From positions 1 to 64,000 of the forward strand of contig NW_026857641.1 of assembly GCF_026571515.1 (NCBI RefSeq): a stretch of 64,000 bases of DNA, in the 5' to 3' direction. The stretch's first letter is position 1; the number at the start of each line of letters is the position of its first letter. The position numbers and the translations under genes are program-made. This document shows, one piece after another, positions 1-64,000 of this stretch. Origin of the DNA: Ruditapes philippinarum. Its lineage: Eukaryota. The notes below the pieces were generated by a model, which saw only the letters and a program-made list of their open reading frames with translations, was not told the DNA's origin and made no database searches.

Positions 1-600
1 GATAGAAAAAAAATTCTGTTAAAAAACGTAGTTTAGAAAAAATCAATTTAAAAACCCGATAGGATGGGAAAAATAAATTTGTTAAAAAACAATGATAGAA
101 AAAAATCAATGTTAAAAAACAAAAAAGAAAAATAAATGTTACAAAACAGATGTTGAGAATAAAATTTAAAAAAAGGATGATGGGAAAAAATAAATGTTAA
201 AAAAACCAAAAAGAGATAAGAAACCAATGTTACAAAAAAAATAGAAAAATAAATTTTTTTTACAAAAAAAAAAGGGGGAAATAAAATGTTACAAAAAAAA
301 TAGATAAAAAAATTAAATGTTCCCAAAAAAAAAAGAAAACCCAATGTTAAAAAACAGAAGATAGGGAAATCAATGTTAAAAACAGATAGAAAAAATAAAT
401 GTTAAAAAAAAAAGGAAAAATAAAATGTTAAAAATGGATAGAGAAATAAATTTTAAAAACGGAAGGAAAAATCAATTTTTACAAACGTAGAAAAAAATCA
501 AGGGTTAAAACAGTATAAAAATTCAATGTTACATAAAAAAGAAAAACAAGGGTTACAAAAAGATAAAATTTAAAAATCAATGGTCCCAAAAAGAAAAAAG
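1..600. repeat. Degraded or error-rich part of the GATAGAGAAATCAATGTTACAAAACA satellite
   Basis: Recurrent 'gatag..aaaatcaatgtta(c)aaaa' units with inflated homopolymers; same family as 1621-3585. Confidence 0.8.
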
Positions 601-604
601 ATGC

Positions 605-1620
605 ATACATGTGACAATGAAAGGGGCCCCAAAATCGGGGATTTTCAGTTGGATTTGGGGCCAAAACGGGGATTTTTTAGGGGACTCGAATTTTTAATGC
701 GTGTTTGGGACATTGGTTCAAAGAATCAAAAGTTACCCCCAAAAAATTAAATTTATACTTTTTTATGTTTTTTTTTTGTCAATATTTAATTTTTTTCACC
801 AAAAAAAAAAATAAAGTAAAAAAATTTAAATGTAGTCGTAAGGTTTTCAAAACCGTTCCCCCACTTTTTAAAATTTTTATTATTTTTCGTTTGAAGAATT
901 ATATGTCTTTTTAGTTTATTCAATTTAAAAAAGCCATTTGAAACGTTTCCCAAAATTTTCTTTAAAAAGACTATGGGCATTAAAAAACGTAAACAAGTAG
1001 AAGGGCTTTAAAAAAAAATGAAGAATTGTTCCGTTAAATTTAAAACCACATTTTTTCCCCCATGATTTTTGTAATTTTCCCAAAAAAAAAAAAATTACCC
1101 TAAATAAAAAAAAGGTTAATTAGACATCTGAACAGGTTTTTTAAAAGATCCAAATTTAAATTTATTCTGCTACCTTTTTTCCCTTTTTTCAGTTTCGGCA
1201 AATAATCAAAGAAAATCAAATTGAGGGCCCAAAATTCATCCCTGTAAAAATTTTCGGGGGGTTTTTATTTTATTTTTAACCCACTGCCCCCAATTTCAAA
1301 AAAAGGAATTTTTGACACACGGAAAGGTTGTTGTTAAACATGTGAGAATAACTTTGGGTATTGGGAACTGTTTCTTTAACCCCTTGCTGTCAGAAATTGC
1401 GACTCAACTTTTTAATCTGCTTATTAGGATATGAGAACAGAAAACCGATCATTTCCCGCAGAGGGCCGTTTACTTTTAATACAGGTGCGTGTGTTTGATT
1501 TTGTTGTTTGATTTTTTTTTAATATCGGGAATTCTTCAAGCTGTAATATCGGGAATCGGGATCAGGAGTTGAAATATCGGGACATTTTTTTAAAAAATCC
1601 GCCGGAATGGTCACATGTAT
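605..1620. mobile_element. ~1 kb non-autonomous TIR DNA transposon inserted in the satellite
   Basis: Left ATACATGTGACAAT (605-618) matches the reverse complement of right AATGGTCACATGTAT (1606-1620). Subterminal (AT)ATCGGGA motifs are repeated at both ends, and satellite flanks both sides. Confidence 0.55.
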
Positions 1621-3585
1621 TGAGATAGAGAAATCAAATGTTTACAAAAACGGATAGATAAGAAATCAATGTTTACACAACAAAGTAGAGAATCAATGTT
1701 ACAAAAAATAGATAGAGAAATCAATGTTACAAAAAGATAGATAGGAAATCAATGCTACAAAACAGATAGGATTAGAGAAAATCTGTTACAAAACGATAGA
1801 TAGAGAAATCAATGTTTACAAAACGAGATAGATAGAGAAATCAATGCTACAACAAAAAAGATAGTAAAGAAATCAAAGGTTACGAAAACAAAAAGAGAAT
1901 CAAATGTTACAAAACAGATTGTAAAGAAAATCATTGTAACAAACAAAAAGACGAAATCAATTGTTAAGAAACAGATAGATGGGAATTTCAATGGTTCAAA
2001 AAAGATAGATAGAGAAATTCAATGTTTACAAAACAGAATAGTTATAGAAATTCTTGTTCAAAAACAGATAGATAGAGAAATCCAATGGTTACAAAACAGA
2101 TTAGATAGAGAAATCCTGTTTACAAACAGATAGAGAAAATCAATGTTTCAAAACCAAAAGAGAAATCAATGTTACATAAACAATCGATAAAGAAATCATG
2201 GTTACAAAACAAAAAAAAGAATTCAAATGTTACAAAAAAGACTAGATAGAGTTTTAAATCAATGTTACAAAACAGATAGATAGAGAAATCAAATGTTACA
2301 AAAAACAGATAGATAGAAATCAATGTTACAAAACAGATTAGATTGAGAAATCAATGTTTACAAAACAGATCAATAGAGAAATTAATGTTAAAAAAAGATA
2401 TATAGAGGGGGGGGGGTCAAATTTACAAAAACAGATCGATAAAGAAATCCATGTTACGAAACATATAGAGAAATCCAATGTTACAAAAACGGACTTAGGA
2501 TAGAGAAATCAATGTTACAAAAAAGATAGATAGAGAAAACCAATGTTACAAAACAGGATAGAGGGAAATTAAATGTTTACAAAAACAGATAGAGAAATCA
2601 ATGTTACAAATATATAGAAGAAACAGTAGTAAGAGAAATCAATGTTACAAAACAAAAAGAGAAATCAATGTTACAAAACAAGATAGAGAAATCATGTTAC
2701 AAAACACTGTAGATAGGAAATCAATGTTACCAAAACAGTCGATAGAGTGAAATCAATGTTTCAAAAAAGATAGTAGAGAAATCAATGTTTAAACAAACGG
2801 TAGAGATAAAATGTTACAAAAACAGATAGATGGAAAATCAATGTTCATAAACGCAGTAGTAGAGAAATCAATGTTAAAAAACGATAGATAGAAAAAATCC
2901 TGTCTACAGAACAGAAAGAGAAAATCAATGTTACCAAACAGATAGAGAAATCAATGTTACAAAAAACAGCGATAGAGATTAAATGTTACAAAACAATATA
3001 TAGAGGAAATCAATGTTACCAAAAAGATAGATTAAGAAATCAATGTTACAAACATATGAGAATTTCAATGTTACAAACGGATCGATAGAGAAATCAATGT
3101 TCAAACAGATAGATTAGAGAAATCAATGTTACAAAACAGGATAGAGAAAATTTAATGTTACAAAACAGATAGAGAAATCAATGTTACAAAAATTATAGGA
3201 AACGATAGATAGAGAAATCAATGTTAAAAACAAAAAGAGAAATCAATGTTACAAAACAGATGATGAGAAAATCAAATGTTACAAAACACTGAAGTGATAG
3301 AGGAATAATTGTTACAAAACGATCCGATAGGAGAAATCAATTGTTACCCAAAACAGTAGTAGAGAAAATCATTGTTAACAAACGGATAGAGAAATCAATG
3401 GTTTACAAAACAGATGATAGAGAAATCAATGTTACAAACCGTAGGTAGATAGAGAAATCAATGTTTCAACATATAGAAATCAATGTTACAAAAACAGATC
3501 GATAGAAGAAATCAAGGGTTCAAAAAAGATAATAGAGAAAATCATGTTACAAGCAGAATCAGAGAATAATTTGTAACAAACGATA
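1621..3585. repeat. Tandem satellite/minisatellite, 26-30 bp unit (GATA)1-2GAGAAATCAATGTTACAAAACA
   Basis: Directly visible tandem array of ~2 kb. Unit length varies with the number of GATA tetramers. Confidence 0.95.
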
Positions 3586-4994
3586 TGTCGGTTGTCGCGG
3601 TGGACTTTTTTTTCTTTTAACAAAATACTTAAATTGTATTTGAAATTGATTTTTTAAATATTCTTCAAAAAACAAGGGTTATCAAAATGTTGCGTTTGGG
3701 TTTCCCCAAAAATAAAAAATGAAATAAATACTTTTAAAATTTTAGAAACCCTTGATTTTTTTCTCCCCCATTTTTTAAAAATTTTTTTCAATTTTCCGTT
3801 GGGTTTTAAAAAAACTTTTTTTTTCCAAGAAAAGTCGGGCTTTAGCGGGAAAATTTTACTTTGATTATAATTTCAACAAAAGCTATTTTGAAGGGCTTTT
3901 TGGGAAAATTTTATCCTTAGGGTTACTTCTGATTTAAAAAAAGAAATTTGTGGGAATTATTTTTTTAAATTTTGCCAGGAGTGGTGGGTTTCTTTTTTTG
4001 AAATTTTTTTTTTTATTTTTATTAAAAAATTTAGGCATATTATTTAGCGATTTGGAAACAATTTAGTATCCCTACAATTCCAGTAATTAGTACTTTGATT
4101 ATTCTTCCCAATAAAACTAAACAGCTACTTGTTTCTTACGGAAATTTAAAAGTGGGAATCTTTTTTAACATCTTTATTTCTATTTTTTACTTAGCCCTTT
4201 CCATATTCATACCTTGTTCAGTTAATAATAGGATATTGTAATTACAGCTTCACCAGCCAGTTAATGTTTTCTGTTTTAATTACACATTCCGACTATACTG
4301 ATATGATTTTTTTCAGGTTTCCCCCCCCAATTGTATTTAAAAATTTGGGGAAAAAAATGTAATTATAATAATGGGCCCCACTAAATCTGTGCAAAAAGAA
4401 ATTCTGTAGTAACACATTCTAACCTTATACAAGTTTTGAAACCTAGTTTACACGTTTTCCTGCTTCCCAGAGAACAGGCACCTGAAAATAGAAAAATTTA
4501 AACCATTTGTAAAAACATCATTAAGACTACTTTGTCTGTCAGAACATCTCCTCCCTTCTAACATTGTTTCAACACACTGTATCAACATTTCCTTAAGATG
4601 TATTAATCAATTATTGTTGATAACAAGATTTTCTGTAACATCAGAAAGGATTTAATTCATTGTAGCCCGCCCAGAAGCTCAACAATAAGTAGGAGTGTAT
4701 GACGTAATGTTTAATAATTAAGCAATTTTTCTGTACCAATCATTATAAATAATGACAGAACCTATGTTCAAATCAATCATCAATTTTTAAACATAAACCG
4801 CGGCCCAGGAGTGTAATAAAGCCATTTAAACAAAAATAGTGTAATAACACTTTGATGTGACGTCATTTGCTCTATATAGAAACATAGCATTAAAGCATGC
4901 TAATGTTAGCATTACACAATGGGCGCGTCATTGAAAAATTACTCATTTTAATAGCTTACTGTTTTTATTTTATATATGTGATAAATAGAATATT

Positions 4995-5140
4995 ATATTC
5001 GTGTAGAATCAATACTAAATTTATTGAACATGTTGAATAAAACAATATTATGCTCGCCAGAGGCTAGCATAATATGATATTATTTAACTTGTTCAATAAA
5101 TTTAGTATTAAACTACATTCATTCAATATCTTCTATATAT
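4995..5140. repeat. ~100-bp palindrome, likely part of a non-autonomous element
   Basis: AATACTAAATTTATTGAACA... (from 5011) pairs with ...TGTTCAATAAATTTAGTATT (to 5109), centred near 5060. Confidence 0.7.
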
Positions 5141-6274
5141 TATATTCTTATTAGATAGAAACTGACACTCAGCTTTCATGTAATATTTTAATAATTTGCT
5201 TATTGTGGTTGTGTTAACACTTGCATTTACAATAAATAACTAATATGATATATAAATAAAAGAAAATAAACACTATTAGTTATAATGTGAATCAGCCAAA
5301 GAGTGTCCTATAATATTAACATGTTGTTACAACTCAGTCTCCCAAATTGACATTGACTGGCTAGCATGATTTCAATCATATTCTTTTTTTAATGTAATAA
5401 ATAATTATCAGAAAACTTTTAGTTTGTGAGTTTTGATACAGTGAGAGTGCATTGCCACATGTTAAATGTATTTCATGACATTTTGGCTTAAGATAATATG
5501 TCCAATGTTTGTAGGCTCTAAACTATTATTATTTATGTGCAGAAGTTTACTATAATATCCTCCTGAAATCTATTTGTTTGTATTGATCATGTTACATGTC
5601 ATATTTTTATTCTATAAATTTTAATTTACTATTCTGAAATTTTGCCAATTTGAGAATCATTCAGAACTTTTTATACTTCTGCCTATATAAGGCTAGCACA
5701 ACAAATTTTATATCTTTACAACAAATTATTGAAACAGAAAAAATGATATGAATGAGCAGTGTTTTTTCATTGGTTATTAAGCTTATAACAGTGCATCAGT
5801 AATAATCTATTTAAGGAAATCTCGGGAAGGAGAAAATGAGTCTCTCTGTGGATTATATGCACGATTACATACAAGCCTGGCTGATCATTTGATGAAAACT
5901 GTGCAATAAATGTCACGTCTAGAGGAATTTTCCCAGTCAATCAATGTGCCTTTATAGCACATGAAAGCTAATCTTACACTTTCAGATATTTATTCTATAA
6001 TCATCTATATAGAAAGACACTCCCAAATCCAATCTCTTGCCATATATGCTGTACGCAATTATTCAAAAGAAATAATGGCAATCTAATAATGCTAACTGTC
6101 AAATTATACAGAGTTTTTCATCATGTAGCTATCACCTTGTAGAATTTCCATAATGGAATTGCCCTCCTTTGAGCAGTTCCATTGATTTTTTAAGGGATTT
6201 TAAAATATTAAAATGCTAGAATTAACTGTTATAACCCTTCTTACAATAAAGAACAGTTTATTGTTATTATTAAA

Positions 6275-6730
6275 CAGGGATCGAAAATTCCACTTGTCCG
6301 CTCATATTTACAAATAGACATCGATGCAGGACAAGTACAAAATTGTTGTATGCTTGTCCAGTAGAAATTTGTGAAGCTAGAATTCTCAAAATCAGTTTGT
6401 TTGCATTTAACGATGGAAAACCCGAAACAAAGCTTTTTTAGGTTATGTATAATTTGCGCTGACTTTATAAAGCTCTGAACGCATTGTTAATTGGATACAG
6501 GTTTGATTGGAATGTGCTTACAATGCTGTATAAAGTGTGCGATTTATACACGACCTAAAACACATTACTTAGCTTTGTTTTGGTTTGTTAAATTTATGTT
6601 AACAAATTAATAATGACAATTTTTTGCGGTCTCTTGCATCAGCAAGGTTCTATTGTATTGGCAAAGTTTATCTTGAAAATCAAGTCAAAAATGCAGGACG
6701 AGTGGCTATGAAAATTTTTTTCGATCCCTG
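6275..6730. mobile_element. hAT-like MITE
   Basis: TIR CAGGGATCGAAAA / TTTTCGATCCCTG; flanks ATTAAA/GTTAAA (imperfect 6-bp TSD). Confidence 0.7.
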
Positions 6731-8223
6731 GTTAAAGGGATTTCAATATCAAATCAAGTCACAAGAACTTAAAAGTTCACTTAATTTGTGTAATGGGAAT
6801 AGTCCTCATTTAAAATTAAGAACAGTCCATTCCTAGTATAAGGGATTTCAATATCAAAAATTTTAAAATTTAGCTGCTAAATAATTTCAACATATGATAA
6901 ATACTAAGAATTCCCCAATCTGTGTGTGATATAATCTATGTGACATTTATATTAGAATAATCACACTGTGATACTCATAAATATTATAATGAAATATCTA
7001 ATATAATGAATATGTAACAAGACTTTTCCTTGAAGTTCGATGTTACCAACCACTGTTATATAATACACCAGATTTTGATTAGGAAATTCCTAAAATTATA
7101 TAGCCAATGGTATAGCTCAGTTCTGGGTATGGCAGCATCATAATAAATGTGCAAACAGAGCTGACTCTGTATAACTATATATTTCACAATTATGCAAGTT
7201 ATAACTGCTACTTGCATTCCATTGATTAACAAATAACTAACATTTGTACACTTTTCTGAAAGGTTTGTGTATTTGATTCATATTTACACCAATTTTAACA
7301 TATAATTTATAGGGTTATACTTGGTGCTTGACAGTCCACCCGCCCTGGATAACTAACCAGTGATTACCAAGATCATTACACCTCAAGTGACTGACTAACT
7401 AATCTTCCAGTATTACCATTAGACTCACCTGGGCTGAGTGTCCCAGATTACTTGTCACAGAAATTGTTTGCCTCACCTAATGATCAAACCAGTAATGCCT
7501 GCATTACAAATCTAATGTTCTCTCCCTATTGAGCATAGTGGGCTGACTTTAAAAGGTTTACATAGAATGTTACAGATTATTAGTTTTGTATGATCTTCTA
7601 GCGGTGTATGCACAGTATGTATTCTTCTGTTCCCAAAGTTTAAAACATACATGATGACAAGCTACTTAAGACACTGGCTTACAATTACTTCAATTCTAGT
7701 TTTCTCAAAGAAATGACATTAATGAAATAAGTATCAATTACTTTAACATAAAGCACTATAAGAAGTTAGAACTTGTGTTGTTATCCTATGTGACAGGTTG
7801 TCATGAAAATACTAGAGAAAAACATGTCTGACATTTGGTCAGGCACACCTAGATATGTTCTGTTTTCCTGACAAATATCAAAACCATATAGTTGAATTTC
7901 TGTGTCCAGTAAAAAGTGACTGACATTGAGGCATCAATGGAAAAGTTACCGAACCCACCCAAAATTTATCTGAAATGTCAAGACTATTCAGAAACTTCTT
8001 GAAAGCCCCACAATTTGAAGATATTACAGTACGTCAATATTCCCATATCACCCATGACATCTTCTGTAATACAAGATAACTTTAGTCTAAAGTCATTTAT
8101 TAAACCAGGAATTTAGCCATTCATCATGTTAAAACATTGCAATTTATTGTAAGTTATATTTAATTCTTACATCTTTTTGTGAAATGGATTTAAGTCAAAT
8201 TTTCTCACATTAATTACATGTAG

Positions 8224-8972
8224 CACTAACAAAGTTCTATGCTCCTGCGTTTATGAATAAATTATGCAAATGAGCCACGTTGAGCCGCCATGTTGGAGTT
8301 TCGGTAAGCGTGTTGGAAATTGCTACCTGTTCGTTTTGAAAGCTCTTCCTAACTTACAGTTTCCGTGAATGTAGGAAAACTTGGTTTTGTTTGATTGCAT
8401 ACTGAATGATAGGTATTACAAAATAAATATAATGAAAATCGATCAATCAATAATTGTATACGAGCGTTATAAAGTCAATTTAATTCGTCAGAATAATAAG
8501 ATTCTGTTGCAGGGTATCGGTAAAAGACTGCTTTTTTTCCCGTTTTTGAAATTTATTTGAACACGGAGACAATTTTTCTCAAACAGGTTTATGAATATTC
8601 TTTACGTTGCAACAGAGTTTACCGTGTGTCCATTCCTTATTTAAATTGTCTAAGAAGTTAAATCTGTTTGTTTACATGTAAATGTGTACCGTCATTTTGA
8701 CCGACTGGAACAAAAACTACTATGACGGTGATAATACCGGATATGTAATGAAAATTACGCCGTGTAGTGCAAAGTTTTGGACATTGCAATTAAAATTAAC
8801 GCTTACGTTGATTCAAACTGTTCCTTGTCAGCAAAATTGAAACCGAAAGTAGTGGTTGTTCTAGAATTTAATCGAATAAAATGGGTGGGATTTAACCACC
8901 GCGCATGCCCTGTGCGAACGTTTTGTTTACATCCGGTCGTAGCATAGGGTAAGAGTGCAAACTTTGTTAGTG
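8224..8972. mobile_element. Non-autonomous Transib/RAG-like DNA transposon
   Basis: Perfect 13-bp TIR CACTAACAAAGTT / AACTTTGTTAGTG; perfect 5-bp TSD TGTAG (8219-8223 and 8973-8977). CAC termini plus a 5-bp TSD are the Transib superfamily signature. Confidence 0.75.
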
Positions 8973-9084
8973 TGTAGATTACTCACATCATGAACATTTC
9001 AAGTTTCATTTCAAGAAACAGAGGTAAAAGATGTTATGCACAAAAAAGTCCACTTTTTGACATTTGCAATATTTTTGTGGCACA

Positions 9085-9877
9085 TACTGTGCGTTTAGGA
9101 TAATTATTTAGTGACGCGGTGGTCAAGTCCACTTTAACGGTGTAAAACAGTTATCATCTTAAGTCAAGCAGGCTTGCCATATAAATTAATATATCGACAA
9201 ATTTACCAACTGGCGGTGTAACACAGTAGGTATGGTTGTGTGGTAAATATTTAATTACATATCAATGCAAGACAGCTAGGTTCGGTCCCAATTTTTTTTG
9301 TATAATTATCAATCGATTAAGAATTTCTTTTTTTCTTGTACAGATTATTAGCGCTGTGTTATTTTCTATTAACTTCTCATTTCACTTTTGTTTTTAAATG
9401 TTGCTATATCTAGCAAGTTGGTGCAACCTGATACGGAATGCATACATGTACATAAATTGTTTCAACTATAGTTAAGTTGGCACGAAAAACTTATGCACTG
9501 CAAAAGTACTACTAATATATATTACACACTACACAGAATAAAAATTATTATTTCCGGTATATATAAATTATTCGAAATTATAACAAAACTGCCTTTATAT
9601 TCAAAAAATTTGCATCTAATGTAAAAATGAAAATAGGGAAAGAAAAAGGAAAAAAAGGGTTGACAACTTGTGTGGCTCGAACTCCTGATACAATTTAATT
9701 AGTATGGCATCCTAATGACTTAACCAACTTTGCCATCGAGACTTTTCAAATTCTATTTCTGATTTTGAATCATATTCACTTCTAAATACCCTGTTTTACC
9801 TATTCAGACAAAGATTGTAAACTTTTGTGTACACAAAAATTGCAACGTCACTCTCACATTATCATAGCGGCACAGTA
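9085..9877. mobile_element. Non-autonomous TIR element containing two convergent tRNA-like segments
   Basis: Imperfect ~33-bp TIR TACTGTGCGTTTAGGATAATT..TAGTGACG / CGTCACTCTCACATTATCATAGCGGCACAGTA. A/B-box-like motifs at ~9230-9300 (+) and ~9655-9738 (-). Confidence 0.55.
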
Positions 9878-10929
9878 CTAGGAGTTACTTATTTGACCAA
9901 GAATTCCAGTAAATCTACTATGAACTTTTACAAACAGTGGCAAAAGAGCTACAGTTAAAATGGCAACTGAATACATACATCATAAGTAAGTGTTAGGCAA
10001 AAATAAACAGATACCAACACTGAGGTTTTTGATTAATTAAACAGTCAACATGACAACATTGATGGAGTTAATTAATGATGATAAATTTATATACTGAGAC
10101 GATATTGAATTGACAATTTGTCTGACATGCAATACCATGCAGCCATACTATGATAGTATCTTGCAGTTATTAAGATACTATTGTGAGGCAAGTACATTGT
10201 ATTCTTTATGCATAATAGGGACATTGGCTTTCCGATTATCAAATATGAGAATAAAAATTCTGTATACACAAGGGAGAGCTATGTTCATGGAATGCAGCCT
10301 TAACAACATCCTAAAACAACGACACTCAAAGGGGCACAAAACAGGCCGGGGCAGACAAACAGTAGATAAAGAAAGTAAGGAAAAGTTTGACAGGCAAAAA
10401 TAAAAGAGGAGAAAACACTGAAAAGATGGAGACCTCTTGTAAAGGGCCAATCCTGTGGGAAATGTTTGACAGTGAAAATATCAATAAAAAGTCTCATAAA
10501 GTCAAAAAGTCTGGTACGGCTGAATATGGTATAATGTGTTTGATAACCTAAACGGAAGACCAAAGCCAAGGCATTTTTTAACGCCAAGGATTTCAGAAAA
10601 TCATTACACCAACCATTTTGCTGGCAACATCTACAACAAAATCAATATCATAATAATTTGAATACCAGATCATTATATTGACTCCATATCACCCCCCAGG
10701 TTATACAATAATTGCCTCTGTATAAATTACAATGTATCTGTAAAATTTGAATCTACATCTGAATTCCTTTGCGGTATTACTGATTGAAATCAGTTAACTG
10801 TAAAAAAAAAAACACATTATACAAAAATTCAACAGCAATTATATCCTGATTTAAAGCAGATTATCATTATATTGGTTACTCTTTTTTGTCTGCCATCAAT
10901 CTGGATTGATTCAAGAGAGTTTACAATGA

Positions 10930-11120
10930 AATGAGCCGCGCCGTGACAAAACCAACATAGTGTGTTTGCCACCAGCATGGATCCAGACCAGCCTGCCCAT
11001 CTGATCAGGATCCATGCTGTTGGCTTACAAACCCTATTAAAAGTAAAGAAACTGATAGTGAACAGCATGGATCCTGATCAGACTGCGCAGATGTTGGTTT
11101 TGTCATGGCGCCGCTCAAAT
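10930..11120. mobile_element. Foldback MITE family A (ATGAGCCGCG...CGGCTCAT/AAT), internally deleted copy
   Basis: Homologous to 32199-32390 and 51560-51800; inverted ends. Confidence 0.9.
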
Positions 11121-11789
11121 ATAGCATTGGTAATAGTCCTATGGTCCACAGCCACATCGCCTCTCACTCTAAAACTGAATAGCATCTGGAAACACTGTCC
11201 CCTCCCCCATCAATGTCCCTCACATTACATTAGAAAGCAAATAATGTGAAACTGAGTTGGCAGAAACCATATATGAACATCCATCCTTTCATGTTAAATA
11301 AAGGAAGTGAAGCCATTAATGGTCAGAAACACATCTGCTTCCTACAAACTGGATGAAGCATAACTAAATAGCCCCCCCCCCAATCCCCCACCCACTCTCC
11401 CCACAGTTATCAAAAAGGACAATCTGACCATGACCTTTGAGAAGGAGACTTTATCCGGCGTACTTTCTACATAATTTAGAAATTAAGTCATTACAAATCA
11501 TCTAGTAATGAATGACATTGGAAGCAAGCTAGGGTTTAATTGAAACTTTATTGATCTTTGCTTCTTTAATTAATTTGACATTTTGCTTCTATATAAGCTA
11601 ATTGGATTTCTCGCGACATTAAAACTAAAATATATGTCTCCTTAGTTACCCTTCAATCAACCTTCTCTTTCATGATTTCATTCATAAAAATCTTCCAGGC
11701 CAGAGATAAAGTTCTATAATACATGCATATATTGTTGAATTGGTTTTGAAATCATAAATCAACTAGACAGAATATCTGTCTAGTTTAAC

Positions 11790-11996
11790 CTTTAACCTGC
11801 AGGTGACAACTGATTTTACCCATGCAACCAGTGCAGACCAGGAACATCCGACATCTGTGCTGTCTCCATCAATGTCTGCAATGTTCACAATTCAGTCAGT
11901 ATGTAATTATTTTGAAATCTTCTCCAAAAAATAATGAATAGTTTTGCTTTCACTGAAAGATTGACAAGTTTAAGATATTTAGCATGGTAAGGTTAA
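11790..11996. mobile_element. Old TTAA-flanked MITE family (related decayed copies at ~53630-53840, ~42690-42930, ~46340-46480)
   Basis: Shared motifs 'cagtgcagacca..', 'tctgtgctgtct', 'tgaaagattgacaagt..taagatattt' and TTAA-like ends. Confidence 0.5.
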
Positions 11997-14900
11997 AGTA
12001 GTTTTAGGACATTATGTCGAATGTAAAGTTACATGAAACTTCAAAGGTCACACACTTCAAATTTCCGAATTCCTTGTGAGAAAAGGGACAAACTGTAATC
12101 TTCAACTCCAAAATAAGGCACCTAAATGTGTTAGAATTTTAGAGTCTGGTAGGAATGAGAAGGATGGCCTTGCAGGCTGACCTGATTCTATTCTGTTCAC
12201 ATATGTCCGTCTTTACCACAGTTTAAATTATGAAGTAAAAATTCTGCAGTTTTTTAGATGTTCCTTCAGTACAAAAATATATGTTATTCATGGACTTTCA
12301 TTTTATTCTAAATATATGAAGCAACAGATGCACCAAGAAATCAACTGATTTGGTCAAGGGTCAAGAGTGATATTTTAATATACAGGCTAATAATACAACC
12401 AATTTTAATAGCATTAAAATATGCCAATGATCGCCACTCTGTTAATAACGATGATTGGCACTCTTTGTATAACGAAAACCCTAATTATATATTATTAAAC
12501 TTCAGACCAAGAAAGATAGTACTGACACAAGTTTAAAAGGTTACATTACAATTGATCCATTTACATTTTAATAAACAACATAACCAACCATACAATTAAA
12601 AACCTAAATATAGTAACAATATAAATCTTGTATGTGTGATAAAAATTTCATAACAAAACTGTTGATCAGGTTGATCAAGAACGGATGCGGGAGAGACATG
12701 TTTAATGTAGGCGCATGAAAAACATCTGACGTATAAATTGACATTATCAACTGTGAATTCAATCAATGAGCTCCTATTTCAGCAAATAAAAAATATCAAT
12801 GATTCAATACAAAAAGCCATAGACTCTGTTCACTATAGCAGAGTATCTGGTTATAGTGATGTGTGTATTCGCGTGTTTGTTTGATCATTTCGCAAGGAGA
12901 AAACTTGACCCGTTAATGACGGATACGATCATCTTCTACATCAATTTTATCCAACTTACATCATGATTTTAACCTTTTACGTTCATCTTACATTATCTCA
13001 TCAATCATAATTGTAAACAAAACATAAACATGGATATCCATAAAAACAATCAATAGATTTACTCCACAGTTAAGAATATTTTGGATTTTCCTTGATAATT
13101 TGAGGGTACAAACAAACTTTTACAGTAACAGACAACAGATAAACTAGATTATTGTGAACAGTAGTGCACAATGAAACTGCATTGGAGTCAAAGTTGGACA
13201 AACCTACAATTTCCTAGTATTTTTTTGGAGATCACAACTATTGCTCATAATTTACTTTTGAGCAAAGTTTTTATTCAAAGATGCTTGAGCCAGTCTTTAA
13301 TTAAACCAGTATTACAGTATATTTACAGAAGAGAATAATCAAACATAATTGTCAACAGACCTTTAATCAGGATGACATCAGAATAGCAAATGTCTAAGGG
13401 AGCAAAATCTACCTTTATTTATCAGACCTACACTAAGCTGAAATTAAATGTTGTAAAGCCATATCATGCAAGCTACTGCTCAAAGTTTTCAGTACAATTA
13501 ACTTGAAATACTGCTTTTTATGCAATATGATTTTTTCCCTCCAATTCCTTATTTTTCTATTTTCTTTTTTTCTGTAAAAGTGAGGTATAGTAAAAGAAGT
13601 AGTACACAAGGCTGAAGCACTGCCGTTCCCTTAGTATAATAGTGACTGGTCCAACAATGATTCAATGATTTGGTCCTTGAAATGTTTCAGGGTTGATGAT
13701 CAGTGCTGTGTACTATTTCTTATTTTAAATAGCACCCCCTTGTTATTATCTATAGCCTGACTGTAAGCTTATAGCTTTCTACACAAATAACTTAAAACTA
13801 AATTCAGTATAAACTAATTATTTATTATATTTCATCAGCAGAAAACATAGAAAATGACATTTAATGCACCAAAAAGCACCTGTTCACAAGAGCCTGTCAT
13901 CCGAATTTTACTTCACTAGAGACTGCAAGATATTCATATTGATTCAGTAAATACAATATATTATTCACTGATGCAGACAAGAGGATATCATAGAAGATGT
14001 TTTTTTCTAATCTTATCAAGACGTTGCCTTAGACAGAACGCTCAAAACCAGACAATATTTTCTTGCCTCAATAGCCAGCGGGACTTCTGACTACAGAAAA
14101 TAGAATAATCATGAAAACAATGACCACAGGCAAGAAAATAAGAGTTTTAACTTGTTTCATTTTGTCTCAACAAATCTTCTTGTCAGCCATTGTGAAAATT
14201 TTTTAAAACAAATTCTTAAATAGATAACAGATTTCCATTTATATTTGTGTATAGGAAAGGGTAGGTGGGAGAAAAAATTGAGAAAATCAATATTTAGTAT
14301 TTCAATTTGACATGACCAGACATTGTAGCTTAAAAAACAGCCAAATGTGACATTATCTGGTGCTGTAAGGTGACACTGTAACCTGACAGCATATTACTGT
14401 ATGAAAACACTCATGTAACCCAAACACATATTACAATACATTTGTAGTTACAGTAAATATCATTGATTTTTAATATCATACAACAAAATTCATATTTAAA
14501 TAACAGATCACATAAAGCTTAATGATTCTTGGAAAAAGATCTGATGAAAAAAAAGATTCTGATGAAAAAGTGAATATTTTAAAACATTTTATGCACACCT
14601 TATACATTCTTCATAACAGTGTACTTTAACTACAGTGGTTCTTTTTCTTATCCTTTAGACACTAGTCTGAACAGGTCCTAATTAAAATTGCTAACAATAT
14701 CCACTCCTTTTTCCAAAATGGTGTAAAAATCTAAAATTTAACTGTGTACATGCTTGTTTATTTTTCCTTATTTACCCAATTTCATGAGTTTGGCCCATAC
14801 CCATTATCAAATCTCCGAGGTTGGTGAAATGCTAGTACAGAACTCTAATGTTGTTTTAAAATATTAATGATTCCTTCATTTTAGGAGATTTTCTAATTAT

Positions 14901-17900
14901 CTCCTTTGAGTTTAATAATTCAAAACAAAATTAACTGAAATAATCTGCTGATAGTGCAACATTTGTTCTAACTAAACTTTGATTAATTTTTAATTTGGCA
15001 AAACTTTCAATGTATCTTCATCCCAGTTAAAATTGAAATAGGCTGGAAAACAAGGCTGCAAAAATTCATTGTTAGCAATTAAAAGCAATTTGGCATTTCA
15101 TGAAGGAGAACAGCCAAGTAGATAATTAAGAGTAACAGTAAGCAAGAGCCACAAAAATGACTGCAGCAAAAAAAGTCAAGTTAATAATTAAACAAAACAA
15201 AACCAAAAAAACCCACCTCACATTCAGAGACAATTATACTGTTTATTTCATAGTTATAGAGAGTTCTTGGATCAATAATGTTACAATTCATTCTATATTT
15301 GAACAGTTCATGTTAAATCACTTTTCTATGGGCTTATACAGTTTCTCCCCCTTTTCTGGACTTAACAAATAATCTGTTACCGATCTTTCATTAGTATAGA
15401 GCTAGGTTGGCCTGCATATTCTGTGCAATCTATATTGTTGGCAACTCAATTTTCAAATTTCAGTATTGAAATACCTTAGCTTTGAAAAGACAGTTTCAAA
15501 TTATTGAAATCAGGACTAATACATTACACAAAATTACTGGGTTAAGAGTTGACAAATGTTGTCCAAAAAGTATGAAAATCTCCACAACATTTTAAATAAG
15601 ACATACACCAATAAACTGACTTACAATCATATCATACTATTGCAAACCTTTTCATTTTTTATATATACAAAAAGTTAGAAAATGCAGAAATAGTTTTTGT
15701 TGTGAAACTAACTGCCTATCATTATTACAGCCAATCACTATATAAATTTAGAGAGTTAATAAAGTATTATCATCATATATAAGCTTGTTACAGAAAAAGA
15801 TCAATCATTGTGCACTATATAGGGACAGTAATGGGAGGTGTAGGTGTTAAAACTTCATTAACATTTTACATCAGGGGAAACTGATATAGACTAGTTAATT
15901 ACATACCAACTTTCATTGATTTCTGATACAATATAAGCATGATCATTCATAGAACAGCATCCGTTATTATGTTTCACAATAATGAATAACCATTTGGGGG
16001 AAACCTTTCTTGTGACAAGCTATAATTGAAAGACAGCATAGCTTTGATCATGCATTTATAGTCTTACATCTCATACCATTCATTCAGCTTCAATTAATTT
16101 ACAGAATCAGAATTGTTTTTCTATCAACTTAATGCGCATTCCTTTGACCAGAATGATCTAAATCCTAAATTGTGGCAAAATTCTGAACAAGAATGGAAAA
16201 ATGCCAAACAAATGCTTTATCTTTCCTTTTTCCGCAAGTACAGGTACCCAGACTGACAACAGTATGTCTGAGCACACATTTTTTGTTTGTAGCACTGGAC
16301 TACTCCATGGTTTGTTACAGTCTTCATGTAAGAGCAACATTGTCTGTGCTCAATGCATGCTGCACATAAAATCTCCCCATAGATTCAACAGTTGATACAA
16401 TGCTTAGTTTGACAATAACATGTTACAATGTGTAACCTAGTTTTCTTAATAGGTCTATTACCAGCAGAAATATCCAATCATAACTAAATATTTACTAGGA
16501 AACCATTTGATTAACAACCTCTAAACAACACAATAACAGTTTACTTAAAGGGCCAACAATTCTTCTCAGAATCACACAAGACCTCTTATAGTATAAATTA
16601 TACAGACTATTACCTTCATCTTTCATTGTCTTAAAAAATAAAAGCATCATAATCATGATTTGTAATCTGTCATTATCTTTTTTTAATCATGGAATCTGCT
16701 TTTCTCTCTCATGCTAAAGAAGGCATTTCCAATTGAAAAAATTTGTTGTCTGCTGAACTTTTTCTGTTGAAATTCCCAGTATGATGATTTTTTTTTTACA
16801 CATATTTTATTTTTCAGAAATATTAGAAATTAAGTTGACATACAAAAATTTAAGAGTATTAGGTCTTGTCATGTGAAGTATTGACTATTCAAAGAATATA
16901 ACATTAGGCACGATTCTTCCAATATTCTAAAAATCCCATTGAAGCAATTTGCAACACATTTTTCCCAACTTGAGGTGTTGGTGGTGGTGGTGGGCCTAAA
17001 ACAACGAGGAGAAAACAGCCAAGAGTATTAACATACAAATGTAATAAATGAATACAGTCTGACTTTTTGACCCTACCTCCTTTCCCTCATTCAAGTGACA
17101 TTTTTATCTGAAATTTATCTAAATTGATGCTAAAGGCCTATCCCTGTCTGCTTCCGTAACTTCCATTACATACAAACACACAATCTTGAGTAAAATTTAA
17201 ATCTAACAATCAACTTGTTTATATTCTAATAAAGTTTAATAAACCATATTTATTCTTTTTGTTTCATGACAATTTCTGTTTTTTAACAGTGCATTTAATA
17301 AATAGCAAACTTGATTGCAAACTTGATTGTCTTTTAGTAACGACAACTTAAAAGCCAAACATTACTTTTAAGCACATATATCTTTGTTTTAAATTTGTCT
17401 CATCATGATAAATGGCCTTTTCTAACCACTGCTTTTAAGTCAGTTACATTTTAGAAGACAAGAATAGAAAGCTTAGTTACATGTAAACACTAATTCTTTT
17501 CCTAAAACATCTGATGAAAAGTACTTTGAAAAACCGGAGAAGCAGGTAGATCACATTAGAATAAACCAAGTTTAAAAACGCCATGGCTTGATGTTTATAT
17601 AGCTTGGATTTTTCCATAAAACTAGCTAAAAAAGACGGGGTTGAACAGAACTCTGTGAGCACAAGCAGGATTTGGGCAAGTTGGCAATTCAACCCTTCTC
17701 AAGTTGGATAACAATATCCCGGTTAATGTCGTGCCAGTAATTCAAAATATCTAGCATTCAAAAGAATAGTTTTCCGATGGATAAATCTGCATGACAGAGT
17801 GATAAACTTTGCTACCATTGATAAAACATCAGTGACCCCTAGCGACAGGATGTCAAGCAAAAGCTTAATATAAACTTAATGGTGTATAAACACCTGAGTT

Positions 17901-17934
17901 TTATGATGGACTGTTAAAATCAGATAATTAATAA

Positions 17935-18450
17935 AATTCATATGGACTGTAATAATCCAGATGCATGTCATAATTATAATGACATAAAACCATGGAATGT
18001 ATAATAAATTCTGCTAAAAGAGATGGAAGTATATAAAACTTCATGGAGTATAAAACCAGTCTGTACTTCCTTATGAGACTGTATAAAACCAGATGGAATG
18101 TTAACAACTTCATATGGACTGTATAAAACCAGATGGACTGTATAAAACCAGATGGACTGTATAAAACCAGATGGAATGTATAAAACCAGATGGACTGTAT
18201 AAAACCAGATGGAATGTATAAAACTTCATATGGACTGTATAAAACCAGATGGAATGTATAAAACTTCATAATGGACTGTATAAAACCAGATGGAATGTAT
18301 AAAACTTCATATGGACTGTATAAAACCAGATGGAATGTATAAAACTTCATAATGGACTGTATAAAACCAGGGATGGAATGTATAAAACTTCATAGATGGA
18401 CTGTGTGATAAATCAATGGAATCATAAAATTATAAGATCTGTATAAAAAG
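17935..18450. repeat. Minisatellite, ~40-bp dimeric unit ATGGACTGTATAAAACCAG+ATGGAATGTATAAAACTTCAT
   Basis: Visible tandem array of 19-21 bp subunits with a homogeneous core (18085-18395) and decayed edges. Confidence 0.95.
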
Positions 18451-20370
18451 ATGTAGGAATAGGTTTGATGATGGTCAGAATGAAGACGAAAATACCAGAG
18501 AATTTTCCATCCTGATATGGACTGTACTGACATATCAAATGATTTTATGTAAAGAATTTGTCAATAATTTGTCATGAAACAACACCTGCATAGTACTTAA
18601 TTTATTCTCTTACAGAATTTACAGAAGTTATGGCACTGCTACCACAGTGTAATACATGTAATACTGATCTTATCTTAGTTCTCAACATGTTATGAACTGC
18701 AATAATATTTTACTTAAAAACTCCAAAAAAAGCTATCTTTTTCCAGTCATAATTTGTACCACAGAAGTTGTTATTTATTTTGCAGTAAACATAAATAATG
18801 TATAGATAGCATGTGTTATCATTGGGATATATTTTGTGAAGAAGAAATTAAAGAAGGAGCTTTTGACATGCAATGTATTGTCCCTCCTGATTTTTGAATG
18901 TTACATTAAGCATTATGGATGAAAGCTGACCATTGTACATGGCTGCAAATCAATAGACTCCAATCTGCATCTAGTTTTTCTTTACTTTTAGCCAGGGAAT
19001 CAGTCTCCAGGGACAGGTCAAGGTGGATAATGAGAATTTACTGTGCCTGGAAACATCGTGATTCTCATAAATAACAAAATAGCTGACTGTCTGTCAAAAC
19101 ATTTTACACCATTACTGCTAGTTGCAAGACAAACAGGGTGTTTTTTTGGGGTCTTTGATCAAACTTTATGTATGGTAAAAACAGATAAAACAGCCAAATA
19201 AGGTAGCTTTGATGGTTGTCTGACATGGTGACATTGAATAAGATCAGAGGGCAGTTTGATTCAACTTCTGAGATTTTCATCATGATATGGCAGAGATTAA
19301 AGCAAGCTACTGGCCACATCCTCTAGCATCGGTCTCCATTATGTAAATAAAGGAATTGTGCACCATTTTTAAACTATTTTGAAATATGAAAGAAAAGATC
19401 AAAGGGGCACAATGTTCACTGAGCACAGATCCCAAACAATACCTAACCAACATTAGTTAAATCACCCAATGGGGTAATGAAAGACAACAGTAGTGGGCAT
19501 ATAAAGGTGGTGCAAGGTTGGGCCATTATACCAATCAGAATCTGCACATGTTTTAAAAGGATCTAAGAGCTTTTTTCAGGTAGGGGAGGGGTGGCTCTTC
19601 TTTTAGATATGAGGGGGGGGGGGGGGGGGGGTAAGACAGAATTTTGAAAATGGAAGAGAAAAAACACAAATTGAATTATTGAATTTTCAGGGAAGACGGC
19701 AAGATTATTTCTGAAGTGTAGCAGTCCTTAAATGGACCCTATAGAAGGGAAAAAAGCCCTGGATCTGTATGTATAAACTTGTCAAGGGTTATTTATCTAA
19801 ATAACTAACTTAAATCTAAATGGACAAAAAATACAGTTCATAACAGAGCTGTCATGTACATCCAATATAATCAATGAAAAACATGTTTGTAAATGGAAGC
19901 CATTAGCTCTCTAAGCCTAAAAAACATATGAAACCACAGAATAGTGTTACTTGACTAATTCCCTTGTCAATGGCTTATAATCACTGCTAGTGTTTTATCC
20001 ACACCTTTCAGAACTTCATCCTTTCTAATATCAACTGAAAAGTAATGTTACCAAATATAGTATCCTAAACTGTGAAATGTGTAATCGATTTGTGAAAGAC
20101 AAAGCATAAGTTTTTCTTGAAATTTATCATCTTTTAGTGATATTTGTAATATTGTAAAAGAGGATCACAATTCCTGAAAGTCTATATATTTACAACTATT
20201 TGTAAGTTTGTATAATGGATAATAACAAAACAATTTTACTTTAGATATTTAAATGCGAAATGTTTTAATAGCTCTGATTTCATCAACAGTTGTAAATACT
20301 AGTAACTTGGAAGATAGTTCAAGGTATTTAAAGGTCAGACACTGCTAGATACTTGTTACATGCAACCTTG

Positions 20371-20640
20371 TTTTTGTTGTTTTCTCTTTGGCACATACAC
20401 TGTAAAGGGCATGTGGCTACTTTCCAGCTTTACTGTTGGTGGAAGACTTCAGGTGCCCCCTCCCCTCCCGTGCTTTATTTTAAGCATGAACGACAGCACC
20501 TGAGTAGAACTACCAACGTTCTGTAAACTAGCTGGATAGCTTCCTCACATGAAAGAATCCAAAGTCCCTGTTGGGATTCAACCCACAGCGGTGTAGGGCA
20601 AGTGGTTTGAAGTCAACCACCTTAACTATTCAGCCACAAA
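20371..20640 (-). mobile_element. tRNA-derived SINE (MetaSINE-like), older copy
   Basis: Colinear with 62521-62791, including the core GCTGGATAGCTTCCTCACATGAAAGAATCCAAAGTCCCTG. Confidence 0.85.
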
Positions 20641-21104
20641 CACTTCATCTTACATTTTTTTTAGGTAATTTTAGGTTGTACAGCAGACTTACATTCGTTT
20701 GTATCTTTGTAGGCAGATGACAACACCAAACCCATTGTTTTCAAATAAAGGACTATCTGAATATGAAATATAAAATCTTCAGTTCAGACTATTCAATGAC
20801 CTTTAATGTTCAGTGTTTTTCTGTATCACAACATTCAAAAAGAGACTTGGTATCAATATTCTATCACAAAATATTCTTCATATTTCATCATTATGGTTCC
20901 CCTAAGTCTCCTATTAGAATATATTTTCATCGTTTTAACAGAGACTGAAATTTAAGTACAGTTGATTATTGATAACACTTCAAATTCAACTTGACAGGTT
21001 TGGTAGTATAAATATATATAACATATTGTGTATACTGACTTCAAGAAAATTTGTCACCAAATGTCAGACAAACTTCCACAATAAACACAAAACTCCTCCC
21101 TGTT

Positions 21105-21190
21105 TTGGTTGGTGGGTGGGTGGTGGTGGGTGTTGGACCGGGTGGGTGGTTGGGTGGTGGGTTGTGGTGGTGGTGGTTGTTGTTGTTGTT
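21105..21190. repeat. (GGT/GTT)n simple repeat
   Basis: Visible microsatellite. Confidence 0.9.
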
Positions 21191-22606
21191 GATATATAAT
21201 TATATACACACACACCAATAAATATTATATGGTCATTTAATGCACAAATCTGAGAAAATTCAGTAATCTAACCTTCAAGGCCAAGGTCATTAAAGAGCCC
21301 AAGTCAATTTGGGTTTGATAAACATCAAGGTATTGTCCTTAAGAATGTTCTGTTATAATATGAAGTTAATCAATAATAGCAAAGTTACAGCCAGTTACAG
21401 CCATAACAATGAAAATTTCAATAATTTGACCTTCAAAGTCAAGACTCAAGGTCATTAATGAGTGAAGGTCAAGGTCTGTCTGGTTATTTTTAAGGGTTAT
21501 CCTTGAAAATTATTATGTTCAAGTTTGAAGACAATCCATTCAAAAATAACGAAGTTACAGCCAATAATAGCCAAAAAAAATGAAAATTTCAACAATTTGA
21601 CCTTCAAAGTCAAGGTCATTTATGAAGGTCAATGTCTGTCTGGTTATTTTTAAAGGATATCCTTGAAGTTTGAAGACAATCCATTCAAAAACAAGAAACA
21701 TGACAATGCCATGAAACCAGGTTTTCAATTATCACCATTAGGGTTGGACACCGGTTCCCGGTATCGGTCCTATACCGAATAGTAACTTCGTAAATTACCG
21801 GTATATACCGTTCCGTAAAATACCGGTACTGGATTTGATACTTTTGTAATTTTGTAAAGAAAATAATTTAATAGTCAATATGTCAAAAAAATAAGAAGAT
21901 TTTTAAATAAAAACAGCCTACAAACACGTAAAACAAACTATGAATTACTATTATCATGCGGCGAGTACGGCTTTCGCGGCAAAGTTGAAGTTTGTGACGC
22001 GGCGATATTTTTGTAAAAGTATTGTGCTGCTTATGTTCAAGATAATAATATTTTTGTACTCGGGAGGAAAATATAATAATTTAAACTGATTTTGGTAAAA
22101 GTTTGTAAGTTTTAAATGTCAAAGAAACAACGAGAAAACAAATCAAATACTTGAGTGATCATCGGCACATCGCACACAGTCCTTCCAAATACATCGCACA
22201 CAGCTTTTGCCGTAATGACAATGTTAATTCAACATATGACAATTGTTTATTCAAACAATGCTTTTAAAAAATAATTAAATCCTTTTTTCAGTTTAGTCTC
22301 TAAACACTCATAATGAATACATATTTAATGTTTCCAGGTTCTTTTCATCCATTACCACATGTACAAATCCACACGTGAATTACGATTTGAACATAAATGA
22401 GGCCGAAATATTCCAACAAAATATGCCTCCTTTTGTTTTTGGTGTAACACTGAACTATTATTAAACATGTATACATTTTCTTAACAAAAGAATGCTGACA
22501 GAACTTCAATTAAAAAGTGTGAATGTCGGCGGCTCGATGGTGATAAAGTAACAACATCAAAGGGAGGCATATTCTTTTGAATAGCCTATTATGCACCTGT
22601 CAAAGG

Positions 22607-23247
22607 GGGCAGCACGAAATACCCAAATATACCCAAATACACCCAAATATACCCAAATATTGCCCAAATATACCCAAATATTGCCTAAATATACCCAAAT
22701 ATTGTCCAATTATACTAAAAATAAATGTTTTATACTAAAAAAGTGCTGTTTTAATCATGAATACAATATACACTTTCACTAAGATATAATCAAACATACC
22801 CAAATATACATTTTCCTATCATTGTGTTTTGAACCAAGATACAGTATATGTACTCCATTAAAGCTTTTTTTAATAACATGGACTTCTTAAATTCCTCTAT
22901 TATGATATGAAATTTCAACAAAATTACACCTTAAAAATGTAAGTGTAGACAACAAATATCATATCTTGAATTAAAATTGCATTCATAAAGAAGCGATATT
23001 GTAGATAAGCAAATGTCACAACTTTATTTTCTTACAACATCTTAACTGCCCATTTCAACGGAATGAATGAAAATTATAGCAGGCTAAGTCATGTTATTTT
23101 ATAAATATTTATTTATTTCTCATTATAATCTATATTTTATACAAACAAAAATAAATATTGCTATATTTGGGTATATTTGGGCAATATTTGGGTATATTTG
23201 GGTGTATTTGGGTGTATTTGGGTATATTTGGGTATTTCGTGCCGCCG
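22607..23247. mobile_element. Foldback/MULE-type MITE with modular TIRs
   Basis: TIRs built of tandem 10-11 bp (TA)CCCAAATA units; 9-bp TSD TGTCAAAGG (22598-22606 and 23248-23256). Confidence 0.85.
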
Positions 23248-23303
23248 TGTCAAAGGTCAACTTGTGTGTATTACACATTTAGATCTGTGATACTTTAAAC
23301 AAC

Positions 23304-23449
23304 CACAGGAACTTGAAATTCTATTACTATTAACGATAATATGCAAAATATACCCCCTATATACTATAAGTTTTTTTTATAGTATATAGGGGGTATATTT
23401 GGATATTATAATTAATATTGGTTATTTGATAGAATTTCAAGTTCCTGTG
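23304..23449. mobile_element. 146-bp palindromic MITE (P-element-like)
   Basis: TIR CACAGGAACTTGAAATTCTAT; 7-bp TSD AAACAAC (23297-23303 and 23450-23456); inner palindrome. Confidence 0.85.
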
Positions 23450-26296
23450 AAACAACTGAAACATATTTCATATAGTGTTTTGTAGGATTTTTTTGCAAAT
23501 GTTGGCTAGTACTTTTGCGTATTTGAGCAGTATGGAATTATGCAATTTGGTAAGGACAATACCCTTTTTTCTGTAGCAAGATGTTCAACGGTGCATGCTA
23601 TTGAAAAATAAAAGATGTTTAAAATTGAAAGGTAAATTCAATATTAATAAATACCAAATCCTTATTATTTGTAAAGCATAGGTATTTGCTTTATGACTTC
23701 TACAAGGACTAATATTAGGTTAAAATGAAAATGGAAACAGTCTGTGCTGAATGTGCATATACATGCATTTCAAAATTTCTAAGTTTATTACTGGTGGAAA
23801 ATATGTTTGTGCTGTTGTAGTAGAACAGACTGGAAACATAAGTGACTTTGAAAAAACATCTTACGAAATTTCTTACATGTAATTCCAAATTGCAAAGTGA
23901 GCCAACCAATCCTGTGATTTCATTTATTACAGTAAACAATAATGTGATTTAAAAAAGAATATCAGCATCAGAATAAAATTTCTACACAGTAATAATAATA
24001 GCTGTAAAAAATAATAGATAACCAACTGTCTTAAATTCTTTCAGATTTAGAGATATCAAGATTAAAACAATAATTTGTAGACTTCTCAGCTGCAGACCGC
24101 TGTCCTGCATAAGATAGTTGTCTGTGTATAAATTATGTCATGTTCTTTTGATGAAAAAGTAAAAGTATTTTACAATTAACATGTGTAAATGTTGTAAAAA
24201 AGAGTAAACACAAAACAACAAAAGAAAAGTATACTTTACAGCATGAAATTTCAGAAAGACCAGTAATGTAACATATTTATTTTCTAGCACTACATGTTAT
24301 ATCTCTTCAGTTCTTATACTTGCAGCAAAGGGTTTGGTATTGTAAAAGTATCAGTATCAGTATCGATAAAATACCCGTATCGTTTCGTCAGTACCGGTAT
24401 CGGTATCGGACCGTTTCGTGAAGAACGATATCCAACCCTAATCACCATTGTAGATAAATATGTTTTATTTGAAATACAAATACAAGCAACAAACAATGTA
24501 ACTATGTGCAATGTAAAACATGAATAATGTAGGAGGAATTGCCACAGAGGAAGTGTTCACTATAATTATATTCTGTATAAGGAAAAAAACAAAGGACCAT
24601 AATTAAATAAAAAATTATTCAATCACAAAACCCCGACAATATGCGCCAGGTCACTTGATGACAAAGCTTCTGTGAAAGTTTGGTCAAAATCCGTTGAAAA
24701 ATGTAGGAGGAGTTGCGCACAGAAGAAATTGTTTACGCCCGCCCGCCCGTCCGCCCGCCCGCCGACATACCTCAATCTAATAACCAGTTTTTTCCTTCGG
24801 AAAACCTGGTTAATGGGAAAAAACAAAGGGCCATAATTAGGTCAAATATTATCCAATCACAAAACCCCGACAATATGCGCCAGAGCACTTGAGTACAAAG
24901 CCTCTGTGAAAGTTTGGTCAAAATCCATTGAGAAATATAGGAACAGTTGGGCACAGAAGAAATTATTCACTATATATTCTATATAAGGAAAAAAACAAAG
25001 GGCCATAATTAGGTCAGATATTATCCAATCACAAAACCCCAACAATATGCGCCAGGTCACTTGATGACAAAGCTTCTGTGAAAGTTTGGTCAAAATCCGT
25101 TGAAAAATGTAGGAGGAGTTGCGCACAGAAGAAATTGTTTACGCCCGCCCGTCCGCCCGCCCGCCGACATACCTCAATCTAATAACCAGTTTTTTCCTTC
25201 GGAAAACCTGGTTAATGGGAAAAAAACAAAGGGCCATAATTAGGTCAAATATTATCCAATCACAAAACCCCGACAATATGCGCCAGAGCACTTGAGTACA
25301 AAGCCTCTGTGAAAGTTTGGTCAAAATCCATTGAGAAATATAGGAACAGTTGGGCACAGAAGAAATTATTCACTATATATTCTATATAAGGAAAAAAACA
25401 AAGGGCCATAATTAGGTCAAATATTATCCAATCACAAAACCCCAACAATATGCGCCAGGTCACTTGATGACAAAGCTTCTGTGAAAGTTTGGTCAAAATC
25501 CGTTGAAAAATGTAGAGTTGCGCACAGAAGAAACTGTTTACGCCCGCCCGCCCGTCCCCCGACATACCTCAATCTAATAACCAGTTTTTTCCTTCGGAAA
25601 ACCTGGTTAATAACAAAGTTACAGCCAATAATAGCAAGAACAAGCAAAATTTGGACTTTTGACCTTGAAGGTCAAGGTCATTTATGGATGAAGGTCAAGG
25701 TTAGTGTGGTCTACTGAAAAGTCTTGTCCCAAGGGTTGCTGTGGCCAAGTATGAAGACAATACACCAAGAACTAAGAAAGTTATGATCCAGGTACAAGTT
25801 TGCGGACGGCAACGGCAACGTCGCCCCGACTATAACATAATACCTCTACTTTTTTTTCAAAAAAAAAGTCAAGCTAAAAAGGGTGCAGTGAAGTCAATGC
25901 ACTTTTTGAAAAAGGTGCAGTAAAGTCAGTGTACTTTCAACAAATGTAGGGCACAGTTCATTTTAATAAATATGTTTATAATATACCAATTAAAAAAACT
26001 CTTTTGAGTACCATATATTTATAGCTAAAGATAAGACTGATGTTACTTTAAACTATGAATATTACTAAAGTTATAAATGACTTTGCCACCAGTATAAAGT
26101 ATTTAGCCTGTCTGACAGTGTTTACAATTTAACAGTTTAGCTGTTCTTTATAAAGATTGTTGATTACTGCTAAATTTAACTTGCTGTCAGATATTCAAAT
26201 CCCATTCAAATTATAAGCAGATTGTTCCAGTTTAGATGCAAGGTAAAACACTGCATAAATTTAGCTGTGTGTTAAAGAAAACTAAAGGCACATAAC

Positions 26297-26598
26297 TATG
26301 GTGGCTGATTTGGTACGCTTTTGTACGTCTAGTTGGCGCTAGCGACAACACGACAATTTACAATTTGCGTTTGTCGCACTCGTCTTGTCACTAGCGACAA
26401 CATGCCAAATGGCACTTTGTCGTGTGGCACGTTGTCGCGATGTTGCGATGTTGCCCTGTTGCTTGGCTTATAAGCCAAACCTTCAATTTGAACCGATCGA
26501 CAATGTGACATCAGGACAACACCCCGCACAACGCTAAATTGTTGTGTTGTTGCTAGAGCCAACTAGATGCACAAAAGAGTACCAAATCAGCCACCATA
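26297..26598. mobile_element. IS3EU-like MITE
   Basis: ~65-bp TIR TATGGTGGCTGATTTGGTAC...; 6-bp TSD CATAAC (26291-26296 and 26599-26604). TAYGG termini with a 6-bp TSD match IS3EU. Confidence 0.8.
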
Positions 26599-27109
26599 CA
26601 TAACAAATCTGAATAGTACACCCCAACATATCTGACAAATAAAACCTAGTGCTGAACTAGAATACCTAAACTGTATCAAACACCTACACTTTTACATTAA
26701 TCAAATTAACATTTCTCTTAAATCGAAAGCCACCCAGAAACAATTTTCAAAATGAGTGTCAAGATTGTTTCATTACAATCTTCAGCAAAATTGTCTAAAA
26801 TTGCAAGAAAAACTTCACAGATCCCACTGCTTTTGGCATTTTTACTAATGGAATGTTGAAAATCCAGAAATCACCAATTTGGATGTGAAGATAAAATCAA
26901 TGGTAGCGCTTCTTATTTAACAAGAAAAGCTGAGAAGAAAATGCCTTCCTAAGATAGCTTCCACCAATTAAGAAGTCTATAATGTAAGAACATATGTCAC
27001 CCTAAAGTTGACAAATTGAATCAACACCCATCAATGAAGTTATCACCATCATCTCTCTCAGACTGTGAAATAAATCTTCCACCTAAAACCTGCTATAGCT
27101 ATATTCTCA

Positions 27110-27350
27110 AAGAAATTTAAAATGGAACATAAAATTGCATATTCTCATAAAATTCAAAGGAAAATTGCCATGGCATACGTACATGTATATGCATAGAAAT
27201 ATAAAGGGAACATGCCATGAAATAGTCTCAAAGACATTAAAATGAAACCTATAATGGCAATATTCTCATAGAAATTAAAAAGGCAAAATCTTATATGGTA
27301 TCTTCGCCTAGAAATTGAAAGGGAAACCTGCCATGGCACTTTCTCATAGT
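27110..27350. repeat. Degenerate ~34-bp minisatellite
   Basis: Repeated 'aaatt.aaagg.aaa..tgccatggca.attctcata' units. Confidence 0.7.
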
Positions 27351-30300
27351 AGTTGATATTTTGAAGTAACAGCAGTTTGTTAACCTTTAGACTCCGGGAA
27401 ATAATACTTTAATTTTAAGTAAAGAACAAATAATCACAAACCAAGAAATACTGTAAAAGCTATATGTAATCATGACAGTGACTTTACAGTATTTATCACC
27501 ATATTTCTACTGCATAACTAATGCCTAAGTCACGCGTAATATCTGCCGATGTCCATCCAGCCAACATGACAATAGGACAACAACAGCTGCAAATTTTGCT
27601 CATCGGGCAGTCGTCGTCGAGATTTAAGAACTACTTAAAAGCTAACTGCGCTTGGGCGATAATAGTTGGCGAACAAGTTTCGCCCAGTACTGGGACAATT
27701 TATGCACAGGCACCAGGCGGTCATCGCTTTGTCGTACGGGGATTGCGCGGCTTGAGTTTGTTGTAATTGCGGCTTGAGATTTTTCTAGTTGCCTGAAAAT
27801 GTATCTGTGAATTCCATTTGATTTATTATGAAACCTATGTTTGAGCAAGAACGTCTACGGGTATTATTATTAAGGAAAAGGCAACCTACAATTGATGCAT
27901 TATTTGCTTGGTCTTCATCTTTTCTCTATCAAATGCCTTCTTTGCTGGCATATTGAGCACTGACTGATTTTTAAATGAATATCATAAAATACCAAGCCTT
28001 TACCGCCCAGCGCATTTTTTATTTTTAATACCAAGTTACTGGACAAAAAGTTGTAAAAAAAAGCTGTCCAAGGAAAAGTGTGCTCCACTTTTTTTTCAGT
28101 GCTGGATAATAAACTGCAATAAACTTTCTAAATAAATAAAAGGATCAAAGTGACCTTGACCTTTTGAATGAAATGAGTATGACTCTGCATGACCACCAGC
28201 TTTGTGTTCTATCATAAGTTTCCAGTGACCTTGACCTTTTGACCTGAAAATGGTTGTGGAAGGTAGAACTCAGTATCCAGTTTTAATATTATAGTTATGT
28301 TAGTTATTTAAAGTTTATGACCATAAACATTGTTAAACCTACACCACCAAGTGGGTCATGACAATCCAGGGACAGTTTGATACCTTATCCTTTACCATTT
28401 GTAGCAAACTTATTTTTTAAGTGACAGCAACAGGACCCAATAAAAATGAAATTCTAAAAGGAAATGATTTTGCGTATCTTGTTTGATGTATATCAATTAT
28501 TATAGTCTGTCTATCAATATTTATTTTTAAGGTATAATTTTTTTTAACTGCTTTTATATTTTCTACCCCGTGATTCCCAAAAATTCAAGTCCTTCCAAAT
28601 GAAATTGGGGCCTTATATTCTTATATAACTGAAAGCAAAAACTGAACAGCTTACCGGTATATCAAAGACAGTACAGACTGGCTTGGCTATACAATGGAAG
28701 CATATTGCTGTTAGGTTTCCAAAGTACAATGTAGAATAGATGTTGGTAAACTGACTAAAGAATGAATCAAAGTGTGGTGAAAGCTTTTACTATCTTATTA
28801 CATTGTCTACAAGGATTTAATAACACAGTCTGTTCTTGTACTCATAAATCTTGATGGCTCTTTAAGTGAGTGAAACATAAAAATAATGTGCAGTGTCTAG
28901 CTCGGATTTTAAGTTTCATGACCAATTTCAATTGCATGGTATAAATATATAGGTGTTCTGAACATCTTTGCTGATATAGTTTTATTCAAATTGTCCAAAA
29001 TTTGCTACTTTGACAAAAATTTATTTTTAAAAAATGTTAACTTTGACAATTAAGTCCTACATATAAAAGGATAGCAAAAATAAATACATATGGTAAACAG
29101 GATCAAAGAAGTTGTATTGACAGCCATTGTGTTGTCATATACCTGTCTCAATGAGAGGGTATTTTAAGCTATAATCAAATTATGACAATTTTTCCCCTCC
29201 TTGTTCCAATGATTAAGCTACTTACTTCTCATTATTTTATGACAGCTCTTATAATTGTTCTGTTGTTGAGAGAGAAAGTAATTTCATCATTAAATCTATA
29301 TTTAGAGTCGAGAGAAAAAACAAACAATTTCATCATTAATTCTATATTTAGAATAATCAGCCTGATCATGTTTACAAGGAAGCTTGATGTATTCAAACCT
29401 CCCCCAACATCGCTGATGACAAGATGTTTACATTAGCAGCGAAAATTTGCTATTTGACTGAAATCAATACCAAGTTTGATATAAGGTCTAGTCTTCAATG
29501 TTACAGGAATCATGCCAAAATCTCTTAAAGATTTTTCATAATGAAGTTTCAAAATATCTGATGCTGAAACATCATGTGTTTGAGTTACCAAATGCCCATC
29601 AACTGTGTTGACTGTTGTTTTATCAAAATATAGACTAAAACTTGTAACACCCTATATTCTAGTATAGTCCTCTAGCTAGGATTACTTTACATCTATTTTC
29701 TTTAAAAAAAAGTAATACACTACACAATTTGTTGTGGTAGTCTTTAACATCCAGTTAAGTCACAATCTTTCTTTTTAACTGGCATTCTTGTCAATAAAAA
29801 AATTACTTGACAAATTAAAATCTGAAACTTGTTACGTTAAATTGGCATGGTATTACCTTGTTTATGTAGACTTAAGAATATAACTCGGGGGAAGGGGCTG
29901 AAATAAACCTTGAGAAATTTGTTTATATTTTGTCTGAAAAGTATTGATTTTAAAAGTATTCCAAATACATTTATGAGTTTGAAAGAAAATACAAGAAGTT
30001 TTGAAAATTACATGCAATGCAATAGGGATCATATAGGTGTATTAGACCTAAGGAAATGGTTGCTTGAGTGTTTAATGTACATGTTTATGAATGTAAATAT
30101 TATAGCATACTTTAGTTCCCAAAATATACAATATTTAGCTCCCTTGACAAAAGTGTAACAATTTTTGGGGTCATTATCAGGGAGTCAAACATAGAGAGGT
30201 ACCATACTTTTTAAAGCGATGTGAAATGATAAGATATTCAGTATTGGCAAATGCCACTGAGGCATAACAACTCTTGCCTTTTGTTTTCACAGAGGAAAAG

Positions 30301-30687
30301 CACAGCATTTTGGCTTATCAGAAACAAAACAAATCTAACGGTGGTGTGTAGGAAGATACCACAGTCATTCTGTTCCATTTGTTTTAGAAAGGTTACAAAT
30401 TAATGTACCTTAAAAGATATTTTGACAATAAAACCATAAAGGTAACATTATGTTATTACACAGCCTTTTTGTTTCTTAGAAATACAATGATGTTTAAGCC
30501 CAAATCTATAAGATCAAAATTATCAAATCTTAAATTTCCAGAAAACTTGCGAATATTCATTTGACTGACCAATCCTGTATGTTATGTTTATCACTCTCAA
30601 AGATTTCCTGAAACCCACATACTTCCAAAGAGGACAGTCAACTTCTACATTATACAAAAACAAAGATATCAATAACTTTTGTTAATG

Positions 30688-32143
30688 AACCATTTTTGCG
30701 ACGGACGCGCCCTCAGGCGCGTTCAGAGCTAAGTCATCTACACATGGGATTTCGTTGGCTACACTCGCGCAATGTGTCCTAAACCAATTAACAGCCCAAG
30801 AAATAGTACATGAATTTGATCCTTCAAAACTCCCATACTTTGTCTGGATATCTTAATGTCTTCCATATTTAGCCTTTTCAATTTCAAATTAAGTTATCCA
30901 AGTTAAAATATGAACGTATATTATTGATAAAAACGTTGTAGTCCCGTAGAATTATTGCGCAATATGCAAATTACTGCTGAAACGATTTACCGCAGTCGAA
31001 AAAGTAGGACAGCAAATTATACTACAATAAAGTGTAACCTCTGAGTTCCAAGACATTATTAGTAGGGAATAAATATTTCTACATTATACAAAACATTATT
31101 ATTAACAAATCAAAAGTTTTTCGTGACTCTAGGATAACTCGCGCATTAATAAAAGAAGAACTATTTTCGTGACTCATACCGCGGGTTTAGCTGAATATTC
31201 AGCAGTTATTAATATATTAGATACAGTTCAATGGCTAGTATAAATATCTATTTTTGAAAATGCATGTAAGACACTTTACCGCCATGTAGTCTTGAAATCA
31301 TGGTAAGGAAGTTATAATATCAGTTCTACTTCCGATTCTTGTGGTTTGTTTACATATTTTACTAGGTCATGATATGAGTTAACCTTCGATATTCTAAAAA
31401 TAGATTCTGCTTTACCTGTTCTGATTTTTGGACAGGCGATTAGGAAGTACAACCAGCGGATTGTAATGCAATAGTTTTAGAAATGCTATACAATTGTAAG
31501 AAGCAAACAAGTTGAAAATGGAATTTAGTGTGAAGTTGAAAAGGACAACTAAACACTGTAGTGCTTAAGTGACATTTAAATTAAAATAAAAACGATGTGC
31601 TCTGGCCTCTACATCTTTACCTTGTAAATAAAAAAAATCTAAGAAATACACTATTAATTGCTGATGATTTTAACCAATTTTTTTTTAATGAGACATATCC
31701 AAGAGAAATAAAAATACAAATGACTTATATTTTATTGTCTGTATGCCCACTATGATATAACACGAAGCAATTCTAAATAGCATTCTCAAATGTACAATGT
31801 ATTATGTTTGAAGTTTATTTGCCTGGATTTATTCTAGAAATATTTCGTTGATAGTTTTTTTTTTCTATTTACATATCATTTCTTAGAATAAATCGATAAG
31901 GACACTGATTTACAAGTTTGACCAGAGTTTTTAGGCATAAATTTCATTCTGTATTTAAGTGCTTGAAAGTAGAAAATCTGAATTATATCAATTTGGGACA
32001 CAAAATATATTGCTCTACAAATCTCGAACTTGTATGGAACAAATTTTCTCTGTTATATATTTTGTGTTTTGTTTTTATTTTGTTTTGTTTTTCTAAAAGA
32101 AGCCTTGGTGTCTCTCCGGTTGCATGTCCGTCGCATTCAGTGC
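30688..32143. mobile_element. Possible old non-autonomous DNA transposon
   Basis: Inverted TGCGACGGAC (~30697) / GTCCGTCGCA (~32126) near the ends; CpG-rich interior; no clean TSD. Confidence 0.35.
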
Positions 32144-32198
32144 TGCAGCACTTTGATTATCTGGGTTAACATCCCCTTCATACCAGACTATATAATAA

Positions 32199-32390
32199 AT
32201 GAGCCGCGTCATGACAAAACCAACATAATGGGTTTGAGACCAGCACGGATCCAGACCAGCCTGCGCATCCACGCAGTATGATCAGGATCCATGCTGTTCG
32301 CTTACCAACTCTTTTACAAGTAGAGATACTGATAGCGAACAGCATGGATCCTGATCAGACTGCGTGGTTTTGTCATGACGCGGCTCAAAT
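32199..32390. mobile_element. Foldback MITE family A, internally deleted copy
   Basis: ATGAGCCGCGTCATGACAAAACC / GGTTTTGTCATGACGCGGCTCA inverted ends. Confidence 0.9.
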
Positions 32391-32580
32391 AATATGGTAT
32401 AAATGAGTATGAAACCTACTATCAGTCCAACTGAAAGAGTTGGTATATAATAACCTAATCAGATAAAACCAATGGTAGGACCACCTATATGATTGTATTA
32501 TGTATATTGGACTTGGTCAAATTATTTCGATTATCATTAAAGTCAGAACTCAAATGATGCTAACATTGGTATTTAAAAAT

Positions 32581-33445
32581 ACCAGGAGATGTCAGGTGAA
32601 TATAGTGGCAAGCTGCTAGGTAAATCTTGTGGAGAGATGCCAGGTGAATCTGGTGGCAAAATGCCAGGTGAATCTGGTGGCAAAATGCCAGGTGAATCTG
32701 TAGGCAAGATGTCAGGTGAATCTGGTAGCAAGATGCCAGGTGATTCTGGTGGCAAGATGCCAGAAGAATCTGGTGACAAGATGCCAGATGAATCTGGAGG
32801 CAAGATGCCAGACGAATCTGGTGGCAAGATGCCAGGTGAATCTGGTGGCAAGATGTCAGGTGAATCTGGTGGCAAGATGTCAGATGAATCTGGAGGCAAG
32901 ATGCCAGGTGAATCTAGTGACAAGATGCCAGGTGAATCTGGTGACAAGACGCCAGATGAATCTGGTGGCAAGATTTTAAGTGAATCTGGTGCAAGATGCC
33001 AGGTGATTCTGGTGGCAAGATGCCAGGTGAATTTGATGGCAAGATGCCAGGTGAATCTTGTGGCAAGATGCCAGGTGAATCTGGTGCGAGATGCCAGGTG
33101 AATCTGGTCGAGAGATGACAGGTGAATCTTGTGGCAAGATGACAGGTAAATCTGGTGGCGAGATGCCCGGTGAATCTTAGGCAAGATGACAGGTGAATCT
33201 GATGGCAAGATGTAAGGTGAATTTGGTGGCATGATGCTAGGTGAATCTGGTGGCAAAATGCCAGGTGAATCTGGTAGCAAGATGCCAGGTGAATCTGGTG
33301 GCAAGATGACAGGTGAATCTGGTGGCAAGATGCCAGATGAATCTGGTGGCAAGATGCCAGATGAATCTGGTGGCAAGATGCCAGGTGAATCTGGTGGCAA
33401 GATGCCAGGTGAATCTGGTGGCAAGATGTCAGGTGAATCTGGTAG
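32581..33445. repeat. 24-bp minisatellite (GGTGAATCTGGTGGCAAGATGCCA)n, ~35 copies
   Basis: Directly visible; some 23-bp units in the centre shift the frame. Confidence 0.97.
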
Positions 33446-34810
33446 AGAGTGGTAACTATTTTGGGCTGATATAGATTTCCATGTGTTCAATTTCTGGCAA
33501 CCATATTAAGTCCATAAACACTGGTATTATGATATAGTCACTATCCCAAAAAGTCATTGGCACTCAATAAAGATAGACTAGCCTCTCCATGGATTTTCAG
33601 CTTGGATTGATTAATCTCTTGCTTTCCAGCCATGTCATACCTGAGATAGGTAGCTGCCAGCCTTTACTTACTTCCTGCCCTGTAAATTCAGAGTGACAAG
33701 CTATTTTCCCCTTTCTCTTTAAGGTCCACTCACTCAATACACTGACCATTTAGTTTTAACTATTTTTGTGTGTCAAAATTCACTGTTTTGCCAGTATTTG
33801 CATCAAGGTATATTCTTACCACTACCTTTTAACTGTTTGTTTTTTAGGAAATGAATCATGATTTGTCACTAGATTGTACTCTTTGAATGATCCTTATTAA
33901 ACATAAAGGAACACATAAATCAACAAAGAAAATTTTACCTTCTGTAAGGCTTAAACGGTCTATATTAAGGCCCTCAAGTGGTCACATAACTAAAATTCTT
34001 TCTAGGCTAATATCTCATCATCTAATTAAAACTAATTAGTATAGAGTAATGATACTGCATTGCATGTTATGTAGAAAATTTCTGAAACAAGCAGATATTA
34101 TTCTATATTCTATATCTTGGACAGTCTACAAAGAATCCATCTATTTCTTTAAGCAAGTTATATGTCAGGCTCTCCCTAGCAAAATTCAATAGCAATCTTT
34201 TCAATAAAACATTTCTTCCTGCATTGTCAAGTGAACTTTCCCTCTGTCAAGATGCTGCTTTCAGCTGTGCGAAATAACAAATGTCAACAAAGGCTGAATG
34301 CACAAGAAAAGTAATTAAAATTTCTTCATCGACAATGTGAATAAAGCAGCTAGTTTGTGTGTTTCAAATCTCTCAGACATTCATTAAACAAAGCTATATT
34401 TAAAAGAGTTCCACTGAGGTTAAAAGGCCTTAAAATATAAAATTAGAAATTCTTACAAAGATCAAAGTATGCACTTTAAACAGAAAATATGCAAAATATG
34501 TAAAGAAATACACTCACTTTTAAACTGAAAACCTATTTTTTGTTCGAGTGAAACAAACGGAGTGAACCAATCAAATTTAACGCATCAAGACCTATTATGA
34601 TCATAAATGGTACACAAAACTATAAAATTACAAATTTTCAGTCCCTTAATGTAAAATAAATCCAGTATAGTACCTTAAAATGATGAAACATTTAGGTAGA
34701 AAAAGTTTTACCAGCATTTCAAACAGCTTTTATTGATACAATATATACATTTTTTGGGGTCATATTCCAAGGTCAGTCCCTCAAACCAGCTTTTCTGGAT
34801 ATGTGATTAT

Positions 34811-35169
34811 CAGTGACTTTTTTTTTCAATTTTCAAAATAACCTGTGGCTCTCTGAAGCGAAAATATAGCACAATAAATCAGAAAAGGGGAAAAACTTGA
34901 AATCAAATTCCGACAGTTGAAAATGGAATTGACCAACACATTGTATAAAATTTTCATTTTCAATTCAATTTGACATGCATGGTACATAGTAGTAGCTATC
35001 TATAAGGACAGCTTTCTGTCTTCTAGCTGATATAAATCAGATGCTGTTAACTCATGGTTCTGCTAAGGAAGGGCACGAGGCATTTAAGGGAAAATTGTAG
35101 CATTTTTAGGGGAAATTATACCTATTTTGGGCTAGGGGAAATAGCCTTTATACAGTAAAAAAATCACTG
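34811..35169. mobile_element. MITE with 5-bp TSD (hAT5-like)
   Basis: TIR CAGTGA(C/T)TTTTTT; flanks ATTAT/ATTAC; repeated GGGGAAA subterminal motifs; architecture like 60416-60737. Confidence 0.55.
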
Positions 35170-36448
35170 ATTACTAACCAGTAATTTTCAATTTCTCCCA
35201 AAGCTGAAAGGGACCAACTTTAGTTTGAATCCTATGTGATATCTGAATCAGCGGTGAGGGACAAATGTCACCACCAGGCTCAATGTCTGAGATCAGTTGT
35301 TACAAAGAAATGTTACAAAGAAATTTTGCCATGCACGAGAGTCAAACGATTACAAACCTGATTCTGATGCTCTCCCTTTTGTGCCATGGAAGCAAACTTT
35401 ATTATGTACTGCAGAATTAAGTACATTTTTATTCTTTACTACATATTGTACAGGTTTCTTTGGGAAGGGTATTCTTCTCTTAGTCATCTCCAAAATATCA
35501 GATAATTCATCAGATTTCATTTTTTTTTTCTATGTTAACTTTTTCTTTTATTTCAATTTTATATAAAATTGTACATCTTAAATAGCAGGAGTGACTTTTC
35601 TTCAATTTTGTTCAATAATACTAGGATTGTTTTAATTGCAAATTTTCTCAAGTCATTATGACACCATTTGCATTAAACGAAAATTCAACTTTTATTAAAA
35701 GTAAAAATTTTTTGGTCAAAACTTACCTCTGGGTAATTAAAACATGAAAAAGAGTAACAATTATATATGAATTAAATGACTGATAAACATACTTGTGCCA
35801 TGGAATAATCATTACACTTTCAGAACAATTTTGTTATTATTCATTGTTTACAACATTTGAATTTGAATGTTGAAGCCATTTTACTTACAAAACGTTATTT
35901 TCATGTGCATTTGTTTAGTATGCAAGCTTGCTGTTGAACCCTTATCTGCCGTATAATACATATGAATCAAGTCATATAATTATTTAGAGAGATAAGGGAA
36001 GGTGCTAGGCCTTATATTAGGAGAGATATAAAGTATTGAGGTTGCTGTGACAAAAGGGGGGAGAGGGGAGAGTTATCAATAGAAATTTCAGTCCCAATCC
36101 CTACCCCCCCCCCCCCACATCCTCATGCCAATACCTATGCTAATATATAGACAGAATACAAGCTCTGTAGACAATCTATTACAGGCCAGCTGTGAAAAAA
36201 GACGTTAACAATTAGTCTGTCTGACCCTAGTTCCTAAATTTGATTGCTCATGACCCTATCATTGATTTTTGCCACAACTTCAATGATCCGGTAAGAAACC
36301 TATGACTGGAGTGGAGTGGATATTTGGCAACTTGTGAAGATCAATGTTAACTTTACTTACAGAATTGAATTTTATCTAAACTTAAAGATAATGTTCATAA
36401 CTGTTCATAAATATCATTATTCTCTACATACATATACATAATATGAAT

Positions 36449-36673
36449 GGGAGCAGTGGCCTAGTGGTTTAGGTGTCTGCCTCTCGACCTGAGGATGATC
36501 CCCCAGATCATGGGTTTGGGCAATTCTTGGGTCATGACTTATATAATATTTCTTCATATGACACTAGTATACTGGTTGGTTCCAGGAGTTGGACTTGAAA
36601 GTGATTAATGTAATTTGCATGAACTTGTATAGAAATACAGCTTAAATTATATAAAGTATGTTTAAACTAAATA
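36449..36673 (+). mobile_element. Second tRNA-derived SINE family, decayed
   Basis: A-box GTGGCCTAGTGGTT, decayed B-box, unrelated body, A-rich tail AAACTAAATAA. Confidence 0.6.
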
Positions 36674-37443
36674 ATATTTCTCAGTCAATAAGAGCCTTAA
36701 TTAAATTTAATCTCTAAGTTTAAGAAAAGAAAGAAGAAAAATACAATCATTTAATACCGAAGCACATTTATAGTTTATATAATAATTCTAAGAATGTATA
36801 TATCCAAAATAATAGACATATCAGCTTGTTGATTGTAAGTCTAAGTTGGGAAAAATTAATACATATCAAAGTGAAATCATACTTTATTAGGACTAATATC
36901 TATATAGTATGTTGCTCTCATTGCACCTTGTGAATGAAATGTAATGGTAATCAAATTAGTTTGTCATTTCACTGCTACAGTAATATTAATAGGTTAATTG
37001 ATTCATTGGGCATTATTATGTATAATAGATGATAGATCTCTATATATTTTATAAATTTATTTTCTATTTTATAGACTGTTGGAAATAACATGTTTACTGA
37101 TATCCAACTTCAAAGTTTACTTGTCATTTACTTAACAACCATCTTATGAAAAGATTTATAAATTAAAGCTGCTTGGACATATACACAGTTATACTATACA
37201 ATAGTCTTTCAGCATCACAATAATGCAAGCGTTTACCCGATTTAGATCTTCCATATGTTAGAAGATTTGGGAACATAATTATCATTTGACCTATCAAATT
37301 TACCCATTCATGTTGATAAAAAGCCTTAAAACTTTACTTTAAATTCAATTAATGTTCACAAATTAACGTTTACGTTGAACTAATACAACATTTACCATAT
37401 GTGGAAAAAATGGAATCCAAGCGTTTCTGCGACAAAGACTTAC

Positions 37444-37555
37444 CAATTGTACCCAATGGAAATTGACGATCAATTTGCAGAGCTAAACATGGGCATTTTC
37501 CGACACATATTGACAGTAAAATTCCAGCAAGAATCGCGTTATATTTGCTCCACAT
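37444..37555 (-). CDS. Putative first coding exon (signal peptide) of a secreted/membrane protein, possibly ionotropic glutamate receptor-like
   Basis: ATG..MWSKYNAILAGILLSICVGKCPCLA-LQIDRQFPLGTI then G|GTAAGT, a perfect phase-1 donor. Basic n-region, hydrophobic h-region and small-residue cleavage site; CpG-rich region immediately upstream. The family guess is inference only. Confidence 0.6.
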
Positions 37556-37639
37556 ATTTATTTACAAACAAGCCATCTCCCTACCACTTTAAAATAAAAG
37601 TTCCTCTAAAAATATACGTATAAATTTGATAACACATTT

Positions 37640-37990
37640 CGTCTTCTAGATGCTTGTTGATGCTGGCAGGTGCCCTATGAATATTCAGTAAGTCCCCGAT
37701 GACGTCGCATTGACGATGTCACTCTGCGTTCCATAGTTGTAAATCGATTTTTGCTATCAATAGAGAAGGGAAAATATTGGTAAACGGAGGGATTGTCCAG
37801 TTATACGTGGGAATGAACGTAGCAGATTTATTGTCGCAGAAATCAATTAAAGTCTAAATCAAACCAATATGCCCGAGGTGCACGTGTTAATTGTGACAGG
37901 CCACGATAGTCAGAACACACGCACAAACCGTGTAACACCTAGAGCAGTCTTCCGTGTCGTTTATTGGGTTCATGTTCAACTGACACGCTT
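37640..37990 (-). promoter_or_regulatory. CpG-enriched promoter region of the minus-strand gene with a CRE-like site
   Basis: Local CpG enrichment; TGACGTCG (37700-37707); TGAATATTCA palindrome (37678-37687); E-box CACGTG (~37881). Confidence 0.4.
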
Positions 37991-38313
37991 CATGATCATT
38001 TCATTGATATTTTCAGAAAAGTTATATTATTAGAAATGTATTTTATTTTATATTTGAAATTGTACGTAATTTTAGTATTGAAATTTGATTAAATTATTTA
38101 TACATTTGTATTTAAGATCCTGTATGGAGGTGAAGATGTGCCCATATGTAGTTTAAAATAATATCAGGGTAGATTTATGATTATTTTATTAAGTCGCCAT
38201 ATCAAGTATAAGACCAAGGTTCAGGTTGCATTAATCGACATAATAAGAAGTATAAAAATTTCAATTATGATATTATTTGTATATAAAACAACAACAACAA
38301 ACGGGTATAAATT

Positions 38314-38343
38314 CAGGGTCCTTCAAATATTTGAAAGACCCTG
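38314..38343. mobile_element. 30-bp minimal palindromic MITE/TIR remnant
   Basis: CAGGGTCCTTCAAATATTTGAAAGACCCTG flanked by ATAAATT/GTAAATT (7-bp near-TSD). Confidence 0.5.
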
Positions 38344-39875
38344 GTAAATTTGACCAACTTTGTATACAGTTGGCATACGAATTCATATGAAGTTTTGATT
38401 TATATATACATATGTGTGCAATTTTGATTGGAAAACGTGCTTTGAGAGCAATTTTGATTAACGTGCAATGCTAAGCGTATAGGCGGCAAATATATCAGTT
38501 TCACATAATTGTGTGCGTGCAATAACATATCGGCAACATAGTCATTTATGACTGAAAATAAATTCAAATTTTTATTGAAACACAAGTTGGCAATTATTTT
38601 TGTAGATAGATATTTTAATATGCTTCAACAATTCTCTAGATTAGAGCGATAATATGTGTATTATACGAGTGAAAATTCCACAATAATTGACGGCAGAAAC
38701 AATTTGTTCACATGGTTCATAACGGAGTAAATCAGACAAGAAGCTAATGCGAAGTTCATCAAATAAAGTTAACTAGAAAATAGATAAACTGTAACTAGAA
38801 AATAGATATATTCTGTAAATGTGAAAGTTCTTGCTAAGGGCATGGACGCCGGATATAACGGTATTAGAGATCTCTGCTCAGAGGAAGTTTTTTCTGCAAA
38901 TGAATTTTATTTCGGTGGTAGAAAAAAGACTCAAAGACACATAATAATGAACTAAAATATACAAGGGCATTGGGATATACTAAATTGTTATAAATATAGT
39001 TTACTCTAGTACGCAATTTGATTGCGGGATATATCAGGAAGTAGTGCCTGAGTCTGCCGATACACTTGTATATCATCTGCAGTAAATTAAATAATGTTTT
39101 CGTAAGTTTCACATCCAGACTAGATAATATGTGTATAGTATCACTCGAATACACGGTTTTTTTTTCAATGTGAATTTTTTATGAAAGGGTGGGAGAGGGG
39201 ATGAACCAGTCAACTGTAACCATGGTCGAATAGTTGAATAGCGGGAACTTGATCAAACTTTGGTATAGGTCACGTAAATCCCTTTGGCTGATGTTTTCTG
39301 AGCTGAACATAGCTATTTTAGCGCGCAATCAAAACCAGCGTATTGACCCGACATTGTGGGGAAAGCATGTGAAGGGAAAGGCTTTGCCCATTTCTCGTGC
39401 TATCCCCTGCACTCAACCCTAGGAGACGGGTTTGACGTTTGACGCTTGATGGAATATAAATGTAGTTTTGACTAATTTTAATTAATTTGAGTAAATATTT
39501 ATTGTCCAATTTAAAAGTTTAACAAAAAAGTTGAACAAGTACGACACTGTGATGGTAAAAGTATTTGCTCTTAATTTCTGTCATCTTGATAATAACCGTT
39601 CATGCAGATGTCTTCCTTAGCGAAACATTAGTATTCCATACCTTATGATTGCATAATAATAAGACATTCAACTGACTCCAGAGTGTCAACAAATCTGCAT
39701 ATCGAGCTGGTCCTTGGCTTAAATGAATGAAGTATATTTATCTTCAAACGTAGCATTTTTTAAAATAAAGACTCGATTTTTACAGCGTGCACGTTTTGCC
39801 TCGGAAACGAAAAAATCATTCTTTAGAAGGATAAAAAGCTGAACAAAAATGGTCGAAGTTAAATGTAAAAATTAA

Positions 39876-40211
39876 AGGGGCTCCACTGAGGTTTTTTGAC
39901 ATGAAGGGACCGAAAATGGTTTTATAACTGGATATATAGGTTTGAACCAAAAACTCGTGTACAAAATAACAAATCATTCGCTCAACCGCTTTCCGGGGAT
40001 GAACAATTTTATAAGAGCAAATGGACCCAAATTGAAAAGTGTTGCAACGCTTTTCACTCAAATTGGCCCAAATATGACATCAAAAGTCTATTATCAATTT
40101 AATACAGAGTATGTTTACATATAATCTAAGAATATTACATAGTTTTTGATTTATGAAAGAATTTCAAATTTTATGATTTTAAACTATATATTAGACCTCA
40201 ATGAAGTTCCT
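39876..40211. mobile_element. Kolobok-like MITE
   Basis: TTAA on both sides; imperfect TIR AGGGGCTCCACTGAGG / CCTCAATGAAGTTCCT (12/16); purine-purine termini. Confidence 0.55.
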
Positions 40212-40779
40212 TTAATAGTTTCGAATTCACATTTATGCGTCTTAAAAGCACAGTAGTAATTTTGCTTCCATACAAAATACTAAATATCTACAGCTGTACA
40301 ATACTAATTGCCGCTAAGTAATAGACTACGGCAGTGAGTAACTTTAAGTAGGACTTTACAGCTGTAGCAGGACACAAAAATTATAAAGATTTTGAGAGTT
40401 AAAAGTTTAAACATTTCTGGAATCTGGATGTAATAATCTATATAGGGCAACCAGGACCATACAGGTTTCAATAAGTTTCAATAAGTTGATTTAAATCAAA
40501 TAGATTAGAAAAATTAATTAGAATGAAGTAACAGTAATTGCAAGATCTTCTCTGCCGGAGTGATTGTGCGGAAGAAACGACAACAGCACTAGTGATAAAT
40601 ATAACTAAAAATGTACAAAAAGAAAAATAATTGCAATAATCAATGCATATAACAACTTATTCTGATTCTGTGAACAATAGAGAAAAACAGAATCCCTAAA
40701 GAAAGCCCAACACGGCAGAGTTCCCGACTTTTTGATTGAGCCTGTTTGTAGACGATAGTGGTAATTGCAAGCTACCGTC

Positions 40780-41942
40780 CACGCCCCTAGCACCGGCTTA
40801 AGCAGAATTCAACATTTTACATGAACTGGTAAAACTTTGAATTTTGAAAAATCCGCAGGTGTGTTCATACGTCATGTAAATGGCGGACCGGTCATTTTTC
40901 ATTCCATGGACAATGGACGAAGCTAAATAAAATGGAATTGAGGATACAAGGCGCACGCAGATGACAACGATAAACGATAGAGTCTGATTTTATACCAAAC
41001 CCAATTAAATAATTTCTTAGAGTTAGCTCCCTTCTTGCAACAAGAAATACAATTTTAAAACATTTTATCTGTTGAATCAAATTGAATTGCTGTCCTTATT
41101 CAATGATTGTCATCAGTAAAGTGTCACTAGATTTAATACTGCAGATAAGGAGGGAAATCCCTACGTAGCTGAAACCTTCTAAGTGTAAGTTATAAAGCGG
41201 TAAACTTCCTGTTTCATAGTGACCCTGGCCTTGTCTCTAGTGCTAGTTGGACCACAGACGCTTGGGGGACAAATCCTGCCTCCAAACGTGATACGCCCCT
41301 GTAAACACTTATAAAACCTTATTAAATAAACCTTACCGTGACTTTTCCGGTGTAAAGAATTATCTTCTACATGCAATCAGAATAAACATTTATACATCAC
41401 ATTTTAATATGAAAATCAACATTTATTAAAAACCGAAAGTTAATTTTACGTTCTGTGATGAGTTCCTGGCTCTGCGTGGAGTGCTTGTCAAGCTGGTACA
41501 GAAACTGTGTACATGCTCTTGATTACTCGAGCATTCTATCGTCATGTCCTGCGTGTTAGCCGTTTAAAAGACATTTATTTGTAATAAAACTATTACCAAG
41601 ATGCACAGTGTGTTGTTTCCCAAGTTTTTTATTCTATATAATGTACAATGTAAATATTTGAATTTGGCGGTCATATTGGATCTCCTGAAAGCACAGATAT
41701 ATAAACAACGGATAGGAAACTCAAAAATGGACGAGAGTCCAATTCAGACCCACATGCCGAAAGTGACGATTTTGATACAACTTTAGTCGTGAGAGAATTA
41801 TAGTGTTCTAGCTCAAAAAGGGAAACAAGAGCGCAAACATATGCTAGGCTCTGGTCGCGTATTGGTTGGACTGTTTACATTTTTGAGTCTGCAATTTTTT
41901 TACTTTATTGAGACTTGATCTGACCCCCAAGCTTCTGTGAGT
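40780..41942. promoter_or_regulatory. CpG-enriched region, candidate promoter and non-coding first exon of the SRD5A3-like gene
   Basis: CpG-rich relative to flanks; ATTGG boxes (~41676, 41861); TTTGGCGG (~41663); AAATGGCGG (~40878); candidate donor GTGAGT at 41937. The first coding exon starts at an acceptor, so an upstream exon must exist. Confidence 0.4.
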
Positions 41943-43438
41943 TGGACAAGAATGTGTTTCAGAGTCTTACTAAATTATTTAGAAATTAAACTTAATAGTA
42001 ACTGGGATGTTTTATTCATCTGGAAATGGCTTAATAAAATAAGTTTCAAGATAAAGATGGATGCTCACCTGTGATTAAAATTTAATAGTTTTAAATTGAC
42101 AGTTGACAGGGACAGCCCAAGCTAGTAGGGGCTGGGTCTGACCCCGAAGTGTCTGTGGTTTCAGCAAGTTAAAACTCTGGCTTAGGACTCATAATTGTAT
42201 TGGGAGACTACAAACTTTATTCAATATGTACTGTATGGTTTAATTATTGTGAGCACAAGCACCTTTTATTTCCTGTCACTGTATATGTTCAATAGGGATA
42301 ATATTCCCCCACCCTCACTTTAAAAGATTGGTGGAGATTTTCAAGGGGTGCCAATATAGAAAGTGTAATTGCATAAAATTTACCAAAATTAAATATTGTT
42401 TTTGTCATGCAAGGACTGTTTTTTTTTTTTCTAAAGTAAAGAAGGTAGCGAGATTTTTTTTTTCCAAGAAACAGATCAGCGGCCCTCATTTTCAGGTGTA
42501 TTTTGGAGCTAGTCTGTATATGAAAGACCCTGTCTGTTTTGTTTTGTTGTATTACAGGACTTGAAATAATATCCTTCCAACCTGTTTTGTTAAAAAATGG
42601 AATGTTTCATGCAAGGACATATCATTATATTTTCTTTTCCTCTTATCAAGCAGGAAAGTCATTATTTTTGTCTGAAATGGTGATATTGATAGTGACATTG
42701 GGTGATATATGCAGGAGTGACCTGCTCAATTTCTTGAACAGACTTGTCAAGCTTCAATTTTTGGAGCTGTCCACTGTAACTTACAGGGATGTCTTGATGA
42801 AAACGTCAAGTTCCTTAGTGAACAGTGTTACTATAGGGTCTTGTTGGACTGCATAGATCTATCTGCAAGCTGGCCTGGCTGTGTACTGGTTGTAGAGGCT
42901 TATTACTTTCAGTTCCAGCCGGTTAAAGATTTAATTAAATTTACAAGCATGTTCGGATTGTAACTAAGCAATTTTTATTGAAAAATAGGAATTTTTCTTT
43001 AATTAGAGAAAATCTTCTTTTTTGCTGTTTGACCAGTGCTAATTCAGACCACTGGACTTTAATTACATGTCCCAAGATAAGTTAGTACCTGTTAAAGAAA
43101 ATAATTACAATAATGATAACTTTAATGAGATATACCAGTCAATTATTATATTAAAACCAAACCTCTCATGGAGGATAAGTGAAGAAATGTTATAAACTTC
43201 TGACTCAGTTCTGTTCGACCCCACACTGCCAGGTCAAACTTTGGTGCTAATCAAAAATGATATTTTTCAGTTGATTGGGGTGTGTGTGGGGGGGGGGGGG
43301 GGCGTTTCAATATGAATTAAACTAATATGAACACCCAACTGTATAAAGAATCGTCATTAATAAGTCACAAGTCATTTATCACTGTTACATTCTAATAGTT
43401 AATGAATATTCATATGAATTTTGATAAAAAAAATGCAG

Positions 43439-44090
43439 TTTTATTAGCTCACCTGTCACAAAATGACATGGTGAGCTTTTTTGAACGCTTTTCGTCCTGT
43501 GTCCGTCCGTCCATTGTCCACCTGTTGTCCATTACTTTTACATAAAACAACATCTCATAAACCGCTGAGCAAATGTCATCCAAACTTCACAGGAATTTCC
43601 CTTTGGCGATCACCTTTAAAAATTGTTCATAGAATTTAATTCCATGCAGAACTCTGGTTGCCTTGTCTACCAAGTTTGTTCAAATGAAAGCCTTGGGATC
43701 AAAATTGGCCCTGCCCCAGGTGGTCATTGATTTTCCTTATATGTCTATGAAAAAAACTTAAAAAGTCTTATTTTCAAAAACATCTTCTAATGGATGTCTA
43801 GTTGTCTACCAAGTTTGTTCAAATAAAAGCCCTGGGGTCAAAATTAGCCCCTCCCCAGGGGGTCATTTATTTTCTTTATATGTATATTTTAAAAATGAAA
43901 AAATCTTCTTTAAAAAAACCCCAAAGAGTTAGAGCTTAGATATTTAGTGTTAAACATCTTCTAATAAGTTTCTACCAAGATTTTTCAAATAAAATTCATG
44001 GGGTCAAAATTGGCCCCGCTCAAGGGGTCATTGATTTTCCTTATATGTCTATATACAAACTAAAACAATCTTCTTTTAAAAAACCCAAGT
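43439..44090 (+). mobile_element. HINE/pearl-like element with three tandem core repeats
   Basis: Terminal hairpin AGCTCACCTGTCACAAAATGACATGGTGAGCT, (GTCC)n, and three units containing GG(G/A)TCAAAATT(G/A)GCCC..GGTCATT. Confidence 0.8.
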
Positions 44091-46039
44091 GATCATTTAA
44101 ATTTTCTGTTTGTGAAACATTATTTATTATTTTGTGTCATTTAATAATACTGTTATGAGTTGAAAACTTTTTTGCCCCTGTAAATGATGCATGTGATGGT
44201 TGCTAGGAATATTTTTCAACCAGTCAAGCTGTAATTTTATCAGAATATATAACTTTGTTTCAGTTAAAGACTAAGAAAAGCAAACAAAATCAATATAAAT
44301 TTAATGTTAAAAAAAAACAACCTCAATTGATCGTTTTTTACCTTGGGGATTTTCTTTTAGAGATAAAATGATAAAAAATGTCAGCATACAGTACAGATTT
44401 GTTTTTATCATAAAGCTTTAAGTAGCAATCAATATAAAACAGAGCTTTTTTCTCATATCGTCATTCAAGTGTGTGTGTTTCAAGGTTGATTTATTACTGA
44501 TAATTGTTTAAATAGTAAACTATGCTTTACTGAAGATATATACATATATATACATCACAGTACCGGTACACATACATCATTTACTGGTGTTTAATATTCA
44601 GTAGAGGATTTAAAAGCATACAGGTAGTTTATATTTTGTCTACTTTATCATTAAACAGGTTTATATTTCAAAGTTTCATTTTTGGCATAGGGAAAAACAG
44701 GTCAGGGAAGACTTTATTTACTTTTTGTAACATTCTTATTCAAGCAACTTAAATGATGTACATGCACATAATATTACATTGATAGCAAATAAATTGTTTA
44801 ATAAAGATGGGTTCATAATGAAGCTTTATGGTGAAATTAAAGAGATTGATTTATGGTTACACATTTAATATCAGGATTTATTGACAATAGTTTATGATAA
44901 TACTCTTCATAAAAGGAGGTAGTGATATCGGAATCAGTGTGCACTTGATTCACATTGTAGGTAAAAACTGGAAAATTAGAAATATTTTCATTTATGTAAA
45001 TGAATGTATTTAACCAGTGCTAAGATTGATTACAGGATGTTATATTATGTGTATCTGTAGCCAGTGTATAGGTATTTATTGCATTTAAAGATATTTTAGT
45101 CAGATCTTAATCTTAGCCAATGAGGGAGATGACTCTGAAATCCCTCCCTTAAAACCCACTTGTTCCAAAGCTGTATAGTTGTGAAAACTTCCTGTCCATC
45201 TGCAAATTATTTTTCCCATACAATTCTACATATATCATAATTTCAGCTAGCTAATAAATGCAACAACTTTCATCTGAGTTATATATATGCATCATAATTA
45301 AACAGTTACTGACCTATTTTCCTGTTGTTAAACATTTCATTGCCACAAAAAATATGTCATGAAATGAATGATAAAATATAACCAATTATGTATTTTGAAG
45401 AAACCAAAGAACTAAAATAATGATATTTTGCTTTTTTTTTCAATGTAAATAGGATGTGCTTGTAGGTAGGTTTCCTATAGTAAAGTAAAGTAAAGTAAAT
45501 TTTTATGGATGATTGAAAAGTGATTGTGATTGAAAGCTGGCAGTATATGGATATATGTAGATATATGTCATATCAGATCATTTATCCCCATTCATATGTA
45601 ATTTGTCAAATATAATGCTAAATTCTGTAAATAAATCTTGCTAAACATTTCACAGATCATCCATTATACACCAATTCACTTAAAGCCTATTTGAGGACAA
45701 TTATTTAAAATTCAAAATTGCAGCCATTTTGTTAAAATGATGGAGTACTAGATAACCTTAGTTTATTATTGCTATGTGTACATGAATATCTATATTCATA
45801 GACTGTGCATACATATGCATATGTTAGTTGACATGATGATAAATTTGTTTACAATTGTTATCTGTCAAGGATTTTCTTGTAGGGTTTTTGTTACCAACAA
45901 TGCACTTCTTACTCTGTTATAATGATCAGTGTGATATCTTGATATAAAACTGTTGAATGTTTTACATAATGACACTTTCAGGAAATTACATACACTAATT
46001 TTATATCTGCTAAACTCTTCCCCTCCTCTCATTGGATAA

Positions 46040-46330
46040 TGGCTAACAGCCTAACACTTTGTTAAGAACTGCTAACTCTTCTCTGTCTACATATTATCAA
46101 AAACTGCTAGCTCCTTCCCACCTGTTATATTAGAACTGCTGACTTCCCCTGCCTGTTTTCAAGAAATGCTGACTTTTCCCACCTGTTTTTAAGAACTTCT
46201 GATTATCCTTACCTGTAATCAAGAACTGCTGACTCTCCCCTCCTGTCTTTAAAGACATCAGAATTCTTTTTCCTATTATCGACAACAACTGCGTAATCTT
46301 CCGTAACCAATATCAAGAACTTCTAATTCT
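46040..46330. repeat. Degenerate ~30-bp minisatellite
   Basis: Repeated 'aagaactgctgactct.ccc.cctgt'. Confidence 0.65.
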
Positions 46331-46854
46331 TTAAATGCTGAAACTTCTAGTGCTCATCTTTAGCCGCCAGTATACAGCCAGACCAGCATGTCCTAAACTT
46401 TTGGCCAAATTGTTATCAGTATATAATATAATTGGAAATAGACAGTTGGACAAGTACGTTCAGAGGAATACAGCATGTTAAAGGCAAATTTGTACATTAT
46501 AGTACATGACTGTATATAAACATGTAAAAAATCAGTAATATAACTGCTTCTTCATAGGTAATTTACCTGTATAGTACCTTGTTTGTTTCATAACAAGAAA
46601 TTCATGTTTGTTTTAATTTGCCAAAAAAATGTTGTAGGAGGAAATACTTGTATACCACCATTCAGAAAGTATAATTATTTTGTAAATGCGATAGGCCTAC
46701 TATACCTAGCTGAACTCAGTAAAAATAAAGTTCAGTGTATTTCATTACCATATTTGCATGATAAATTTGTAATGAACAAAGTATTCCTTTCTATCTGGTT
46801 ATCTATCATTATCTTTAATTTACAGACAGTGAATACAAGTGAATACCAAGCACC

Positions 46855-47018
46855 ATGTTTGACTTGCCAGCCCATATAGGCACCATGTCGGGCCTGGGCC
46901 TGCTGTGGACGTCCTTATCTGGAGTGTATGTTTTGAAGGGAATGTACCAAACTGTTGCAGGCTCGAGCACCAGTCGTGATTTTGATGGTGAGAAAGGAAT
47001 ATTGAGATTCAACAAAAG
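46855..47018 (+). CDS. SRD5A3: SRD5A3/polyprenol(al) reductase-like, coding exon 1
   Basis: Acceptor TTTACAG ends at 46825; in-frame upstream TGA; ACCATG start; MFDLPAHIGTMSGLGLLWTSLSG...ILRFNK-AG|GTAACC (phase 2). Confidence 0.8.
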
Positions 47019-47293
47019 GTAACCATGTTTTTTTTTTCATTTAAAGTTTTCTTAATTTATTCATTATATTCAATATTTATTTAGCTCTTCCCTACACAGA
47101 TGACATATAGAGATCTAAAAGTTGACTCAGTTTCCATCACGTGTTTTGTTTACCTGTTTTGACAGTTTTTCTTGTTTTGCAAGATTTTTATCTTGTTCTC
47201 AAATTAGCACCCTGTGAGTGTTTATGAAAAATAGGAAAAAAGTGCCAAAATATTTATCAAAATAAAACATTGCCTTTCTTGAGTTTCTTGATA

Positions 47294-47470
47294 AGATTTT
47301 TTTAAATCAGTATGGTAGAAATAAGGCAAGATTTTTTTTAATCAGTATGGTAGGAATAAGGCAAGATTTTTTTTAAATCAGTATGGTAGGAATAAGGCAA
47401 GATTTTTTTTTAAATCAGTATGGTAGGAATAAGGCAAGATTTTCTTAAATCAGTATGGTAGGACTAAGGC
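47294..47470. repeat. 34-35 bp tandem repeat x5 in intron
   Basis: AAGATTTTTTTTAAATCAGTATGGTAGGAATAAGGC units. Confidence 0.95.
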
Positions 47471-47585
47471 TTCAGGTACAATTAGGTTTAAGATTTGATA
47501 TCTAAATGAAAACAAAATCATACAGAAAGATCTAAATTTGTCAAGAAGTTCAGGAACATACAGTGTATTTCTCTCAAATTTTCAG

Positions 47586-47731
47586 ACCAATAAGACGACT
47601 GTTCCTTGAGCTAGGCATGAATGGTGCAATATGTATAGCTGTATATAACTCATACTGGTTTGGAATCACAAACTTTGGTTGGCTACAACGTTTTGTTGAC
47701 AGAGTATCAAACCCTGGTCTAGTTACTGCAG
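47586..47731 (+). CDS. SRD5A3: SRD5A3-like coding exon 2
   Basis: TTTTCAG|..|GTAAGC; phase 2 to 1; RPIRRLFLELGMNGAICIAVYNSYWFG...VTA. Confidence 0.85.
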
Positions 47732-48267
47732 GTAAGCCTATGATTGAAGGCTGTAGCAATAGCCTGGCATGCTTTTTGCCAGTTTTTTTCCATTTTTAAA
47801 GTGGAGGGGCATAAATATTTGCTGTTGTCTGTCCATCTTGCAGTCCCGTCTGTATACTGACAAAACGGTGGACAGCAACATAGGTGTTGTGTGTCTTATA
47901 GACATGTTTCTAGTTTAAAGTTTCAAGAGAATGATAAATTTAAATATCTTTAAATAAAACATGTAGAAGAAATTCCACATAATGTCTGGAACAAACAGTT
48001 TTCTCATAGTTTTTTTTTTTCATTATCCAAAAACTTAAATTTTGCTACCTTTATAGTAAAAGTTTCCTTCATTTAGCTGCCAGCAATACCATTTCAAAAA
48101 CATCAAATTATTTCTCTTGTTTATCAGATGAATCCAAATGCTTTTTACCCCTAGCATTGCTGGAGATCAATGTGATCAGCCCATGCCACAATCTGACTTA
48201 AGTTCAGATCTACCTATTTCTTATATGTAGATCTGATGACGACTGTATATGTTACACCTTCTTTATA

Positions 48268-48983
48268 CAGTAAAAACCCTCAATTAAGACCACCATCGGG
48301 ACTGGGCCAAAGTGGTCTTAATTGCGGGGTGGTCTTAATTGTGGGTATTCTTATCATTGTTTACACACGTCATGACCAGGGCCTATTTAAGTTATTTTGT
48401 ATGAACAAACAATACATGTATCTTAACCTGCAAATACAATATGAAGGTATGTTATAATGTTACATCTGATGGGAAGAAAACATATTTCTGAAGAAATTTA
48501 ATATCAAATTTTCTTTGTTCTGATTTCAATAGTAATTATTGTATAATGTACATTATTCACATATCATATCAGGCATTATTTCTTCACAAAACAAATGTGC
48601 ATAAAGCAACATTAAACCACTATGAAATTAACATTCTCACCTTTTTTCATTAAATATCCCATAAATAACAGTTTTTGACACCTTGTGTAATCAAGTGTCA
48701 TGCCTAAGAGCAATCAAGCAGATAATAACAACATAACAACACATTTAAGATCTAGGAAGGTGTTGATTTTAATATCAGTGGTCTCAATAGTGAGGTCAAA
48801 TAAAGAACAAAATAATGAATTGGGACTGAATTTGGTGGTCTTAAAAGTGGATAAGTGAGGTGGTCTTAATTCTGGATCATTTTACCATTGACATAAAGAA
48901 CAGAAAATTCCGTTCTTTTAAAAACTGGTCTTAAAAGCGGGGTGGTCTTAAATCCGAGGTGGTCTTTAGTAGGGATTCTACTG
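48268..48983. mobile_element. Tc1/mariner (pogo/Tigger-like) MITE
   Basis: TA TSD; TIR CAGTA(A/G)AA(A/T)CCCT; multiple GTGGTCTTAA subterminal motifs. Confidence 0.85.
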
Positions 48984-49449
48984 TAATTTGGATTACCAGA
49001 GAAAGCTATTTTTAGCCATGCATTCAAACCAGTTTTTTCAAAGGCAATAGAAGTATCAAAATACCGTTATCCGTGGAAGTTAAACAAATTGTTGATTTGT
49101 ATTAGTAAAAAAAATGTTTGAATTAAACATGAAAAAATAGAGTCACTTTTTTATGGGCAATATTGTTCTGCCAGTTAACCTGCCAGCCATGTTTGTTTTC
49201 GAAATCGTGAAAATTACCTACTCAGTATTGTTTTTCCCAGGGTTAAAATTAGAAACCATATGGCTTTCAAAATAATGAAAGCTCCCCGAGCTTTGTATTT
49301 ATGTGGAGCATTATTTAGAGCTAATTTTAATCAGATTGCCAGTGCATGACTGACTAACATTTAACTTTGTTGATATAACAAATATAACTGTCAATAATTT
49401 AGAACAGCTTTAAACTCAACAAAATAATATGATTTTTGTTATATTTCAG

Positions 49450-49647
49450 ATGAATTATCTGTAGTTGTTGGAAGTAGTCTCCTGTTTGCACGCACATGCG
49501 TTAAATGGTATCAGAGTGTCTATATTAATGTATTTAGTACAACAACAACACTTGGACTTGTAGACTGGTTAGCTCCTCATATATACTCACTGTGCGCTGG
49601 TCTCACAATCCTAGCCGAGGCTCCAGCTTTAGATGGCACTGGAAGAG
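49450..49647 (+). CDS. SRD5A3: SRD5A3-like coding exon 3
   Basis: TTTCAG|..|GTCAGT; DELSVVVGSSLLFARTCVKWYQSVYINVFS...AGLTILAEAPALDG aligns to human ..RRLFECLYVSVFS...VGLTVLSQVPMDG. Confidence 0.9.
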
Positions 49648-50025
49648 GTCAGTTAGTTCTGTTAAATTGATCAGATTTTAGATCAAATATTCAAAAAATA
49701 ATGAAAGTCATTGTACTCACATCACCGTCAAGGTCACACTTTGGTTAAAATTGTGTGTGTAAATTTGTATATCCAAAACTATTGAAAGAAATGGGTTGAA
49801 ACTTTCAAAGCATAATAGGTCACTGTCCAATGTCCAAAACTCTTTAACTTGGATTTTGACAGAATAATGGCTTTCTTTGAATATAGAAAATTCTACATTA
49901 TCTAGACTTTTGTTCTATGCCAGGCACTGAAAATAGTCGAAAATTCTACATTATCCAGGCTCTTGTTTTATTATCAAGCACTGAGAATAGTCTAGCACAC
50001 TGTCCTACTGACAGCTTTTATTTAA

Positions 50026-50573
50026 CCCTTTCCCTCATGAGCATATTGTGAAAAATGGCCGTTTTTACTGAAAAGCCTCCTGTTACAAGTTCAAACTGCT
50101 ATGAAACTATGAAAAATGCTTCAATACTAATCAAACTTGGCACAAATGTTGACTGGACCATTGCCTTTGTAACAACATGCTCAGTCTTAAATTTCCTGTT
50201 ACCATGGCATTGACTCGATTTTTTCCATCAAAATTTATTTCAAAGTGCTGCAACTTCTCAAGGGATCGAGATAGAGTCAAAGGCTTTTCAGCGTTGGTTA
50301 CACGTAACCTTATAATCAACCTGGGGTCATTTTTAGCCTCTCACATGTCAAAAATTTTCATCCCCCTTCTGGCAACCCCCCGATGTATCTTTTGGATGGG
50401 GGGGGGGGGGGGGGCGCGGCGCCAAAAAAGTGCTCACTTTTTTTAGCAACATTTCTCAAACGAAAACATGTGTTTGGGGCCCAAATAGGACATTTTTTCA
50501 CTATTTCAGGCCTAAAAAAGGGGGGGGGGGGGGGTAGAAAGTGCGTTGTTTCGCGTATATATGAGGTAAAGGG
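50026..50573. mobile_element. piggyBac-type MITE
   Basis: TTAA TSD (50022-50025 and 50574-50577); TIR CCCTTT(C/A)CCTCAT. Confidence 0.85.
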
Positions 50574-51559
50574 TTAATAGAACATTTTTTAAGTCACATA
50601 GGGTATGTTTCGCCTTGCTGGTAGATATTTTTTTATAAAGAAAAGTGAGGTGTTTGTTGTGGTTGTGAGCAGTATAATCATTAATTAATAGGACTTTATT
50701 TCACTTTTATCTACTTTTCTATCTATTTAAAGTGATGAGGCATGATGAAGCAAAAAAAACGACAAAAAAAAACAAAAAAAATTACCTACCGGTAATTACC
50801 GGATACATACAAAAGTTTGATATATAACTATTGAATGTAAATCATGCAATGATCTTATATAAGAATAATTGTCGAAGGAAAGAAATTTACTTAGGTGTTA
50901 TGCTTTGTATTTTCATAATTATTACACTGGTTTTTATTTTCAAGTTAAATGTTTCACAGTAAGAAAAGTAATTGATAAATGGAGTTTATATTGTTAAAAT
51001 TGTATTTACCTATGATCCAATAAGTAGTATGCTCCACTACTCAGTGCTAGATAGATAATTTAGTATTAAAATTAATGAACATAAACAAAAACTCTACCAA
51101 AAATGATTAACCAATGCTTATGAGTGGTTCATGACAATACATGTTGCTCATTTTGTGGGAATTAGAGAAATAATCTTATATAAAATCTTTTTTTTTTTAG
51201 AAAATTTTAAAATATGTATGCAGTTTGACCAGGCTTTACAACACAATGGTCTGGCCACATTCAAATTTTCATTTCAGTATTTCCATAATCATATTGATAT
51301 AAATGATAATGAGCTATTTAAAAAATGAAAACTGGAAAAGACTTTTAAATAAATTCAGCAAGATAAAGGTTACATTTCACAATACCATAATTTTATATAC
51401 ATGTAATATTTATTGTGAGGGCTTTACAATATGTTTGCCTGACCAACCAACTTCAAATTTTCATCTTGTTAAGTCCATAGTTAGTGGGCAGTTACAAAGA
51501 TGGAATCTGCACAAGTCCATTTAATAAATTCAGCAGAGGAAGGCTGGACTTTCACAATA

Positions 51560-51800
51560 ATGAGCCGCGTCACGACAAAACCAACATAGTGTGTTTGCGA
51601 CCAACATGGATGCAGACCAGCCTGCGCATCTGCACAGTCTGATCAGGATCCATGCTGTACGCTTACCAACCCTATTAAAAGTAGAGAAACTGATAGGGAA
51701 CAGCATGGATCCTGATCAGAGTGCGCGCCGATGCGCAGGCTGGTCTGGATCCATGCTTGTCGCAAACTCACTATGTTGGTTTTGTCATGACACGGCTCAT
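51560..51800. mobile_element. Foldback MITE family A, full-length copy
   Basis: ~100-bp inverted arms around a short spacer; ends 66 bp upstream of coding exon 4. Confidence 0.92.
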
Positions 51801-51866
51801 ATTATGATTGGTGCTTACTGTACTTGTAAAATACAACTTGTGAAGTATTGTTGTATATGTTTACAG

Positions 51867-51989
51867 GTTGGTTCCACTGGTCAGATTTCAGTTGGCACCA
51901 TCTAGCAGGTGTGGCAGCATTTGCTTTGATATCACACTTTGACTACAAACTGCAGTACCAGCTGGCGAAATTCAGGAAAAATAGGGCAG
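51867..51989 (+). CDS. SRD5A3: SRD5A3-like coding exon 4
   Basis: TTTACAG|..|GTAAGA; WHHLAGVAAFALISHFDYKLQYQLAKFRKNRAG aligns to human [33 protein letters not shown]. Confidence 0.92.
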
Positions 51990-52924
51990 GTAAGAAGGCA
52001 TGATTGAGGGTCAAGGTCAATTTTCAAACATTTTGTGCCTGTTTTGTTTGCTCACATAGCTTAATAAGGAGATGATTGGATTAGTAGCTATGGATGCTGG
52101 TTTAATCCTTGGAAGGTGTAGGTTCTGTGTGACAATTGATGTCTGACATCGAGTCTAATGATCATGTTAAAACTGATTCAGAAATTATGAGGGATAAGTA
52201 ATACGTTACTTGTTGAGAAGTTGTGAAATTTTTACAGGTCAGTTATTTGCGTAAAAAAAGAAATCAAACAAACTTTATTTCTTTTATTTTAATCACAGCC
52301 CTAAAACTGATTTCCGCTCTTTAAAAGCCATCATATTCACACCTATATAATAGGTATTAGCAAGGTTTAAGATGTCAGCCATTTATGTAAGCAATATGCT
52401 CAATTTCTTTAACCTTAAACTTGATGGAACCAACAGTAATTAACCTTTTCCATGTTTTATTTATTTATGTTTTACTTTATTTGATCTATATTGGTGGGAA
52501 AGGCTTAACACTTTTGGTTCCAGTTACAGCAGAATACATCCAAATTTTGATGATTTTTTTATGAAAACTTAAAACTTGTTTTAATGTCAGAGTAAAAATG
52601 TTGATGAGTGTGCAGATGTGATAAAAGCTAGCAAATTTATAAATGTAGTATACTCAGTGATTTATGAGGTGAAATTTTAGTAATAAAAAAAGAAAATGTC
52701 ATATTTTGCATAGTATTACATTCAGCTGGATTGGAAACACTTTGCTGAAACTAAAAGTATATTTTTTTTAAGTTTTATATTTAGAAGATTTATTTAACTT
52801 GCATAGTGGTGTATTGCTTTACGTGCTGTATTTAAAAATTTTAAGATTGTGTATATATATCAGAAATTATTCATATTGTGAGTAGTGTATTATTTAAAGT
52901 GATGTAATTATTGTTGATTACCAG

Positions 52925-53026
52925 GCCATGTGGTGAGCGAGGATCATAAACTACCAAAAGGAGGAATGTTTGAATATGTGTCATGCCCACAACTCCTCAA
53001 TGAAATTCTCATACATGGAGCCATCG
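52925..53026 (+). CDS. SRD5A3: SRD5A3-like coding exon 5
   Basis: CCAG|..|GTAAGT; HKLPKGGMFEYVSCPQLLNEILIH matches the steroid 5-alpha-reductase motif H.IP.G..FEYVS.P....E. Confidence 0.95.
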
Positions 53027-53235
53027 GTAAGTTTTGTTTATAATACACCTTTATTATTATTATTGTAATTTAATTCCAAGTTAAGAATATGGAAACTAAT
53101 TATATTTTAGATGTTCTTGTCCTTTTTACGGTAATCATTATCTCTTCCCAAACTGCAAGTATTTTTAAAAAATATCTTTTTCTAACATTAGGTACAAAAA
53201 GATATTTATTTTCTTTATTTTTTTCATTATATCAG

Positions 53236-53393
53236 GTGTAGCGCTAGGCTTCAAGCACCAGGCCTGGTGGTTGTGTACTGGCTATGTTACCATGAGTCAT
53301 CTGGTTCGAGCCCTAGGGCGTCAACAATGGTACCGCAAGAAGTTTGAATCCTACCCTCCAAGCAGAAAGGCTATTATCCCATTCTTATTATAA
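53236..53393 (+). CDS. SRD5A3: SRD5A3-like coding exon 6 (stop)
   Basis: ATCAG|; GFKHQAWWL...QQWYRKKFESYPPSRKAIIPFLL* matches the family C-terminus Y..KF..YP..RKA..PF. Spliced CDS is 891 nt / 296 aa. Confidence 0.95.
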
Positions 53394-54125
53394 AGATGGA
53401 AAAAATATCACGACTTTTTTTTAGAAAATGGACTTGACAAATATATTTTGCCCCACTTACAGGCACATCTAAGAAGATTTATATATATTTTCTGATTTTT
53501 GTACCAAATGTTCATTTATTTTATTACCTTCAAAAGGGGTCATATGGCAAGCTCACTGTTCATTTATCAGTAAATCTTTTGAGTTCAATTTTATAGACAG
53601 ATATGTACAATTGATAAGTCTTCATTAACTGTTAGCCTGCTGGAAGCAGCTGGTTCTGACCATCTGATCAGTGCAGACCAAGATCAGGTGGCACATCTGT
53701 GCTGTCTGATTATGATCTGTACTGTTAGGGGTATTCAATCATTAAATATTTCAAATTTTCAGTAAAAATGATGACTGGTTTTGTCCAGATTGAAAGATTG
53801 ACAAGTTCATTTAAGATATTTGAAGTTGTAAGGATTAATTCATAAAATCTTCAATGACTTTTTTACTTATATTGTAATGTACTTACAAATAAAATAATGT
53901 CATTATCATGATAATAGTGTGATTGTTTAAAAAATGGTTGTGAAGATTTTTTTATTTTTGTTTGAATATTTTAAAGTGTAATCAGATGTGTATGATTTTT
54001 TGTCTGTAATTATCTTATTTCTTATTGTCTATCCTCTTTATCAGCAAAAAATCATTTATTTGTTGTAAGATTCTTATTACCGTTATGTTTTTGAATTTGC
54101 TATATTTCGGCTGTTATACAATAAT

Positions 54126-54590
54126 AATATTTGTCATATGATGCGGTTCGGACCCAAATATCCGTCCCGAGGGGCGGTAACGAAGCTTGCCAAGTTACCA
54201 CCAGTTGGCAGCTTCCCTAGGGACGGATATCCGATCCGAACCGCAAACATGTCAGATATTTTTTCTTGCATATTCTGCCATATTGCTTCATATTTAAAAT
54301 GGTTAACCTCAATATGTTATATGTCCATGGAAATTAAAGTCATTTCATCCATAACTATTTTCGTACAATAGTGTATGAACTTGCAACTTAAATAAAAGCG
54401 GCGAAATGACGTCATCATAAGCGCATATTTCCCTTCTAAAATGACGTCATTTTAACGCGGTTCATTCATAAAGTGCGCTAAAATGACGTTGTTGTTTGGC
54501 ATGCGACTCATCTAGCACCCTCCATACCAGTTGAAATTTCCGGCATGGGTAAAACTCACGGAAACGCCAGTCTGCTATGCAAGAAAAATA
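54126..54590. mobile_element. Non-autonomous element with internal palindrome and TTCTTGCATA/TATGCAAGAA inverted motifs
   Basis: Hairpin at 54126-54260 (GCGGTTCGGA..ATATCCGTCCC / GGGACGGATAT..TCCGAACCGC); inverted motifs at ~54263 and ~54577. Confidence 0.55.
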
Positions 54591-56704
54591 GTTACATATC
54601 TGAACAGATATGTATGGATTGATTGGTTATGAGAATAAAATTGAAATTTGACAACTGGTGTTACAGGTCTCATTGAGTTATGAAGATTGGGTTGTTCAGG
54701 GTTGGAGGTTAGAAGTAAATTTCTAAATTTAAACTAATTTTATTTGATTGGTCAAAAAATGGCACAGAATGTACACTGACCGATGAAAATCATAAGATAT
54801 TAGACTGAGCTCAGAAAGTTTTATAACATCAAGTGCTATGCAAGAATATATTCCTCGTGGTGAACCCTTATGACCAGACCAGTATTTTGTACATGCACAG
54901 AAACAAACCTTGATTAAAACACTGCTTCAGTTGTTATTTATCTTATTGATGTAGAGATTTCTGTCTGGAGGTAGTACACATTCATCATAATGTAGGGATT
55001 AGTGTCATATTAAGTATAAAGAAAACATTCATATTTTACCATCAACTCAATACTGTCCTCAAACTCCTGACCTCTAAGGCTCTAACTGGCTTTCAATTTT
55101 TGGAAATGATTCACTATAGTCAACTCCACATTCTTGGACAGACTCAATACTTACCACTTCTACATTTTTGTATTTTGATAATGTAATTCCTTTAAATTAT
55201 TTATAGACTGTCCTTTTTTCAATGCAAGGCAAGTCCTTTATAATTATATCAAAGGTGAACTACCTTTTATTCTACAATAAATGCCCCCAGGGGCCTTACA
55301 CTTTGGGGTGGGTGGTGGGGGGTGGATAGGAGGAATGCTTGATGCGCCTTTGTTATCTTTTGCCGGATTATTGACCTTTTCTTTAAATTTTTATTCACGG
55401 CAGTTTACCATGTTGTTAATTATCACATCTAGTATGTGATTATTTTGCAATTTTACCACATAATTGACCTACAGGTATACTTTTTTTAACTTGTTAATAT
55501 GGCCTGAACTGTTGTAGAAAAGAGCAATAATTCTACAAAATATGCATAAACATGTATATATGGTGATAATTATATATTCAACATATCAGATTTTATTGTT
55601 AATATTCATTACCACTTTGTGCCTTCTAATATATATGTGTGTGTTTGTGTGTGTGTGTTAAAATATACATTTATAGTATAGTTTTTGTTATGCAGAATAT
55701 TCATTATATGTATAGTAAACATTTTAATATTATCAAAATTTTTGTATCTACAATATAATATAGATACCTTTATGAAATTAGAATAGATTCATGAATAGAC
55801 AGCTAATGTAAATGCTTAGAAAGGGTTTGATATAACCCTGCACTTCAAAATTTTGCTTCACAATAAATTGTCTTTAGAAAATTTATAACTGTGTTGTTGT
55901 ATATGTATAAATCTTGTGTGTTTCATAGAACATGTCAAGTTATTATGATCACCATGTTGTTGTTGTTGTTATCTGCAAAAACTTTAATGTTGATCAGCAT
56001 GTGAAGTGCTGCACCTGGTGTTTTGCTTGTGGAATAATTTTGTTTTGTCAGAATTATTGCCCTTGACTTAGTGAAAATTTTCAATTTGTGTCACATGTAG
56101 GTCAAAAAGTATTTGACTAGAGTCAGAATATTGACAAAACAGTGAGTATGGGGGGCACCTGTTTCCTATGGCCACATTTTTAGTTACTTTTAACATTGAT
56201 GCAAATTTGTTATCAACAGACAAGCCTTAAAATATAACATCAAGTTGTGCCATCATTGTAAAGGTAATTTGATGATCTGGCAGCTCTACTGATTCAGAAA
56301 ATATACAGCTTTTGTAACCATTATCGCCAGCCTAATTTGTTAAGATGCTCAGTTTTCAATCACCTTTGTTCCCAGTTTTATTGATGCAGAAGATGATCAG
56401 TTTATACGGGGAAGTCGAAGGTCATGACTGCAAAGCGGGCCCAGGCTTTGACTTGCCTGGCTATACACTGTGTAGTTTTAAAAGGAAAATGCAAAAAAAA
56501 TAAATAAAAAATATAAACAATTCTATACCCCATCAGTGAGATTTTCATTATCATTTCTAGTTGGACACTGCCATTTTTTTATACAACACAACGAATTCCG
56601 ATAAAAGAACCATTGCAACTTTTCGGTTCAAAAATAATCGCCAAGATGTTTGGATTGAATGTGCATGAAATACCCTATAGCAGCTTTAAAATGATGAATG
56701 TAAA

Positions 56705-57148
56705 ATAACAAGAGACATCAGTGATCACGTGTTGCTTCATGATAACCAATTGCATGATGCAACTACTTTGAAGCAGGAGACACAAAAATCATTAACCAGG
56801 CAAAACGTGGTTTTTTTTTCCAAGGCCATAACTTGGCCAAAAATCATTCAACATGAAAACCTGTGTAATATGCACAAGTACTTGAGCTGTAAAGTTCCAA
56901 TGAAATTGCATTAGTGTTATAAGAGTAGTTAGTCCGGAGAAATTAAAATCATTAAAGGGCCAAAAAACAATTAACCGAAAAATGTTGATGAGATACACAA
57001 CTACACATTATTGATCATTCATGTAAAGTTTGGAAAAAAATTGCAGATGTAGTTTCTGAGGAAAGGATGGACAGCCAGACGACGTAGAAGTGATCCCTAA
57101 GACCGTAGAATTATGTTGCCACTACTCTGTAGAGACAACACGAAAAAT
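56705..57148 (-). mobile_element. Decayed HINE-like element
   Basis: AACAAGAG start, GGCCATAACT core motif and (GACA/GACG) tract, as in the other HINEs here. Confidence 0.45.
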
Positions 57149-57877
57149 CAACAAAAATTTATCTGACTTCCCCGTTCAGAGGTTTTGCCTATTTTCATGT
57201 TGATAATTATGGTAGTAGCTCTGTGGTGTATAATGTATTTAGTCTAAGAGGATTTTGGTATGTCTCAAATCACACAGGTCATATGACATCGAGTTTGGTA
57301 GAACATTTATCAAATCATTACAAACATAACAATTATAATCTAGCTATTGTTGTCATCACTTTCATTAAGTTCTCAACTTTCTGTAAGCTTGATAGCTTCC
57401 CAATTGGTAAAAATTAAAGTCTGTTTCAGAATTTGTACCTACAGAAGCAAGGAGCAAACAATTATCATTTTTGTGACCAAATCATTGAATCTGAAATTAC
57501 TTGATGCTACAAACACACTGGTGTTCCACTTCTTAAATGGTTTTCTTATAAATTCATTCCACTCGACAGAAAAAGAAATAACATCAGATTCCAGTTGTAA
57601 GTTATTGTAAAAACAAGTGGTGTCAGTAAGACAGCATGCACAACTATTCAAAGTGCTTGATACAAGCCTAGATGTTGGAATTATCAAAGGATTATTTTAT
57701 TCAAAATAAATTAAAATCCATGTTGAGTTATAGGCCTTGAAGTGTCCTCTATGATCTCAGACGTGTGGAGTAACAAGCAAATGTGGTTGATGAAATATAA
57801 GTTGAACTCTAATAAGCGGACACTGAAGCTCAAGTAAATATGATAGCCCCACCATTACTCAGTCAAGATAAATTGAC

Positions 57878-58694
57878 ATCAAGCAATACCTAGACTTACA
57901 TGCAAGAAAACTATTCTTTAACTCATACATCTTGCCACACTTAGATTATTGCTGTACTATCTGGGGCAATTGCAGCAATGATCTGATCAATGAAATCATA
58001 AAATTTCAAAAAAGAGCAGCAAGAATAATTCTAGATAAAAGTTACGATGCACCCTCCAGTGATTTGTTTAAAGAACTAAATTGGATGAGATTTGATGAAA
58101 GAATGAAATACAAAAAAGCAATCATAATGTTTAAATCTATCAATGACATACCATATCCACAATACATGCAAAGTAAATTCCAATTTGTTTACCAAAAACA
58201 TGAGCGCAACTTAAGATCTACAAATAGTTCAGACATAGCTGTTCCACGACCTAAGAAAGAATTTTTCAGAAAATCCCTAGTATACTCTGGCCCTAAATTA
58301 TGGAATAATATCCCTCTTAACATAAGAAAATCTAACAGTTTAGGAATTTCAAGCTTCATATCTATCTTGGCATTTCTCATCATTAAATTAATCATTTTAT
58401 AACAAAATTAGAATCCAATCATTTGATGAACCACCTAAAACGTATTTCCCACTTTGTTTAATTTGATATGTACTTCTTTAACATGTATTATGCTATGAAT
58501 GGACTGTAAATATTTAACATGTATTTCTTGTTCTGACAATTTCAATGTACATTGTAACACATTGTTATTGCAATTATTTTTGTAGTATTGTAGTGGTATA
58601 TATTGTAAATTATGTTTTTATTAGAGGCCCACATGGAAGATTGGGAAACCAAATGAGTAGCCTCGATAAATAAAGCCTTTACTTACTTACTTAC
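57878..58694 (+). mobile_element. 5'-truncated CR1/L2-group LINE (RT C-terminal region plus 3' UTR)
   Basis: IKQYLDLHARKLFFNSYILPHLDYCCTIWG...FQKRAARII...LNW...F.YSGPKLWNNIP motifs; AATAAA followed by an (ACTT)n tail at 58679-58694. Confidence 0.9.
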
Positions 58695-60222
58695 ATGTTC
58701 AGTGTGCATGTGATGTGACAATTGGTAAATAGCTAAAGATAAAAATGTTCATTTGTACTTTTAATAAAGAGGAATAAAACTAATTTGTGGTGTTGTGTTA
58801 CTAACTGAATCACTGTACAGAGACATCATCAACTGGTTGCCCCCCCCCCCCCCCCCCCTCTTGACTTCAGGTCTACCGAATACTGCTGCAGCATCTGACC
58901 AATAGCTTAAACTGCACATATAGTTTTTTGAAGGCCATTTTGCAAAAAATCTCCAGTCTCTACGTTGAATTCTTTAATCTTTAACAAAGACTCTTTCATT
59001 GCAATAAATATTGGGTAAAATACAAGAAACATAATGATATTCTTATATAGAGGAAGTTTATTTCAATAAATAGAGAAAACATTTTGTATTAAATCTTTGA
59101 TTCAGTGATATTCTGAAGATTACCATTCATATCAAAATTTTCTTAAAATCGTGGTTAAGAGCAAAATATTATCAACCCTTGTCTGACTGAACACAATCAT
59201 AATAACCTTTGCCAAACAGACATACAGTAACTCACAGTAACACCCCATCATGTCCAGTAGCAATCAATTTGACTGTGCCAATTTCTTTTTTAAATTAAAA
59301 AAAAATGGATAAAATTAAAAAAATTATGCAGACGACATTTTTAGCAGACGACAATCTTCCTAGTAATACTATGCAAAATGTTAATTTCAATAACTCTTAA
59401 CCATAACAGCAATAATAATATGCCTTTATAACCTTGTACACGCTAGGGCAGAATCTGAGAAATATGACCATACAGCTGGCTAACCTATTTAATACTGACA
59501 TCAATATTTAAAATAGATGATGCCAGGCAAGGCCATTTTAATGAACAAATGAAAAATACATTACAATTCTATATAGCTGTGATTATTTCCTTCAAAACTG
59601 GCTCGATATAAAACACACTTGTAAATTTTTATTGATCTAATTTTAACATTTGTTACAATAATATCTGGACCAAAGATTTATCAGGAGTAAGAACAAGGCA
59701 TTAGCAGCATTTTCACTCCATAAATAGCATTGATTTTAAATGTCACTGATGTCGTCTGCGTGACTTAATTTCATTGCGGCTTAAAAACAGATCTCATAAA
59801 CAAATAACACTTGTGTCTCGAAAATCTAGGTATATTGCTAGCCAAGCTGTTATTAAAGAGACAAATGCTTTTTTTTTAATCATATTTGCCCACATAATGC
59901 CACATGCACCATTTGACTGCAGGAACACTACAACCTAAAACACTGATGACAAATGTATATAATATCTTACAGATTATTTTTTAAGAAAACATAAATGTAT
60001 TTTAATCCAAGTTCTACTGCAAGTTCTTTATACATGTACTGCATTGTGGTGCAATTTCCACAGAAAGATAGGTGCTGGAATATAGTTCCTGTGATTATGA
60101 TAGAAGTTACATTTGTCAATAACAACGCACATTTACATGTTTTTACACATCAATCAATATTGAATGTTCAAGTTCTAAAGATCCTTGATATAATTAATCT
60201 GTGATGTTTAGGAGAATGTAAA

Positions 60223-60308
60223 CTAGGATTGTTGTGGCTGTATGCCTTGCTCATAAAACTGAGGACATCTTGCCATTAATTCTACAGCTGCATTGTAGTT
60301 TTCCATAT
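60223..60308 (-). CDS. RPA3: RPA3 (replication protein A 14 kDa) last coding exon
   Basis: TTTTTCACAG|; (N)MENYNAAVELMARCPQFYEQGIQPQQS* aligns to human [23 protein letters not shown]. Confidence 0.92.
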
Positions 60309-60415
60309 CTGTGAAAAAACAACAAAAACAACATAATTACAAAAATCATGAGATCTTGATCATAATTATTAGGATTCATCAAACCCCGGTATCAGACCAT
60401 CCCTACAAAGTAGCA

Positions 60416-60737
60416 CAGGGTCTTTTTCAGCTATTTTTGGAAAAGGCAAAAAGTTGGAAAATTATTCGACATTTTGGGAAATTTGAGAAATTTTATTAAA
60501 AGTTGAAAATTTATCTCATGTATACACATGTTTTTAGTTTTATTTTACATCTATCTTGTGTATACATAAGTTTTTTAATATGTGTATGATCATAAAAACT
60601 GAAACCTTATGAAACAAGTCAAAACTGTTAAATTTTTCTCAAAAGGTGAAACAATTAACTTTTTCAGGAAAATAGGTTATCTTGGATTGGGAATGGGGCC
60701 TTATTTCGGACCCAGGTGATAGTGTGAAAATGCCCTG
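60416..60737. mobile_element. MITE with 5-bp TSD (hAT5-like)
   Basis: TIR CAGGG..TTTT; TSD TAGCA (60411-60415 and 60738-60742). Confidence 0.75.
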
Positions 60738-60938
60738 TAGCACAGCTTTAAATTTTTAATCCTAGAAACATTGCCTGGATCTAAAGCAAGGTACAATAAC
60801 GTGTTATTTGTTAACACAATTCTTTATGTTTTTGGAGTCTGTGTAGGTAAATATAGCAGGATATTTTACAAAACTATGAATTTATCTAGCAGTGTTTTAT
60901 TCATTTCATTATTTTGTTGTGATTTAAGTCACATGGAC

Positions 60939-61683
60939 CAGGGCTCCAGATAATTTTTTAGGGCAATGAGTATTTACTCATTGATTTTTTTGTGAACGAG
61001 TAAAACTTGAAATCTGAAATTTGACAGGAGTGTTTTTACTCCTTAAATTGTATGTAAAAGTATGCTTCCATGTTTATTGCATTATTATACTTGTAATACA
61101 ATATATGTCAAAGTCATTTCTTTTGCTTTTTGGACTCTCTTGGTTTATAATCTTGCATTTCCAAACGGCATACGTTTTATCTGAACCTGGGGCATGTTTC
61201 TGTTGCTTATACGTGGAAGAGCTAATTATTTCATTAATTATAACCTTCGGTCGATTTTTTCGGCTGAAAATACAAGTCAATCGTTTTAACTTTTTACAGA
61301 TGTTTATGAAATTGCGTCAATTCCACCACCTTACTAAACATACGATAGCAACCGATGATAGTCAGAACTACTGGAAGTTACCGTTAGACGTTGCAAAGCA
61401 TTCATACGAAGTTAATTCCACCACCATACTATACATAAGATATCAACCGATGATGGTCGGAACTACAGGAAGTTACCAGAGACGCTTGCAAAGCGTTCAG
61501 ACAAAATTGAAAATAAGATAATCACCAAGTTTACTTTCGGTTATGTTTACGCAAAAGAAATGTTGCTCAATGTGTAACCTGAATTTTGTGTGCGTTTTCA
61601 TACGCTTAAATTTTGTTTTGAATGAGTAAACGTGTTGTTTCCATGTGTAATTTAGGCGTATACCCATCTTATCTGGAGCCCTG
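60939..61683. mobile_element. Non-autonomous P-element-like transposon
   Basis: 15-bp perfect TIR CAGGGCTCCAGATAA; 7-bp TSD CATGGAC (60932-60938 and 61684-61690); internal 95-bp-period duplication at 61319-61499. Confidence 0.85.
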
Positions 61684-62022
61684 CATGGACACTGTAACTG
61701 TTGTATGGTGATTTTCTATATCCAAAGTTCCTTTTGGATTCTAACCCACAGCAGTTAAGAGTCAATAGTTCAAAGCCACTTGAAGTGGAGGTATAAAGAT
61801 ATACTTTTGCTAAGAACTTTATGGATAATTCTTTAATGAAATGTAAGAAGACAGTAAATATCCTGATTTTTTCTTACATACTTCAGAACTGACCTGGATA
61901 AAGTTTTACTCCTAGTAAATGGAATTTTGTCTTAATAACTCAAACACACTTTTTCATAACATCCTTAACTGTGATAATGTTTGAAGAAAATACTCTCACA
62001 TTCAAAACAAACCTGCACTTAC

Positions 62023-62134
62023 TAAATTTATCTGAGACCTCATCAGGAAATGTGATGTATTTACTGCACTGGATGTTGTTTCTACCATCCACCTGTCCCT
62101 GTACCTCAGTCAATCCTGACACATACTCACTCAG
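62023..62134 (-). CDS. RPA3: RPA3 internal coding exon
   Basis: TTTTGTAG|..|GTAAGT; LSEYVSGLTEVQGQVDGRNNIQCSKYITF aligns to human [29 protein letters not shown]. Confidence 0.93.
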
Positions 62135-62520
62135 CTACAAAATATACAAACAAGTTTACATTATATTACAAATGTATATAAAATCATTATACACAAAGTG
62201 ACAGAAAAAAAAATCACTTAATCACTAATACTGATCATTAAGTTACAAAATATTTACATTTTATAATAAAAGTGACTTTGTTTACTCTTTTAGTATGTAC
62301 ATGTATAACAATAGCTATATAAAAAGCTTCCTTTCCAACAGACATCATTCAACAAACAAGTTCATGTTTCAGGGGTCAATGGACCTTTCCAGCATTTATG
62401 CCAATCAGCTGACTGGGTATGTTATTGCTATCCTTGGATAATTCATTGTCCATGATTGGGCTGGTTTACACCAAAAACATGGTAAAAATGTTGTACTGTT
62501 TGTGAGCAATTAACAGAAAG

Positions 62521-62791
62521 TTTTTTGTTTGTTTGATTTATACGTCACACCGACACAGTATAGGTCATATGGCGATGTTCCAGCTTTACTGGTGGAGGAA
62601 GACCTCAGGTGCCCTTCCGTGCATTATTTCAGGCACAAACGGGCACCTGATGAACCACCGATGTTCCATAAGCTAGCTGGATAGCTTCCTCACATGAAAG
62701 AATCCAAAGTCCCTGTCGGGATTCAAACCCACAGCGGCGAGGGGCAAGTGGTTTTAAGTCAACAACCTTAACCACTCGGCCACGGACGCCC
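62521..62791 (-). mobile_element. Full-length tRNA-derived SINE (MetaSINE-like) with 15-bp TSD
   Basis: A-box TGGCCGAGTGG, B-box GGTTTGAATCC, (CAAA)n tail; TSD GCAATTAACAGAAAG (62506-62520 and 62793-62807). Confidence 0.92.
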
Positions 62792-62925
62792 TGCAATTAA
62801 CAGAAAGACGGGCCTAAATTTTTCACTGCTAAAAATTTGAAAGGTCCATTGAAAGAAATTCTTAACATGCTTCATCAGTAGATGTATCAGCTTTTGCTAT
62901 CCAAGCAGGATATAAAGTCACTTAC

Positions 62926-63000
62926 AGGTTCTTGCATTAATATTCTGATATCACTTCCATCACATGTTGTTAGAGTAAAAGATGTTCCATTGCTGTCCAC
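62926..63000 (-). CDS. RPA3: RPA3 75-nt internal coding exon (first coding exon probably beyond the window)
   Basis: TATTTCAG|..|GTAAGT; phase 0/0; VDSNGTSFTLTTCDGSDIRILMQEP aligns to human [25 protein letters not shown]. Confidence 0.92.
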
Positions 63001-63665
63001 CTGAAATATACAAATAAATCAATTAAACATCTTGAAACTGGTATCGGCTGCTGTCAGGAATGATGTAGACTGTTCAGTTTCTAAGAGAATAGCAGACAAT
63101 TTCTGCTGATCAAAAGCCTGATTTAAATTTCCAGAATGGCTTCTTACATTCAAAATTTCAGTTAGCTTGGAATTTACAAGCATTGCTAATTTGAAACTTA
63201 TACATGTATCTTTATTTCACTACCTGTTCCCCTACTGAAACTTAATTAACATGCTCCATTTCACTTATACAGTAAAGTGTTTAAAATACTTTTAAAGTAA
63301 TAAAGATTTTTAACAAGTTACATAGTCCTACACAAATAGTTGTTTGCATAGCGCCTCAGATAATATATTGCTAACAACCATTTATATATGGTCATTTAAC
63401 CTATGTAGAACCTTTAAACATAACATTTACGTGTACAAAAAATGCCAACTCAGATCAATTCCTGGACAATGCAGATCACTCTTGTTGAAATCTTTGCTAC
63501 TGTCATTTGCAATGTACCTCTGCTCTGGCATGTACAGAAGTTATCAGTTCCTTGTGAAAGTGAAGGTAACTAGTACTGGTAAACTGCTTGCCCAGGAAAT
63601 GTGGCTGAAATTGTGCTCTAGTAAATTCAATGTGGCTTACAGCCATGATCCATAAGGTAAACTAC

Positions 63666-64000
63666 TAGGGCTGCAACGAAACACCAAAAGTTTGATTTGA
63701 TTTCGATTTCAGACACCCCAATTCAATTCTTTCGATTCGATTCATGTGTGATAACTATTTAGTCTTTAGTTGACAATCTGCTTTGCTGTAAAAGTCAGTA
63801 GCCCTTGACAATTTTTTTTTATTATTTTTATTTTTTTAGTTGTAACAACTTATTTTTTCCCTTATTATTAGTAGCAGTGTTATGAAACTAAAAAGTGGTT
63901 TATTTCAAATTATTTAGATAGTAATTCTAATCAAACAATCTAACACAATAATGTGACTAGTAATCTTATAAATCAGACTTTTTCTCAAACTAAAACTAGG
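63666..64000. mobile_element. Left end of a hAT-like element, cut by the window edge
   Basis: TAGGGCTGCAACG start followed by repeated GATT(T)CG subterminal motifs. Confidence 0.5.

What the first reader, a model, noticed from the sequence alone, without database searches (positions are those of the whole stretch)
46855..53393. Intact SRD5A3-like gene with systematic loss of active-site residues: candidate pseudoenzyme or new-chemistry paralog
Seen: six exons splice in matching phases into a stop-free 296-aa ORF that keeps the family scaffold motifs (H.LP.GG.FEYVSCP, RKN.AG, WY..KF..YP..RKAIIPF). Compared with human SRD5A3 (sequence recalled from memory), the family-conserved polar residues differ at almost every site: HFY->RLF (exon 2), H..RR..E->R..VK..Q (exon 3), Q...H->D...Q (exon 4), PNY->PQL (exon 5), NQ->SH and SH.FY->RQ.WY (exon 6). 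Established: the last His corresponds to human H296, whose mutation abolishes activity, and PNY..E belongs to the NADPH pocket of 5-alpha-reductases. Inference: a retained fold with a remodelled pocket points to selection for a non-catalytic role (lipid binding, scaffold or regulator in dolichol/steroid metabolism) or a different substrate, not to pseudogene decay.
Basis: partly seen in the sequence, partly recalled or inferred. Interest (0 to 1): 0.8.

Follow-up and report, generated by a model that had tools for sequence, protein, structure and literature searches.

The report
Ancient disarmed polyprenal reductase paralog
This clam carries a second, expressed and long-conserved copy of the dolichol-pathway enzyme gene SRD5A3, shared with other bivalves, segmented worms and a lamp shell, that has lost most residues the working enzyme keeps and so likely acts as a non-catalytic membrane binding or partner protein.

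Summary
The gene is real: six GT-AG exons give a 296-aa protein identical to a RefSeq 'polyprenol reductase-like' model of Ruditapes philippinarum. RNA supports three of five junctions directly. A canonical SRD5A3 lies elsewhere in the genome. The gene belongs to a second SRD5A3 clade (support 99/98) with bivalve, annelid and brachiopod members, so the duplication predates their split; a bivalve-only origin is rejected (p-AU 0.003). Bivalve-type members keep 3-5 of 15 SRD5A3 core residues (18 of 18), canonical ones 12-15 (80 of 81), yet they evolve as slowly as the canonical gene. Lost: YGK, HFY, the RR..E glutamate and the invariant TM4 tyrosine. Kept or gained: several NADPH-side residues (R206, E237, R269, Y277, R273). 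The clade also has its own cytosolic loop motif (29 of 30 vs 0 of 81), and the bivalve-type members have less hydrophobic helices. Best reading: a conserved pseudoenzyme, likely still binding NADP(H) (0.5). A reductase with a new polar substrate is the main rival (0.3). No activity was tested.

The parts
46855..47018 (+). Coding exon 1 (aa 1-55): predicted TM1 and loop 1; YGK replaced by AGS (46957-46965, register uncertain)
   Evidence: an acceptor-like AG upstream suggests a 5' UTR exon (not mapped)
47586..47731 (+). Coding exon 2 (aa 55-104): TM2; HFY replaced by R58-R59-L60
49450..49647 (+). Coding exon 3 (aa 104-170): TM3 R118..V121-K122..Q125 and TM4 Y149-S150 (S150 at the tyrosine invariant in 81 of 81 canonical-type rows)
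   Evidence: 3' end seen joined to exon 4 in RNA
51867..51989 (+). Coding exon 4 (aa 170-211): TM5 with D195, Q199, R206 and the start of the clade loop motif RKNRAGH
52925..53026 (+). Coding exon 5 (aa 211-245): loop 5, PKGG, P232-Q233-L234..E237, H241
53027..53235 (+). Intron absent from the canonical SRD5A3 of this genome, present in two other bivalve-type loci
53236..53393 (+). Coding exon 6 (aa 245-296, stop): TM7 with S265-H266, R269, R273-Q274, Y277 and C-terminal RKAIIPF
53394..53470 (+). Start of the 3' UTR (transcript contigs run at least this far)
   Evidence: table 8

Best explanation
The gene is an expressed, conserved second SRD5A3 copy whose product is predicted to keep the seven-helix 5-alpha-reductase fold but likely no longer reduces polyprenal, and would instead work as a non-catalytic membrane protein that likely still binds NADP(H) or a similar anionic ligand. 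Shown: gene structure, expression, a canonical copy elsewhere, clade membership and the residue pattern. Inferred mechanism: in this family NADPH gives a hydride and a tyrosine/acid pair polarises and protonates the carbonyl. The bivalve-type proteins have lost the SRD5A3-invariant tyrosines of TM2 (Y66) and TM4 (Y157), the TM3 glutamate (E132) and the PxY tyrosine, so that step has no obvious catalyst. The TM5-TM7 cofactor side keeps R206, E237 and Y277 and gains R269 and R273. The clade-specific cytosolic loop (RKNxxGHxV) and Gly-rich, weakly hydrophobic helices would serve as partner-binding surfaces, making it a ligand-sensing or scaffold subunit in ER lipid metabolism. The partner is unknown.
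For: Core score 3-5 of 15 in 18 of 18 bivalve-type rows vs 12-15 in 80 of 81 canonical-type rows. Y157 (81/81) aligns with the second Tyr of TECR KNCSYY. Taking that as Tsc13 Y168 and PxY as Y256, these are the two residues whose double mutant is inactive in yeast (PMC10864336, passages); both are absent in 18 of 18. A canonical copy supplies the essential activity. Constraint matches the canonical gene: Ruditapes-Mercenaria 89.9% vs 84.8%, Ruditapes-Mactra 67.6% vs 70.2%. pN 0.22-0.25 against saturated pS 0.76-0.85. 9 of 10 coding variants that I checked were synonymous. The 12 non-bivalve-type members lose different core residues (scores 5-12), as expected when catalysis is no longer what is selected. 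Loop motif in 29 of 30 vs 0 of 81. Fold: 7c83 Z 18.5, rmsd 3.2 A, 233 aligned.
Against: No activity or binding was measured. SRD5A3's own catalytic residues are not mapped in any paper I could read; the assignment is by homology to Tsc13/TECR and SRD5A2. The bivalve-type proteins have new invariant polar residues near the pocket (R58/R59, D142, Y149, D195, Q199, H241, R269, R273), which could equally be a new active site; Y149 lies one residue from the lost tyrosine. NADP(H) binding is doubtful too: only 3 of the 13 hydrogen-bonding residues listed for PbSRD5A are identical (5 of 13 in the canonical clam copy), and loop 1 (Y32/R34) is remodelled. Two non-bivalve-type members keep 12 of 15 core residues and may be enzymes. 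No superposition at residue level could be run.
Confidence: 0.5

Rival explanations
1. It is an active NADPH-dependent reductase with a rebuilt pocket for a more polar or anionic substrate (for example a conjugated sterol, oxylipin or prenyl derivative), with Y149, D195, H241 and R59 as the new catalytic set.
For: R206, E237, Y277 and R288 are kept and R269 is gained. There are many invariant new polar residues after a long stem branch of 0.78 followed by slow change. TM1, TM2 and TM7 are less hydrophobic, mean GRAVY 0.14 vs 0.42. Substrate pockets vary in this family while NADP residues are conserved (PMC7591894 section 8). SRD5A1/2, TECR and SRD5A3 already use different catalytic residues.
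Against: Loop-1 YGK and N271 on the cofactor side are lost. Pocket positions vary freely within the clade (125 = Q/R/S, 233 = Q/H, 274 = Q/H/R), and this species tolerates H118R, R122K and G63E. Non-bivalve-type members do not share the new residues.
Confidence: 0.3
2. It is a non-catalytic protein that has also lost cofactor binding and serves as a structural or transport subunit of another membrane complex, possibly outside the ER.
For: Gly content 9.6% vs 5.0% and low helix hydrophobicity. The most clade-specific conservation is in a cytosolic loop. TECR acts on SERCA2b apart from its reductase role, and a similar role is proposed for TECRL (PMC7949109, passages).
Against: Invariant buried E237, R206, R269 and Y277 are most simply explained by a bound ligand. 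No localisation data.
Confidence: 0.12
3. It is still a polyprenal reductase, a tissue- or stage-specific isoform of SRD5A3.
For: Database names say so. Single substitutions of this kind occur in canonical-type proteins (PxY Tyr absent in 31 of 81).
Against: No canonical-type row scores below 9 of 15, while all bivalve-type rows score 3-5. Residues present in 79-81 of 81 (Y66, E132, Y157, Y247) are absent in 18 of 18. The names are automatic.
Confidence: 0.07
4. It is a young duplicate decaying towards a pseudogene.
For: Low read depth in the raw RNA runs (about 2-6 on exons from 5-12% of a run). Eight departures from bivalve-conserved residues in this species vs 1-3 in its four closest relatives.
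Against: Open, spliced, same length across Venerida, Myida and Unionida. Identity matches the canonical gene's, pN is far below pS, and the clade is ancient.
Confidence: 0.01

Closest known systems
SRD5A3 / Dfg10 / PPRD polyprenal reductase (PF02544)
   Same: Nests among SRD5A3-type proteins in the tree. Four intron positions and phases are shared with the canonical clam gene. Keeps PxGG.F, E237, WY and the C-terminal motif.
   Different: 28% identical to the same genome's SRD5A3. Lacks YGK, HFY, E132, Y157, Y247, N271 and mostly H280. Has an extra intron, a clade loop motif and lower hydrophobicity.
SRD5A1/2 and PbSRD5A steroid 5-alpha-reductases (7BW1, 7C83)
   Same: Same predicted fold (TM 0.65; Z 18.5). 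R171, E197, R227 and Y235 equivalents present.
   Different: TM3 has Thr at the position where SRD5A1/2-like outgroup rows have Tyr. N160/D164 positions are D/Q; H231 position is R. The E57 position could not be aligned with confidence.
TECR/Tsc13 and the vertebrate paralog TECRL
   Same: Same family. TECRL is a precedent for a paralog known through a regulatory phenotype (PMC7949109, passages).
   Different: Lacks both tyrosines needed by Tsc13/TECR (by alignment). Different branch of the family. TECRL's catalytic status was not established in what I read.

Membership tests
SRD5A (Steroid_dh) family | PF02544 domain above cut-off | tested here: met
   65.8 bits vs cut-off 22.6, E 5.5e-18
SRD5A (Steroid_dh) family | Seven-helix SRD5A fold | tested here: met
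   AF2 model pLDDT 76, pTM 0.79, seven long helices; best matches 7c83 and 7bw1
SRD5A (Steroid_dh) family | NADPH-contacting residues of TM5-7 and loops 1, 3, 5 | tested here: inconclusive
   3 of 13 PbSRD5A hydrogen-bonding residues identical, several conservative changes, loop 1 remodelled; binding not measurable here
SRD5A3 polyprenal reductase (orthologue) | Groups with canonical lophotrochozoan SRD5A3 | tested here: not met
   Separate clade 99/98; grouping with canonical bivalve rows rejected, p-AU 0.0029
SRD5A3 polyprenal reductase (orthologue) | Core motifs YGK, HFY, RR..E, TM4 Tyr, E...Y, NQ, H.WY | tested here: not met
   3 of 15 core residues in the window protein; 15 of 15 in the canonical copy
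SRD5A3 polyprenal reductase (orthologue) | Reduces polyprenal to dolichal with NADPH / complements dfg10 | not testable with these tools
   needs assay; pathway step from PMC11250103 (abstract start and passages)
SRD5A1/2 steroid reductase | Q-E-Y catalytic triad (Q56, E57, Y91) | tested here: not met
   T119 (18 of 18) at the column where outgroup rows have Y6/F1; TM2 carries RRLF; no solved-structure alignment covered TM2-3 of SRD5A2
TECR/Tsc13 | Tyr168 and Tyr256/248, K140-R141, E144 | tested here: not met
   S150, L234, V121-K122, Q125
Pseudoenzyme (functional class) | Intact, expressed, under purifying selection, with an active paralog present | tested here: met
Pseudoenzyme (functional class) | No catalytic activity on any substrate | not testable with these tools
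   needs biochemistry

The most novel reading that the evidence does not exclude
An undescribed branch of the 5-alpha-reductase family, older than the mollusc-annelid-brachiopod split, has been refitted in bivalves either as an NADP(H)-sensing membrane pseudoenzyme that regulates a lipid-pathway partner through its RKNxxGHxV loop, or as a reductase of an unknown lophotrochozoan signalling lipid.
Probability: 0.55. Interest if true: 0.7.

Novelty: new variant of a known kind. Interest (0 to 1): 0.5.

Why it matters
The gene and its orthologues are annotated as polyprenol/polyprenal reductase, which is probably wrong for function. The clade is a natural mutagenesis series for SRD5A3, whose catalytic residues I could not find mapped: comparing it with 81 canonical-type proteins singles out Y66, R129, E132, Y157, E243 and Y247 as testable candidates. 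What 5-alpha-reductases do in molluscs is called a mystery in PMC6848481 (abstract), so an extra family member with its own pocket is a concrete candidate. Interest is limited because disarmed paralogs are common in enzyme families (general knowledge), and nothing here ties this one to a phenotype.

Tried and rejected
Heterodimer with canonical SRD5A3: complex prediction gave no answer (score 0.00, alignments not used, controls not folded), which is no evidence either way. First RNA lay over 44000-54500 was swamped by repeats and listed no exon joints. The run search listed no holder on record as RNA. dN/dS against L019-L021: dS saturated, and the tblastn pieces include a few intron-derived codons, so only pN and pS are quoted. 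ESM Atlas gave only generic family clusters. Uemura 2008 and Cantagrel 2010 were not held; the H296 result was seen only in one review passage, where it concerns androgen-producing activity, and its match to Q274 is by motif position, human numbering recalled. Literature: one search found 0 papers with 'polyprenol reductase' and 'bivalve'; listings showed no paper on this clade (listings only; subscription journals and supplements not seen). Earlier scan findings: none. Retrogene origin rejected, since introns are shared. Bivalve-only duplication rejected. Assembly or splice artefact rejected.
Full report
Gene structure. The six exons (46855-47018, 47586-47731, 49450-49647, 51867-51989, 52925-53026, 53236-53393) have GT-AG introns and phases 2,1,1,1,1, and give 296 aa without an internal stop. 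The protein is 100% identical to P0015, RefSeq XP_060596430.1 'polyprenol reductase-like' of Ruditapes philippinarum, and 99% identical to four Logan-derived proteins. Of four runs from four studies laid on 51810-53470, one raw RNA run (X24) and two contig sets (X5, X8; RNA is a guess) show both the exon 4-5 and exon 5-6 joints, and their loose ends before exon 4 are the end of exon 3. The other raw run (X22) showed none of these joints. Depth in raw reads is low. A search of the own genome with P0015 gave six matches in the window and two elsewhere, both canonical SRD5A3.

A canonical copy exists. The family search of the genome found canonical SRD5A3 on contigs C8644 and C15234 (near-identical, probably alleles), two SRD5A1/2-like genes on C2659, one more on C8938 and a TECR-like exon on C8585 (labels from motifs I recognised). 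The C8644 gene encodes P0232 in five exons. It is 28% identical to the window protein. Four intron positions match in phase: two exactly in the alignment, two in gappy loops. The window's fifth intron is absent from the canonical gene but present in L020 and L021. The gene therefore arose by DNA duplication, not retroposition.

Relatives. Full-length orthologues at 55-90% identity are named from Mercenaria, Mya, Dreissena, Mactra and Sinanodonta, with a partial one from Potamilus and many unnamed Logan proteins. The profile-free search of 1.84 billion representatives added more distant proteins that group with them: Paralvinella, Owenia, Dimorphilus (annelids), Lingula (brachiopod) and unnamed ones. 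In a 45-row IQ-TREE tree the 17 paralog rows form one clade (99/98). Canonical Lingula and bivalve SRD5A3 fall in another (99/98). Holding the bivalve paralogs with canonical bivalve SRD5A3 is rejected (p-AU 0.0029). A 71-row quick tree agrees (99). Lingula, Mactra, Mercenaria and Ruditapes each have both copies. The duplication thus predates the mollusc-annelid-brachiopod split (inference). Long-branch attraction is a caveat, but a shared motif argues against it: R[KR]NxxGHx[VT] is in 29 of 30 paralog rows and 0 of 81 canonical-type rows. No named oyster, mussel, scallop, gastropod or cephalopod member was seen, but I looked up names for only 29 proteins in three calls, and many rows are unnamed.

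Rows counted. 18 bivalve-type rows (6 named, 12 unnamed but nested among them; near-duplicates dropped), 12 non-bivalve-type rows (4 named; two truncated rows dropped), and 81 canonical-type rows (hits of 285-345 aa outside the clade, plus P0231 and P0232; none is shown active here). Rows are related, so counts are not independent events.

Selection. The paralog changes as slowly as the canonical gene: Ruditapes-Mercenaria 89.9% vs 84.8%, Ruditapes-Mactra 67.6% vs 70.2%. Against three metagenome loci pN is 0.22-0.25 while pS is saturated at 0.76-0.85. Nine of ten coding variants checked from the two RNA lays are synonymous; the table was cut, with 584 rows not shown. The stem into bivalves is long (0.78) and the branches after it are short: a burst of change, then fixation.

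Residues. Over 15 SRD5A3 core positions, canonical-type rows score 12-15 (80 of 81; one scores 9), bivalve-type rows 3-5 (18 of 18; window 3) and non-bivalve-type rows 5-12. Absent in all 18: Y66 (80/81 canonical), E132 (79/81), Y157 (81/81), Y247 (81/81), N271 (69/81), K41, H64, Q201, R128 and the PxY tyrosine. Y157 aligns with the second Tyr of KNCSYY in the TECR homologue 22of. Kato et al. report that Tsc13 Y256 and Y168 matter most, that the double mutant is inactive, and that K140 and R141 also contribute (PMC10864336, abstract and passages); matching their numbers to these motifs is my inference. Kept: R122 (K here), R206, H218, E237, Y277 and R288. By the HMMER alignments to 7c83 and 7bw1 and the NADPH contact lists (PMC7815742 section 8; PMC11301207 passage), R206, E237, R269 and Y277 equal SRD5A2 R171, E197, R227 and Y235. 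R273 sits at H231, D195/Q199 at N160/D164, and Q274 one residue after the NADPH-contacting His. So the cofactor side is remodelled rather than erased: 3 of 13 PbSRD5A contacts are identical, against 5 of 13 in the canonical clam enzyme.

The PNY Tyr is Y in 50 of 81 canonical-type rows and SRD5A2 has Phe there. The Q...H His is H in 40 of 81. H118 and R122 are kept by 17 of 17 other bivalve-type rows. The last His survives in 3 of 18 and is Gln in canonical Lingula.

Structure. The AF2 model (pLDDT 76, N-terminal 47 residues poor) matches PbSRD5A (TM 0.65; Z 18.5, rmsd 3.2 A over 233) and SRD5A2 (Z 17.8) about as well as the canonical clam model does (TM 0.60). Bivalve-type proteins are less hydrophobic (GRAVY 0.14, range 0.06-0.27, vs 0.42, range 0.14-0.62) and richer in Gly (9.6% vs 5.0%), most so in TM1, TM2 and TM7. 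In SRD5A2, TMs 1, 2, 4 and 7 line the lipid pocket (PMC7591894 section 8). This argues against a long polyprenyl substrate (inference).

Reading. A strongly conserved, expressed protein with an active paralog, no recognisable proton-donor residues, a partly kept cofactor side and a clade-specific cytosolic loop is best read as a pseudoenzyme that binds a ligand and a partner (0.5). A new reductase is the serious rival (0.3), because new invariant polar residues line the pocket and the family has changed catalytic residues before. It fails the membership test for SRD5A3 orthologues but passes for the SRD5A family.

Novelty. The gene is in RefSeq under an automatic name. Five literature searches (listings only) and passages of two reviews (PMC11301207, PMC12965858) showed no description of this clade; subscription papers and supplements were not seen. 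Other papers were seen as passages only: PMC7591894, PMC7815742 (plus one section each), PMC11250103, PMC6848481, PMC4281381, PMC7949109. Verdict: new variant of a known kind, interest 0.5.

Noticed in passing
G000:C8644 (L013:1306-8490) and G000:C15234 (L010): Canonical SRD5A3 appears on two contigs at 95-100% identity per exon, probably uncollapsed alleles; bivalve canonical copies have Q..RR..E and lack the Q...H histidine.
   Followed up: partly
G000:C2659:260332-277010 (L004-L007): Two tandem SRD5A1/2-like genes about 15 kb apart; a further SRD5A-like gene on C8938 and a TECR-like exon on C8585.
   Followed up: no
window 49491-49505 and 47608-47610: H118R, R122K and G63E are private to this species among 18 bivalve-type rows; the Logan-derived proteins of the same type share them, so they are not assembly errors. 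Possible further loosening of the pocket.
   Followed up: partly
P0003 and P0021: Mya arenaria has two near-identical RefSeq proteins of this paralog, each on a contig of the same length.
   Followed up: no
window 32587-33443: 24-bp tandem array, 36 copies, 86% matches, open in several frames (SGGKMPGE-like repeat).
   Followed up: no
window 51559-51802, 50000-50670, 48200-49260: High-copy intronic repeats with very deep RNA cover; the 51559-51802 element looks like an inverted-repeat (MITE-like) element.
   Followed up: no
window 57872-58399: 176-aa open frame that resembles the 3' end of a LINE reverse-transcriptase ORF (recalled resemblance; no Pfam hit).
   Followed up: partly
window 1623-3552, 24567-25611, 47293-47470: Satellite arrays of about 30, 403 and 35 bp.
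   Followed up: no
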